DNA of 47,884 nucleotides from Candidatus Omnitrophota bacterium (GTDB lineage: Bacteria; Omnitrophota; Gorgyraeia; B26-G9): positions 1 to 47,884 of the forward strand of contig JAHIOQ010000125.1 in NCBI GenBank assembly GCA_018895275.1, read 5' to 3'. Of the stretch, positions 1 through 47,884 are shown piece after piece. Under the pieces are notes generated by a model. That model saw only the letters and a program-made list of their open reading frames with translations, was not told the origin of the DNA and ran no database searches. The position numbers and the translations under genes were made by a program. The stretch's first letter is position 1, and each line of letters opens with the position of its first letter.

Positions 1-112
<112 letters not shown>

Positions 113-133
113 AAGAAAAGAAGATGGGGGAAA

Positions 134-248
134 ATGGCGCGGGTATAAAAAAATAATTATTTGGCAAAAGGCAGATGATTTAGCATATAAGGTATATGTG
201 GAATCTAAAGTTTTACAAATCGTTAGGATAATTACTTATGACTTATGA
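134..248 (+). pseudogene. Internally deleted, frameshifted four-helix-bundle (23S rRNA IVS/Avd-like) remnant, copy 1
   Basis: ATG GCG, an extra C at 140, then GYKKIIIWQKADDLAYKVYVESKVLQIVRIITYDL*. YxxLxxWQKAxxLxxxVY is the typical N-terminus of this family. Confidence 0.8.
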
Positions 249-1608
249 CTGTGAACTTGTGACTAACAAAAGCGCTTTTACTCTTATCGAACTGATGGTA
301 TCCAGCGCGATATTAGTTGCGGTTTTATCTACTTTTTTAGTTACTTTTAACCGGACGCTTAATTTGGCAGAGCAGAGCCGCGATGATTACCTTGCCGGTT
401 CCGCGGTGCGGATGAAATTGGAAGAGATACGCAGTCATAATTTTAGCAGTATTAGGGCGGATTATGGGGCCGGTGGGACGCCGGGTAATACCTTTGACAT
501 TGCCGGATTGGCGGGAAAGGGAAGCATAGCAATAAGTGACCGGCCTGCGCTTTATGGAGGGGGAGAAAACCAGGCAACGGCTGCGGCCGGATGGGCAATA
601 AGAGATGGGCATACATCTTTAGTTTATGACAACAAAATGTGGTTAATAGGCGGTGAAGATGGCACTACTTGCTTTAATGATGTCTGGTATTCCACTAATG
701 GAATAAACTGGACACTGGCAACTGCCTCAGCCGGCTGGGAAGGACGAGCTTATCATACTTGTTTAGTCTATGACAACAAGATATGGATAATGGGTGGCAT
801 GAAGCCACCGGCTATTTATCTGAACGATGTCTGGTATTCTGTAGATGGTATAAACTGGACTGAAGCCACTTCTGCTGCTGCCTGGTCGGCTCGAAATAGC
901 CATACCTCCTTAGTCTATGACAACAAGATGTGGGTCATGGGCGGTTATGCTGCTAAAAACGATGTCTGGTATTCTACTGATGGAATCAACTGGGTCCAAG
1001 CCACAGCTTCAGCTGTCTGGCAGCCAAGAAATGCGCATACATCTTTAGTTTATGATAATAAGATGTGGGTAATTGGTGGGCAAGCTGGTAGCCGTCTAAA
1101 TGACGTGTGGTATTCTGTTGATGGAGTGAACTGGGCCCAGGCCACAGCTTCAGCTGCCTGGGTAGGCAGAAGCTTACATACATCTTTAGTTTATGATAAC
1201 AAGATGTGGGTGATTGGCGGGTATGTTGGAGTGAAAAAAAACGATATCTGGTATTCCACCGACGGCGCAAACTGGGTGCAAGCAAAATCTGCTGCAAATT
1301 GGTCCCCTCGATATGGCCATAGTTCTTTGAACTATGATAACAAGATGTGGGTGATAGGGGGGTATGATGATGATTATAAAAACGACGTCTGGTATTCAGT
1401 TGGCTATGACCGGCTGCTGGAGGTGGTAATTACCGTTTGCTGGCAGGACAAGAGCGGCCGGATTATCGGCGAGGATACAAATCTTAATGGTATTCTTGAT
1501 GCCGGAGAAGATGTGAATGTAAACGCTGAACTGGATTCACCGGTTAATTTCCGGGAATTTATTACGGATAAGGAGAAGTTAACAAGGATATATTTGGGAG
1601 GTAGTTAG
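238..1608 (+). CDS. PilV-like minor pilin with an inserted six-bladed Kelch beta-propeller
   Basis: Prepilin motif SA|FTLIELMV plus hydrophobic helix; six ~47-aa repeats (HTSLVYDNKMWVIGG...NDVWYSxDGxNW); acidic C-terminal EDxNxNGxLDxGED. Confidence 0.88.
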   Translation: MTYDCELVTNKSAFTLIELMVSSAILVAVLSTFLVTFNRTLNLAEQSRDDYLAGSAVRMKLEEIRSHNFSSIRADYGAGGTPGNTFDIAGLAGKGSIAISDRPALYGGGENQATAAAGWAIRDGHTSLVYDNKMWLIGGEDGTTCFNDVWYSTNGINWTLATASAGWEGRAYHTCLVYDNKIWIMGGMKPPAIYLNDVWYSVDGINWTEATSAAAWSARNSHTSLVYDNKMWVMGGYAAKNDVWYSTDGINWVQATASAVWQPRNAHTSLVYDNKMWVIGGQAGSRLNDVWYSVDGVNWAQATASAAWVGRSLHTSLVYDNKMWVIGGYVGVKKNDIWYSTDGANWVQAKSAANWSPRYGHSSLNYDNKMWVIGGYDDDYKNDVWYSVGYDRLLEVVITVCWQDKSGRIIGEDTNLNGILDAGEDVNVNAELDSPVNFREFITDKEKLTRIYLGGS

Positions 1609-1629
1609 TTTATAGAGTTTATTGGGCAC

Positions 1630-1706
1630 AAGTCAGAAGTCAGAAGTCAGAAGTCAGAAGTCAGAAGTCAGAAGTCAGAAGTCAGAAGGAAGAAGTCAGA
1701 AGGAAG
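1630..1706. repeat. Heptamer array of 11 units: (AAGTCAG)x8, AAGGAAG, AAGTCAG, AAGGAAG
   Basis: Counted directly. Confidence 0.97.
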
Positions 1707-1714
1707 AGGGGAAA

Positions 1715-1831
1715 ATGGCGGGATATAAAAAATTAATCGTTTGGCAAAAGGCAGATGATTTAGCATATCAGGTATATGTGGAGACTATGGAAATTTTACA
1801 AATCGTTAGGATAATTACTTATGACTTATGA
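1715..1831 (+). pseudogene. Internally deleted four-helix-bundle remnant, copy 2 (open 38-aa mini-ORF)
   Basis: MAGYKKLIVWQKADDLAYQVYVETMEILQIVRIITYDL*; purine-rich RBS (GAGGGG) upstream; its 3' end overlaps the start of the next pilin gene. Confidence 0.82.
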
Positions 1832-2435
1832 CTGTGAACTTGTGACTAACAAAAACTCAAGTAACTCAAGACGCGCTTTTACCTTAATAGAAATGATGAT
1901 GGTCATCAGTATGTTTTCTGTTATCATGGGCATTGTTTACGCGGCGTTAAGGACAAATGATGTTTATAACGGGCTTATACAGATTCAGGTGGACTTGTAT
2001 CGTCAGAATCAAAGAGCCCTGTCTTCGATATCGGAAGAATTAAAGAAGTCGAATTTGGCAACGAGAGTTACTATTCAGGATGGGGCGGGAGTAAATAATA
2101 CGGACATTATTTACTTTCAGCTGCCAATTGGACTGGATAATAATTATAACATAATCTGGGGAGCGGATGGCACAAATAATTATTATGCGCGTTATCGGTT
2201 AGACGCGACGGCTGCATTTCTACTGCGCGATATCCTGGCCGCGGGGCTTACCCCGGCCGCGGGGACCGGGCAGCAGAAGGCATATAGGATTATTGATTTA
2301 CAGTTCGCGGATTCCGCGTTGGATGCATCTGTTCCGTCCGGCAGTATAAGAATTACAAGTACGGCACAAAGGCAAAGCCCGGATAAACATAATATAACTT
2401 TATCTAATAGTGCCTTGGTGTATTTGGAAAATTAA
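1821..2435 (+). CDS. PilW/PulJ-like minor pilin
   Basis: RRA|FTLIEMMMV prepilin motif plus hydrophobic helix; position in the operon. Confidence 0.88.
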   Translation: MTYDCELVTNKNSSNSRRAFTLIEMMMVISMFSVIMGIVYAALRTNDVYNGLIQIQVDLYRQNQRALSSISEELKKSNLATRVTIQDGAGVNNTDIIYFQLPIGLDNNYNIIWGADGTNNYYARYRLDATAAFLLRDILAAGLTPAAGTGQQKAYRIIDLQFADSALDASVPSGSIRITSTAQRQSPDKHNITLSNSALVYLEN

Positions 2436-2575
2436 CAGTCAATAGTCAGAAGTCTAAAGTCAGAAGTCAGAAGTCAGAAGTCAGAAGTCTAAAGTCAGAA
2501 GTCAGAAGTCAGAAGTCAGAAGTCAGAAGTCAGAAGTCAGAAGTCAGAAGTCAGAAGTCAGAAGTCAGAAGTCAG
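2436..2575. repeat. Heptamer array of 20 units (mostly AAGTCAG, two AAGTCTA) filling the whole intergenic space
   Basis: 140 bp = 20x7, running from the base after the TAA (2435) to the base before the ATG (2576). Confidence 0.97.
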
Positions 2576-3310
2576 ATGAAAACTAAAAATTCAAATAAGG
2601 GCATGATTTTAATCGGCGTAATTCTCGTAATTTTTGTCGTTATGGTTTATCTTTCCAGTCAGACTTTTCTTGTTGTTTATGACCAGAAAAATTTACAAAA
2701 GGAAAAAAAAGCGCAGTCCGCGGTATTTTTTGCCAAAGCCGGATTAGAAAGGGCTATGCTGGATTTGTATCTGGATGATGATTCCTGGCTTGACGGGGAA
2801 ATCAATAATAATGCCGTTACGGTTGCGGACGTAAATAATCCCGATAACTTTGTTTCTTTATATAATAATCAGCCTTTAGGGGATGGGTTTTATACGGTAG
2901 AGATTGATTATTTACAGAAAGACCCTTCCGGGGGCTCTCCCCCCTGGGATTTTTATGATAAACGCATGTTTTTGCGTTCTACGGGAACAGCTTCTGACGG
3001 CACACAGAAGATTTTGGAGCAAATAGCCCTTTGGTACCCGATTAAAAATCTTACGCAAGGGATTTTGTACACGTCTTTACAAAACGCGGTAGATGATGCC
3101 CAGGATAATGACGATATAGCTGTTACCATGGTAAAACTGGCGGAGAATATCGTTATCTCTCCGGCCGCGTATAAACGCTACAAAATCAAGGGAGGATATG
3201 ATTCTCTTTTTCAAATTCGTTTGATCGCGGAATATCCGACAATTATTGCCGGAACCGTAAATATAGGTACAAATGCGGATGTTGAATTAAGCGGCATTAC
3301 TATTGAGTAA
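2576..3310 (+). CDS. PilX/GspK-like minor pilin
   Basis: KG|MILIGVILV leader without E5; AxFxAxAGLExA motif; lies downstream of the PilV/PilW-like genes. Confidence 0.8.
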   Translation: MKTKNSNKGMILIGVILVIFVVMVYLSSQTFLVVYDQKNLQKEKKAQSAVFFAKAGLERAMLDLYLDDDSWLDGEINNNAVTVADVNNPDNFVSLYNNQPLGDGFYTVEIDYLQKDPSGGSPPWDFYDKRMFLRSTGTASDGTQKILEQIALWYPIKNLTQGILYTSLQNAVDDAQDNDDIAVTMVKLAENIVISPAAYKRYKIKGGYDSLFQIRLIAEYPTIIAGTVNIGTNADVELSGITIE

Positions 3311-3315
3311 ACTAT

Positions 3316-3355
3316 GTTTTTTAGTTTTTCAGTTTTTATGTTTTTCAGTTTTTAA
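3316..3355. repeat. Octamer tandem array GTTTTTNN x5
   Basis: GTTTTTTA GTTTTTCA GTTTTTAT GTTTTTCA GTTTTTAA. Confidence 0.85.
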
Positions 3356-3369
3356 GTGAGAACAAAAAT

Positions 3370-3990
3370 ATGCACTTAGTTAATCTTTTACCCGAAGAGC
3401 AGCATGTAAGAAAATCCGGGCCGCTGCTGATGATATCGCCTGAAATAGCAAGGCTTATTTTCGCGGCTGTTGCGATTACTGTTTTTTTGGGGGCATGGTG
3501 GCTGGTTCTTAAGTTAAAGATCGATGAAACGAGAGAAAAATTATCGGAAATTGAAGTTTCCTGGAAAGCGGCTGAAGTATTGGTTAAAGAACGCACGGAG
3601 TTAATTGAACAAAAAGAAAAAGCGGAAAAAACAGTTGTTTTCCTGCACCAGTTTTTAAGCAGGGACATCGTTTGGTCGGAAAAGTTTAAACGACTTGCGC
3701 TGCTTACTCCTCCGGAAATTTGGTTTATGGAATTAGCCCTGGAAAAGGAAGATATCCGGGGCCAAGATAAAGCCGTGTCAAAGAGGTTTTTGCAGCTTGT
3801 TGCCAATGTCGGGTTTTTAGGCACGGATGATGAAATGCTTTCAAAAATAAATAAATTTATTGAAAACATTAAAAAAGACAGCTTCTTCGAGAAAAATTTT
3901 GAAGATCTGAGTATGCTTAATTTAAGAAAAGATGACAAAGCCGGGCAACAGGTAATAAATTTTAAGATCAGGATTGATTTGGAAAAATAG
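3370..3990 (+). CDS. pilN: PilN-like pilus alignment protein
   Basis: N-terminal VNLLP motif, TM helix, coiled coil, then WS..L..L....PPEIW. Confidence 0.85.
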   Translation: MHLVNLLPEEQHVRKSGPLLMISPEIARLIFAAVAITVFLGAWWLVLKLKIDETREKLSEIEVSWKAAEVLVKERTELIEQKEKAEKTVVFLHQFLSRDIVWSEKFKRLALLTPPEIWFMELALEKEDIRGQDKAVSKRFLQLVANVGFLGTDDEMLSKINKFIENIKKDSFFEKNFEDLSMLNLRKDDKAGQQVINFKIRIDLEK

Positions 3991-3999
3991 GGTAGAGAG

Positions 4000-4596
4000 A
4001 TGGATTTTTACGTCGAAGACAGAGAAAAATTATATTTATACATAGGGATTAATTTAGTTATAATTGCCGGGGCAATGATTTTCTTTTTTACCGGGATATC
4101 CCCCCGGATTAAGATGCTTAATTTACAGAGAAATATGGTAAAAGAACGGCAAGCAGAACTTGCCCGGCGGCAGGAAACTATTCAGGAGAATGAGCGTTTA
4201 AAACAGGAGCTTATGGAGGTAAATAGATATCATGAGACCTCTACGGACATGCTTTTTTTTAAAGAGGACGTGACGCTGGTAGTAAAAGAAATTACGTCTA
4301 TATGCAGAGATTTGCAGATTGAATTTGTTTCCATTGCTCCTTTGTCCTCTAATGTTGTAGCGGATCTTCCGGAAAATGCCCCGTTTTTTTTAAAACAGTT
4401 AACGGTTGTTTTTCAGATGCGTGCCGATTATTCGAAGTTGTTAAGATTTTTAGAAAGAGTGGAAGAGTCGAGAAAGCTGCTGAAAATAGAAGCGTTCCGA
4501 ATTAAAAAAAATTTAAAAAATCCAATGGTGCATGATGCGGAAATGATTTTAAATGTTTTTAGCGCAACCAGGAACCGCTCAATTGATAAGCAATAA
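4000..4596 (+). CDS. pilO: PilO-like pilus alignment protein
   Basis: TM plus coiled coil plus YxxLLxFLxxVExSxxLxxI motif; follows pilN. Confidence 0.85.
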   Translation: MDFYVEDREKLYLYIGINLVIIAGAMIFFFTGISPRIKMLNLQRNMVKERQAELARRQETIQENERLKQELMEVNRYHETSTDMLFFKEDVTLVVKEITSICRDLQIEFVSIAPLSSNVVADLPENAPFFLKQLTVVFQMRADYSKLLRFLERVEESRKLLKIEAFRIKKNLKNPMVHDAEMILNVFSATRNRSIDKQ

Positions 4597-4601
4597 AGGA
4601 G

Positions 4602-5015
4602 ATGTATAATTTCGATATGGAAAAATCCGCAACTAAAGAAATCTCAAGTGGTAAGCGCCGGCGGGGCTCAGTGTGTTTTTTCTTGCTGCGGTTATTTATA
4701 TGGCTTATAATAATAACAAATGCCGGTTTATTGCGCGCAGAGGTCCAAAGAGACCCTTTTGTTTCATTAAGTGATAACCGGCAGGAGACTAAGGAGTTTT
4801 TTGACATATCAAAATTACCTTATGCTATAGAGTTAAACGGAATTATTTGGAAAGAGAATAAATCAGTAGCGATTATAAATAATGAAATTGTTCAAAAAGG
4901 AGACAGCTGGAAAGATTTTAGGGTTGTGGAAATTAAAAAGGACAGAGTGATTTTAGAATATGGAGAGGTTACTTGTGAACTCCTGTTAAAGGGGAAAGAG
5001 AGTAAAAACCCTTAA
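4602..5015 (+). CDS. PilP/GspB-like protein (start uncertain)
   Basis: RDPF motif and LxGIIW...AIINNEIVxxGD beta domain; lies between pilO and the secretin. Confidence 0.75.
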   Translation: MYNFDMEKSATKEISSGKRRRGSVCFFLLRLFIWLIIITNAGLLRAEVQRDPFVSLSDNRQETKEFFDISKLPYAIELNGIIWKENKSVAIINNEIVQKGDSWKDFRVVEIKKDRVILEYGEVTCELLLKGKESKNP

Positions 5016-5077
5016 TTTTTAAAATCAGAAAGAAGGGCGTTTGAATTATTGGATAAGATAAGCAAGGAGGCGAGAGA

Positions 5078-6466
5078 TTGAAAAGATTTTGGATGGGGTT
5101 ATTTGTTTTTACGGTGACAATGATCGCTTTGACTATTTATAATAAACCTGTTTTTGCTCAATCGGAAGATATGCCGGGAATTAGTATAAAGGAAGACAAT
5201 TTAATCGATTTGGATATGAAAGATGTGGATATGAAAGATGTGGCAAGGATGTTTTCCCGTATCAGCGGTTTGAATATCATTATCAGTGAAGCAGTTAAAA
5301 ATAAAGTTACTTTAAGCGTTACTAATGCGGATTGGGAAAGCGCGTTGCAGATGATTTTAAAAACATATGGTTTAGTTTCTATCCGTGAGGGAAATTTTTT
5401 AAGGATTCTAACGTATAGCGAGTTGCAGCAGGAAGAAATAAATGTTCCGTTAATATCAAGGGTAATATTTTTGAATTTTGCCAAGGCAGAAAGCATGCGG
5501 AGTTCTCTTGAGTCGATAAAATCAGCGCGGGGAAGGATTAATGTCGATATAAAAACAAACAGTTTAATTATAACCGATAGCCCGGCAAACATCCAAAAAA
5601 TGGAAAAGGTTATGGGAGAGCTTGATAAACGTACGCCGCAGGTTTTAATTGAAGCTTTGATGCTGGATGTGAAACTTAGCGAGGATGAACAACTGGGAGT
5701 AAATTGGATGCTGGGAGATAAGGATACGATACATGATGATAATGATTATAATGATAGGTATGTACGGCAGAATTTAAGCGCGGGCAGGGTAGAAGGGATT
5801 TTAAAGTACGGGAAAACTATTTATAAAAATACGGAGTTAAACGCGCTTATTGACTTTTGGCGGCAAAATCAGAAAGCGGAGGTGTTGGCGAACCCCAAGG
5901 TAATGACTTTAGACGGATTGACGGCAAAAATAGAGCTGAGCGAAGAGGTTCCGTATATCCAATCCACGATATCTTCCGATACAGGATCGATAACGTCTAC
6001 CGTTTCATTTAGGAATGTGGGGATAAAGCTTGATGTTACGCCTACGATTAGCGCTGAAGGATTTGTTTCTTTAACGATTAAAACCGAACAGAGTTTTCGA
6101 ACCGGAACAATCGGGGGCCAGCCGATCGTTGATTCCCGGAAAGCGGAAACCAACCTTTTGGTGAAAAGCGGAGAAACGATTGTAATCGGCGGCTTGCGGA
6201 AAAAGAATAAAACGGACACGATAGATAAAATACCATTATTGGGCGATCTGCCTGTAATCGGCAAGATGTTTAGAAGAAAGGTGACTTCATCTACCGATAC
6301 TGAATTGCTTCTTTTTGTGACGCCATTTGTAGTTAATCAGCCGCAATTAACTCCCCGAGAGCAACTAAATTTGGGAAAGTTTGATTCTGTCAGGGATGAA
6401 AGAAAAAATATCCTGGATTCTAATACGAAAGATGCGGAGCCTTTTCCGTTGCGTCCGTTAGAGTGA
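5078..6466 (+). CDS. pilQ: Secretin, PilQ/GspD family
   Basis: Signal peptide, N domains, QVLIEA, and GETIVIGGL...KIPLLGDLPVIGKMF...ELLLFVTP secretin motifs; TTG start after AAGGAGG. Confidence 0.95.
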   Translation: MKRFWMGLFVFTVTMIALTIYNKPVFAQSEDMPGISIKEDNLIDLDMKDVDMKDVARMFSRISGLNIIISEAVKNKVTLSVTNADWESALQMILKTYGLVSIREGNFLRILTYSELQQEEINVPLISRVIFLNFAKAESMRSSLESIKSARGRINVDIKTNSLIITDSPANIQKMEKVMGELDKRTPQVLIEALMLDVKLSEDEQLGVNWMLGDKDTIHDDNDYNDRYVRQNLSAGRVEGILKYGKTIYKNTELNALIDFWRQNQKAEVLANPKVMTLDGLTAKIELSEEVPYIQSTISSDTGSITSTVSFRNVGIKLDVTPTISAEGFVSLTIKTEQSFRTGTIGGQPIVDSRKAETNLLVKSGETIVIGGLRKKNKTDTIDKIPLLGDLPVIGKMFRRKVTSSTDTELLLFVTPFVVNQPQLTPREQLNLGKFDSVRDERKNILDSNTKDAEPFPLRPLE

Positions 6467-6528
6467 AAAGGCAGGATATGTGATACATGAGTTATCTGCC
6501 ATAGCACCATAGCAATGGAAAGGGTTCT

Positions 6529-7209
6529 ATGGCAGGGAGGTATAATTTGTTTCGTTTCACTATTAAAATTAAACTTTTCTTAAGCGCCTTTTTTATTTAT
6601 CTGGCTGTTCTTTTAATAATAAGTGATTTATGCCCGGGGGCCGAGTTAATTGAGGAAAATAAATCAGATGAAAAGGAAATACAGTATAGGCTGGATAAAG
6701 AAGAAGCGATGCTTTGGGCACTGCTGAACTGTGTTAATGAAGACGGCACTGCTTATGAAGAAGAGTTTATTAAATCCCATGTGCCTAAAAATAGAAGAAA
6801 TAGAAATTCTTCCGTCGCGAAGAATTCAGCGGTAAGGGCTGAATTGGGAAATGAAGAACAATTGAAAAATAAGAAAAAAAGGACGCATTATCAACTGGGC
6901 TATCAATATGCGCAAGAGGGAGATTATTTGTCGGCAATATCTCAGTTTGAGATGATTTTAAAATATGACATCCTGGATAAAAATTCGTATTATAACTTAG
7001 GTTATCTTTATGCCAAAATAGGCAGATATGAAGATGCCGTAAAGGCATATCACCGGGCATTGCAATTATCCCGCGATCCGAATGATGGCCAGATATACTA
7101 TAATTTAGCTTTAATTTACGATAGCGGGTTAAAGGATAAAGAAAAATCAAGGCAATATTACGAGAAGTTTTTAGACGCTTCCAATATTTTTTCGGAAAGA
7201 AAGAGATGA
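6529..7209 (+). CDS. Membrane-anchored TPR protein
   Basis: N-terminal hydrophobic segment; TPR motifs (HYQLG, YYNLG, YYNLA). Confidence 0.8.
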   Translation: MAGRYNLFRFTIKIKLFLSAFFIYLAVLLIISDLCPGAELIEENKSDEKEIQYRLDKEEAMLWALLNCVNEDGTAYEEEFIKSHVPKNRRNRNSSVAKNSAVRAELGNEEQLKNKKKRTHYQLGYQYAQEGDYLSAISQFEMILKYDILDKNSYYNLGYLYAKIGRYEDAVKAYHRALQLSRDPNDGQIYYNLALIYDSGLKDKEKSRQYYEKFLDASNIFSERKR

Positions 7210-8225
7210 GCAAGTTGAATAATAAAGATTCAGCAATTGGCCTGGATATCGGCAATTTCAGCATAAAGGCTGTTAGCCTGGGAACGGCCGGCTTCGGTAA
7301 GAAAAGAAGTTTTTCTTTTGGCATAAGTCCTATTCCGGAAAATGCAACGAATTCCCAGATTTCCGAAATAATTCGAAAAACTTTAGGGAAAGCCGGCATA
7401 ACTTCCTCACGGGTAAATATTGCCGTCAGTGGGCCGCATCTTTCGTATAGATTTATCCGGATGCCGGTTATGCGCCGCTCTGAACTGAAGGGCGCGCTGC
7501 AATTGGAATTGGATAAATATATACCTTTTAAATCCGAAGAGGTAATTTGGGATTGTCATATATTGGAAACCGTAGTTGTTCCAAGTGTAGGAAGACAACT
7601 GGTAGTTTTACTTGTTGCGGTTAAAAAAGATTTTCTGGCAGAACGTATAAGTATAGTTAAAAATGCAGGCCTTGAACCGCAGCTTGTTGATATCGATGTT
7701 TTAGCTTTAATGAATGCCTTTAATTTTATGCACCGAAGTGAAGAAAAAAAAGTTTACGCGCTTATGAATATGGGGTCTTATTTTACAAATATTGTGGTGA
7801 TAAAAAAGGGGATGCCTCAATTCGCGCGCGATATTTTATGGGGAGGCCGCGATATAACTCAAATATTAGCAGAAAGACTGCACTTGGCTTATTCTACGGC
7901 AGAAGCAACAAAGTATAATATTGGAGAGGAAGATAAAGACATTATAAGGCTGATAAAGATTGTTCTTGAAAATTTGTGCAATGAGCTTAATATCTCTTTC
8001 GAATATATAAAAAAAGAGATAGGAAAAGAAATAAGCGTGGTATATCTCAGCGGAGGTTCTTTGCGTTTATACGATGCGGAAAAATTTCTCGAACACAGCC
8101 TGGGGCTAAAGGTTAAAAGGTTTAATTTCAGCAATGTTTTTAATTTTAACGGCAATATCTCTCCGCAGGAATTGGAGCTTGTTTTGCCGGAATTGGTTGT
8201 TGCTGCAGGGCTTGCTTTAGATTGA
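7206..8225 (+). CDS. pilM: Type IV pilus assembly protein PilM
   Basis: Actin-like motifs IGLDIG..SIK, YIPF, LSGG and the C-terminal AAGLAL. Confidence 0.93.
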   Translation: MSKLNNKDSAIGLDIGNFSIKAVSLGTAGFGKKRSFSFGISPIPENATNSQISEIIRKTLGKAGITSSRVNIAVSGPHLSYRFIRMPVMRRSELKGALQLELDKYIPFKSEEVIWDCHILETVVVPSVGRQLVVLLVAVKKDFLAERISIVKNAGLEPQLVDIDVLALMNAFNFMHRSEEKKVYALMNMGSYFTNIVVIKKGMPQFARDILWGGRDITQILAERLHLAYSTAEATKYNIGEEDKDIIRLIKIVLENLCNELNISFEYIKKEIGKEISVVYLSGGSLRLYDAEKFLEHSLGLKVKRFNFSNVFNFNGNISPQELELVLPELVVAAGLALD

Positions 8226-8343
8226 GGCGCGTGATGCCAAATCCGGTTTTTCAATTGTTTTGGCGGAATTTGATGCAAGTTCGCAGCAACGGGAGATTAT
8301 TCTTACGTTTATCGGTTGTTAGAACCAGAAAAGATCGGGAAAT

Positions 8344-9159
8344 ATGCGTTATCGTACCAGTATTTTTATCACATTAATTTTTACGGTCTTATGCATGCAG
8401 TTATTTACAACTTATGCTTCGGCCAAAACCGCGTCTAAGCAGAAGCTGACGGCGCAGGCGGCGTTGATTATGGATGCCGATAGCGGAACGGTTCTTTTTA
8501 AGCGGAACGCTAATCTTCGCCTGCCTTCGGCAAGCACGGTAAAGGTCCTCACGGCAACGATTATCATGGAAGAGCTTTCTACGGATAAACAAGTGGTTAT
8601 CAGCAAGCGGGCGGCCGGCATTGCGCCGAGCAAGGCGTATTTGAGAGAAGGTGCGCAATATAAAGTGAAAGATTTGTTGCAAGGCTTTCTCATGAGTTCG
8701 GCAAATGATGCCGGGGTGGCCTTGACGGAAGCGGTTTCCGGGACGGAGTTTCAGTTTTCCCTGTTGATGAATGAAAAGGCAAAGGCCATGGGAGCGCGTA
8801 ACAGCTTTTTTTTAAATGCGACAGGGCTTCCGGAGGGCGGTAAACGGCAGTATTCAACCGTGTATGACCTGGCGCTGTTCATGCGCAAATGCCTTGCCTA
8901 TCCGCAGCTGGTGGGGATAATGCGCACAAAAAATGCCGAGATTTGCGGCAGCGACGGCAAAAGTATTTCATTGCGCAACCATAATAAATTTCTTTGGCGC
9001 TCTACAAATGACTTGATCGGGAAAACAGGATTTACGAAAAAAGCCGGACATTGTTTTTTAGGTATGTTCAGCAAAGGAAAGCGCAGGTTTATCGTTGCCA
9101 TTTTGGACAGTTCTAAACCCTGGGATGATTTGGAATACCTCATGAATAAAAAATATTAG
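8344..9159 (+). CDS. D-alanyl-D-alanine carboxypeptidase (peptidase S11)
   Basis: Signal peptide; SxxK (ASTVK), SxN (SAND) and KTG motifs. Confidence 0.93.
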   Translation: MRYRTSIFITLIFTVLCMQLFTTYASAKTASKQKLTAQAALIMDADSGTVLFKRNANLRLPSASTVKVLTATIIMEELSTDKQVVISKRAAGIAPSKAYLREGAQYKVKDLLQGFLMSSANDAGVALTEAVSGTEFQFSLLMNEKAKAMGARNSFFLNATGLPEGGKRQYSTVYDLALFMRKCLAYPQLVGIMRTKNAEICGSDGKSISLRNHNKFLWRSTNDLIGKTGFTKKAGHCFLGMFSKGKRRFIVAILDSSKPWDDLEYLMNKKY

Positions 9160-9214
9160 TATATGCAGGAAAAGACCTGATAATAGTAGAAAAGATTAAA
9201 AATTGAGGGCGTTA

Positions 9215-9403
9215 TCAGCCCTCAATTTTTATTGCTTCCACCGGACAGCTTGATGCCGCTTCTTTCGCGGAATCTTCAAGATTGCCGGGAATCGGATCGA
9301 CGGCTACGATAGCCTTGTCGTCTTCCATCTGGAAAACGTCTGCGCACATATTGGCACACAGGCCGCATCCTACACAAGCATCTTTATCGATAATTGTTTT
9401 CAT
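9215..9403 (-). CDS. Single-cluster ferredoxin
   Basis: CVGCGLC...CPVEAI; GGAGG RBS before the ATG at 9403. Confidence 0.95.
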   Translation of the reverse strand: MKTIIDKDACVGCGLCANMCADVFQMEDDKAIVAVDPIPGNLEDSAKEAASSCPVEAIKIEG

Positions 9404-9433
9404 CAAAACCCCTCCTTATTTGATCTTTTTGTT

Positions 9434-9462
9434 ATTATAAGTGTAAATAAAAATTTATGCAA
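9434..9462 (-). promoter_or_regulatory. Sigma70-type promoter for the ferredoxin
   Basis: On the - strand, TTGCAT-N17-TATAAT. Confidence 0.65.
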
Positions 9463-9532
9463 TTATTTTTTTCAGAAAATTTGGTACAATATGTATAATA
9501 TCTTAAGATAGCGGACATACAGGGAGAGTCTT

Positions 9533-11035
9533 ATGGCGGATTCTGAGAGTTTAAAACAGAAAGCGGTTTTTATTATTAAGCGTTTTAAAAAAATCAGCCT
9601 GTTTTTTTTAGGATGCTGCCTTGTTTTATTTACGCTCGAGGCGGGGCTTCAGGTTTCCAGCTTTATTGCCCACCGCTTTTTTCTGCCGCAGTATGATTTC
9701 CCCAAAATTCATACTGCGAATACGCGGATAATTTTTTGCCTGGGAGATTCCTTTACCTACGGCATCGGCGCGGGATTCAATCACAGCTATCCCGCGCAGC
9801 TGGAGGAAATCTTAAACCAGAGGTCGAAAGGGCTAAATTTTAAGGTATATAATCTCGGCGTGCCCGGCTATAACTCTACGCAGGTTGCCAACCGTCTAAG
9901 GACAGTGGTTACAAGCTGTAAGCCGGACGCGGTAGTCGTTCTCTGCGGCTGTAACGACAATTGGAATTTTCGCGACATGAAATGGCATTGGAACTGGGGA
10001 ACACTGGCGGTTGATTCTTTATTGTCTAAATTGCGGGTTTACCGGATGGCAACTGTCTTTTTCCAAAACATGCGGCAATCCGGGGTTAACCCGGTTAAGC
10101 ATGATTCTTTGCCGGCAGTACGAAAAATTCTGGTGAAAGGAAATGACGAACAAAAACTGGTAGCCTATGCGAATATTTACAGAGACGCGGGGTATTATGA
10201 ACAGGCAAAGGTTTTTTATGAAAAGTCGCTTTTTTTAAAGCCGAGCAGCCGGGTGGCGCTGATGGAGTTGGGGCGTTGTTATAAGTTGAACAGAGAATAC
10301 AATAGGGCCGTGGAAACCTTCGGCGGTATGCTGAAGAACAATGTCGATGATTCGCCGGTGTATGAAGAATTGGATGATGTTTTTAGAAGATTGAACGTGA
10401 TCGAAGAGCCGATTGCTTTTTATACGGCTCTTTTAAAGAAATTTCCCGGCAATAAACAGATTAGACGGCGTTTATCAAAGACATACGTTCACTTGGGAGG
10501 GACATTGTATAAAAACGGGCAGGTAGATGAAGCGTATTGCTTATACAGCGATGCGGTCATACTTGACCCGGAAAACAAAAAAGCGCAGAAATTGCTGGAA
10601 ACCATGCGGATTTTCCGCGAACTGCGCGGCACAAATAAAAACTCGATTTTAAGCCTGTCGCCTTTTGATATCTTAAAGTTTGTGGAAGGGTATCTCATTA
10701 TTAAAATCATGCCGATTAAGAAGATAACGGATGATTTGCTTATTGAAAACCTTTCCGCGATGGCCGCCTTATGCAGGGAAAAAGAAATCCCCTTGATTTT
10801 TTCCGGGTATCCGCGAGAAATACCGGAAAAAATAAAAGAGCTGGCATTACAGGATAACATTCCTTTAGTCGAGCATGAAAGATGTTTTGCGCGGCTGTTG
10901 GCTGCCGCTCCTCTGGAGGTGTATTTTATTTCTGAGGACGATCCGCATTGCACGCGGCTGGGCTATCGCGTCATGGCGGAAAATATAGCGGAGGCTGTTC
11001 TTGAGACGATTGACTTTATTCAGAAGGGTTTGTAG
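9533..11035 (+). CDS. SGNH/GDSL hydrolase with TPR insertion, paralog 1
   Basis: TM anchor; GDSFTYG, NLGVPG, GxND and DxH (DPHCT) blocks; TPRs in the middle. Confidence 0.88.
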   Translation: MADSESLKQKAVFIIKRFKKISLFFLGCCLVLFTLEAGLQVSSFIAHRFFLPQYDFPKIHTANTRIIFCLGDSFTYGIGAGFNHSYPAQLEEILNQRSKGLNFKVYNLGVPGYNSTQVANRLRTVVTSCKPDAVVVLCGCNDNWNFRDMKWHWNWGTLAVDSLLSKLRVYRMATVFFQNMRQSGVNPVKHDSLPAVRKILVKGNDEQKLVAYANIYRDAGYYEQAKVFYEKSLFLKPSSRVALMELGRCYKLNREYNRAVETFGGMLKNNVDDSPVYEELDDVFRRLNVIEEPIAFYTALLKKFPGNKQIRRRLSKTYVHLGGTLYKNGQVDEAYCLYSDAVILDPENKKAQKLLETMRIFRELRGTNKNSILSLSPFDILKFVEGYLIIKIMPIKKITDDLLIENLSAMAALCREKEIPLIFSGYPREIPEKIKELALQDNIPLVEHERCFARLLAAAPLEVYFISEDDPHCTRLGYRVMAENIAEAVLETIDFIQKGL

Positions 11036-11079
11036 TTAATCAAAAGGCCGTTTAGCGTGATATGACAAGGTAAGTATAT

Positions 11080-12546
11080 ATGTTGAGATTAAGCGTAAAA
11101 CATAAGATTTATTTAATTGTTTTCGGCATTGGGGTTTGTCTGCTGGGGGGGGAAATTCTTCTGCGTGTTTCCAATCTGTTCTGCACGCAGTTTTTACTGC
11201 CCCGGTATGATTTTCCCAAAATTCGTGCTGCGAATACGCGGATAATTTTTTGCCTGGGAGATTCTTTTACCTACGGGATCGGCGCGGGATTCAATCACAG
11301 CTATCCCGCGCAGATGGAGGAAATCTTAAACCAGAGGTCGAAAGGGCTAAATTTTAAGGTATATAATCTCGGCGTGCCCGGCTATAACTCTACGCAGGTT
11401 GCCAACCGCCTAAGGACAGTGGTTACAAGCTGTAAGCCGGACGCGGTAGTCGTTCTCTGCGGCTCTAACGACAAATGGAATTTTCGCGACATGAAATGGC
11501 ATTGGAATTGGGGAACACTGGCGGTTGATTCTTTATTGTCGAAATTGAGGGTTTACCGGCTGGTAACCGTCTTTTTCCAAAATATGCGGCAATCGAGGTT
11601 GAAACTGGTTAAACATGAGTCTTTTTCAATGCTGCGAAAAAATGTTGATAAGTTGGCCGATGCGCAGAAATTAATAGCATATGCGAATGTTTACAGAGAT
11701 GCCGGATGTTATGAACAGGCAAAGGTCTTTTATCAAAAGGCGCTTTTTCTCAAGCCGCAGGACAGGCTCGTGCTTATGGAGCTGGGGCGCTGTTATAAGC
11801 TGAACAGAGAATACGATAGGGCCGTGGAAACCTTCGGCGGTATGCTGAAGAACAATGTCGATGATTCGCCGGTGTATGAAGAATTGGATGATGTTTTTAG
11901 AAGATTGAATGTGATCGAAGAGCCGATTGCTTTTTATACGGCTCTTTTAAAGAAATTCCCCGGCAATAAACGTATCGCACGGCAATTGTCGAGCGCGTAT
12001 GTAAATATGGCCGGAAGACTATGTGTAAATGAGCGGATTGCCGCAGCGGGACTCTTATATAGCAAGGCTTTTAATATAGATCCGGAAAATCAGAAGGCGC
12101 AAAAGATGCTGGAGGCTTTGCGTGTTTCGCAGCGGGCGAGGGGCAGAGATTATGTGCTTATGATGCAGGAATCTCGCTATGACTTTTTAAACATGCTCAA
12201 AGGGATAATATTATTTGATATCCTATCGGACAAGGCCGTAGCCGAGGATTTATTGAATGAAAACCTGACGGAAATGATAACCCTGTGTAAAGACAAAGGA
12301 ATTAACTTGATTTTTTCCGGATATCCTCACAATACTTCGGAAGTAACAATACAAGTTGCGCTGCGTGACTCTATCCCGCTGGTTGAGCATACGCGTTTAC
12401 TTGAAGTCGCTCCTCTGGAGGCGTATTTTGTTTCCATAGACGATTCGCATTGCACGCGGCTGGGCTACCGGGTTATGGCGGAAAATATAGCCGAGGCGAT
12501 TATTGATACGATCGGCAGTAAATATAGTTTGAATGTTGAACATTGA
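11080..12546 (+). CDS. SGNH/GDSL hydrolase with TPR insertion, paralog 2
   Basis: Same motifs (DSHCT); tandem duplicate of the preceding gene. Confidence 0.88.
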   Translation: MLRLSVKHKIYLIVFGIGVCLLGGEILLRVSNLFCTQFLLPRYDFPKIRAANTRIIFCLGDSFTYGIGAGFNHSYPAQMEEILNQRSKGLNFKVYNLGVPGYNSTQVANRLRTVVTSCKPDAVVVLCGSNDKWNFRDMKWHWNWGTLAVDSLLSKLRVYRLVTVFFQNMRQSRLKLVKHESFSMLRKNVDKLADAQKLIAYANVYRDAGCYEQAKVFYQKALFLKPQDRLVLMELGRCYKLNREYDRAVETFGGMLKNNVDDSPVYEELDDVFRRLNVIEEPIAFYTALLKKFPGNKRIARQLSSAYVNMAGRLCVNERIAAAGLLYSKAFNIDPENQKAQKMLEALRVSQRARGRDYVLMMQESRYDFLNMLKGIILFDILSDKAVAEDLLNENLTEMITLCKDKGINLIFSGYPHNTSEVTIQVALRDSIPLVEHTRLLEVAPLEAYFVSIDDSHCTRLGYRVMAENIAEAIIDTIGSKYSLNVEH

Positions 12547-12671
12547 GATGTGTGTTTGTGTTTAATTCTTGATTTGGAATATGTAAATTGCAAATTGCCA
12601 TTGTTAACTAAAAATGGCTCATATTAATAAAGACGTAGCTGTTTAGGGAAGATTTTCCCAGGGGAATTTTG

Positions 12672-12700
12672 TTGCAGAAAAAGGCCTAATTTGGTACAAT
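12672..12700 (+). promoter_or_regulatory. Sigma70-type promoter heading the long operon
   Basis: TTGCAG-N17-TACAAT with an extended TG. Confidence 0.55.
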
Positions 12701-12736
12701 AGAATTCCAAGCCAATGATTAATAAGGAGTTTCGGA

Positions 12737-12959
12737 TTGATACCGCTGCGAGATCAAGTATCATCAAAAGGCATTCCGTTCATAACGGTTTTGCTTATTA
12801 TTATAAATATGAATAACGCTTCTACTCTTTAACGGCTTTGCGATGTTGCCGTGTTCGGAACAAGGAACCTGTATAGCCTGGTGGGCACATATCGGCGGAT
12901 TTATTGCCGGGGTTGTTTTGACGCTGTTTTTTAAAGTTACCGGCCGTATCCGCAGATAG
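12737..12959 (+). pseudogene. Internally deleted rhomboid protease remnant (absent from the ORF track)
   Basis: AAGGAG RBS, TTG start, (M)IPLRDQVSSKGIPFITVLLIIIN; then, in another frame, LFNGF...AWWAHIGGFIAGVVL...*. Both are characteristic rhomboid termini. Confidence 0.8.
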
Positions 12960-12983
12960 GATATGTGGGAAAAAGAGGTGTGT

Positions 12984-13661
12984 ATGTTCGGACATTTTTC
13001 TTTGGAAAATATTTCGGCGCTTACGTATCTTTTAGCGTTTGGTTTCGGAATGTTTATTTGTTTTACGCCCTGCGTTTATCCGGTAATGCCGATTATTATC
13101 GGGTATATCGGCAGTTCGGAATTGAAGTCAAAGAAGGAAGGATTCCAGCGTTCTGCGGCCTATGTGCTGGGGTTGGCCTGCGCATATTCCGTGATCGGCG
13201 CGGCGGCTGCCTTAAGCGGCAGTTTGTTCGGAGTGTTTCAAAGTAGTTTTTGGGTGAATTTTATTGTCGGCAACGTATTTATCGTCATGGGGCTTTTTAT
13301 GTTGGAAGTTTTTCATCTGCCGCAGTTGGCGTTTTCGCGGCAGGCGGCTTCATTTAATACAAAGAAATTTACCGGAGCTTTCATGGCCGGAGCGGTTTCC
13401 GGGTTAGTTGTCGGGCCATGTACTACCCCGGTATTAGGTGGGATCCTTGCCTATGTTGCGGCAAAACAGAATGTGTTTCTGGGGATAACCCTTTTGTTTA
13501 CTTATGCCTTAGGCATGGGCTTTCCCTTGCTGATATTGGGTACGTTTGTCGGTTTGCTCAAAAAAATGCCGCGTTCAGGGCAATGGATGCTGCGCATAAA
13601 AAAGATATTCGGCCTGATATTGATAGCTGCAGGAGAATATTTTTTGATCGGGATGAGGTAA
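12984..13661 (+). CDS. ccdA: CcdA/DsbD-beta thiol-disulfide transporter
   Basis: FTPCVYPVMP and GPCTTPVL motifs; multi-TM; GAGGTG RBS. Confidence 0.92.
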   Translation: MFGHFSLENISALTYLLAFGFGMFICFTPCVYPVMPIIIGYIGSSELKSKKEGFQRSAAYVLGLACAYSVIGAAAALSGSLFGVFQSSFWVNFIVGNVFIVMGLFMLEVFHLPQLAFSRQAASFNTKKFTGAFMAGAVSGLVVGPCTTPVLGGILAYVAAKQNVFLGITLLFTYALGMGFPLLILGTFVGLLKKMPRSGQWMLRIKKIFGLILIAAGEYFLIGMR

Positions 13662-13666
13662 AAAAC

Positions 13667-14068
13667 ATGAAAAAAAACAGCGCGGCGGTCTATTTTGAGA
13701 TTGAATTTTTTGAGAAACTTTTGAAGGGCAAGCCGGGTTATGTGGATGTTTTGATTCCGCTTGCCGAAGCTTACACCAAAGCCGGGCTTTACGCTAAGGG
13801 GTTGGAGATGGACGAACGGTTGGTGCGCTTTAAGCCGGACGATCCTCTCGTGCACTACAACCTTGCCTGCAGTTATTCTTTGCTGGGTAAAGTGGACATG
13901 GCGTTTAAAACCCTTGAGAAAGCGGTTTCCCTTGGCTATGATGATTTTAAATTTATGGACAGCGACCCGGATTTGTCGACGGTAAGGCAAGATCAGCGCT
14001 ACCAAAACATGATATCCTCAATAGTAAACAAAAAAGGAGAGGCAAATGGAAATAATGAGCCGGTTTGA
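13667..14068 (+). CDS. Small TPR protein
   Basis: HYNLACSYSLLG...A..LG...MDSDPDL motif; true start is the internal ATG of ORF 13418. Confidence 0.85.
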   Translation: MKKNSAAVYFEIEFFEKLLKGKPGYVDVLIPLAEAYTKAGLYAKGLEMDERLVRFKPDDPLVHYNLACSYSLLGKVDMAFKTLEKAVSLGYDDFKFMDSDPDLSTVRQDQRYQNMISSIVNKKGEANGNNEPV

Positions 14069-14485
14069 TGAAATCAAAAGTTCGGCGTTACGAGAACTGG
14101 CAAACGTGGGTATCAGCCATGTCGCAACGGCGGGGGAAACATTACGAAGGAAAAAATAGATATATCCTTGCCGCAGCTGCAGCCTTTTTTAAAAGAGCAA
14201 TTACTTAATGAAGGCTCTAATAACGGCGGTATGGTTGCTGCGCATTTTGTCGTCGATGGGATATCGAACCTGACCGAAACATTATTGTTTTTGCCGAAAA
14301 AGACAGCCCTGCAATTGATGGCTAAATTTGTAAATAGCGGTGCTAAAGATATAATCAACCCGGAGAGCCTGTCGCTGGAAGAACAAAAGAGTATTTTTAT
14401 GGAAATAAGTTCTTTGATCAGTTCCACGTATTTTTCCGCGGTTGATTCCTTATTTAATAAAAAAGGAAAGGAGTCTCGATGGTAA
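14046..14485 (+). pseudogene. cheC: CheC-like phosphatase, frameshifted and C-terminally short
   Basis: MEIMSRFDEIKSSALRELANVGISHVATA continues in the -1 frame as GNITKEKIDISLPQL; the shift falls at G5 (14132-14136). Confidence 0.75.
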
Positions 14486-14883
14486 GTGTTGGCCTGTCAA
14501 AAATTATCATGCATGAAAATAAACAAGATCAGGTTATCATTCTCAAAGAAAAGGACGGGGAGCGCCAGATACCGATTATCATAGGCTTGGCAGAGGCAGC
14601 GGCGATAAAGATGAAGGTAAGCAATATCATGCCGCCGCGGCCGCTTACGCATGATTTGCTGAGCAGCCTTATCGAAAAACTGGGGGCACGATTGGAAAAG
14701 GTGATTATCAATAAGCTGGAGCATAATACCTTTTATGCGCGCCTGATTTTAATTCAGGATGGGGAAAAAATAATAGAGGCCGATGCGCGCCCAAGCGATA
14801 GTATTGCTTTGGCGCTGCGGCTTAATGCGCCTATTTTCGTGGAAGAAGAAGTGTTTAAAAAACTTCAATTCTTGAACGGGTGA
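14479..14883 (+). CDS. Bifunctional nuclease family protein (DUF151)
   Basis: PIIIG..EA, RPLTHDL and DARPSDSIALALR motifs. Confidence 0.93.
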   Translation: MVSVGLSKIIMHENKQDQVIILKEKDGERQIPIIIGLAEAAAIKMKVSNIMPPRPLTHDLLSSLIEKLGARLEKVIINKLEHNTFYARLILIQDGEKIIEADARPSDSIALALRLNAPIFVEEEVFKKLQFLNG

Positions 14884-14884
14884 T

Positions 14885-16375
14885 ATGATTTCTTTTCGCA
14901 AATTAAAACGTTTTAAGGATGATCCTGTGCTGCGCAGGATAGATATGATTTCACAGCGCCATGGCGTGAAATCGTATCTGGTCGGCGGGGCATTGCGCGA
15001 ACTGCTCTTGAAGCGAAATGCCGGTAAAAGAATCGACTGGGATTTTGCCGTAGAAAAAGACGCGCTTAAAGTCAGCCGGGATTTGGCGAAAGATTTAAGG
15101 GCGGCGTATGTTGTTTTGGATGAGGCGGCAGGAACGGCGCGCGTGCTTTATCGTACGGACAAATGCGCATATGAACTTGATTTTTCCGACTTTCGTGCGG
15201 ATACTTTGCGGGAAGACCTGCGGCGCCGTGATTTTACGGTGAATACGCTTTGCCTTGACGTACGGTCGCTTCTGAACTCGCACCGCGGGGATACACCGGT
15301 TTTTGATTATTTTGATGCGGACGGAGATATCCGGCGCAAATGCGTCCGCTTGACCCGCAAAAAAAATCTCAGTGACGATCCCTTGCGGATTTTGCGCGGA
15401 TTTACTCTATGCGCGCGCTACGGGCTTGATTTTGATAAAGAGACGCTGCTTTTGATAAAGAAACAGGCATCTCTTTTAAGAAATATTTCCGCGGAACGCG
15501 TCAGCGAGGAACTGGCGAAGATACTTACGGTGCCGTGCGCTTATGCGTATGCGGCAGCTATGGATAAGGCCGGGGTTCTGGAATTCCTGTTTCCGGAAAT
15601 AGCGCCTATGCGCGGCCTTGACCAGGGAGGCTTTCATCATCTGGATGTTTGGAGCCATTCTCTGGAAACGCTGGCGCAGCTGGAAAAATTACTGCGGCAA
15701 TTGCCGAAAAAGATTCCGCTGCGGGTTGCCGCGGAAGTGACGGTATATTTGAATGAAGAGGTTGCCTGCGGGCGCACGCGGCTTTGGGTTTTGAAATTAG
15801 CCTGCTTTTTTCATGATATCGGAAAGCCGGAAACGCGCTTTGTCGGAGAAGGCGCAAAAGTGCATTTTTATACGCATGAGAAAAAAGGCGCGGCGATTGC
15901 TGCCGGTATCGCCCGGCGCCTTAAATTATCTAAAAGGGAAATCACGGTATTAAAAAATGCCGTACGCGATCATTTACGGGCAGGATATATTGTTAACCGC
16001 CGGCCGAGCAAAAAGGCCAAGTTCAGGTTTTTCCGCGACCTGCGGGAAGATGCCGTGCTTGTTTTACTGCTGGCGCTTGCCGACCGTAGGGCGATGCGCG
16101 GAACATTGAGCCGGAAAAAGAGTTTTGTGTTTCTGGAAGAAGAGATCTTTAACCTGGTAGTTTTGTTTTTTAAGAACAAAAAAGAAGAGCCCCGGAAAGT
16201 ACGGCTGCTTGACGGCCATGAACTTATGAGTTTTCTGAATCTTTCTCCCGGTCCGGCGATCGGCGTAATTCTCCGGAAACTCGAAGAAGCCCAGGCCGTA
16301 AACAGAGTGCGTAATAAGCAAGAGGCAAAAGAGCTGGCGTTAAAAACATTACAGAACTTTGTTAAAAATGGATAA
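14885..16375 (+). CDS. CCA-adding/poly(A) polymerase family nucleotidyltransferase with HD domain
   Basis: YLVGGALR, DxD, RRDFTVN, DDPLRILR and HDIGK motifs. Confidence 0.92.
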   Translation: MISFRKLKRFKDDPVLRRIDMISQRHGVKSYLVGGALRELLLKRNAGKRIDWDFAVEKDALKVSRDLAKDLRAAYVVLDEAAGTARVLYRTDKCAYELDFSDFRADTLREDLRRRDFTVNTLCLDVRSLLNSHRGDTPVFDYFDADGDIRRKCVRLTRKKNLSDDPLRILRGFTLCARYGLDFDKETLLLIKKQASLLRNISAERVSEELAKILTVPCAYAYAAAMDKAGVLEFLFPEIAPMRGLDQGGFHHLDVWSHSLETLAQLEKLLRQLPKKIPLRVAAEVTVYLNEEVACGRTRLWVLKLACFFHDIGKPETRFVGEGAKVHFYTHEKKGAAIAAGIARRLKLSKREITVLKNAVRDHLRAGYIVNRRPSKKAKFRFFRDLREDAVLVLLLALADRRAMRGTLSRKKSFVFLEEEIFNLVVLFFKNKKEEPRKVRLLDGHELMSFLNLSPGPAIGVILRKLEEAQAVNRVRNKQEAKELALKTLQNFVKNG

Positions 16376-16393
16376 ACACAGATTTTTTCGGTA

Positions 16394-17380
16394 ATGATAA
16401 AATATGATCCGGGATATATGAGTCTTTCGGACAGCGCGTTCCGGGAGAAAAAAGAAAGAGCGGATTTATTGTCGCTGCATTGTTCACTGTGCCCGCGGCG
16501 CTGCGGCGCCGGCCGGCTGCATGGACAGGCGGGGGCTTGCGGGGCAGGCAAGGAACCGGAAGTGGCGCATTTTCAGGCGCATTTCGGTGAAGAGCCTCCG
16601 TTGTCGGGCAAACACGGCGCGGGAACGATTTTTTTTCCGCACTGCAGCCTGCACTGCGCTTATTGCCAGAATCATCAAATCAGCCGTCAGTCCGGGGTTC
16701 GCTACCCGCTAAGTGCGGAGCAATTGGGCCTAATCATGGTCCGGCTGCAGGAACAGGGTGTGCATAATATCGACCTCGTGTCGCCGACGCATTTTGTGCC
16801 GGGTATTATTGCCGCGGTGCATGCGGCGCGAGATAAGGGGCTGCGGGTGCCTATTGTTTATAATACGAACGGTTATGAAACCGCGGATACGCTGGAATTG
16901 CTTTCCGGCATAGTTGATGTGTATTTGCCGGATTTTAAATATGCCGATGAACGGACAGGATTGCGGTATTCGGGAGTAGCTGATTATGCTGCCTATGCGA
17001 AGGAGGCAATCGAGGCCATGTATAAGCAAGCCGGTGATTTGCTTCTTGATGAAAACGGGTTTGCGCAAAAGGGCCTGCTCGTGCGGCACCTTGTCCTGCC
17101 GGGATATACGCAGGAGAGTATGAATATCATCGATTTTTTAAAGGAAAGATTGGGAACAGCCATAGGCTTGAGCGTCATGAGCCAGTATGCGCCGTGTTAC
17201 CGGGCGCATGAGTTTGCGGAATTAAACCGGAAGCTTTGTGTTGCGGAATATGACGAAGTTGTGGAGCATGTTCAGGAAGCGGGTTTTACGCAATGCTGGA
17301 TACAGGAGCTTGAGAGCAATGCGGTGTATTTCCCGGATTTCGGATGCTCGGCGGTTTTTGGGAACGATTTATCCCGTTAG
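16394..17380 (+). CDS. PflX-like radical SAM protein
   Basis: CSLCPRRC, HFGEEPPL, CxxxCxxC (CSLHCAYC), YLPDFKY and RHLVLPG. Confidence 0.9.
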   Translation: MIKYDPGYMSLSDSAFREKKERADLLSLHCSLCPRRCGAGRLHGQAGACGAGKEPEVAHFQAHFGEEPPLSGKHGAGTIFFPHCSLHCAYCQNHQISRQSGVRYPLSAEQLGLIMVRLQEQGVHNIDLVSPTHFVPGIIAAVHAARDKGLRVPIVYNTNGYETADTLELLSGIVDVYLPDFKYADERTGLRYSGVADYAAYAKEAIEAMYKQAGDLLLDENGFAQKGLLVRHLVLPGYTQESMNIIDFLKERLGTAIGLSVMSQYAPCYRAHEFAELNRKLCVAEYDEVVEHVQEAGFTQCWIQELESNAVYFPDFGCSAVFGNDLSR

Positions 17381-17464
17381 AAAATACCCTGTGGCTTGCC
17401 ACCGGGTTATGCCAAATTTTACGAACACGGGGTCTAATACCACGCGTGAGTTTTCTAACGGGAT
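17371..17464. mobile_element. 94-bp MITE/REP-like element with 14-bp perfect terminal inverted repeats
   Basis: ATCCCGTTAGAAAA ... TTTTCTAACGGGAT, with an internal hairpin CCC-T-GTGG-CTTG-CCAC-C-GGG. Confidence 0.7.
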
Positions 17465-17497
17465 TCTAAAAAATATTAATGCTAAGGAGTGGATGTT

Positions 17498-19072
17498 GTG
17501 CTTAAAATCAAACGCGTGTTAATCAGTGTTTCAGATAAGAACGGACTGGAAGAATTAGTGAAAGGCCTTAATGAATTCGGCGTGGAAATAATTTCCACGG
17601 GCGGAACGGCAAAACGTATCCGTGAACTGGGGATCCCGGTGCGCAATATCAGCGACTTTACCGGTATGCCGGAGATGCTTGACGGCCGCGTGAAGACGTT
17701 GCATCCGAAAGTACACGGCGCGCTGTTATCGCTGCGCGATAATACGCGGCATATGGAGCAGGTAAAACAGTTTGATATAGAATTGATAGACATGGTTGTT
17801 GTCAACCTGTATCCGTTCGAAAAAACCATAGCGGATCCGCAGGCGGCGATAGAAGAGGCAATTGAAAACATAGATATCGGCGGCCCGTCCATGCTTCGCT
17901 CCGCGGCAAAGAATGCGCAAAGCGTTGCGGTTCTCTGCAACCCGCAGCGGTATGATGAGGTCTTGCAGGAAATGAGAGACAATAATGGTGCGCTGACCCC
18001 GCAGACCTGCCGGCGCTTGAGTGTGGAGGTGTTTGAGCGCACCGGCGAATATGACCGTTCGATTGCCGCATATTTGAAAACAAAGTTTGCGCCAAGCGAA
18101 GAAAAAACAATTCTGCCGGACAGGCTTACTCTGGATTTTGATAAGGTGCAGTCCCTGCGTTACGGAGAAAACCCGCATCAAGCCGCGGCGTTTTACCGTG
18201 AACATGCAGGGGAAATGACCGGGGTTGTTTCGGCACGGCAGCTGCACGGCAAAGAATTATCCTTTAATAATATACTGGACCTGGACGCGGCATTGAATAT
18301 CGTGAAAGATTTCCGGGAGCCGGCGGCGAATATTATTAAACATAATAATCCCTGCGGCGCGGCAGTCGCAAAAACCCTGGACGCGGCGTATAAAGACGCG
18401 CTGGAATGTGACCCGCTTTCGGCGTTCGGAAGCATTATCGGATTAAACCGCAAGGTGGATATCGCTACCGCGCAGGCGATTTTAAATGCGGACTTTGTGG
18501 AATGCGTTATCGCCCCGGAATTTTTAGCGCAGGCGCTGGATATGCTGCGGAAGAAAAAGAATCTGCGTATTATGGAAATGGCCGGTTTGGGAGAAAACGG
18601 GGCAGCGGCACCGAAGCAGTTGGATTATAAACGCGTCAGCGGCGGGCTATTAGTAGAGGAAAAAGATACGGCGGTTATCAGTGAGGCGTCGTTGACGGTT
18701 GTTACAAAGCAGAAGCCTTCTCCGGAACAGATAAAGTCTTTGTTGTTTGCCTGGACAATCGTTAAGCATGTAAAGTCAAATGCGATTGTCCTGGCGCAGG
18801 GAACAAAGACGGTTGGTATCGGCGCCGGGCAGATGAGCCGGGTTGAGAGTGTGATTATTGCCGTGCGCAAGGCGCAGGAACGCTGCCGCGGCGCGGTATT
18901 GGCAAGCGACGCGTTTTTTCCGAAGCCGGATGCCGTTGAGGAGGCGAAGCGGGCAGGGATAAGCGCGATTATTCAGCCTGGAGGCTCGATTAAGGACCCG
19001 GAAGTTATCCATGCTGCGGATAATGCGGGGATTGCCATGGTTTTAACCGGTATCAGGCATTTTAAACATTAG
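17498..19072 (+). CDS. purH: Bifunctional AICAR transformylase/IMP cyclohydrolase
   Basis: LISVSDK, GRVKTLHP, IDIGGPSM, LRYGENPHQ and C-terminal RHFKH; GTG start after AAGGAG. Confidence 0.98.
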   Translation: MLKIKRVLISVSDKNGLEELVKGLNEFGVEIISTGGTAKRIRELGIPVRNISDFTGMPEMLDGRVKTLHPKVHGALLSLRDNTRHMEQVKQFDIELIDMVVVNLYPFEKTIADPQAAIEEAIENIDIGGPSMLRSAAKNAQSVAVLCNPQRYDEVLQEMRDNNGALTPQTCRRLSVEVFERTGEYDRSIAAYLKTKFAPSEEKTILPDRLTLDFDKVQSLRYGENPHQAAAFYREHAGEMTGVVSARQLHGKELSFNNILDLDAALNIVKDFREPAANIIKHNNPCGAAVAKTLDAAYKDALECDPLSAFGSIIGLNRKVDIATAQAILNADFVECVIAPEFLAQALDMLRKKKNLRIMEMAGLGENGAAAPKQLDYKRVSGGLLVEEKDTAVISEASLTVVTKQKPSPEQIKSLLFAWTIVKHVKSNAIVLAQGTKTVGIGAGQMSRVESVIIAVRKAQERCRGAVLASDAFFPKPDAVEEAKRAGISAIIQPGGSIKDPEVIHAADNAGIAMVLTGIRHFKH

Positions 19073-19117
19073 CAAAAAGTATTTATGAGATGAGTTCAAT
19101 GGAGGGCGGAAGGGTTC

Positions 19118-20464
19118 ATGACATACCAGGAAGCATTGCAATATTTGAATTCGCTGGAAAATTACGAGAACAATACGAACTATGCGTATGAAAACCTGCA
19201 GCTTGAACGCGTGGAAACGCTTCTGGAAAAATTAGACAATCCGCAGCATAAGTTTAAATCTATTCATATTGCCGGCACCAAAGGAAAAGGTTCGACATGC
19301 GCGTATATTTTTTCTATTTTAAAAGAAGCCGGCTATAAAGTCGGGTTATATACGTCGCCGCACCTGATTGATTTTAAGGAGAGAATCAAGATCAGCTACC
19401 AGGATGAGATGGAAGAAGCAAAAGGCCGTCTTATCGAGCAACATGAACTTGTCCAGCTGGTTGAGGAAATCAAGCCGCTGGCGGAAAAGATTCCCGGATT
19501 GACCTTTTTTGAGGTTGTGACGGTTATTGCTTTCTTGTTTTTCGCCCGCAAGAATATGGATTTTGTCGTATTGGAGACAGGCTTGGGCGGACGGCTTGAT
19601 GCGACAAATGTGGTGCGGCCTCTGGTCTGCGGCTTGACGAATATAAGCCTTGACCATACGGCATTGTTGGGCAATACGGTAGAAAAGATTGCCCGGGAAA
19701 AGGCGGGGATTATTAAGAAAAACGGGTTGGTGGTTACGGTTTCCCAGGTTCCGCAGGCCTGGAAAGAAATAAATGATGTTTGTAAGAAAAAAAACGCGCG
19801 TTTATACGAGATCGGCAAGGATTTCATTTTTGACGTAATCGGGCATAATTTAGACGGGAGTATTTTTGATTTCCGCGGTATTTTCGATTCGTATCAAAAT
19901 CTGCATATCCCGCTTATCGGGCAGTTTCAGCTTACAAACGCGGCCTTGGCTTTGGGGATTATTCATGTTTTGCGTTTGCATGATATCGTTATTTCGTCTT
20001 ATGCGGTAAAAAAGGGCCTGGAAAAAACGCATTGGCCGGGGCGTATGCATCTTATCCATAGGAATCCGTTTTTTGTTCTTGACGGCGCGCAAAATCCGGA
20101 TTCCGCGCATGCATTGCGCGCGGCGATTAACATGCTGTTTATCCCGCGAAAATCAATCCTGGTCCTGGGAGTATCCAACGATAAGGATGTGGAAGGGATT
20201 TGCCGGCATTTAGCGCGGCAGCAGAACCTTATTATCTTAACAGAATCCAATTCGCCGCGCGCCTTAAACGTGGATGCCTTGGAGAAAAGAATGCCGGAGT
20301 ATCAACGGGTTATTAAAAAGACAAAGAGGGTATATGATGCGTTAAAGATGGCGGTGGAAAATATTTCCAGCCGGGATGATCTTGTCATCGTTGCGGGAAG
20401 CCTTTATCTTGTCGGCGAGGCGTATACGGTATTAAAAGAGATGAGGATTCCCGATTTTGAATAG
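19118..20464 (+). CDS. folC: Folylpolyglutamate/dihydrofolate synthase
   Basis: HIAGTKGKGS, YTSPHL, ETGLGGRLDATN and WPGR. Confidence 0.97.
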   Translation: MTYQEALQYLNSLENYENNTNYAYENLQLERVETLLEKLDNPQHKFKSIHIAGTKGKGSTCAYIFSILKEAGYKVGLYTSPHLIDFKERIKISYQDEMEEAKGRLIEQHELVQLVEEIKPLAEKIPGLTFFEVVTVIAFLFFARKNMDFVVLETGLGGRLDATNVVRPLVCGLTNISLDHTALLGNTVEKIAREKAGIIKKNGLVVTVSQVPQAWKEINDVCKKKNARLYEIGKDFIFDVIGHNLDGSIFDFRGIFDSYQNLHIPLIGQFQLTNAALALGIIHVLRLHDIVISSYAVKKGLEKTHWPGRMHLIHRNPFFVLDGAQNPDSAHALRAAINMLFIPRKSILVLGVSNDKDVEGICRHLARQQNLIILTESNSPRALNVDALEKRMPEYQRVIKKTKRVYDALKMAVENISSRDDLVIVAGSLYLVGEAYTVLKEMRIPDFE

Positions 20465-20475
20465 GCAAATAAGTT

Positions 20476-21888
20476 ATGTTGAAAGATATGAATGATACGA
20501 TTGCCGCGGTGGCTACGCCTTTGGGCGAGGGCGGAATCGGAATTGTGCGCGTCAGCGGTAGTAAAGCCCTGAAGATAGCGGATAAAATTTTTCTTAGCAG
20601 GAACGCGGGAAAACCTTCGAAGTTTGCTTCGTTCAGCGTTCATTACGGATTTATTGTTGATATATCACGCGCAGGGAATAATCGTAGCGAACGGAAAGTC
20701 ATTGATGAGGTATTGCTCACGGTGATGCGCGCGCCGCGGACTTATACCAAAGAGGACATTTTAGAGATAAATTGCCACAGCGGGATTGTAGCTTTGCGGA
20801 AAGTGCTTGATGTCGTTTTGCGCAACGGAGCGCGTTTGGCGCAGCCGGGTGAATTTACGCAAAGGGCTTTTCTGAACGGCCGTATAGACCTCGTGCAGGC
20901 CGAAGGTGTTTTAAATGTGATCAGTGCGAAGACGGATATTGCCTTTAATTCGGCACTGTCTCAATTACGGGGCGGGCTTTCGCAGCGGATCAATGAGATT
21001 CGCGTGAAACTTATTGAGATTATTGCGCCGCTCGAAGCGGCGATCGACTTCCCTGAAGAGCCGCAGCCGAAGGCAAATAAAATACGGCTTATCGCGCGTT
21101 TGGAAGCGGTCAGAGAAAACGTGTGCCGGCTTATTGCAAACGCGGATAAAGGGATTATGCTGCAAAATGGCATAAGTGTCGTATTGGCCGGTGCGGCGAA
21201 TGTCGGTAAATCAAGCATTATGAACGCGCTGCTTGACTATGAGCGGGTTATCGTTACGCATATTTCCGGGACAACGCGGGATGTTGTCGAGGAAGTAATA
21301 AATATTGACGGCGTACCGGTAAGGATTGCCGATACGGCAGGGATTGAGGATAGTTCCTGCGAGATTACACAGCAGAGTATCCGGCGCAGCCTTCTTTTTC
21401 TGGAACGCTCCGACCTTGTTTTGTTCGTATTGGATGCTTCGCGGAAGTTGAGCGAGGCGGATATGCGGGTTGCGGAAAGGATAAAAGACAAAAAAGTAGT
21501 TGTGGTTATAAACAAGACAGATCTGGCGCAGCGGCTTGATATCACGCGCGTGAAAAAGACACTGCCGAAATCTCCGGTTATCCGTGTTTCCGCCTTGGAG
21601 AAAAAAGGATTGCCCGGTTTGGAAAAACAGATAATCAGGATGTTTTTTCGGGGAGAGATTAGTGCCGGGTCGGAGATGTTCGTTACCACGGCCAGGCAAA
21701 AGGAGGCCTTGGAAAACTGTTATCAGGCGCTTTTAAGCGCGGTTGAAGCTGCTCGCGGAAATCACTATGATGAATGCCTTCTCTTTGAGTTGAGGCAGGC
21801 GGTACATGCGGTAAACGATGTTATCGGAGCAAATATAAACGAAAACGTGCTTGATGCGATTTTTTCCCGCTTTTGCATTGGAAAATAA
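20476..21888 (+). CDS. mnmE: tRNA modification GTPase MnmE
   Basis: DTIAAVATP, GEFTQRAFLNG, NVGKSS, GTTRD, DTAG and FCIGK. Confidence 0.98.
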   Translation: MLKDMNDTIAAVATPLGEGGIGIVRVSGSKALKIADKIFLSRNAGKPSKFASFSVHYGFIVDISRAGNNRSERKVIDEVLLTVMRAPRTYTKEDILEINCHSGIVALRKVLDVVLRNGARLAQPGEFTQRAFLNGRIDLVQAEGVLNVISAKTDIAFNSALSQLRGGLSQRINEIRVKLIEIIAPLEAAIDFPEEPQPKANKIRLIARLEAVRENVCRLIANADKGIMLQNGISVVLAGAANVGKSSIMNALLDYERVIVTHISGTTRDVVEEVINIDGVPVRIADTAGIEDSSCEITQQSIRRSLLFLERSDLVLFVLDASRKLSEADMRVAERIKDKKVVVVINKTDLAQRLDITRVKKTLPKSPVIRVSALEKKGLPGLEKQIIRMFFRGEISAGSEMFVTTARQKEALENCYQALLSAVEAARGNHYDECLLFELRQAVHAVNDVIGANINENVLDAIFSRFCIGK

Positions 21889-21898
21889 AGGAAAAAGA

Positions 21899-22414
21899 AT
21901 GAGAAATATCGCGTTAGTCGGCTTTATGGGTACGGGTAAAACGACAATAGCCCGCAATCTTGCCCAAAGGCTGGATACTGAATATGTTGACCTTGATGCT
22001 CTCATCGAGCAGAAAGAGCAGATGGAGATCATAAATATTTTCAAGGAAAAAGGCGAGCCGTATTTTAGAAAAATAGAAAAAGAGGTTGTGCGTGAGATGG
22101 CGTCCCGCCAAGGATTGATAATTGCCTGCGGCGGCGGTGTTGTTTTAGATGAGGAAAATATTCGTAATTTGAAGGAGAACGGGGTGATCATTTGCCTGAG
22201 CGCGCGCCCGGAAATAATCATCGAAAGAACAAAGGCGTATAGCCATCGGCCGCTATTGAATGTTTCCGGACCGCAGGCAAGGATACAAGAGCTTTTACGG
22301 CTAAGGGCACCTTTTTACCGCCGGGCCGATTATACCGTAGATACCTCGGATTTGAGCGTGGAAGAAGTTACGGCAAAGATTTTAGACTGGATTAATAATG
22401 TTGGACAGGCATAA
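21899..22414 (+). CDS. aroK: Shikimate kinase
   Basis: GFMGTGKTT, GEPYFR, CGGG and RPLL. Confidence 0.96.
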   Translation: MRNIALVGFMGTGKTTIARNLAQRLDTEYVDLDALIEQKEQMEIINIFKEKGEPYFRKIEKEVVREMASRQGLIIACGGGVVLDEENIRNLKENGVIICLSARPEIIIERTKAYSHRPLLNVSGPQARIQELLRLRAPFYRRADYTVDTSDLSVEEVTAKILDWINNVGQA

Positions 22415-23526
22415 TGAATGAACAGGAGTGCTTTATAGCCTTAAATATGGCCGCCGGCCTCGGGCCGCTAAAGATCAAGCGGCTTTTGGATTGTTTTTTA
22501 AGTGCGGAAGCGGTGTTTAAAGCGCCGCGGCAAAAGGTTGCGGAAGTACTGAGAAGCGATTCTGCGGTTGTGGAGCAGGTGCAGAGTATTATTTTAAGCC
22601 GCGAATTTAATGATGAGATGCAGCGCATACGCGAACACGGCATACAAATCTTAACCATAGTTGATGAGGCGTATCCCTATGCCTTAAAACAGATTTACGA
22701 TCCGCCGCCGGTGCTTTATGTCGCCGGAAACTGCGATTTTTTTCGTAAGACAACAGTCGCACTGGTAGGGTGCCGGAGGGCAAGTTTTTCCGGAATGCAG
22801 CAGGCAGAGAGACTTGCCCGCGCTTTGTCGTCAAGGGGGGTATGCGTTGTCTCCGGCTTAGCGCGAGGGATTGATACTGCCGCGCACCGCGGCGCTTTGA
22901 CGGGGCAGGGCAGTACGATTGCTGTTTTGGGCAGCGGATTGTTGCATATCTATCCGCCGGAGAATAAGAAATTATACGCGGAGATTGTGCGCAAAGGAGC
23001 GGTGATTTCCGAATTTCCCTTTTGCATGAATCCGCTGCCGATAAATTTCCCCCGCCGCAACCGGATTATCAGCGGTTTGTCGCGGGCAATTGTGGTCGTG
23101 GAAGCCGCGCGCCGAAGCGGTTCATTGATAACCGCCGGCTTGGCGCTCAGCCAGGGACGGGAAGTTTACGCGATGCCGGGAACGGCAAATGCGGTTAATA
23201 CGCAAGGTACGAATAAACTAATAAAGGAAGGAGCGAAGCTGGTAGAAAACGCTGACGATGTGCTTGAAGAACTTCTGGTTGAAGGCGAAAAGATGTCGCG
23301 TGAGGACAGGCAGGATAACCTTTTGGGACATGGAACCGGAACGTTTGCGGATCGATTATTGGAAATATTGAATGAAGAACCGATGCATATTGATTGTCTT
23401 ATAAGGGCAAGTAATCTTGATAGCGCCTGTGTGTATAAAAATTTGCTGGAATTACAATTGAAAGGCATGGTTAAAGAGATTGAAGGAAAACGGTTTGTAA
23501 AAAAGGAGGGATGTTATGGAACTTAA
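22414..23526 (+). CDS. dprA: DNA processing protein DprA
   Basis: VSGLARGID..AH, FPRRNRIISGL and SGSLITA; C-terminal winged helix. Confidence 0.97.
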   Translation: MNEQECFIALNMAAGLGPLKIKRLLDCFLSAEAVFKAPRQKVAEVLRSDSAVVEQVQSIILSREFNDEMQRIREHGIQILTIVDEAYPYALKQIYDPPPVLYVAGNCDFFRKTTVALVGCRRASFSGMQQAERLARALSSRGVCVVSGLARGIDTAAHRGALTGQGSTIAVLGSGLLHIYPPENKKLYAEIVRKGAVISEFPFCMNPLPINFPRRNRIISGLSRAIVVVEAARRSGSLITAGLALSQGREVYAMPGTANAVNTQGTNKLIKEGAKLVENADDVLEELLVEGEKMSREDRQDNLLGHGTGTFADRLLEILNEEPMHIDCLIRASNLDSACVYKNLLELQLKGMVKEIEGKRFVKKEGCYGT

Positions 23527-23782
23527 GAATTATATGGAAATTGTGGTAGAGGAGGTTGTGGAAAGAGAGCTTTCATCCAGAGATGAGCCCTGGGCAAAAA
23601 GCAAGAAGGCCAAGCTGGATGTTATGGCGTTTATTTTGAACCGGCTGTCGGCGCGATATGTCGTTACGGATAAAGGATGGATTATGACGAAAATAAAAGA
23701 AACCGAAGTCCAGTTTCAGGCGGATATATTGCGTGAAATGGTTAAAGCCATAGAGGTTGTTAAGAAAAATCCACGGATCTAA
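23516..23782 (+). CDS. ComFB-family protein
   Basis: LKNYME..V, D..A..LNRL.ARYVV and C-terminal V.KNPR. Confidence 0.85.
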   Translation: MELKNYMEIVVEEVVERELSSRDEPWAKSKKAKLDVMAFILNRLSARYVVTDKGWIMTKIKETEVQFQADILREMVKAIEVVKKNPRI

Positions 23783-23792
23783 AAGGAAATGT

Positions 23793-24656
23793 ATGACGGA
23801 AAAAAACATTCAGCTTTTTATCAGGTTTGATGATTTATCGCCGGCAGAGCTGGCGGCATTCAATACGATATTAAACAATCTGTTGCAATTGCGCGGCATG
23901 GATTTTCGTCAGTACCGGCCGAAGTGTCTGCGGCGCAGGGTTACGGTCGGGATGCGGGATGTGAACCTGGAGGCCTTTGCGGATTATTTGAATTTTTTGC
24001 GAAAAAACCCGCAGGAGTACGATAACCTTTTGGATAGGATAACGGTCAATGTCTCTGAATTTTTCCGCAATCCGGAAACCTTTCTCGCGGTAAAGAGTAA
24101 AGTTATTTCGGAGTTGGCACAGCGGAAAACAAAGATGAACAGCCGAATTATCCGGGTGTGGAGCGCCGGCTGTGCCACCGGAGAAGAGCCTTATTCGCTG
24201 GCAATATTATTTAAAGAGTTTTTGGAAAGTTCACGGCTTGATTTAAAGGTGAATATCTATGCTACGGACATCGACAGCGGGTCTCTGGAAAAGGCACAGA
24301 AGGGATGTTATTCCCTTAAGGCATTGAAGGAGTTGTCCGCTTTCCAGAGGGAGAAGTATTTTGAAAAAACTGCCGAGGATGTTTATGCGGTCAAGCCGGA
24401 ATTGAAAGAGCCGGTAAAGTTTATGCGGCATAATATGATCAGCGATGAACCGTTGATGCGTATCGATATGCTTTTTTGCCGCAACGTGTTTATCTATTTC
24501 AGCCAGGAATTGCAGGTGCAAGTTTATAAAAAATTCGCTAAGGCGCTTGTTCCCGGGGGGTATTTTGTCGCTGGGAAAACGGAAATTATGATGGATGCCG
24601 GTGAGGATTCTTTCGAGAGAGTTGATATGAGCGAGAGAATTTACAGAAAAAAATAA
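23793..24656 (+). CDS. cheR: CheR-type protein-glutamate methyltransferase
   Basis: TVNVSEFFRN, WSAGCATGEEPYS, ATDID and CRNVFIYF. Confidence 0.95.
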   Translation: MTEKNIQLFIRFDDLSPAELAAFNTILNNLLQLRGMDFRQYRPKCLRRRVTVGMRDVNLEAFADYLNFLRKNPQEYDNLLDRITVNVSEFFRNPETFLAVKSKVISELAQRKTKMNSRIIRVWSAGCATGEEPYSLAILFKEFLESSRLDLKVNIYATDIDSGSLEKAQKGCYSLKALKELSAFQREKYFEKTAEDVYAVKPELKEPVKFMRHNMISDEPLMRIDMLFCRNVFIYFSQELQVQVYKKFAKALVPGGYFVAGKTEIMMDAGEDSFERVDMSERIYRKK

Positions 24657-24671
24657 GGTAAAGAACAGATA

Positions 24672-25448
24672 ATGAAGTTTCTGAAATACCTTGTTTCTTT
24701 GAAAATGGCGCTTTTCTTCGTGCATTGCAGCGTCCTGGTTATTTTTTTCGGCGCCTTTATAAGTAAAACACTGCGCTATGAAAGGAATTACCGGATTTTC
24801 CCTGGCGGGGCTATTATATTGCCGCATGCAGGGGGTAAAGTTGTGTTGAATGATTTTGCAATTGATTATTACCCGGGGACGTTTCAGCCTAAGGAGTACC
24901 GCAGCCGGGTCTGTTTGCCGGAAACCGGCGGGCCGATAAAAGAGTATGATATACGCGTTAATCATCCGCTGCGATATAAAGGATATTCTTTGTATCAGGC
25001 AAGCTTTGAGATTACCGCTGAGGTTGAAATAAAACTGATTCATGCTCAACGGGTTATTTGGGAAGGGGCCTGGCAGCCGGGAGATTGTCTGGGCATCCCC
25101 GGAAACAGCGACCTGCGTGTGAAATTTACGCGTTTTTTGCCTGATGTGTATGAAGACGAAAAGGGGATAAGGCAGGTGCGTATGGATGCGGTACGTAATC
25201 CGGCCATGGAATTACATATTTATAACCGCGGCCGATTAGTGCAGCAGCAGCTTGTCTTCTGCGACGGGCGAAAAAACAAACGAAAAGCCGGCGAGGAAGT
25301 TTTATTTGAATGGCAAATAAAGAATTTTACTACCCGGTCGGCCAGTATTCTGCAGGTGGTAAAAGATCCCGGGGTAGCGATTATTTGGACGGGATTCATA
25401 ATGCTTTTTTTAGGGTTAGGCATGCTATTGTTTAAAAGGCAATTATAA
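24672..25448 (+). CDS. resB: ResB/Ccs1-like cytochrome c biogenesis protein (short)
   Basis: HxSxLxIxxGA, VNHPLRYKGYxLYQAS and C-terminal KDPG..I.W.G. Confidence 0.8.
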   Translation: MKFLKYLVSLKMALFFVHCSVLVIFFGAFISKTLRYERNYRIFPGGAIILPHAGGKVVLNDFAIDYYPGTFQPKEYRSRVCLPETGGPIKEYDIRVNHPLRYKGYSLYQASFEITAEVEIKLIHAQRVIWEGAWQPGDCLGIPGNSDLRVKFTRFLPDVYEDEKGIRQVRMDAVRNPAMELHIYNRGRLVQQQLVFCDGRKNKRKAGEEVLFEWQIKNFTTRSASILQVVKDPGVAIIWTGFIMLFLGLGMLLFKRQL

Positions 25449-25470
25449 TTATATAAGAAGGGGATCGGGA

Positions 25471-25998
25471 ATGATACGATTGAGCGGTACGTTATTTGCG
25501 GTAGCGTTGGTATGTGCGGTTATTCTTGCTTTTGTTTTTCAGCAGACGGCGCCGATTATTGCCGAGCAGAAACAGATGCTTTTTGAACGGTCCTGCCGGG
25601 AAGTCCTGAAAGCAGACCGTTATCAGCAAAACGAAAAGCTTCCTGCCTGCTATAACGCGTTTGATGAAAACGGCAATTTCGTCGGATGGTGCGTAAAGGC
25701 CCAGGCAAAAGGCTATGGCGGAAAGATGGATTTGCTGGTGGGAGTCGATTCGCAGGGAATGGTTACGGCAGTCAAGGTTCTCGAGCATAAAGAGACTCCC
25801 GGGCTGGGCTCGCGCATGAGCGAGCCGGCCTTTATCGACCGGTTTAAGCAAAAAAATATTGAAGACATAGTGTTGGTAAAAGGCAAAACGGACAAAAACA
25901 TTCAGGCGATTACCGGCGCGACCATATCTTCCCGCGCGGTTGTTGATGCGGTGCGCAGTGATGTCTCGGCGTTGCTGGAAAAAATAAAGGAACAATGA
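25471..25998 (+). CDS. RnfG-like FMN-binding protein
   Basis: GYGG, HKETPGLG and the flavinylation motif ITGATISS. Confidence 0.9.
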   Translation: MIRLSGTLFAVALVCAVILAFVFQQTAPIIAEQKQMLFERSCREVLKADRYQQNEKLPACYNAFDENGNFVGWCVKAQAKGYGGKMDLLVGVDSQGMVTAVKVLEHKETPGLGSRMSEPAFIDRFKQKNIEDIVLVKGKTDKNIQAITGATISSRAVVDAVRSDVSALLEKIKEQ

Positions 25999-26621
25999 AT
26001 CTCTATCCCATATGTTTAAAACTTGAAAATATTCCGTGTCTGGTTATCGGCGGCGGCACGGTAGCTTTGCGTAAAGTGCGTGCGCTGCTGAAAAGCGGTG
26101 CGAAAGTAACGATTGTCAGTCCCCGATTGTGCCCGGGGCTGCGCAAGCTGGAGCAGAAGAAGGCCTTTGAATATCTTCGGGGCACGTATAAAAAAACTTT
26201 TCTTAAAAACATCCTGCTGGTAATTTCCGCTGCCGATGAACCGCAGGTGAATGCCGCGGCAGGGCGGGATGCCGCGAGTAAAAGGTTATGGGTCAATGTT
26301 GTTGATGACCCGGATGCTTCTAATTTTTATGTTCCGGCGGTTATGGAAAGGCACTCACTGCTCATTGCTATCTCGACGCAGGGTAATTTCCCCGGCCTCT
26401 CGAAGAAAATCCGGCAGGAATGCCGGCCGCTCATCGAGCGGTATGCGCGTAATTTGAAAACTCTCGGCCGCTTGCGGCAGGAAGTAAAGCGTGTTTGCAG
26501 GAGGAAAGGGGAAAAACAATTACTGCTTAAAAAGCTCCTGGATCCGCAAGTGCTGTTATTGATTGAAAAAAAACGTATACGCGGCGTGCCGGATCTTAGA
26601 AAGTATGTATGTGGAAATTGA
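25995..26621 (+). CDS. Precorrin-2 dehydrogenase/sirohydrochlorin ferrochelatase (SirC/Met8/CysG N-terminal)
   Basis: YPI.L, VIGGG.VA.RK, VNVVDDP...F.VPA and AIST.G. Confidence 0.93.
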   Translation: MNLYPICLKLENIPCLVIGGGTVALRKVRALLKSGAKVTIVSPRLCPGLRKLEQKKAFEYLRGTYKKTFLKNILLVISAADEPQVNAAAGRDAASKRLWVNVVDDPDASNFYVPAVMERHSLLIAISTQGNFPGLSKKIRQECRPLIERYARNLKTLGRLRQEVKRVCRRKGEKQLLLKKLLDPQVLLLIEKKRIRGVPDLRKYVCGN

Positions 26622-26690
26622 ATGTTGGGAATTGATATTTATAACTTATCCTTAATAAAAGATTTTTAATGACTTTGGGGGAAGGACGCG

Positions 26691-27506
26691 ATGTATTCTT
26701 TTTTGTTTTTGGCGGCAATGGTGTTTTATTTCATCAGCGCGGTTTTTTTTGTTATTTTTGTCGTTAATAAAAATTCTTTTTTATCAAAAGCGGCGCCTTT
26801 TCTGGCGGTCTGCGGTTTTTCGGCGCAAACGCTTAGCCTTGCCTTACGCACGCTCATGAGCGGGGTGCCGCCGCTTTCCAATCTCTACGAATCAATGGTC
26901 ATTTTTTCCTGGATGACCGTGCTTGTTTTCCTTCTCATTAAACGATTGTTCAAAATAAATATTGCCGGGGCGTTTATCTTGCCGCTGGTCTTCTTAATTA
27001 CGGGTTATGCTTCATTGCTTGATGACGCGGTTGCCCCGCTTATGCCGGCGCTGCGCAGTTACTGGCTGGTTATCCATGTTTCAAGCTGTTTTCTCGGCTA
27101 TGCCTGTTTTGCCTGCGCGTTCAGCTTAGGCCTGATGTATCTTTTACAGGAACGCCAGGTGAAATTAAAAAAAATCGGCAGATTGTTCGACCGCCTTCCG
27201 GCTTTGCACACGCTGGATAGGGTTAATTACAATATGGTGCTCTTCGGGTTCGTGTTTTTAACCGTGGGGATAATGACCGGATCAGTATGGGCGCAGCAGG
27301 CCTGGGGCAGATGGTGGAGCTGGGATCCGAAGGAGACCTGGTCGCTGATAACCTGGCTTATTTATGCGGCATATCTGCATGCCAGATTATCTTCCGGCTG
27401 GAGAGGCCGAAAAACGGCAATTCTTTCCATAGGCGGATTTGTGTCGGTTTTGTTTACATATCTGGGAGTTAGTTTTCTGCTTCCGGGCAGACATGCTTAT
27501 TTGTAA
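26691..27506 (+). CDS. ccsA: System II cytochrome c synthase CcsA/ResC
   Basis: WWD motif WAQQAWGRWWSWDPKETWS; LRSYWLVIHV. Confidence 0.95.
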   Translation: MYSFLFLAAMVFYFISAVFFVIFVVNKNSFLSKAAPFLAVCGFSAQTLSLALRTLMSGVPPLSNLYESMVIFSWMTVLVFLLIKRLFKINIAGAFILPLVFLITGYASLLDDAVAPLMPALRSYWLVIHVSSCFLGYACFACAFSLGLMYLLQERQVKLKKIGRLFDRLPALHTLDRVNYNMVLFGFVFLTVGIMTGSVWAQQAWGRWWSWDPKETWSLITWLIYAAYLHARLSSGWRGRKTAILSIGGFVSVLFTYLGVSFLLPGRHAYL

Positions 27507-27532
27507 AAAATATTTGCGCTGAAAGGGAGATT

Positions 27533-28591
27533 ATGAATATTACAGTTCTGGGGCTTAACCACCGCACGGCACCGATTACGGTTCGGGAAAAACTTTCTTT
27601 TCCGAAGGCGTTTTTATGTTCGGCCCTGTCTTTTTTAATGAAAAGCGGCTTGGTTAAGGAGGCGGTGATTGTTTCTACCTGTAACCGGGTTGAGATTTAT
27701 GCCGTCTCTCAGGAAGCCGCAGCCTCCAGAGCGGAGCTTATTAATTTTTTGAGTGAATTTCATGAAACGCCTTCTGATAAATTTCAAGATTATTTGTACA
27801 GCTTAAGCGGATATGAAGCCCTGAAACATTTATTCCGTGTAAGCAGTTCGCTTGATTCCCAGGTAATCGGAGAATCCCAGATACTCGGGCAGATTAAAGA
27901 TGCTTATTTTCAGGCAAAAGAGGCGGGCAGCGTCTCCCGCGTTTTTTCTTTTATTTTTGAAGAAGCGATAAAGACCGGAAAACGCGTGCGTTCCCATACG
28001 CAGATCGGCTGCGGCGCAGTTTCTATTAGTTCAGCTGCCGTGGAAATGGCCCGAAAGATATTCGGAGACTTAAGGGGCAAGCGCATACTTGTTATCGGCG
28101 CGGGGAAAATCGGAGAGCTTTCCTTAAAGCAGCTTTATGATAAAGGCGCGGATATGGTTTTTGTTGCGAACCGGACGTTTTTGAAGGCGCAAAAACTTGC
28201 GGAAAAATTCAAGGGGACGGCGCTTGACTTTGAGAGGTTTCCCGCGGCGCTCGGCGAGGCGGATATTGTCATCAGTTCGGCGGAAGCGCCGCATTTTTTG
28301 GTGACGAAAAAGATGGTACAGGAATGCGCCGGCCGCAGAAAACAGCAGCAGCTTTTTTTGATCGATTTGGGGCTTCCCCGCACTATCGACCCGGAAGTGA
28401 ACAGTATCGATAATGTGTATGTGTACAACCTCGATGATCTCAAAAACGTTAAAGATGCGAATTTTAGAGAACGCCTGAAAGAAGTGCAAAAAATAGAAAA
28501 GATAATCGACGAAAAATTGTTAAATATGGAGCAACGTTTGAACGCGTTGTTTAATGATGCGTGTCATGAAAAAGAACATTGTTATCGGTAG
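27533..28591 (+). CDS. hemA: Glutamyl-tRNA reductase (short C-terminus)
   Basis: GLNHRTAP..VRE, STCNRVE, LDSQVIGESQILGQ and GAGKIG. Confidence 0.96.
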   Translation: MNITVLGLNHRTAPITVREKLSFPKAFLCSALSFLMKSGLVKEAVIVSTCNRVEIYAVSQEAAASRAELINFLSEFHETPSDKFQDYLYSLSGYEALKHLFRVSSSLDSQVIGESQILGQIKDAYFQAKEAGSVSRVFSFIFEEAIKTGKRVRSHTQIGCGAVSISSAAVEMARKIFGDLRGKRILVIGAGKIGELSLKQLYDKGADMVFVANRTFLKAQKLAEKFKGTALDFERFPAALGEADIVISSAEAPHFLVTKKMVQECAGRRKQQQLFLIDLGLPRTIDPEVNSIDNVYVYNLDDLKNVKDANFRERLKEVQKIEKIIDEKLLNMEQRLNALFNDACHEKEHCYR

Positions 28592-29480
28592 CCGTAAAAG
28601 CCCGCTGGCGCGGGCGCAGGCGCGCTTTGTCGCGGCAGGCTTAAGGAAGATATTCCCGGAGTGTGCGGTTGTTATCCGGGGAATTGTTACATCCGGCGAC
28701 CGGCTGAAAAAATGGCCGCGGGCTGCGGGTAAAGGCTTGTTTGTGAAAGAAATAGAAGAGGCCTTGCTGCAGGGGAAAATTGATATCGCCGTGCACAGTA
28801 TGAAAGATGTCCCGGTTGAAATTCCGGCTCATCTGGAAATCGCCGCGGTGATGAAACGTCTTTGCCCCCTTGATGTATTGGTATGCCGGCAGAAGGGGAC
28901 GCTGGCGACCCTGGGAAAAGGCAGTTGTATAGGCACCTCGAGTCCGCGCCGAAAAGCGCAGCTTCTGGCCTATCGTCCGGATATTAAGGTTGCGGAGATC
29001 CGCGGGAATCTCGATACGAGGCTGCGTAAATTAAAAGAAGGCAGGTATGACGCGATTGTTGTCGCTGCCGCCGGGATGCTACGCATGGGCCGGCAGCGGC
29101 ATATCCGTGAACATATCCCGCAAACAATAATGCTTCCTGCTCCCGGGCAGGGAGCCTTGGGCATTGAGGTCAGGCGCGATGCGCTGTGCATAAAGAAGAT
29201 GGTAAAAAGGCTTAATCACCGGCGTTCGTTTCGTGAAATAACGGCTGAACGCGAATTTTTGCGCGCCATGGGCGGAGGATGCCGTACTCCAATCGGTGCC
29301 ATCGGAAAAATCGATAAAGAACGGTTAATCCTGGAAGGTTTTGTCGCTGTGGAAAAAAAGGGAAGAGTGATTAAAGCACGAGTTTGGGGGCAAAAGCATC
29401 TTCCGGAACATATCGGAAGGAAGTTGGCGAAGAAGATAACTCTGCTTTTGAAAAAATCAGAGCAATGTCAAAAGTTGTAG
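28566..29480 (+). CDS. hemC: Hydroxymethylbilane synthase
   Basis: GSRKSPLA, KGLFVKE, AVHSMKD, GTSSPRR and GGGC. Confidence 0.97.
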   Translation: MKKNIVIGSRKSPLARAQARFVAAGLRKIFPECAVVIRGIVTSGDRLKKWPRAAGKGLFVKEIEEALLQGKIDIAVHSMKDVPVEIPAHLEIAAVMKRLCPLDVLVCRQKGTLATLGKGSCIGTSSPRRKAQLLAYRPDIKVAEIRGNLDTRLRKLKEGRYDAIVVAAAGMLRMGRQRHIREHIPQTIMLPAPGQGALGIEVRRDALCIKKMVKRLNHRRSFREITAEREFLRAMGGGCRTPIGAIGKIDKERLILEGFVAVEKKGRVIKARVWGQKHLPEHIGRKLAKKITLLLKKSEQCQKL

Positions 29481-29606
29481 GAGTTAGAAACTTTATGAGG
29501 TCTACTCGACAAAGTAGCGAGAGAAGAGAGTGATTTTAAAGGATTATTTTAATCATAAAAATAAAAGATTTTTTTGACAATACGAACGATAGATCAGGGG
29601 GATGTT

Positions 29607-31064
29607 ATGGATAAGGAAAAGCGCGCTCCGGCAATTCTCATTATTGATGATGAAGAACTTTTATGTAAGACGTTAACGACGATTATTCGCAATAAGGGGT
29701 TTAGGGTTAAAAGCACGGCATTAGGCAGGGAAGGGCTTTCCTTGCTGGGAGAGGGCTTTGACGTTGTTATTCTGGATATAAAGCTGCCGGATATCAGCGG
29801 TATCGAAGTTTTAAAGACGATAAAAAAAATACATCCGGAGATTTCGGTTATCATGATTACGGCATATACAACCGTTGAAATCACGGTTTCCGTGATTAAT
29901 GAGAAAGCGTTCGCTTTTTTTTCTAAACCGTTTGAAGTCGATGCCTTGCTGAAAGCCATAGACGATGCCCTGACGGAAAAACAGGCTCAGGAGAAAAAAG
30001 AGAGGCAGTTCAAGAATCTGTCTTTGATTTATCGTATCAGCAAAGAAATGGAAGGGATGATTGAGCTGCACAGCATAGCGTTTTTAGCTGCGCAGTATTT
30101 CTGCGAAGTGACAAAACGGGATACCTGTGCGGTTTTGCTGTTTGATGCGGAAGAAAAGGAGTTTTTTTTCGGAGCGCTGCATGGGGTTGATGATGAAAAC
30201 AAGAAAATAAACAAGAAGCGTTTTAAGCTTAACGCCCAGATGTACGAGCGGCTGATAATAAACAAAAATGCGATTTTAATTCCGGAGATGAAATCCTCTC
30301 CGGATATCCTGCAGTATATACCCGTGGAAAAACCCAAGGCCTTGTTTATTTTTCCCTTGGTTACCGATGAACGGGTGGTTGGCCTGGCGGTTTTTCCCGG
30401 CCGCGAGAAGTTTATCCTGACGGATGAGGAGCTGGAAACAATTACGGCGATGAGTTTCGAAGTGGCGCTGTATCTGGATAACGCGAACCGCTATCTTCAT
30501 CTTAAGAAAAGTTATCTTGATACGGTAAGCAGATTGGTTAATGCCATAGAAAACAAGAATGCCGCCGGCAAAGGTGATTCGGAAGAAGTCTCGGAATTGG
30601 CCGTAGCCGTGGCGGAAAAATTAAACCTTCCGGAAAAAATGGTGGAGATGGTTAAATTTGCCGGTTTGCTGCATGATGTCGGGAAAATCGCCATCAGCGA
30701 GCAGATACTGCTGAAAAAAGAACAGCTTACCTACGACGAACATGAAAAATTGAAGATGCACAGTATTATTGCCACGAGGATTATCAGCCATATGGATATC
30801 GATCAGCAGCTGGTTTCCATGATTCTTTATCATCATGAACGCTATGACGGCAGCGGTTATCCGGAAGGGTTGCTCGGAGAAAGGATCCCTGTCGGAGCGC
30901 GGATAATCGCGGTTTGCGATGCGTATAAAGCGATGATATCGGAACGTCCGTATCGGAAAAAGCTTGATAAAAAAGAGGCGCTTAAGGAATTGATCCGCTG
31001 TAGCGGCAGTCAGTTCGATCCGGTTATTATTAAGGTGTTTTTTGAGCTTTTGCCGGAAGAATAA
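29607..31064 (+). CDS. Response regulator with REC-GAF-HD-GYP domains (putative cyclic dinucleotide phosphodiesterase)
   Basis: IIDDE/LDIKLP/TAY/KPF receiver motifs; LHDVGK and HHERYDGSGYP. Confidence 0.93.
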   Translation: MDKEKRAPAILIIDDEELLCKTLTTIIRNKGFRVKSTALGREGLSLLGEGFDVVILDIKLPDISGIEVLKTIKKIHPEISVIMITAYTTVEITVSVINEKAFAFFSKPFEVDALLKAIDDALTEKQAQEKKERQFKNLSLIYRISKEMEGMIELHSIAFLAAQYFCEVTKRDTCAVLLFDAEEKEFFFGALHGVDDENKKINKKRFKLNAQMYERLIINKNAILIPEMKSSPDILQYIPVEKPKALFIFPLVTDERVVGLAVFPGREKFILTDEELETITAMSFEVALYLDNANRYLHLKKSYLDTVSRLVNAIENKNAAGKGDSEEVSELAVAVAEKLNLPEKMVEMVKFAGLLHDVGKIAISEQILLKKEQLTYDEHEKLKMHSIIATRIISHMDIDQQLVSMILYHHERYDGSGYPEGLLGERIPVGARIIAVCDAYKAMISERPYRKKLDKKEALKELIRCSGSQFDPVIIKVFFELLPEE

Positions 31065-31084
31065 ATAGGGAATGATAATTCAAA

Positions 31085-32614
31085 TTGATTAAAAAGCAAA
31101 AAGGAAAAGTCGTTTTAATCGGGGCCGGCCCCGGCAATGAACAGTTGATAACCGCCGCGGGGCTGGGGATTATCCGTGCTGCGGATGTTATTGTTTATGA
31201 TAATTTAGCCGGAACGTCGGTGCTTGAACGCAGAAAACTATCGGCAAAGCTTATCTTTGCCGGAAAGATCCCCGGCGAAAAGGCCATGCCGCAGCAACAG
31301 ATCAATGCGCTGCTTATACGCTGCGCTCGCCGCGGCGCGCTTGTTGCCCGCTTGAAAGGCGGGGACCCGTTTCTATTCGGCCGTGGCGCGGAAGAAGCGC
31401 TGGCCTTGCAAAAGGCCAGGATTGATTTTGCGGTCATTCCGGGTATCAGCGCCGCGTTTGCCGCGGCTGCCTATGCCGGCATACCGCTTACACATCGCGG
31501 TATATCTTCTCAGGTTACCTTTATTACCGGGCATGAGGACCCGCAGAAAAAAAAATCCGATATCGATTGGCAGGCAACGGCTCGTTTGAAGGGCACGCTG
31601 GTTATTTATATGGGTATGGCGAATCTGCACAAGATCACGCAGCGGCTTATATCATACGGTATGCGTAGAAATACGCCGGCATGTATAATCCAATGGGCGT
31701 CACTGCCGTATCAGAAAATCGCGGTTGCTGCGCTGGAAAATATCGCGCGGCAGGCAAAGTCGCGGGCAGTTACGCATCCGGCCGTGGTTATTATCGGCGA
31801 TGTCGTTGCCTTGCATGAACGTATCCGCCGGTGCGCGGAAAAACCGCTTTTCGCTAAAAAGGTGCTGATTACCAGGCCGCTGGCATTAGCCGGGGAATTC
31901 CGGGAAAAGCTGGAAGCCGAGGGCGCGCAGGCGGTAGTTTATCCTTTAATTGAAACCGTAGCGGAAGAAAAAATCAGCGGCGGCGTTGTTTTAAAAAAAA
32001 TTAAAACATGCGACTGGGTTATCTTTACCAGCCGGAACGCCGTGGAAATATGCTTTGAGGTTTTAGCCAAAAAAAATAAAGACGCGCGGTTTTTCGGCGC
32101 GATTAAAGTTGCTGCCCTGGGAGAAGAGACGAAGAAGGCACTTTTTGCTAAAGGCATTAACGCGGACCTTGTGCCGGAGCAATTCTATATGGAGAGCCTG
32201 ATTGAAGAATTCGCCAAGGTGGATATTCGCGGCAAGCGCATCTTTATCCCGCATTCCCGGCAGGCGCGTCCGCTTCTTTGCGCGGAGCTTACCCGTTTGG
32301 GTGCAGTGGCGGAAGAATTGTTTATTTATAAAGTAAAACGCCCTGCGCAGGCAAAAAAATCCGTATTGCGCCGGATTCTTGCTGAGCAAAAAATGGATGT
32401 CGTCACATTTACAAGCTCCAGCTGTGTGCATCAATTCATGAAATTGATGGGTAAGGAAAAGGGGCTTCTGGCGCGGCAGGTATTTGCCGTGATCGGGCCG
32501 GTAACGGCAAATACACTCCGGGATTACGGGTATAAGGGGCATATTATGGCGGATGTGTATACGGTTGAAGGCTTGGTACGGGCAATCAAGGAATATTATT
32601 CGAAGGAAAAATAA
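31085..32614 (+). CDS. cobA: Uroporphyrinogen-III C-methyltransferase/synthase fusion (CobA-HemD)
   Basis: GAGPG and RLKGGDPFLFGRG.EE; C-terminal HemD motifs ITRP, FTS and IGPVTA. Confidence 0.95.
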   Translation: MIKKQKGKVVLIGAGPGNEQLITAAGLGIIRAADVIVYDNLAGTSVLERRKLSAKLIFAGKIPGEKAMPQQQINALLIRCARRGALVARLKGGDPFLFGRGAEEALALQKARIDFAVIPGISAAFAAAAYAGIPLTHRGISSQVTFITGHEDPQKKKSDIDWQATARLKGTLVIYMGMANLHKITQRLISYGMRRNTPACIIQWASLPYQKIAVAALENIARQAKSRAVTHPAVVIIGDVVALHERIRRCAEKPLFAKKVLITRPLALAGEFREKLEAEGAQAVVYPLIETVAEEKISGGVVLKKIKTCDWVIFTSRNAVEICFEVLAKKNKDARFFGAIKVAALGEETKKALFAKGINADLVPEQFYMESLIEEFAKVDIRGKRIFIPHSRQARPLLCAELTRLGAVAEELFIYKVKRPAQAKKSVLRRILAEQKMDVVTFTSSSCVHQFMKLMGKEKGLLARQVFAVIGPVTANTLRDYGYKGHIMADVYTVEGLVRAIKEYYSKEK

Positions 32615-32615
32615 G

Positions 32616-33785
32616 ATGATAAATTTTACTAAATTGCTGGGAGGAACTCCCGGTGTATCGGAGATGCTCAAGGCCGTAAGCCGGAAAAAACATTCCGCGC
32701 TATATGTAGCTTGCAATGCATCGCGGCCGTTGGTGGTTTTTAATGTTACAAGGTACTGTAATCTTGAATGCCGGCATTGCTATTTAAAGTCGCGGGATAA
32801 GCTGATTAAGGGAGAGCTTTCGCTCGCGCAGATAAAAAAGGTTTTGGATTCTTTAGGAGAGATGGAAATCCCCGTGCTTCTGCTTTCCGGCGGCGAACCT
32901 TTAGCGCATAAGGATATTTTTACGATTATTGAATACGCTAAAAGTAAAAATATCCGGGTCGGGTTGTCCACGAACGGAACGCTGATTACAAAGCCGGCTG
33001 CCTGCCGCTTAAACGCGTTGGGTGTTGATTACGTGGGGGTGAGTATAGACGGCAAACGGCAGCGGCATGATTACTTTCGCCGGATGAAAGGCGCCTATGA
33101 GCGCTCGATAAGAGGTATTCGAAACGCGCAGGATGCGGGGTTAAAGGCCGGAGTGCGTTTTACGATTACAAAATTAAATGCCGCGGACCTGCCCGCGGTA
33201 ATTGATATGTGCCTTAAGGAAAATATCCCGCGGTTCTGTATGTACCACCTCGTTTATGCCGGAAGAGGCACCGCGCTTGCCGCAGAAGATATCGATAACG
33301 CACAGCGCCGGCAGGTGGTTGATTTTTTGATAAGGCGTACGCAGGAGTGCAATGCGCAGGGAAAAAATATTGAGATACTGAGCGTGGATAATCATGCGGA
33401 CGGTATTTATATTTATCTTTATTTAAAGCAGAAAAACCCGGCTAAGGCAAAAGAGGTACTGCGGCTTTTAAAATTTCACGGTGGTTGTTCTGCCGCTAGT
33501 AAGGTTGTCGATGTAAGCCCGGACGGAAATGTTTTCCCTTGCCAGTTCTGGCACGAGGATATGCTGGGCAGCGTAAAAGAAGAAGATTTTTACCGTATAT
33601 GGCTTAACCGGAGCAATCGGAAACTGCAAAAACTGCGGCATAAGGCGCAGTATCTTAAAGGGAAATGCAGCCGCTGCCGATATCAGGCTTACTGCGGCGG
33701 CTGCCGGGTGCGCGCGTTTACGGTTTACGGCGATTTTTGGCAGGAAGATCCTTGTTGTTATCTGGAAGAAAAAGAAATAGGCTGA
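32616..33785 (+). CDS. ahbC: Radical SAM/SPASM protein, AhbC/NirJ1-like
   Basis: RPLVVFNVTRYCNLECRHCY, YHLVYAGRG, VDNHADG and SPASM cysteines; heme-cluster context. Confidence 0.8.
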   Translation: MINFTKLLGGTPGVSEMLKAVSRKKHSALYVACNASRPLVVFNVTRYCNLECRHCYLKSRDKLIKGELSLAQIKKVLDSLGEMEIPVLLLSGGEPLAHKDIFTIIEYAKSKNIRVGLSTNGTLITKPAACRLNALGVDYVGVSIDGKRQRHDYFRRMKGAYERSIRGIRNAQDAGLKAGVRFTITKLNAADLPAVIDMCLKENIPRFCMYHLVYAGRGTALAAEDIDNAQRRQVVDFLIRRTQECNAQGKNIEILSVDNHADGIYIYLYLKQKNPAKAKEVLRLLKFHGGCSAASKVVDVSPDGNVFPCQFWHEDMLGSVKEEDFYRIWLNRSNRKLQKLRHKAQYLKGKCSRCRYQAYCGGCRVRAFTVYGDFWQEDPCCYLEEKEIG

Positions 33786-33882
33786 AACCGGCTTGCCGGC
33801 AGTGATATAATGTATAATAGTGTCAAAAGTTTTATAAAAAATTGAAAAAGGACGGGGTAGTTTTAAAGGATTCGGAGGGGAT

Positions 33883-34020
33883 AAATTCAAAAATCAAAAA
33901 TTAAAAATCAAAATGACAAATCAAAATTCAAAATTAAAAAAATTGTTTAAAAAAGAATATTATAATGCTTAAAATTTTACATTGTTATTTTGATATTTGC
34001 ATTTTAATTTTTGATATTTT
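33883..34020. repeat. Two degenerate heptamer arrays in inverted orientation around a short spacer
   Basis: Left arm AAATTCAAAAATCAAAAATTAAAAATCAAAATGACAAATCAAAATTC; right arm ATTTTACATTGTTATTTTGATATTTGCATTTTAATTTTTGATATTT is an imperfect reverse complement. Confidence 0.8.
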
Positions 34021-34110
34021 AAGCTGGTTAATACGTAAAAATAAGCGATGATTATCGGAGTTTTTGGTTAAGCTTTTGACAGAACGTAATATGTTACGGG
34101 GAGGGACATT

Positions 34111-34800
34111 ATGCGCCAGATTGCGGTATTGGGATTAGGGAGCTTTGGTTCGACCGTGGCAAAGACATTGACGGACCAGGGCGTAGAGGTGTTGGCAGTT
34201 GATGCCGATAAGGAGAAAGTCGAAGATATCAAGGATTATGTGGCGGTTGCCGTTTCCCTGGACACAACGGATGAAAAAGCGCTGCGTTCAATAGGTATTG
34301 AACAGGTGGATGCGGCAATTGTCTGTATCGGAGAAAATGTCGAGGCCAACCTGCTTACGATTACTCTGCTCAAAAAAATGGGTATAAAGAATATTTACGG
34401 ACGGTCTGTAAATCCGCTTCAGGAAGAGATTCTTAAGTCATTGGAGATTACGAAGATTATTAATCTGGAGCGGGAGATGGGAGAGTCGGTGGGTAAAAGT
34501 TTGACAAACCCGAATATCCAGGTATGCATGAAACTCTCCAGCGGGCATACGATGGCCGAGATAAAAATACCGAAAGAATTTTGCGGCCGCACGCTTAAGG
34601 AACTTAATCTCCGTAAGCGCTATGATGTCAATATTGTGGCGATTAAGAAACAGACCCCTTCCATCAATGAACGCGGCCAGCGGATTTTGATTGAGCAAAT
34701 TAATGATTTACCGCAGGCGGAAGATGTCCTGGAAGAAAGCGATGCGTTGATTGTTGTCGGCAAGCAGGAAAGCATCGCCTTGCTTTCCCAACATAAATGA
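34111..34800 (+). CDS. trkA: TrkA/KtrA potassium uptake RCK protein
   Basis: VLGLGSFG Rossmann motif plus TrkA_C (G.TL.ELNLR..Y.VNIVAIK). Confidence 0.92.
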   Translation: MRQIAVLGLGSFGSTVAKTLTDQGVEVLAVDADKEKVEDIKDYVAVAVSLDTTDEKALRSIGIEQVDAAIVCIGENVEANLLTITLLKKMGIKNIYGRSVNPLQEEILKSLEITKIINLEREMGESVGKSLTNPNIQVCMKLSSGHTMAEIKIPKEFCGRTLKELNLRKRYDVNIVAIKKQTPSINERGQRILIEQINDLPQAEDVLEESDALIVVGKQESIALLSQHK

Positions 34801-34810
34801 GGGTGAGGTT

Positions 34811-35485
34811 ATGAAACGTAAGATAAATATATTATTTGCGGTTATTATCGCGGTTTTTCTCATATTATGGTACCTGGGAAGTCTGACGATGTCTTCGGCC
34901 TATAAAGACGCGGTTGTTTTACTCGCCGGCTGCGGGATAGTATGCGTGCTTTATATCCTGAACCGGCTGATTATATTCAGAAAAAAATTTGAGCTTGCCA
35001 TGCGGCATATCCTGGAAAATAATTTTCAAACCGGTATTTCCCTGCCCGGCAATGATGAGTTTTCTTTTCTCGCGCAAAAATTTAATGATGTCGTGGACAG
35101 GATTAATAAATACGACCGTCTGCGTGAGGATAGGGTTGATATCCTGAATAAGCAGTTATCGATTTTAAACCGTAATATCATAAACGGGGTTATGCTGCTC
35201 GACCAGCAGTCCGGCCGTGTCAAAATCAACAAAGCGGCGCAGGAGGTCTTTGAGGTTAACCAGGATGAGTTAAGCATTGATTCGGTTATTAAGCTGGAGG
35301 CAAACAGCGAGTTTAATAAATTGTATTATGAAATCGTTAACCGGAGGGCAAATACCATTGCCGCCGATATAGAGCTGTTTTTGCCCGTGTTGCGCGCGAA
35401 GGCGGCGGTGAGCCTGAAAATGTTCGCGATTAAAGATAAGGATGAAAAGCTCAACTCGATTCTGTGTGTTTTTACCAAGGCATGA
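34811..35485 (+). CDS. Membrane protein with HAMP-like and PAS-like regions, no output domain
   Basis: Two TM helices; NDEF..LA..FN HAMP motif; GVMLLD..G.V.INKAA..VF PAS-like motif. Confidence 0.7.
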   Translation: MKRKINILFAVIIAVFLILWYLGSLTMSSAYKDAVVLLAGCGIVCVLYILNRLIIFRKKFELAMRHILENNFQTGISLPGNDEFSFLAQKFNDVVDRINKYDRLREDRVDILNKQLSILNRNIINGVMLLDQQSGRVKINKAAQEVFEVNQDELSIDSVIKLEANSEFNKLYYEIVNRRANTIAADIELFLPVLRAKAAVSLKMFAIKDKDEKLNSILCVFTKA

Positions 35486-35573
35486 AAATTGAATATTGAA
35501 AATAGAGTGGTGGATAATATTGATTCTCTTATCGTTATAAAAAATAACCTATGGAAATTTATTTTACTCTTGG

Positions 35574-37628
35574 ATGTTAAATAAAATCAAAATTATGGGA
35601 CTGTACATAATGTGCGCCGTCTTGTTGTCCGTCGCCGGTTTTGTTTACGCTAGCGGCAATAATGATTACGCTCAGTATCTGCAAAAAGGCAGAACCGCTT
35701 TCGGCAATGCTGATTATGCCCAGGCACTGGCTGCTTATAAAGAAGCGGAACAAATTGATCCGGGGTCCAAAGAGGCGATTTTGAACCAGGCGCTGATATA
35801 TAAAACTACGCGGCAGTACAGCCGGGCGGTTGCCTGTTATAAAAAACTGCTTAAGATTCAGCCGGACCAGATGGTTCACCTTAATATGGGGGAGCTTTAT
35901 TATTTAAACGCCATGCCGCGGGAAGCCATCGAATCGCTGAATACCGCCTTAAAAATGGGATTGGATGAGGCGCGGGCTTATTTTTGGCTGGGAAAGTGTT
36001 TTGAGGATACCGGGCAAACGGATAATGCCTTATGGGCACATGCAAAGGCCGTGCAGAGTGATGACGCCTTTGCCTGCGCGCATTTATCCCTGGGCAAGGC
36101 CTATGAGCAAAAAAAGATGTGGGCAGCGGCGATAAAAGAGTTTGTCAAAGTAAAGGAGCTTGATCCGAGCATTGTAGAAATATACTGGTCTTTGGCCATG
36201 GCCTATTTTTATCAGGATAATTATGAAAACGCCCTTGTGGCTTTCCGTAAGGTTCAGGCAATTGATCCGGACAATGAACAGGTTAAAACATATATTGATT
36301 CTATTTACCGTAAGGCCGGGGAGGCATTGAAGAAAAACCTGGCGCAAAGGCAGACGAAAAGGCTTGATGAAAGCAGCGCGAAAAAGGTCTCGCCCAAGCG
36401 CGCGGACGGAGCGCTGGTTTTAAGGATCCATATCGGTGATTCAAAAGGCTTTTGTTTTAAATGCGCCGCGGACTTTAATATTGAAGGCAGCGGCGGAAAG
36501 GTTCTTTTTCAGGGAGAAAAAGGCTGTTTGTACAGCCTGGATATTAAAAGAGGAAATATTATCCTGCGCGCGGGTGATAAAAGAATAATAGAGTTTAGCC
36601 AGACAATATATTTGCGGCAAAAAGACGCAGCGGCAACGATACTTATTTTTAATTTGGAGTCGGGCACGGGAGAATACTGGGCAAGCAAGACGGATCGTCT
36701 TTACCGGGGAGAGCTTGAACTGAGCGTTGTCCCGGAAGATAAGATCAGGATAATCAATAAAGTTAATATGGAAGAATATCTTTACGGAGTATTGCCCAGC
36801 GAGATGGACAGCAAATGGCCTGAAGAGGCGCTGAAGGCCCAGGCAGTAGCCGCGCGCAGCGAGGCCTACGCGAAACTGGGGCGGCACAAAAACGACGGGT
36901 TTGATTTCTGCTCCGGCGTGCATTGCCAGGTTTACAACGGCGCGCGCGTGGAGACTACGGCGACGAACGAAGCGGTTGATGTGACGCAGGGAGAAGTAGT
37001 TGCTTATAAAGGGATCCCCATCGATGCCGTCTACAGCAACAGCTGCGGAGGCCATACCCAGGGGAATGTGTTCAGCAAGCGGGAGCCCATTCCTTATTTA
37101 AAGGCCAAACAGGATGCCGTAGGGGCAACGGGGTTCTTTTTTCCTCTATCCCCCCTGGAACAGGAAGACTGGCTTTGGTATGCGGATATTCCCGTATTTT
37201 GCAACAACGAAGCCTTTTCCCGGCGCAGCAATTTTCGCTGGATGAGGGTGTATTCAAAACTGTCTCTGGAACAGCTTATCAATAAAAAAATAGATATCGG
37301 CAGGCTCATATCCATAGATATTACGGAAAGGAATATATCCGGCCATGTCTATCGTATCCGGATTATCGGTTCAAAAGGCCGCTTTAACGTGGAAAAGGAA
37401 CTTGTGGTGCGGCAGATGTTGGGTAATCTGCGCAGCAGCATGTTTAACATTGATGTTAAGCTTGACCATAAAGGGGTGGCGCAGGAGTTTATTTTCTACG
37501 GCGGCGGATGGGGGCATGCCGTGGGGATGTGCCAGGTGGGCGCGGCAACAATGGCCCAGGCAGGGTATAAATATGATGCAATACTGAAATTCTATTACAC
37601 GGATGTGGAGATTAAAAAGCTGTATTGA
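35574..37628 (+). CDS. TPR + SpoIID/LytB domain protein
   Basis: Signal peptide and multiple TPRs; EEYLYGVLPSEM..WP.EALKAQAVAARS; GWGHAVGMCQ.GA. Confidence 0.92.
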   Translation: MLNKIKIMGLYIMCAVLLSVAGFVYASGNNDYAQYLQKGRTAFGNADYAQALAAYKEAEQIDPGSKEAILNQALIYKTTRQYSRAVACYKKLLKIQPDQMVHLNMGELYYLNAMPREAIESLNTALKMGLDEARAYFWLGKCFEDTGQTDNALWAHAKAVQSDDAFACAHLSLGKAYEQKKMWAAAIKEFVKVKELDPSIVEIYWSLAMAYFYQDNYENALVAFRKVQAIDPDNEQVKTYIDSIYRKAGEALKKNLAQRQTKRLDESSAKKVSPKRADGALVLRIHIGDSKGFCFKCAADFNIEGSGGKVLFQGEKGCLYSLDIKRGNIILRAGDKRIIEFSQTIYLRQKDAAATILIFNLESGTGEYWASKTDRLYRGELELSVVPEDKIRIINKVNMEEYLYGVLPSEMDSKWPEEALKAQAVAARSEAYAKLGRHKNDGFDFCSGVHCQVYNGARVETTATNEAVDVTQGEVVAYKGIPIDAVYSNSCGGHTQGNVFSKREPIPYLKAKQDAVGATGFFFPLSPLEQEDWLWYADIPVFCNNEAFSRRSNFRWMRVYSKLSLEQLINKKIDIGRLISIDITERNISGHVYRIRIIGSKGRFNVEKELVVRQMLGNLRSSMFNIDVKLDHKGVAQEFIFYGGGWGHAVGMCQVGAATMAQAGYKYDAILKFYYTDVEIKKLY

Positions 37629-37636
37629 TATTGCGT

Positions 37637-37656
37637 AAATATTGATAATAACCTAT
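37637..37656 (+). promoter_or_regulatory. Possible Fur box overlapping a -10 element upstream of feoA
   Basis: ATTGATAATAACCTATAAT partially matches the Fur consensus and includes TATAAT. Confidence 0.4.
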
Positions 37657-37669
37657 AATAGCAGCTGTT

Positions 37670-37909
37670 ATGAATAAAATAAATCTTGTACAAATGAAGG
37701 CCGGGCAAAAAGGTACGATTGTCCGTATTGAGGGCGCAGAGGCATTCTCAAAACGCCTTGGCGTCATGGGTATGCGAATAGACAAGTCCGTGATAAAACT
37801 CAGCGCCTTTGTTTTTTGCGGGCCGGTGGCCATCCGGGTCGGGCGCACGGTTATCGCCCTTGGCTACGGTATGGCGTCTAAGGTTTGGGTGCAATTAGAG
37901 AAAAAATGA
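37670..37909 (+). CDS. feoA: Ferrous iron transport protein A
   Basis: L..MK.GQ.G.I, RL..MG, GP and ALG..MA.KV.V; directly upstream of feoB. Confidence 0.93.
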   Translation: MNKINLVQMKAGQKGTIVRIEGAEAFSKRLGVMGMRIDKSVIKLSAFVFCGPVAIRVGRTVIALGYGMASKVWVQLEKK

Positions 37910-39618
37910 AAAAGATTGTTTTAATCGGCAATCCTAATGTGGGCAAAAGCGTTTTATTTTCCCGCCTTACCGGGGTAAGGGTGCTTGTTTCCAATTATCC
38001 CGGGACTACGGTTGAGTTCCTGGAAGGATATCTTTGCGTCGATGACGAACAGATGCAGGTGATTGACCTTCCGGGTACCTATAGCCTGGAGCCCTCTGTT
38101 CCGGCGGAAGAAGTAAGCGTGAAGATGCTTTCTCTGTCGGATATCATCGTCAATGTCATTGACGCGACGAACCTGGAACGCAACCTGTATTTAACCATGG
38201 AGCTTATCGAGACAGGCCGCCCGATGGTCGTTGCCTTAAACATGTTTGACGAGAGAAAACACCGCGGAGTGGATATTGACGCCCGGCAGCTGGAGAAACT
38301 TCTCGGCGTCCCGGTAATTCCGACCAGCGGGATTACCGGGATGGGGATAAAGGCGCTTAAGGAGCGGTTAAAAAATGTTCCGGCAGGAAAGAGTTTTTTT
38401 CGCACGCATGAGGAACGCTGGAGCAGTATCGGGCATATCACCGAAAGCGTGCAGCGGCTTTCGCACCGGCACCATACGTTTTGGGAAGCGCTCGAGGATG
38501 CCTCGGTCAACCATGCCTGGGGGCTGATTATCGCAGGGGGCATTATATTTGCCGGTTTTAAATTTATCCGGTTTGTGGCTGAAGGACTGATTAATACGGT
38601 GTTTGAGCCGTTTTTTCAGAACGTATACCTGCCCCTGCTGGAGCGCTTAAGTGTTATCTTAGGCCAGGGAGGTTTACTGCATTCGCTGCTGATCGGGAAA
38701 ATGATTGACGGAAAGATCGATTTTCAACAGTCGTTAGGACTGCTGACCACGGCTCCGTATGTGGAATTCGTCATGGTTCTGCCGTATGTGTTTTCATTTT
38801 ATCTGCTTTTAAGTTTTCTTGAAGACAGCGGATACATCCCGCGTTTAGCCTTACTTCTGGACAATGTAATGCACAAGCTGGGGCTGCATGGATTTGCGAT
38901 TATTCCGGTTTTGCTCGGGTTCGGCTGTAATGTTCCCGGAATACTGGGGACAAGGATATTGGAAAGCAAGCGGGAGCGGTTTATCGCCGCAACGCTTATA
39001 TCCATCGGCGTGCCCTGCGCCGCGTTACAGGCGATGATTGTAGGGATACTGGGAAAATTCGGCGGCCGCTATGTCGCGCTTGTTTATGCCGTGCTTTTTT
39101 GCCTTTGGCTTTTTTTAGGCCTGGCGATGAACTATTTTTTAAAGGGGTACAGCCCGGAGCTTTTACTGGAAATCCCGCCGTACCGTTTTCCGGCGCTGAA
39201 CCTGCTGGCGAAAAAAATAGTTATGCGCATACGCGGTTTTATTATCGAGGCTCTGCCGATAATAATGCTGAGTATTTTGGTTATCAATATATTGCAGCAG
39301 GTGCGGATTTTTGAATTTATTTCCGCGCTTTTTAGCCCGCTGCTCGGCCGGGTGTTCGGATTGCCGAAAGAAGCGATATGGGTATTGATAATCGGCCTGC
39401 TGCGCAAAGATATCGCCGCGGGAATGCTGATACCGTTACATCTGAGCGTTAAACAATTGATTATTGCCTGCCTCGTATTATCGATGTCGTTTCCCTGCAT
39501 CGCGACGGTGGTGATCTTTTTAAAAGAACTGGGATGGAAACGGCTTGGGCAGGCCGCGCTGATAATGGTCGGGATTACGACACTGGTCGGCGGGATAATG
39601 AATGTTATTTTGCCTTAA
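37906..39618 (+). CDS. feoB: Ferrous iron transport protein B
   Basis: GNPNVGKS, NYPGTTVE, DLPGTYS, LEDSGY.PR and GFGCNVP. Confidence 0.97.
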   Translation: MKKIVLIGNPNVGKSVLFSRLTGVRVLVSNYPGTTVEFLEGYLCVDDEQMQVIDLPGTYSLEPSVPAEEVSVKMLSLSDIIVNVIDATNLERNLYLTMELIETGRPMVVALNMFDERKHRGVDIDARQLEKLLGVPVIPTSGITGMGIKALKERLKNVPAGKSFFRTHEERWSSIGHITESVQRLSHRHHTFWEALEDASVNHAWGLIIAGGIIFAGFKFIRFVAEGLINTVFEPFFQNVYLPLLERLSVILGQGGLLHSLLIGKMIDGKIDFQQSLGLLTTAPYVEFVMVLPYVFSFYLLLSFLEDSGYIPRLALLLDNVMHKLGLHGFAIIPVLLGFGCNVPGILGTRILESKRERFIAATLISIGVPCAALQAMIVGILGKFGGRYVALVYAVLFCLWLFLGLAMNYFLKGYSPELLLEIPPYRFPALNLLAKKIVMRIRGFIIEALPIIMLSILVINILQQVRIFEFISALFSPLLGRVFGLPKEAIWVLIIGLLRKDIAAGMLIPLHLSVKQLIIACLVLSMSFPCIATVVIFLKELGWKRLGQAALIMVGITTLVGGIMNVILP

Positions 39619-39639
39619 CCTGAGGAAAGGAGAGATTTT

Positions 39640-40239
39640 ATGGAAGGCAAGCCGAAAAATAATTTTCTAAATAAAATTATCGGCGGGATAATTATTTTTT
39701 GTATTATTCTTATTCTCATCACGGTTTTTATCGCCAGGGCGTATTTGAATACATACCGGTTATTTACGCAGCGGCATCTGGTTGCCGTTGTCGAATGCCA
39801 AAAGACGCCTAAGGCTAGGCATCCGGTACTTTGCGTTGAACTGTATCCGGAAACGGAAGCGGCGCGGAAAAAAACATTGTTTTTTAATGCCGATGAATGG
39901 GTGATTGAGGGGCATATGGTGCTTTGGAAACCGGTTTTCGGGATTTTCGGCGCGCAGCGCTATTATCGGTTAGAACGTATAAGCGGAAGATACCGGGATA
40001 TCGAAAAGGAGAAAAAAGAAGAACGGCTGGTTTACAGCCTTTCGGAGCAGCCGGATAGATTCTGGTTCTTTATCTATCGCTACCAGCGTTTTATCCCTTT
40101 TGTGGAAGCAGCCTACGGGAACAGCGCCTTTGTGCCTTTTGAACCCGGCAAGAAATTTCATGTCTATGTTACCTATTACGGATTCATGATTAAAGAGGTT
40201 AGCGAGCCGAAAAAAAGAAACTGGTGGTCAGTAGGGTGA
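39640..40239 (+). CDS. Hypothetical membrane-anchored protein
   Basis: RBS AGGAG; N-terminal TM helix; 199-aa ORF. Confidence 0.75.
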   Translation: MEGKPKNNFLNKIIGGIIIFCIILILITVFIARAYLNTYRLFTQRHLVAVVECQKTPKARHPVLCVELYPETEAARKKTLFFNADEWVIEGHMVLWKPVFGIFGAQRYYRLERISGRYRDIEKEKKEERLVYSLSEQPDRFWFFIYRYQRFIPFVEAAYGNSAFVPFEPGKKFHVYVTYYGFMIKEVSEPKKRNWWSVG

Positions 40240-42490
40240 AAAGCGCGGTTTTTATCAGCGCGATAACCAATATTGTGGCCGGAATGCCGGCGATGGGAAT
40301 GAGAATTATCGATACGCTCAGCGTTCCGGCGAACGAACCGAGCATTTCCATGGCATAGAGTATATTCCTTTTTTCCTTACGCGAATCCATATAAACCGCA
40401 TTTGCCAGCGGGAATTCAAATCCGGCCAAAAACCCGAAGGCCGCGGAACTTAAAAGGATCATGAACAATACGGCCGGATGGCTGTTATCATTACCCGCGG
40501 CGCGATGCAGGCAGGTAATCAGCGGGATTAAAAGGAAACAGAGCATAATGAACCCACCGTCTATTTTAAGAAGCGTTTTGCGCATGTTTTGTATGCGGCC
40601 GAGATTTATTGTCATGATAAAACTCCCCAGCGTCAGCCCGAGCATGAATGAGCCGATAAGCAGCCCTATGTAGAGGTAAACATACCCGTAAAATGCCTGC
40701 AGGCTTAACAGGAGTATCATGTTAATCGATATCCCGGTAAATCCGCTAAAGAAAACAAGCCAGGGCATCATGCCGGATATCGCAGCGCTGGTAATTTTTT
40801 CTCTGCGCGAGATCGTAACGAACAAAAGAACGACCGTAAAAAAAACGAGGCAAACGATAATTACGGGAATATCAAGCTTTGCCGCGGCAGCGAATGCCTT
40901 TTGCAGGGAAGGGGTATAGGATGCGTTCCAGAGGCTGAGGCTGTAAAAAACACCGATAGGTTCAAGGTCCTTATTTTCCCGCGCGTTGCTTTTCTTTAAG
41001 CTTTCCAAAAACCATGCCTTTTTTTCCGCGCAAAGGCGGTCGCGGATATAAAATTCGTTAAACAGGGGACTCTGAATATTCGCCTGAGCCAGATGCCGGC
41101 ATATTGATTCCGGGGTAAATGAAATATTCCGCTCTTTGCCGGCAATATACAGATTGTAATATCCCGGGATAACTTCTACGCCGGGAAAAACGCTTTGCAA
41201 GGTGCGGTATACGCATTGGTTCAGGTTCAATTGTTCTTCCGAGAGATAGCTTAAGGCGCCGGGAAGGCTCAGGCATAATAATCCTTTTTCGGAAAGCCTT
41301 TGCCTGGCAATCTCAAAGAATTCTCTGGTGTAAAAACGGTTCATGACCAGGGTCGAAGGCGCGGGAAGATTAATAAGGATGCAGTCGAAGGTTTTAGCGG
41401 ATTTTTTCAGGAAGAGGCGTCCGTCCGTATTGTGGATAATAAGCCGCGGGTCGTTGATTTCAGCGCGGGTTAATTCCGTAGGATGGTGTTTTAGGGTATC
41501 GATGATTAAAGGGTCAAGTTCCGCATAGTCGATGCTGTTTACGGGGAATTTCAATATATTGCTGATTATTCCTCCCAGGCCGGTGCCGATTACGGCGATA
41601 TTATCCGCCGACTCGTGAATAGCGAGGGGGAAATTGACGAAGTCCTCGGTAAAAACGATGTCCGGGGAGGGGATGGTCATAAAGGCAAGGCCGTCATAAT
41701 AAAAGACATATTGTTCCTCCTGGCGGATGACGGCAATATTTCCGTATATGGAATTACGGCTATCTATAAGGTCAAATCCTTTCCATTGCCGCTTTAGGGA
41801 AAAGCTGTTGAAAATATCGGCAGTACGGGTATATCCGATTATTACAGCAGTAATTGCCAGCAACATTACGCCTGTCTTTATCAGCGCGGATGTTTTTTTT
41901 AAACAAGTCAGCATCAAGAATAATGCCGCGCAAAAATTCAAGCCGGCGATGAGAAATGCGATACGCAGGGAATGGATATGCGGTATCAAAAAACAGGTTA
42001 TAATTATACCGGCAAGCGCAAATCCGGCACCTTCCAGAAAATAGCTTTTACCGATTGCCGTTCTCAGCGCGGTATTCTTGATATCTTTGTAAAGGCGGCA
42101 GGCCAGGGGAAATTGGCCGCCAAGGAGAAGCCCTAGGGGCAGAATAACCGCCAAAGAAAGAAAAAATACGGAAATAATCCCTACGCCTTCTCCGGGGATG
42201 AGGCTAAAGCTGGTTTTTATCATGCGTGCCGCGGCAATGCTTACGGGAAATAATATGCTAATGCACAGCTGCAGGCAGGCATATGACATACGGGGACAGC
42301 GCAAAGAACCGCTGCGTATCCCGAAGATAAAGCTGCCGAGCGCTTCGGCGAGCAGCCAGTTCGCGAGGATGATGCCGATAGTTAACTCATTGCCGTAGAA
42401 TACGACCAGGAACTCACGGATAAACAATACCTGGGCGCCGAAGCAGGAAATACCCATGAGTAAGAGAAGAAAAGTGGCGAATGCCTTCAC
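40199..42490 (-). CDS. Fused membrane (MFS-like)/spermidine synthase-like protein
   Basis: Multi-TM termini; SIYGNIAV, GTGLGG, ELDP, DGR.FL and RFYTREFF motifs. Confidence 0.88.
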   Translation of the reverse strand: MKAFATFLLLLMGISCFGAQVLFIREFLVVFYGNELTIGIILANWLLAEALGSFIFGIRSGSLRCPRMSYACLQLCISILFPVSIAAARMIKTSFSLIPGEGVGIISVFFLSLAVILPLGLLLGGQFPLACRLYKDIKNTALRTAIGKSYFLEGAGFALAGIIITCFLIPHIHSLRIAFLIAGLNFCAALFLMLTCLKKTSALIKTGVMLLAITAVIIGYTRTADIFNSFSLKRQWKGFDLIDSRNSIYGNIAVIRQEEQYVFYYDGLAFMTIPSPDIVFTEDFVNFPLAIHESADNIAVIGTGLGGIISNILKFPVNSIDYAELDPLIIDTLKHHPTELTRAEINDPRLIIHNTDGRLFLKKSAKTFDCILINLPAPSTLVMNRFYTREFFEIARQRLSEKGLLCLSLPGALSYLSEEQLNLNQCVYRTLQSVFPGVEVIPGYYNLYIAGKERNISFTPESICRHLAQANIQSPLFNEFYIRDRLCAEKKAWFLESLKKSNARENKDLEPIGVFYSLSLWNASYTPSLQKAFAAAAKLDIPVIIVCLVFFTVVLLFVTISRREKITSAAISGMMPWLVFFSGFTGISINMILLLSLQAFYGYVYLYIGLLIGSFMLGLTLGSFIMTINLGRIQNMRKTLLKIDGGFIMLCFLLIPLITCLHRAAGNDNSHPAVLFMILLSSAAFGFLAGFEFPLANAVYMDSRKEKRNILYAMEMLGSFAGTLSVSIILIPIAGIPATILVIALIKTALFTLLTTSFFFSAR

Positions 42491-42596
42491 GCTGGATTAC
42501 TCCGTTTTTTACAACTTGTAAATTGGCGAAGCGTACTGTAAAATATAATAACAGAACAAAGACTGCTTTTCAATGAAAAGACGTGGGAGTATTATT

Positions 42597-42914
42597 ATGA
42601 AACACTCTATGATCCGGGTTTGGAACGAATTGGATATAGAAACCGTAAAACGTCACTTGCTTATTGCCGGCGAACTAACCGCTAATTGCGAAAACTGCCA
42701 GCATCTGGGGATTGATTTTGCGAAAGAAAGGGCATGCCCGCAATGCCGAACCGAATTTCGTTACATCTGTTTCCGGACGAAAAGCAACAAAGGCGAAGAA
42801 TTTTCCGCCATCCGCAGGTTGAAAGAAAAACGGCCGGACATGATTATCGTCGATTATGAGGATATTAAGCACGCCAGCGGCAAATCAAAGGTGCATGGCC
42901 TGTTTGATAAATGA
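42597..42914 (+). CDS. Hypothetical zinc-ribbon protein (alternative start 42573)
   Basis: CENC...CPQC motif pair. Confidence 0.7.
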   Translation: MKHSMIRVWNELDIETVKRHLLIAGELTANCENCQHLGIDFAKERACPQCRTEFRYICFRTKSNKGEEFSAIRRLKEKRPDMIIVDYEDIKHASGKSKVHGLFDK

Positions 42915-42918
42915 TCTA

Positions 42919-43149
42919 TCAGCCGGCTTTTTGGATTTTTCCGGTCCTAATGCATGAGGTACATACGCGGGCGGTTTTCGTCGTTCCGCCAATCTTTATT
43001 CTGACGTTCTGAAGATTCGGCATAAACGTGCGTTTGCTTATACCGGTTGTCTTTTTTCCCACGCCGCCTTTTTTCTTGGCCATACCGCGCTGTACGATTG
43101 ACCTGCCTGCTGTCGGCCCTTTTCCGCATATTTCACAAACCTTAGACAA
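42919..43149 (-). CDS. rpmB: 50S ribosomal protein L28
   Basis: SKVCEICGK...KRTFMPNLQ...VCTSCIR; GGAGG RBS and TTG start. Confidence 0.96.
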   Translation of the reverse strand: MSKVCEICGKGPTAGRSIVQRGMAKKKGGVGKKTTGISKRTFMPNLQNVRIKIGGTTKTARVCTSCIRTGKIQKAG

Positions 43150-43323
43150 AGTATACCTCCATAATTTATTCCGTCTGTTTTAAGTTATTGCGATATGTAT
43201 CACAATTGGTTTGATAATTGTATAACACAAAAGGTATTTTTTGTCAATGGGGTAAAAAAATGCGGGCAGAACGAGCGGAGGGAAACGAGCTTTTAAGATG
43301 TTGCAGCACAAAGAGTTGCGCAT

Positions 43324-43352
43324 TTGCAAAAAAATAAATAATATGGTATACT
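43324..43352 (+). promoter_or_regulatory. Sigma70-type promoter
   Basis: TTGCAA-N17-TATACT with an extended TG. Confidence 0.6.
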
Positions 43353-43409
43353 ACAGTATCTTTTTTAGAAAATTTATAACGAGCTAAGTTAAGCCGGAGG
43401 AGGGAAACC

Positions 43410-46400
43410 ATGGCAATGGGAAGGTTCATGAAAACACATAAGTTGTTGATGAAACCGACCTGTCTTCTGCTTTTGAACACGTTTTTATTTTCATCCCCTT
43501 TATGCGTTTTTGCCGATGCCCATATTGTACATGCGCGTTACGGCGAGACCGGGATGCTTTCTCCGCAACTATCGATTTCCATGCCGGTAACGCTGAAAGC
43601 TTTTACTGCCGCGCCTACCCCAAAAGAATTACGAATAAGCGCTCAGAACAATCTCAGCCAAACAATTCAGAAGAAATTGGCAAATGCCGATGCAGCACTC
43701 TTTAGTTTAGAAAACGCATTTTTTGTCAAAGACGAAGAAACCGGTGAATTAAAAGCGGAGTTAACCGGGCAGCGTACCGGAGGACTGGGGCGCTATATGG
43801 GTGATTTGCTGGCGCGTATGACTGATAACGGGAGAAATGTGGCCGGAGTAGGCCTTCTTTATAATTACATTATGGTCCAGTCTGTTAACGAATGGGGCGA
43901 ACAAATTGTTCGTAAGGTTCGCATTGACCGGGAAGATCTGCAGAAACGCGGGGTTTTAATTCCTGTGGTAGATAAAGCCGGTATGCAGAAAACAGTGAAA
44001 GTTGAGGTGAGTAAAGGGGAGATTGTCGAGGTAAAATTATGGTGGGCGAAGCGAACGACGCAAAGAGGAGAGGTATATACGCTGTTATTGGATAACCACG
44101 ATATTACCAGCGTATTATATATAGGAGAAACGAATTCCGAAGAACGCCTGCGCCAATCCATTCTTCTCGGCAAAGCCGGGGTAAAGGCGCTGGAAGAACT
44201 GGGGATTAGGCCCAAATACTTTCATTTAAATGAAGGCAGTGCCGCGTTAGCGGCAATTTACGCAAAAAAGAATGGGGTATTCCGGGATGTGAAGATAACC
44301 GGCGTTATGCATACGCCGGTGGAAGCAGGATTACCGAAATATAGTGAAGGATTATGGAATAGATATTTTTATGATTTAGGCCCGGAGTGGCGAACTATCA
44401 TGCTGGAAAAAACCGGGACGTTTATTGACATGACCAGGATTCTCTTTCAAATGAGCCGCAAGGTAGCTGCCGTTGGCAAGGAATTTAACGATGTTTTAAA
44501 AGAAATGGTTGGCAGAATGTATCCCTATTCCCAATGGCTCCTGGATAAAATAGAGCCTATTACCAACGGAGTTGACGGATGGGGTTATCAGCCGTCGTCA
44601 ATGGATAAAAAGCAGCTAGAAAAAGAAAAGTTAGATAGGAAAATCTCGCTTGGAGAAATTATTGAAGCGCGAAAGAAAAAAATAAAAGACGGGCAGATAA
44701 AAGAAATATTGCGAAAACAACTTATATGGTACGCGATTGGCGATCTATGGCCGGCGCTTGTGCAGTCATTCCGGGAAAGATTGCGGCATCAAGGGCGTTC
44801 GGAAGGTGATATAAGCGAAGATATTGTAGGGGTAATGCAAAATGTTGCGGAAGATATTGCGGCAAAATTAAGTATTCCAGATTATGAAATTTCCGAGGCA
44901 AGCCTGCGCGACTTATTATCGCAGAGAGGGCTATCGGTACCGGAAAATGTATCGTTGCAAGACGCAGTAGGGAAAATACGGCAGGTTGAGCCGATATTAA
45001 TGGATCTTATTCGGAATCGTCCATGGCTTTGTTACGGCCGTCGTTTTACGCTATATAAAATGGATTTTCCGCTGCTTGACGCAACGGGAATTGAGCGCAT
45101 CGTGAATAATCGGGATGCTGGCGGGCTGGAATACGCGGTTATTTTTGCCGGAGTTGCCCATCCGAATGATGAAGTGGGTAAAGACTGGATAAGAAACGCG
45201 GTGGAATTATCGAAAAGGCACTTTGGCAAATTTATCTTTTTACCGGGATATGACCTGGAATTGGACAGGCTGCTGCTGCAAAACGCGGATTTGTGGCTTT
45301 ATTCTCCGGAGCGGCTTAAAGAGGCATGCGGGACAAGCGGTATGGGCGCTTTATTCAGCGGCGCAATACCTGTGGCGAGTCCTACAGGATGGTCTTTAGA
45401 ATATGTGGAGGAATTTAATCCGCTAACAGGTAAAGGAAACGGTTTTTTTATTGAGCCGTATCCTGATCCGCAGTCTGATGACTGGCGTGCGCATGTCCAG
45501 GGGTTGAAAAATGTGGGATGGCAAGGCCTTTATGACAAACTTAAGATCGCTAGCGACCTTTATTACAATACGGATAGGCGGCCGTATTTTAGATTGCTGG
45601 AAAACGCCTATTCGTCGGCAGAGAAAACGGACATGCGAATAGCCGCAACTAAATATTATGAGCTTATGGAAGAAGGGGAACTGACTATTGGAACACATAC
45701 GGCAAGGGGGACAAGGATTGAGGATATTGTAGAGATAACACAGAAGAATCATTTTAGCGCTATTGAACTGTCGTTTTATGCGGATGAAGGGCTTAAGTCG
45801 CCGGGAGAACTGGATCCCAAATGGGTTCAGGATTATTTAAAACCGGCATTGTTGAACAAACTGGTTACGGTTCACCTGCCAGTGTTAGATTTGCGTGACG
45901 AGGGCAGCGTGCAAGAAATGAGGAAAATTATTGATTTTGCCGCGGATATCCATTCCTATCTTGTTAGTATTCACCTTGATGAATTGGATGATGATTTTAT
46001 CGCGAAAGTAACTGAATTAGTTATCTATGCCGCGTCGAAAGGAATAAGATTGGGGCTGGAAAATAGTTATCATATTAAAAACGGCGTGGAAATTGTTTGG
46101 CATACGCCTCAACATGTCAACCTCGTGTATAAAAAGATAGGGGGGGCGCTTGCGCAGGCAGGAATACCTGAATTGAAGGAAAATGTCGGCCTGGTTTTTG
46201 ACTTGGCTTACGCTAAGATTGCGATGAAAAGACAGAATTCTCCGCTGGCATTTTATAGACAGGTAGACAAAGATGTGCCTATTTTTGAAGTCAATGTAAG
46301 CGGCAATAAATTACCCCGTATCGGTGCATTGGAAACGCATATCCCGCTTCATGAAGATGAAATAGTTCTAAAGGATATGCCGGAAATTGTACAGCTGCTG

Positions 46401-46583
46401 GCAACGGAAAGAGGATTCCGCGGCCCATATATTCTCTCTAAGGCCGGAGATAATGTTACCAAAGAAAAGGAATTAATATCCGCTTTATTGAAAGATGGAG
46501 CGCGAGGGGTATTGTCATCCGGAAAAATTAAAGCTAGAACTCAAAGCTTGGTAAAAAGAGAAGCAGTGGAACAGGCTATTTAG
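43410..46583 (+). CDS. Putatively exported alpha-glucan phosphorylase-like (GT35) domain fused to a xylose-isomerase/AP-endonuclease-2-like TIM barrel
   Basis: Signal peptide (..VFA|D); GGLG, HLNEG, HTPVEAG, ITNGV, RRFTLYK, FAGVAHPND and EACGTSGM; C-terminal IEL/VHLP/LGLEN/VFDLA. Confidence 0.8.
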   Translation: MAMGRFMKTHKLLMKPTCLLLLNTFLFSSPLCVFADAHIVHARYGETGMLSPQLSISMPVTLKAFTAAPTPKELRISAQNNLSQTIQKKLANADAALFSLENAFFVKDEETGELKAELTGQRTGGLGRYMGDLLARMTDNGRNVAGVGLLYNYIMVQSVNEWGEQIVRKVRIDREDLQKRGVLIPVVDKAGMQKTVKVEVSKGEIVEVKLWWAKRTTQRGEVYTLLLDNHDITSVLYIGETNSEERLRQSILLGKAGVKALEELGIRPKYFHLNEGSAALAAIYAKKNGVFRDVKITGVMHTPVEAGLPKYSEGLWNRYFYDLGPEWRTIMLEKTGTFIDMTRILFQMSRKVAAVGKEFNDVLKEMVGRMYPYSQWLLDKIEPITNGVDGWGYQPSSMDKKQLEKEKLDRKISLGEIIEARKKKIKDGQIKEILRKQLIWYAIGDLWPALVQSFRERLRHQGRSEGDISEDIVGVMQNVAEDIAAKLSIPDYEISEASLRDLLSQRGLSVPENVSLQDAVGKIRQVEPILMDLIRNRPWLCYGRRFTLYKMDFPLLDATGIERIVNNRDAGGLEYAVIFAGVAHPNDEVGKDWIRNAVELSKRHFGKFIFLPGYDLELDRLLLQNADLWLYSPERLKEACGTSGMGALFSGAIPVASPTGWSLEYVEEFNPLTGKGNGFFIEPYPDPQSDDWRAHVQGLKNVGWQGLYDKLKIASDLYYNTDRRPYFRLLENAYSSAEKTDMRIAATKYYELMEEGELTIGTHTARGTRIEDIVEITQKNHFSAIELSFYADEGLKSPGELDPKWVQDYLKPALLNKLVTVHLPVLDLRDEGSVQEMRKIIDFAADIHSYLVSIHLDELDDDFIAKVTELVIYAASKGIRLGLENSYHIKNGVEIVWHTPQHVNLVYKKIGGALAQAGIPELKENVGLVFDLAYAKIAMKRQNSPLAFYRQVDKDVPIFEVNVSGNKLPRIGALETHIPLHEDEIVLKDMPEIVQLLATERGFRGPYILSKAGDNVTKEKELISALLKDGARGVLSSGKIKARTQSLVKREAVEQAI

Positions 46584-46666
46584 CCTGCCGCAAGATGGTT
46601 GCAATGAGTTAAGCATAAGTTCATAGTCCATATGCCGCCGTTGCAACAATTTTTATAAAAATAAAC

Positions 46667-46722
46667 AATAATGATTATTATCTAAAAATAATTATTGAAA
46701 ATAACAGAAAAGGTGTTATAAT
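46667..46722 (+). promoter_or_regulatory. Fur/PerR-like operator plus promoter upstream of the fur-family gene
   Basis: Perfect 6-1-6 palindrome AATAAT-G-ATTATT (46667-46679); TTGAAA-N16-TATAAT with TG. Confidence 0.6.
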
Positions 46723-46732
46723 AAATTATGTT

Positions 46733-47134
46733 ATGGAAGAAGTTTTTAAAAAACTAAAGGAAAAGCATATACGCTTGACACCGCAGCGGCTCGCGGTGTA
46801 TGAGGCGCTTGCGAGAGAAAATAAGCATTTGACTGTAGAAGAAATCTATGGGAAAATAAAAAAGAGGTTTCCGGCGGTTTCTTTAGCGACGGTATATTCG
46901 ATATTGGAATTATACCGTAAAAAAGGCATCGCGGCCGAGATCCGCATTACCTTTAATCGGTCCTGTTTTGAAGCGAGAACGGATTCTCACCATCATTTTT
47001 TCTGCAGGGAATGCAAAAAAATCTATGACGTTGAGCTGCGTCCTTGCCCGGCCTTGCAGGCTGCGCAGGTGGACGGGCATTCGATAGAAGAGTTGCACGG
47101 CTATTTTTACGGGATATGCCGGGAATGCCGCTAG
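46733..47134 (+). CDS. Fur-family regulator (PerR-like)
   Basis: RLTPQR, H.TVEEIY, SLATVY, HHHF.CxxC and C-terminal CxxC. Confidence 0.95.
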   Translation: MEEVFKKLKEKHIRLTPQRLAVYEALARENKHLTVEEIYGKIKKRFPAVSLATVYSILELYRKKGIAAEIRITFNRSCFEARTDSHHHFFCRECKKIYDVELRPCPALQAAQVDGHSIEELHGYFYGICRECR

Positions 47135-47290
47135 CAAAAAACAATAGAGGGGAAATATAAATAATGCCGATAATCCAATCGCCGTCAGTAACGGAATTCC
47201 AGGGGGCATTGATTATTGAAATTTGTTTGTATCTTGTTTCTTGATGATTGGTTATTTTGACAATACGTTAATCTTAAAAAGGAGGTTAGT

Positions 47291-47614
47291 ATGGCAATAA
47301 TTATTAGCGCGACTAATTTTGAGAAGGAAGTGATGCAGTCGAAGATTCCGGTACTGGTTGATTTTTGGGCGGAATGGTGCGGCCCCTGCCGCATGCTTAC
47401 GCCGGTCATCGATGAGCTGGCCAGGGATTACGAAGGGAAAGTAAAGATATGCAAATTGAATGTTGATGAGCTCTCCGATGTTGCGTCGCGTTTCGGCGTG
47501 ATGAGTATCCCGACGGTAATAGTTTTTAAGGAAGGAAAGGCGGTTAATCAGGTTGTCGGCGCGGTTCCCAAGGAAAAGCTGGCAGGGATGATCGATGATT
47601 TGCTTACGGCATAA
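47291..47614 (+). CDS. trxA: Thioredoxin
   Basis: DFWAEWCGPC and SIPT; AAGGAGG RBS. Confidence 0.97.
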   Translation: MAIIISATNFEKEVMQSKIPVLVDFWAEWCGPCRMLTPVIDELARDYEGKVKICKLNVDELSDVASRFGVMSIPTVIVFKEGKAVNQVVGAVPKEKLAGMIDDLLTA

Positions 47615-47721
47615 ATACGATAGTATCGAAAATTTTGTGAAAAACAGATACGACTTGAGTGCTCTTTTAAAGCGGTGGTTTAATTATATAGTGGAGAAAA
47701 CCCTAACACTAAAAATTAATG

Positions 47722-47884
47722 AACTGCTCCGACTCGTAAGAAGCGGTAAAATTATCTTTGATAATTTTCCTCGCACTCGTCGGAGTTAATTCGCACGGTA
47801 ACTTATGTTCGCTATCGCTCCATAAGTTACGTGCTCATTACGTCCGGCTGCAGGAAGTCGGGAAAATCCCTTGTGGTATTTTCC
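47722..47884. repeat. Cluster of consecutive hairpins (structured repeat or RNA), possibly cut by the window edge
   Basis: CTCCGAC...AAAATTATC-TTT-GATAATTTT...GTCGGAG; GCACG(G)TAACTTATG-loop-CATAAGTTACGTGC; GGAAAAT...ATTTTCC. Confidence 0.65.

Follow-up and report, generated by a model that had tools for sequence, protein, structure and literature searches.

Layout of the locus

The window analysed here is the whole stretch of 47,884 nt from an uncultured Omnitrophota groundwater MAG (assembly GCA_018895275.1, 2.56 Mb; contig JAHIOQ010000125.1, positions 1 to 47,884). At its 5' end, within a type IV pilus operon, two pilin genes lie side by side, each with a remnant cassette copy directly upstream; they are followed by a third heptamer array that runs into the next pilus gene (Table 1). 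This third gene (2576–3310) starts with MKTKNSNKG and a hydrophobic stretch, and its Shine-Dalgarno (SD) sequence is nearly absent (-1.0 kcal/mol). Further 3' in the window, pilus machinery is represented by a secretin (E = 2.3e-46) and by weak similarities of the PilN/PilO type.

Table 1. Features at the 5' end of the window, as assigned from sequence
Feature	Position	Strand	Remarks
Left tandem array, copy 1	1..116	+	TRF: unit AAGACAG x16.6; contig begins within the array; not complementary to the right arm
N-terminal remnant of four-helix-bundle (PF05635) ORF, copy 1	134..206	+	Extra base at 140 in the assembly; homology shown on copy 2
C-terminal remnant of PF05635 ORF, copy 1	205..231	+	Other frame, L K F Y K S L G stop; original TAA 229-231; AGGA 225-228
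Right arm, copy 1	232..270	+	Degenerate inverted heptamers TTATGAC, TTATGAC, TGTGAAC, TTGTGAC, TAAC; pilin ATG 238, in-frame GTG 259
Prepilin 1, modular pilin with Kelch beta-propeller	238..1608	+	456 aa; leader MTYDCELVTNKSA (238-276); predicted cleavage before F at 277; codons 1-11 arm-derived
Left arm, copy 2	1618..1702	+	Terminal TTTATTGGGCAC, then (AAGTCAG) x10.4; begins 9 nt past the pilin 1 stop
N-terminal remnant of four-helix-bundle ORF, copy 2	1715..1786	+	MAGYKKLIVWQKADDLAYQVYVET; mini-ORF if the frame is continued, to TGA 1829-1831
C-terminal remnant, copy 2	1785..1814	+	Other frame, L W K F Y K S L G stop; AGGA 1808-1811
Right arm, copy 2	1815..1853	+	Pilin ATG 1821, GTG 1842
Copy-2-only 18 nt	1855..1872	+	9-nt unit x2; encodes most of NSSNSR
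Prepilin 2	1821..2435	+	204 aa; leader MTYDCELVTNKNSSNSRRA (1821-1877), then FTLIEMM...
Third array	2444..2576	+	(AGTCAGA) x19, reaches the start codon of the following pilus gene; lacks both a remnant ORF and a right arm

The intergenic space before each of the two pilin genes is occupied by its copy of a ~150-nt block (120–275 and 1703–1854; 91% identical, E = 4.8e-55). A search of the 2.56-Mb assembly with this block returned 13 matches at E ≤ 10, of which these two are real and the other 11 are chance matches of 14–21 nt. Positions 211–271 and 1794–1854 are identical over 61 nt, with identity ending at 271/1854. Past 1854, copy 2 has 18 additional nucleotides, after which 10 nt, GCGCTTTTAC, are again identical between the copies. 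Public contigs from two studies match 211/242 onward and 1708–1854 with zero differences, the best-matching dataset possibly being the source sample itself. Logan contigs from four runs have a depth of zero in bins 100–178 and all break inside the arrays. Of the six runs found for the locus, none is listed as an RNA run. In one X2 contig the common 61 nt connect upstream sequence of the copy-2 type with pilin 1, which may be an assembly-graph effect.

Origin of the upstream blocks

Judged by homology, the ~150-nt block is an internally deleted four-helix-bundle (PF05635) cassette, a derivative and not an intact member of the family. What is kept of the cassette ORF are its N-terminal codons 1–24 and its last 8–9 codons with the stop, in different frames. 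The remnant of codons 1–24 matches positions 1–20 of Pfam 23S_rRNA_IVP, and in copy 2 it is 82–95% identical to the N-termini of 21 full-length four-helix-bundle proteins of 116–131 aa (21 of 26 candidates, all 21 with PF05635 on record). At the other end, the motif (K/N/R)FY(K/L)(S/V)(L/F) is found at the C-terminus of all six relatives fetched, and the remnant encodes ...KFYKSL in another frame just before the TAA. One of the relatives, P0010, matches TIGR02436 at 1.6e-32.

Elsewhere in the genome there are seven PF05635 matches above the Pfam cut-off, one of them (on C150) with an internal TAG, and at least five of the seven cassettes show, by eye, clear left-hand tandem repeats whose reverse complement recurs on the right. 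The right arm of copy 2 is complementary to its left (AGAAGTC)n array at 76–77% over 31–37 nt; for copy 1, an inverted arm-to-arm pair was sought and none was found, its left unit AGAAGAC not being complementary to the right arm. When a parent of full length was sought by its (AGAAGTC)n arms, such arrays were found in 24 of 401 Omnitrophota genomes, with a four-helix-bundle ORF adjoining the array in none of the 27 loci examined, and the block DNA gave only matches of 22–37 nt in 40 relatives (E between 0.001 and 0.008). The block differs from MITEs in having two copies only in the assembly, an imperfect terminal inverted repeat (9/12 at the tips, by eye) and no visible target-site duplication; we know of no transposase for the parent cassette.

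Both copies have the identical deletion junction and therefore presumably a single origin, after which the block would have been copied onto the second pilin gene. Recombination is the likely route, with the heptamer arrays as partner sequences at the left end and the conserved FTLIE codons at the right end; alternatively, the block may have moved as a non-autonomous element. The stretch of the block that the pilins now use has diverged less than the remainder (no differences between the copies in 211–271 versus 10 events in 134–210; Fisher P = 0.0024), which could reflect recent gene conversion instead of constraint. In a crude simulation, an ATG frame stayed open to the end of the arm in 32–45% of randomly decayed arms, so the open frame of the arm is not in itself evidence of selection. 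The mini-ORF discussed below, the frameshift of copy 1 and its mismatched left array most likely represent decay rather than design.

Pilin start sites and leaders

As the sequence-only reading had it, the two pilins (ORFs as in Table 1) both open with MTYDCELVTNK and owe this to the right repeat arm, which contains their start codons and ends exactly at codon 11. The identity was also correctly said to stop ahead of A|FTLIE: from MTYDCELVTNK to the cleavage site there are 2 more residues in pilin 1 and 8 more in pilin 2. An in-frame TAA lies two codons 5' of each pilin ATG, so the pilin start must be inside the arm, where only two codons could serve as one, the ATG and, seven codons further on, a GTG. 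The four TGA and one TAA triplets of the copy 1 right arm are all out of the pilin frame. Because the right arm carries the sole usable in-frame starts, codons 1–11 of both prepilins are cassette DNA.

The same reading held that the pilin ATG lacks a Shine-Dalgarno sequence of its own. This did not stand: AGGA is present 9 nt 5' of both pilin ATGs, contributed by what were the final sense codons of the now defunct cassette gene, and the anti-SD duplex energy of -4.0 kcal/mol (genome median -5.0) is average for this genome, being as weak or weaker in 43% of 1533 long ORFs. At the in-frame GTG the corresponding value is +0.4 kcal/mol, weaker than in 89% of long ORFs. Further to that, P0002, an orthologue of pilin 2 with 85% identity over the full length, has kept an arm-type leader (M-T-S-D-C-E-L) with Gln at the position of the GTG codon, the Met upstream still being present and the frame open. 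From the anti-SD energies and this Gln, we infer that translation starts at the ATG and not at the GTG.

Predicted processing of the prepilins

In both proteins the leader is followed by FTLIE and a hydrophobic stretch, in line with the N-terminal methylation motif and the Glu5-bearing hydrophobic helix of type IV prepilins. Against a cut-off of 21.2 bits, Pfam N_methyl reaches 29.3 in pilin 2 and 20.0, just short of it, in pilin 1, in which Kelch_1 is recognised at E = 3.4e-34. Orthologues of pilin 2 (P0003 and P0004) and of pilin 1 (P0006) are named in their source records as prepilin-type N-terminal cleavage/methylation proteins, and contig C87 of the same genome carries a prepilin peptidase gene (PF01478, 76 bits). 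Counted from the ATG the leaders are 13 and 19 residues long, and from the GTG 6 and 12, all within the range of 6–26.

Both leaders have Ala and not Gly at position -1, where, in the part of PMC4471445 that we draw on, Gly is called invariant and critical in bacteria. Ala at -1 recurs in three further plausible prepilins of this genome, making 5 of 23 altogether, and in family genomes it was counted in 3 of 50. The leader contains Asp, Glu and Cys, with a net charge of about -1 in pilin 1; typical leaders of this genome are short and basic.

We consider it likely, with some reservation, that the cassette remnants fill the intergenic space and supply the pilins with their starts, their AGGA and codons 1–11, and that this is nearly neutral to the host, the leader being cleaved off. 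Translation would begin at the arm ATG and prepilin peptidase, assuming that processing takes place, would remove everything before Phe+1; since all of this would be discarded, the mature pilins would be unchanged and the insertion close to neutral. The arm-derived leader DNA is thus probably harmless to the pilin.

Alternative explanations

Initiation at the in-frame GTG (259 and 1842) would give leaders MTNKSA and MTNKNSSNSRRA, leave the first seven 'codons' untranslated and reduce the contribution of the arm to a start codon and three further codons. Such leaders would resemble the short basic ones of this genome, such as MKTKNA|FTLIE on C75, and would do away with the atypical acidic, Cys-containing MTYDCEL stretch; however, the GTG has no SD-like sequence, and P0002 has Gln in place of this codon while keeping the Met and the open frame ahead of it, which makes this start unlikely in our view. 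A different proposal, put forward by the sequence-only reading, was that pilin translation is coupled to a mini-ORF whose open (copy 2) or closed (copy 1) state sets the amounts of the two pilins. The description of the mini-ORF was accurate for the assembled sequence: in copy 2 (1715–1831) it is open, whereas in copy 1 it reads ATG GCG CGG GTA TAA and closes after 4 codons, the frame being shifted by an additional base at 140. The overlap between the end of this ORF and the pilin ATG holds for copy 2, in which the TGA overlaps the ATG (1821) by 11 nt. Coupling could draw on the strong SD at the mini-ORF start (-8.4 kcal/mol in copy 1 and -8.1 in copy 2, within the strongest fifth of genes), on that overlap and on the intact parent cassette, which would place the TAA of its gene 6 nt before the pilin ATG. 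Nevertheless, the mini-ORF is debris of decay in which two pieces of a defunct four-helix-bundle gene have been fused out of frame, it is closed in one of the two copies, and the pilin ATG has an AGGA to itself. We therefore regard coupling, and any effect of it on stoichiometry, as improbable.

The arms and arrays might also be regulatory, either through a long hairpin that sequesters the pilin start or serves as an RNase III substrate, or through array lengths that vary and switch expression. An array does precede each of three consecutive pilus genes, the minimum-energy fold of copy 2 pairs the left array with the partly complementary right arm, and RNase III is described as excising the Coxiella intervening sequence (IVS) at its terminal stem (PMC4990558, in the part used here). 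But the fold of copy 2 has a z-score of only -1.0, with 32 of 200 shuffled sequences folding as well and a centroid structure without the long stem, and copy 1 folds without arm pairing (z = -0.78); the hairpin is weak in copy 2 and absent from copy 1. No Rfam family was matched, save for one chance miRNA match at E = 0.52, and a promoter and terminator scan stayed at chance level (8 promoter-like sites versus 7.7 expected). A regulatory role accordingly has little to recommend it. The insertions could, lastly, have disabled both pilin genes, which would now be turning into pseudogenes, as the Ala at -1 and the atypical acidic leader might suggest. Both ORFs are intact, though, at 456 and 204 aa; the full-length similarity of pilin 2 to P0002 extends to a leader of the same type; and orthologues of pilin 1 (55–63% identity over the N-terminal 130 residues searched) have a similar length of 429–473 aa. 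Gene loss is thus very hard to credit, and cassette-derived starts and leaders of functional pilins remain the reading that we prefer.

Comparison with known elements

The 23S rRNA IVS of Coxiella burnetii with its S23p is presented as a selfish element with an ORF under reductive evolution, in the part of PMC4990558 consulted. The layout of that IVS, a small PF05635-family ORF between terminal inverted repeats able to form a stem (PMC4990558), is approached here, with partly complementary arms in copy 2 and none in copy 1. Unlike the IVS, the pilin cassette is situated in a pilus operon and not in helix 45 of 23S rRNA, its arms consist of tandem heptamers, its ORF is internally deleted and one of its arms contributes codons to a host protein; for copy 1, excision by RNase III is structurally implausible (PMC4990558 for the Coxiella side). 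Rickettsia palindromic elements (RPEs) and intragenic MITEs, as treated in the part of PMC10969869 used here, provide a second parallel, namely a selfish repeat that sits in frame in host genes and is tolerated as an extra peptide. RPEs, however, stay in the mature protein (PMC10969869), whereas the peptide of the pilin element is in a segment expected to be removed and also supplies the start codon. With the class III signal peptide, within what we cite of PMC4471445, the two N-termini share a leader that is hydrophilic and, at 13 or 19 residues, within the range of 6–26, as well as F-T-L-I-E, the hydrophobic helix and the presence of a peptidase gene; they depart from it in having Ala for the 'invariant' Gly at -1, an acidic or neutral leader in pilin 1 and first 11 residues of foreign, non-coding origin.

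No publication describing pilin leaders derived from repeats or cassettes, or four-helix-bundle cassettes outside rRNA, came up in our literature search, supplementary files aside. If correct, our reading offers a concrete route by which selfish DNA can persist harmlessly in genes for important surface structures, namely by sitting in a peptide that is discarded, and it connects both the poorly understood four-helix-bundle family of the '23S IVS protein' and the heptamer repeats of bacteria with a consequence that can be seen in host genes. It would also imply that odd, long, repeat-like prepilin N-termini in metagenomes are often real insertions and not annotation errors, and that predictors of start sites and signal peptides trained on short leaders with Gly at -1 will misjudge insertion-derived ones.

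Putative foreign DNA in other prepilin leaders

The arm-type leader of P0002 is not the only unusual N-terminus among the orthologues. P0006, the 63% orthologue of pilin 1, has a four-helix-bundle-like N-terminus with a weak match to PF05635 positions 1–42 (E = 0.11), followed by a repeat peptide and then by CG|FTLVE, and the leaders of P0007 and P0008 have a 7-residue periodicity. On the strength of their peptides, P0006, P0007, P0008 and P0003 appear to carry other repeat- or cassette-like N-termini, the origins of these orthologue leaders being judged from peptide periodicity alone and their N-termini being the choices of gene callers. Metagenome and genome contigs were searched for the orthologues' DNA, with the protein and with an alignment, and yielded distant pilins only. 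The 18 nt specific to copy 2 may be a relic of an older repeat arm; the peptide they encode appears to resemble the NSMNSMNSSNS stretch of P0006.

In a family-genome sample of 50 prepilin N-termini, a tandem repeat was found within 150 nt upstream in 4 only. A repeat-derived leader is not the rule for pilins.

An unrelated palindromic mini-element that targets TTTAC is present in none of these 50 N-termini. Among its 20 two-ended copies in the present genome, six are in frame at prepilin G|FT codons, compared with 0.07 expected (binomial P about 5e-11). Together with the repeat- and cassette-like leaders of the orthologues, these six prepilin genes support the proposal of the earlier reading that cleaved leaders are a 'safe haven' that tolerates repeat-derived DNA. 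We further put forward, as a tentative idea that we would not yet bet on, that leader codons in Omnitrophota are a preferred site of landing or retention for at least two unrelated selfish families, an IVS-type four-helix-bundle cassette and the TTTAC-targeting mini-element, whose insertions would be erased by prepilin peptidase, with each cassette contributing a ribosome-binding site and a start codon of its own, so that pilin initiation would be rewritten time and again. If this is true, leader removal would be a protein-processing counterpart of splicing.

A cassette arm probably provides the start and leader of two prepilins

The window, contig C103, belongs to a MAG of 2.56 Mb that is 88.7% complete, and its sequence is also found in groundwater metagenome runs; an orthologue of pilin 2 is recorded in its source database as Candidatus Omnitrophica. 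A pilus operon occupies the first 6.5 kb, with a heptamer array before each of its first three genes (1-116, 1630-1702 and 2444-2576). Translation of both prepilin ORFs confirmed the common N-terminus MTYDCELVTNK noticed in the sequence-only reading. It ends a repeated block (copy 1, 120-275; copy 2, 1703-1854) with 91% DNA identity (E 4.8e-55); of 13 matches listed for the assembly, the remaining 11 are chance matches of 14-21 nt, which leaves no third copy. The final 61 nt of the block are identical (211-271 = 1794-1854), after which copy 2 carries 18 additional nt and both copies continue with GCGCTTTTAC, the codons for Ala-1, Phe+1 and Thr+2. Contigs from public runs of two studies match from 211 or 242 onward and over 1708-1854 with zero differences, in a coverage that excludes 100-178 and with it the extra C at 140.

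Genes of the pilus operon and prepilin loci carrying the mini-element
Feature	Contig	Position	Strand	Remark
Prepilin gene, pilin 1	C103	238-1608	+	456 aa
Prepilin gene, pilin 2	C103	1821-2435	+	204 aa
Third operon gene	C103	2576-3310	+	pilin-like N-terminus
PilN-like and PilO-like genes	C103	within first 6.5 kb	+	weak matches
Secretin	C103	within first 6.5 kb	+	E 2.3e-46
Mini-element prepilin locus	C4	66622-66911	+	
Mini-element prepilin locus	C4	67250-67539	+	
Mini-element prepilin locus	C24	53810-54099	-	
Mini-element prepilin locus	C30	13999-14288	-	
Mini-element prepilin locus	C120	11302-11591	+	
Mini-element prepilin locus	C62	near 8085-8226	+	

The mini-ORF of copy 2 aligned weakly with positions 1-20 of Pfam 23S_rRNA_IVP (E 0.094). 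A search for longer proteins gave 26 candidates; the 21 that passed were all PF05635 proteins of 116-131 aa, with 82-95% identity to the query across its N-terminal part. The six of these that were fetched for a comparison of termini start ...GYKKLIVWQKADDLAYQ... and have FYKSL-like C-termini (e.g. ...KFYKSL, ...NFYKSLK). The remnant matches their N-terminus for 24 codons and reads, in another frame, L-W-K-F-Y-K-S-L-G-stop in copy 2 and L-K-F-Y-K-S-L-G-stop in copy 1, which together indicate that the block is a four-helix-bundle gene deprived of about 85 internal codons. The right arm of degenerate inverted heptamers starts directly 3' of the old TAA stop; across 31-37 nt it shows 76-77% complementarity to the left (AGAAGTC)n arm in copy 2, where the tips, too, are roughly inverted. 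Elsewhere the genome holds seven PF05635 genes above the Pfam cut-off, one with an internal TAG. Visual inspection places at least five (on C127, C57, C150, C129 and C133) between a short tandem repeat and the same repeat in reverse complement; those on C68 and C94 have similar, less regular flanks.

Two codons 5' of the ATG, the pilin frame is closed by the old TAA, which leaves as candidate starts only this ATG (238, 1821) and a GTG seven codons on. Both lie inside the right arm, which ends exactly at codon 11. The ATG had been described as lacking a Shine-Dalgarno sequence of its own; in fact, AGGA is present 9 nt upstream. Duplex energies, calculated against an assumed generic anti-SD (the MAG is without a 16S 3' end), were -4.0 kcal/mol for the pilin ATG, +0.4 for the GTG, and -8.1 and -8.4 for the dead cassette gene's own ATG, with medians of -5.0 for 1533 long ORFs and -2.6 for random sites. 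P0002, a relative 85% identical to pilin 2, has the N-terminus MTSDCELQTNKGA|FTLIE, in which the Met and the open frame are kept and Gln replaces the GTG codon. Energies and relative together make the ATG the favoured start. None of the five stop codons within the arm is in the pilin frame, whereas a perfectly periodic arm would close all three frames; however, in a crude simulation 32-45% of arms left to random decay kept such a frame open, so that the open frame is no evidence of selection.

The same reading had proposed that pilin translation is coupled to the mini-ORF (1715-1831; in copy 1 from 134) as a device for setting stoichiometry. Nothing supports such a device, the mini-ORF being debris of the dead gene and interrupted in copy 1, although some translational coupling may take place in copy 2. 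Another idea is that arms and arrays act as a hairpin or switch. The predicted fold of copy 2 does pair its arms, but its -55.4 kcal/mol compares with -51.05±4.34 for shuffled sequences, 32/200 of which fold equally well, and copy 1, where the left array is made of another unit, shows no arm pairing. An Rfam search of the locus found nothing, and a promoter and terminator scan of it gave nothing above chance.

Before the third pilus gene, a 19-unit heptamer array (2444-2576) abuts the ATG directly, with neither remnant ORF nor right arm and an almost nil Shine-Dalgarno (-1.0 kcal/mol). Over the (AGAAGTC)n array at 1601-1700, contig depth is 20-130x that of the flanks, with many differing loose ends (runs X1, X2, X3 and X5), which places the same array at many further loci or organisms of these groundwater metagenomes. 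Pilin 1 is modular, its prepilin N-terminus being followed by a Kelch beta-propeller (Kelch_1, six stretches, E 3.4e-34); the gene carries a 141-nt tandem repeat at window positions 823-1256.

A second element at the prepilin cleavage codons

In six other prepilin genes of the genome, the G|F-T codons are the exact site of an in-frame palindromic mini-element of 120-153 nt. It has CCCCGTTAGAGAA at one end and the complement at the other, and TTTAC is repeated on each flank. At least four of the six retain a short native leader (M-x3-5-G) in frame immediately 5' of the element, and the open frame crosses to a second G|FTL(I/V)E; leaders of about 5 residues thereby grow to about 45-55. These sites hold 6 of the 20 two-ended copies, compared with about 0.07 expected for insertions spread over 7,846 TTTAC sites (binomial P about 5e-11). 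Four further copies lie upstream of other hydrophobic N-termini (C87, C156, C4 and C133).

This second element, together with the leaders of orthologues, supports the proposal that leaders are a safe haven for repeat-derived sequence. The orthologue N-termini are gene-caller choices judged from the peptides alone. Among pilin 2 relatives, P0002 has the same arm-type leader, P0003 a repeat-like N-terminus of 37 residues, P0004 MGDQFQLISVIRKHRFIKVRTG and P0005 the native-looking MFKEKGVKVQGRG. The pilin 1 relative P0006 has a four-helix-bundle-like N-terminus (PF05635 positions 1-42, E 0.11), a repeat peptide and then CG|FTLVE, while P0007 and P0008 have leaders with the 7-residue periodicity expected from heptamer DNA. 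A survey of family genomes set limits to this: among 50 prepilin N-termini, a sample biased to the best N_methyl scores, a tandem repeat lay within 150 nt upstream in four, and the mini-element in none. The effect is sporadic and local rather than general.

The single parts are of known kinds: IVS elements that carry an ORF and terminal inverted repeats (PMC4990558), selfish DNA inserted in frame, for example RPEs (PMC10969869), and class III signal peptides (PMC4471445). What is new is the combination, in which a cassette arm gives a prepilin its ribosome-binding site, start codon and disposable part, as well as its presence twice side by side and the exploitation of the same codons by a second element; our literature search found no paper describing it.

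Signal peptide and history of the block

In leader length and in the mature end, FTLIE followed by a hydrophobic helix, both proteins match the class III definition of PMC4471445. Gly-1 is described there as invariant and critical in bacteria, whereas both prepilins here have Ala-1. The same residue occurs in 5 of the genome's 23 plausible prepilins (26 motif matches minus those on C46, C78 and C111, without a hydrophobic stretch) and in 3/50 from family genomes. The genome has a prepilin peptidase gene, and cleavage of both leaders is assumed.

The internal deletion junction common to both copies points to a single origin. The copies show 10 differences in 77 nt of N-terminal remnant and none in the 61 nt with Shine-Dalgarno, start and leader (Fisher P = 0.0024), a stretch either under constraint or recently homogenised. 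On its left the block is bordered by heptamer arrays and on its right by the conserved codons for F-T-L-I-E, so that homologous recombination across them could have copied it between the pilin genes. Judging by the arm-type leader of P0002, the insertion before pilin 2 predates a split at 85% identity.

Proteins other than pilins may have arm-derived N-termini as well. Downstream of another cassette, on C133 (about 10340-10460, +; L019), the gene begins MATDINRKIRIAQ..., and its opening codons resemble the last unit in that cassette's right arm. On C127 (about 6330-7341, -; L014) a full-length four-helix-bundle cassette is read through from arm to arm, in a different frame, by one ORF that spans at least 229 aa. 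The flanks on either side of the cassette resemble pieces of a single host gene, and some 200 nt further upstream this ORF contains a second hairpin, of similar repeats but without a gene. In other Omnitrophota genomes, an (AGAAGTC)n-type array is translated as KSEVRSQ inside a 474-aa ORF (L098), and a 303-aa ORF is array-encoded at its very N-terminus, MKKSEVRSQES... (L106). Such arrays occur in 24 of 401 sampled Omnitrophota genomes, some as gene-less hairpins.
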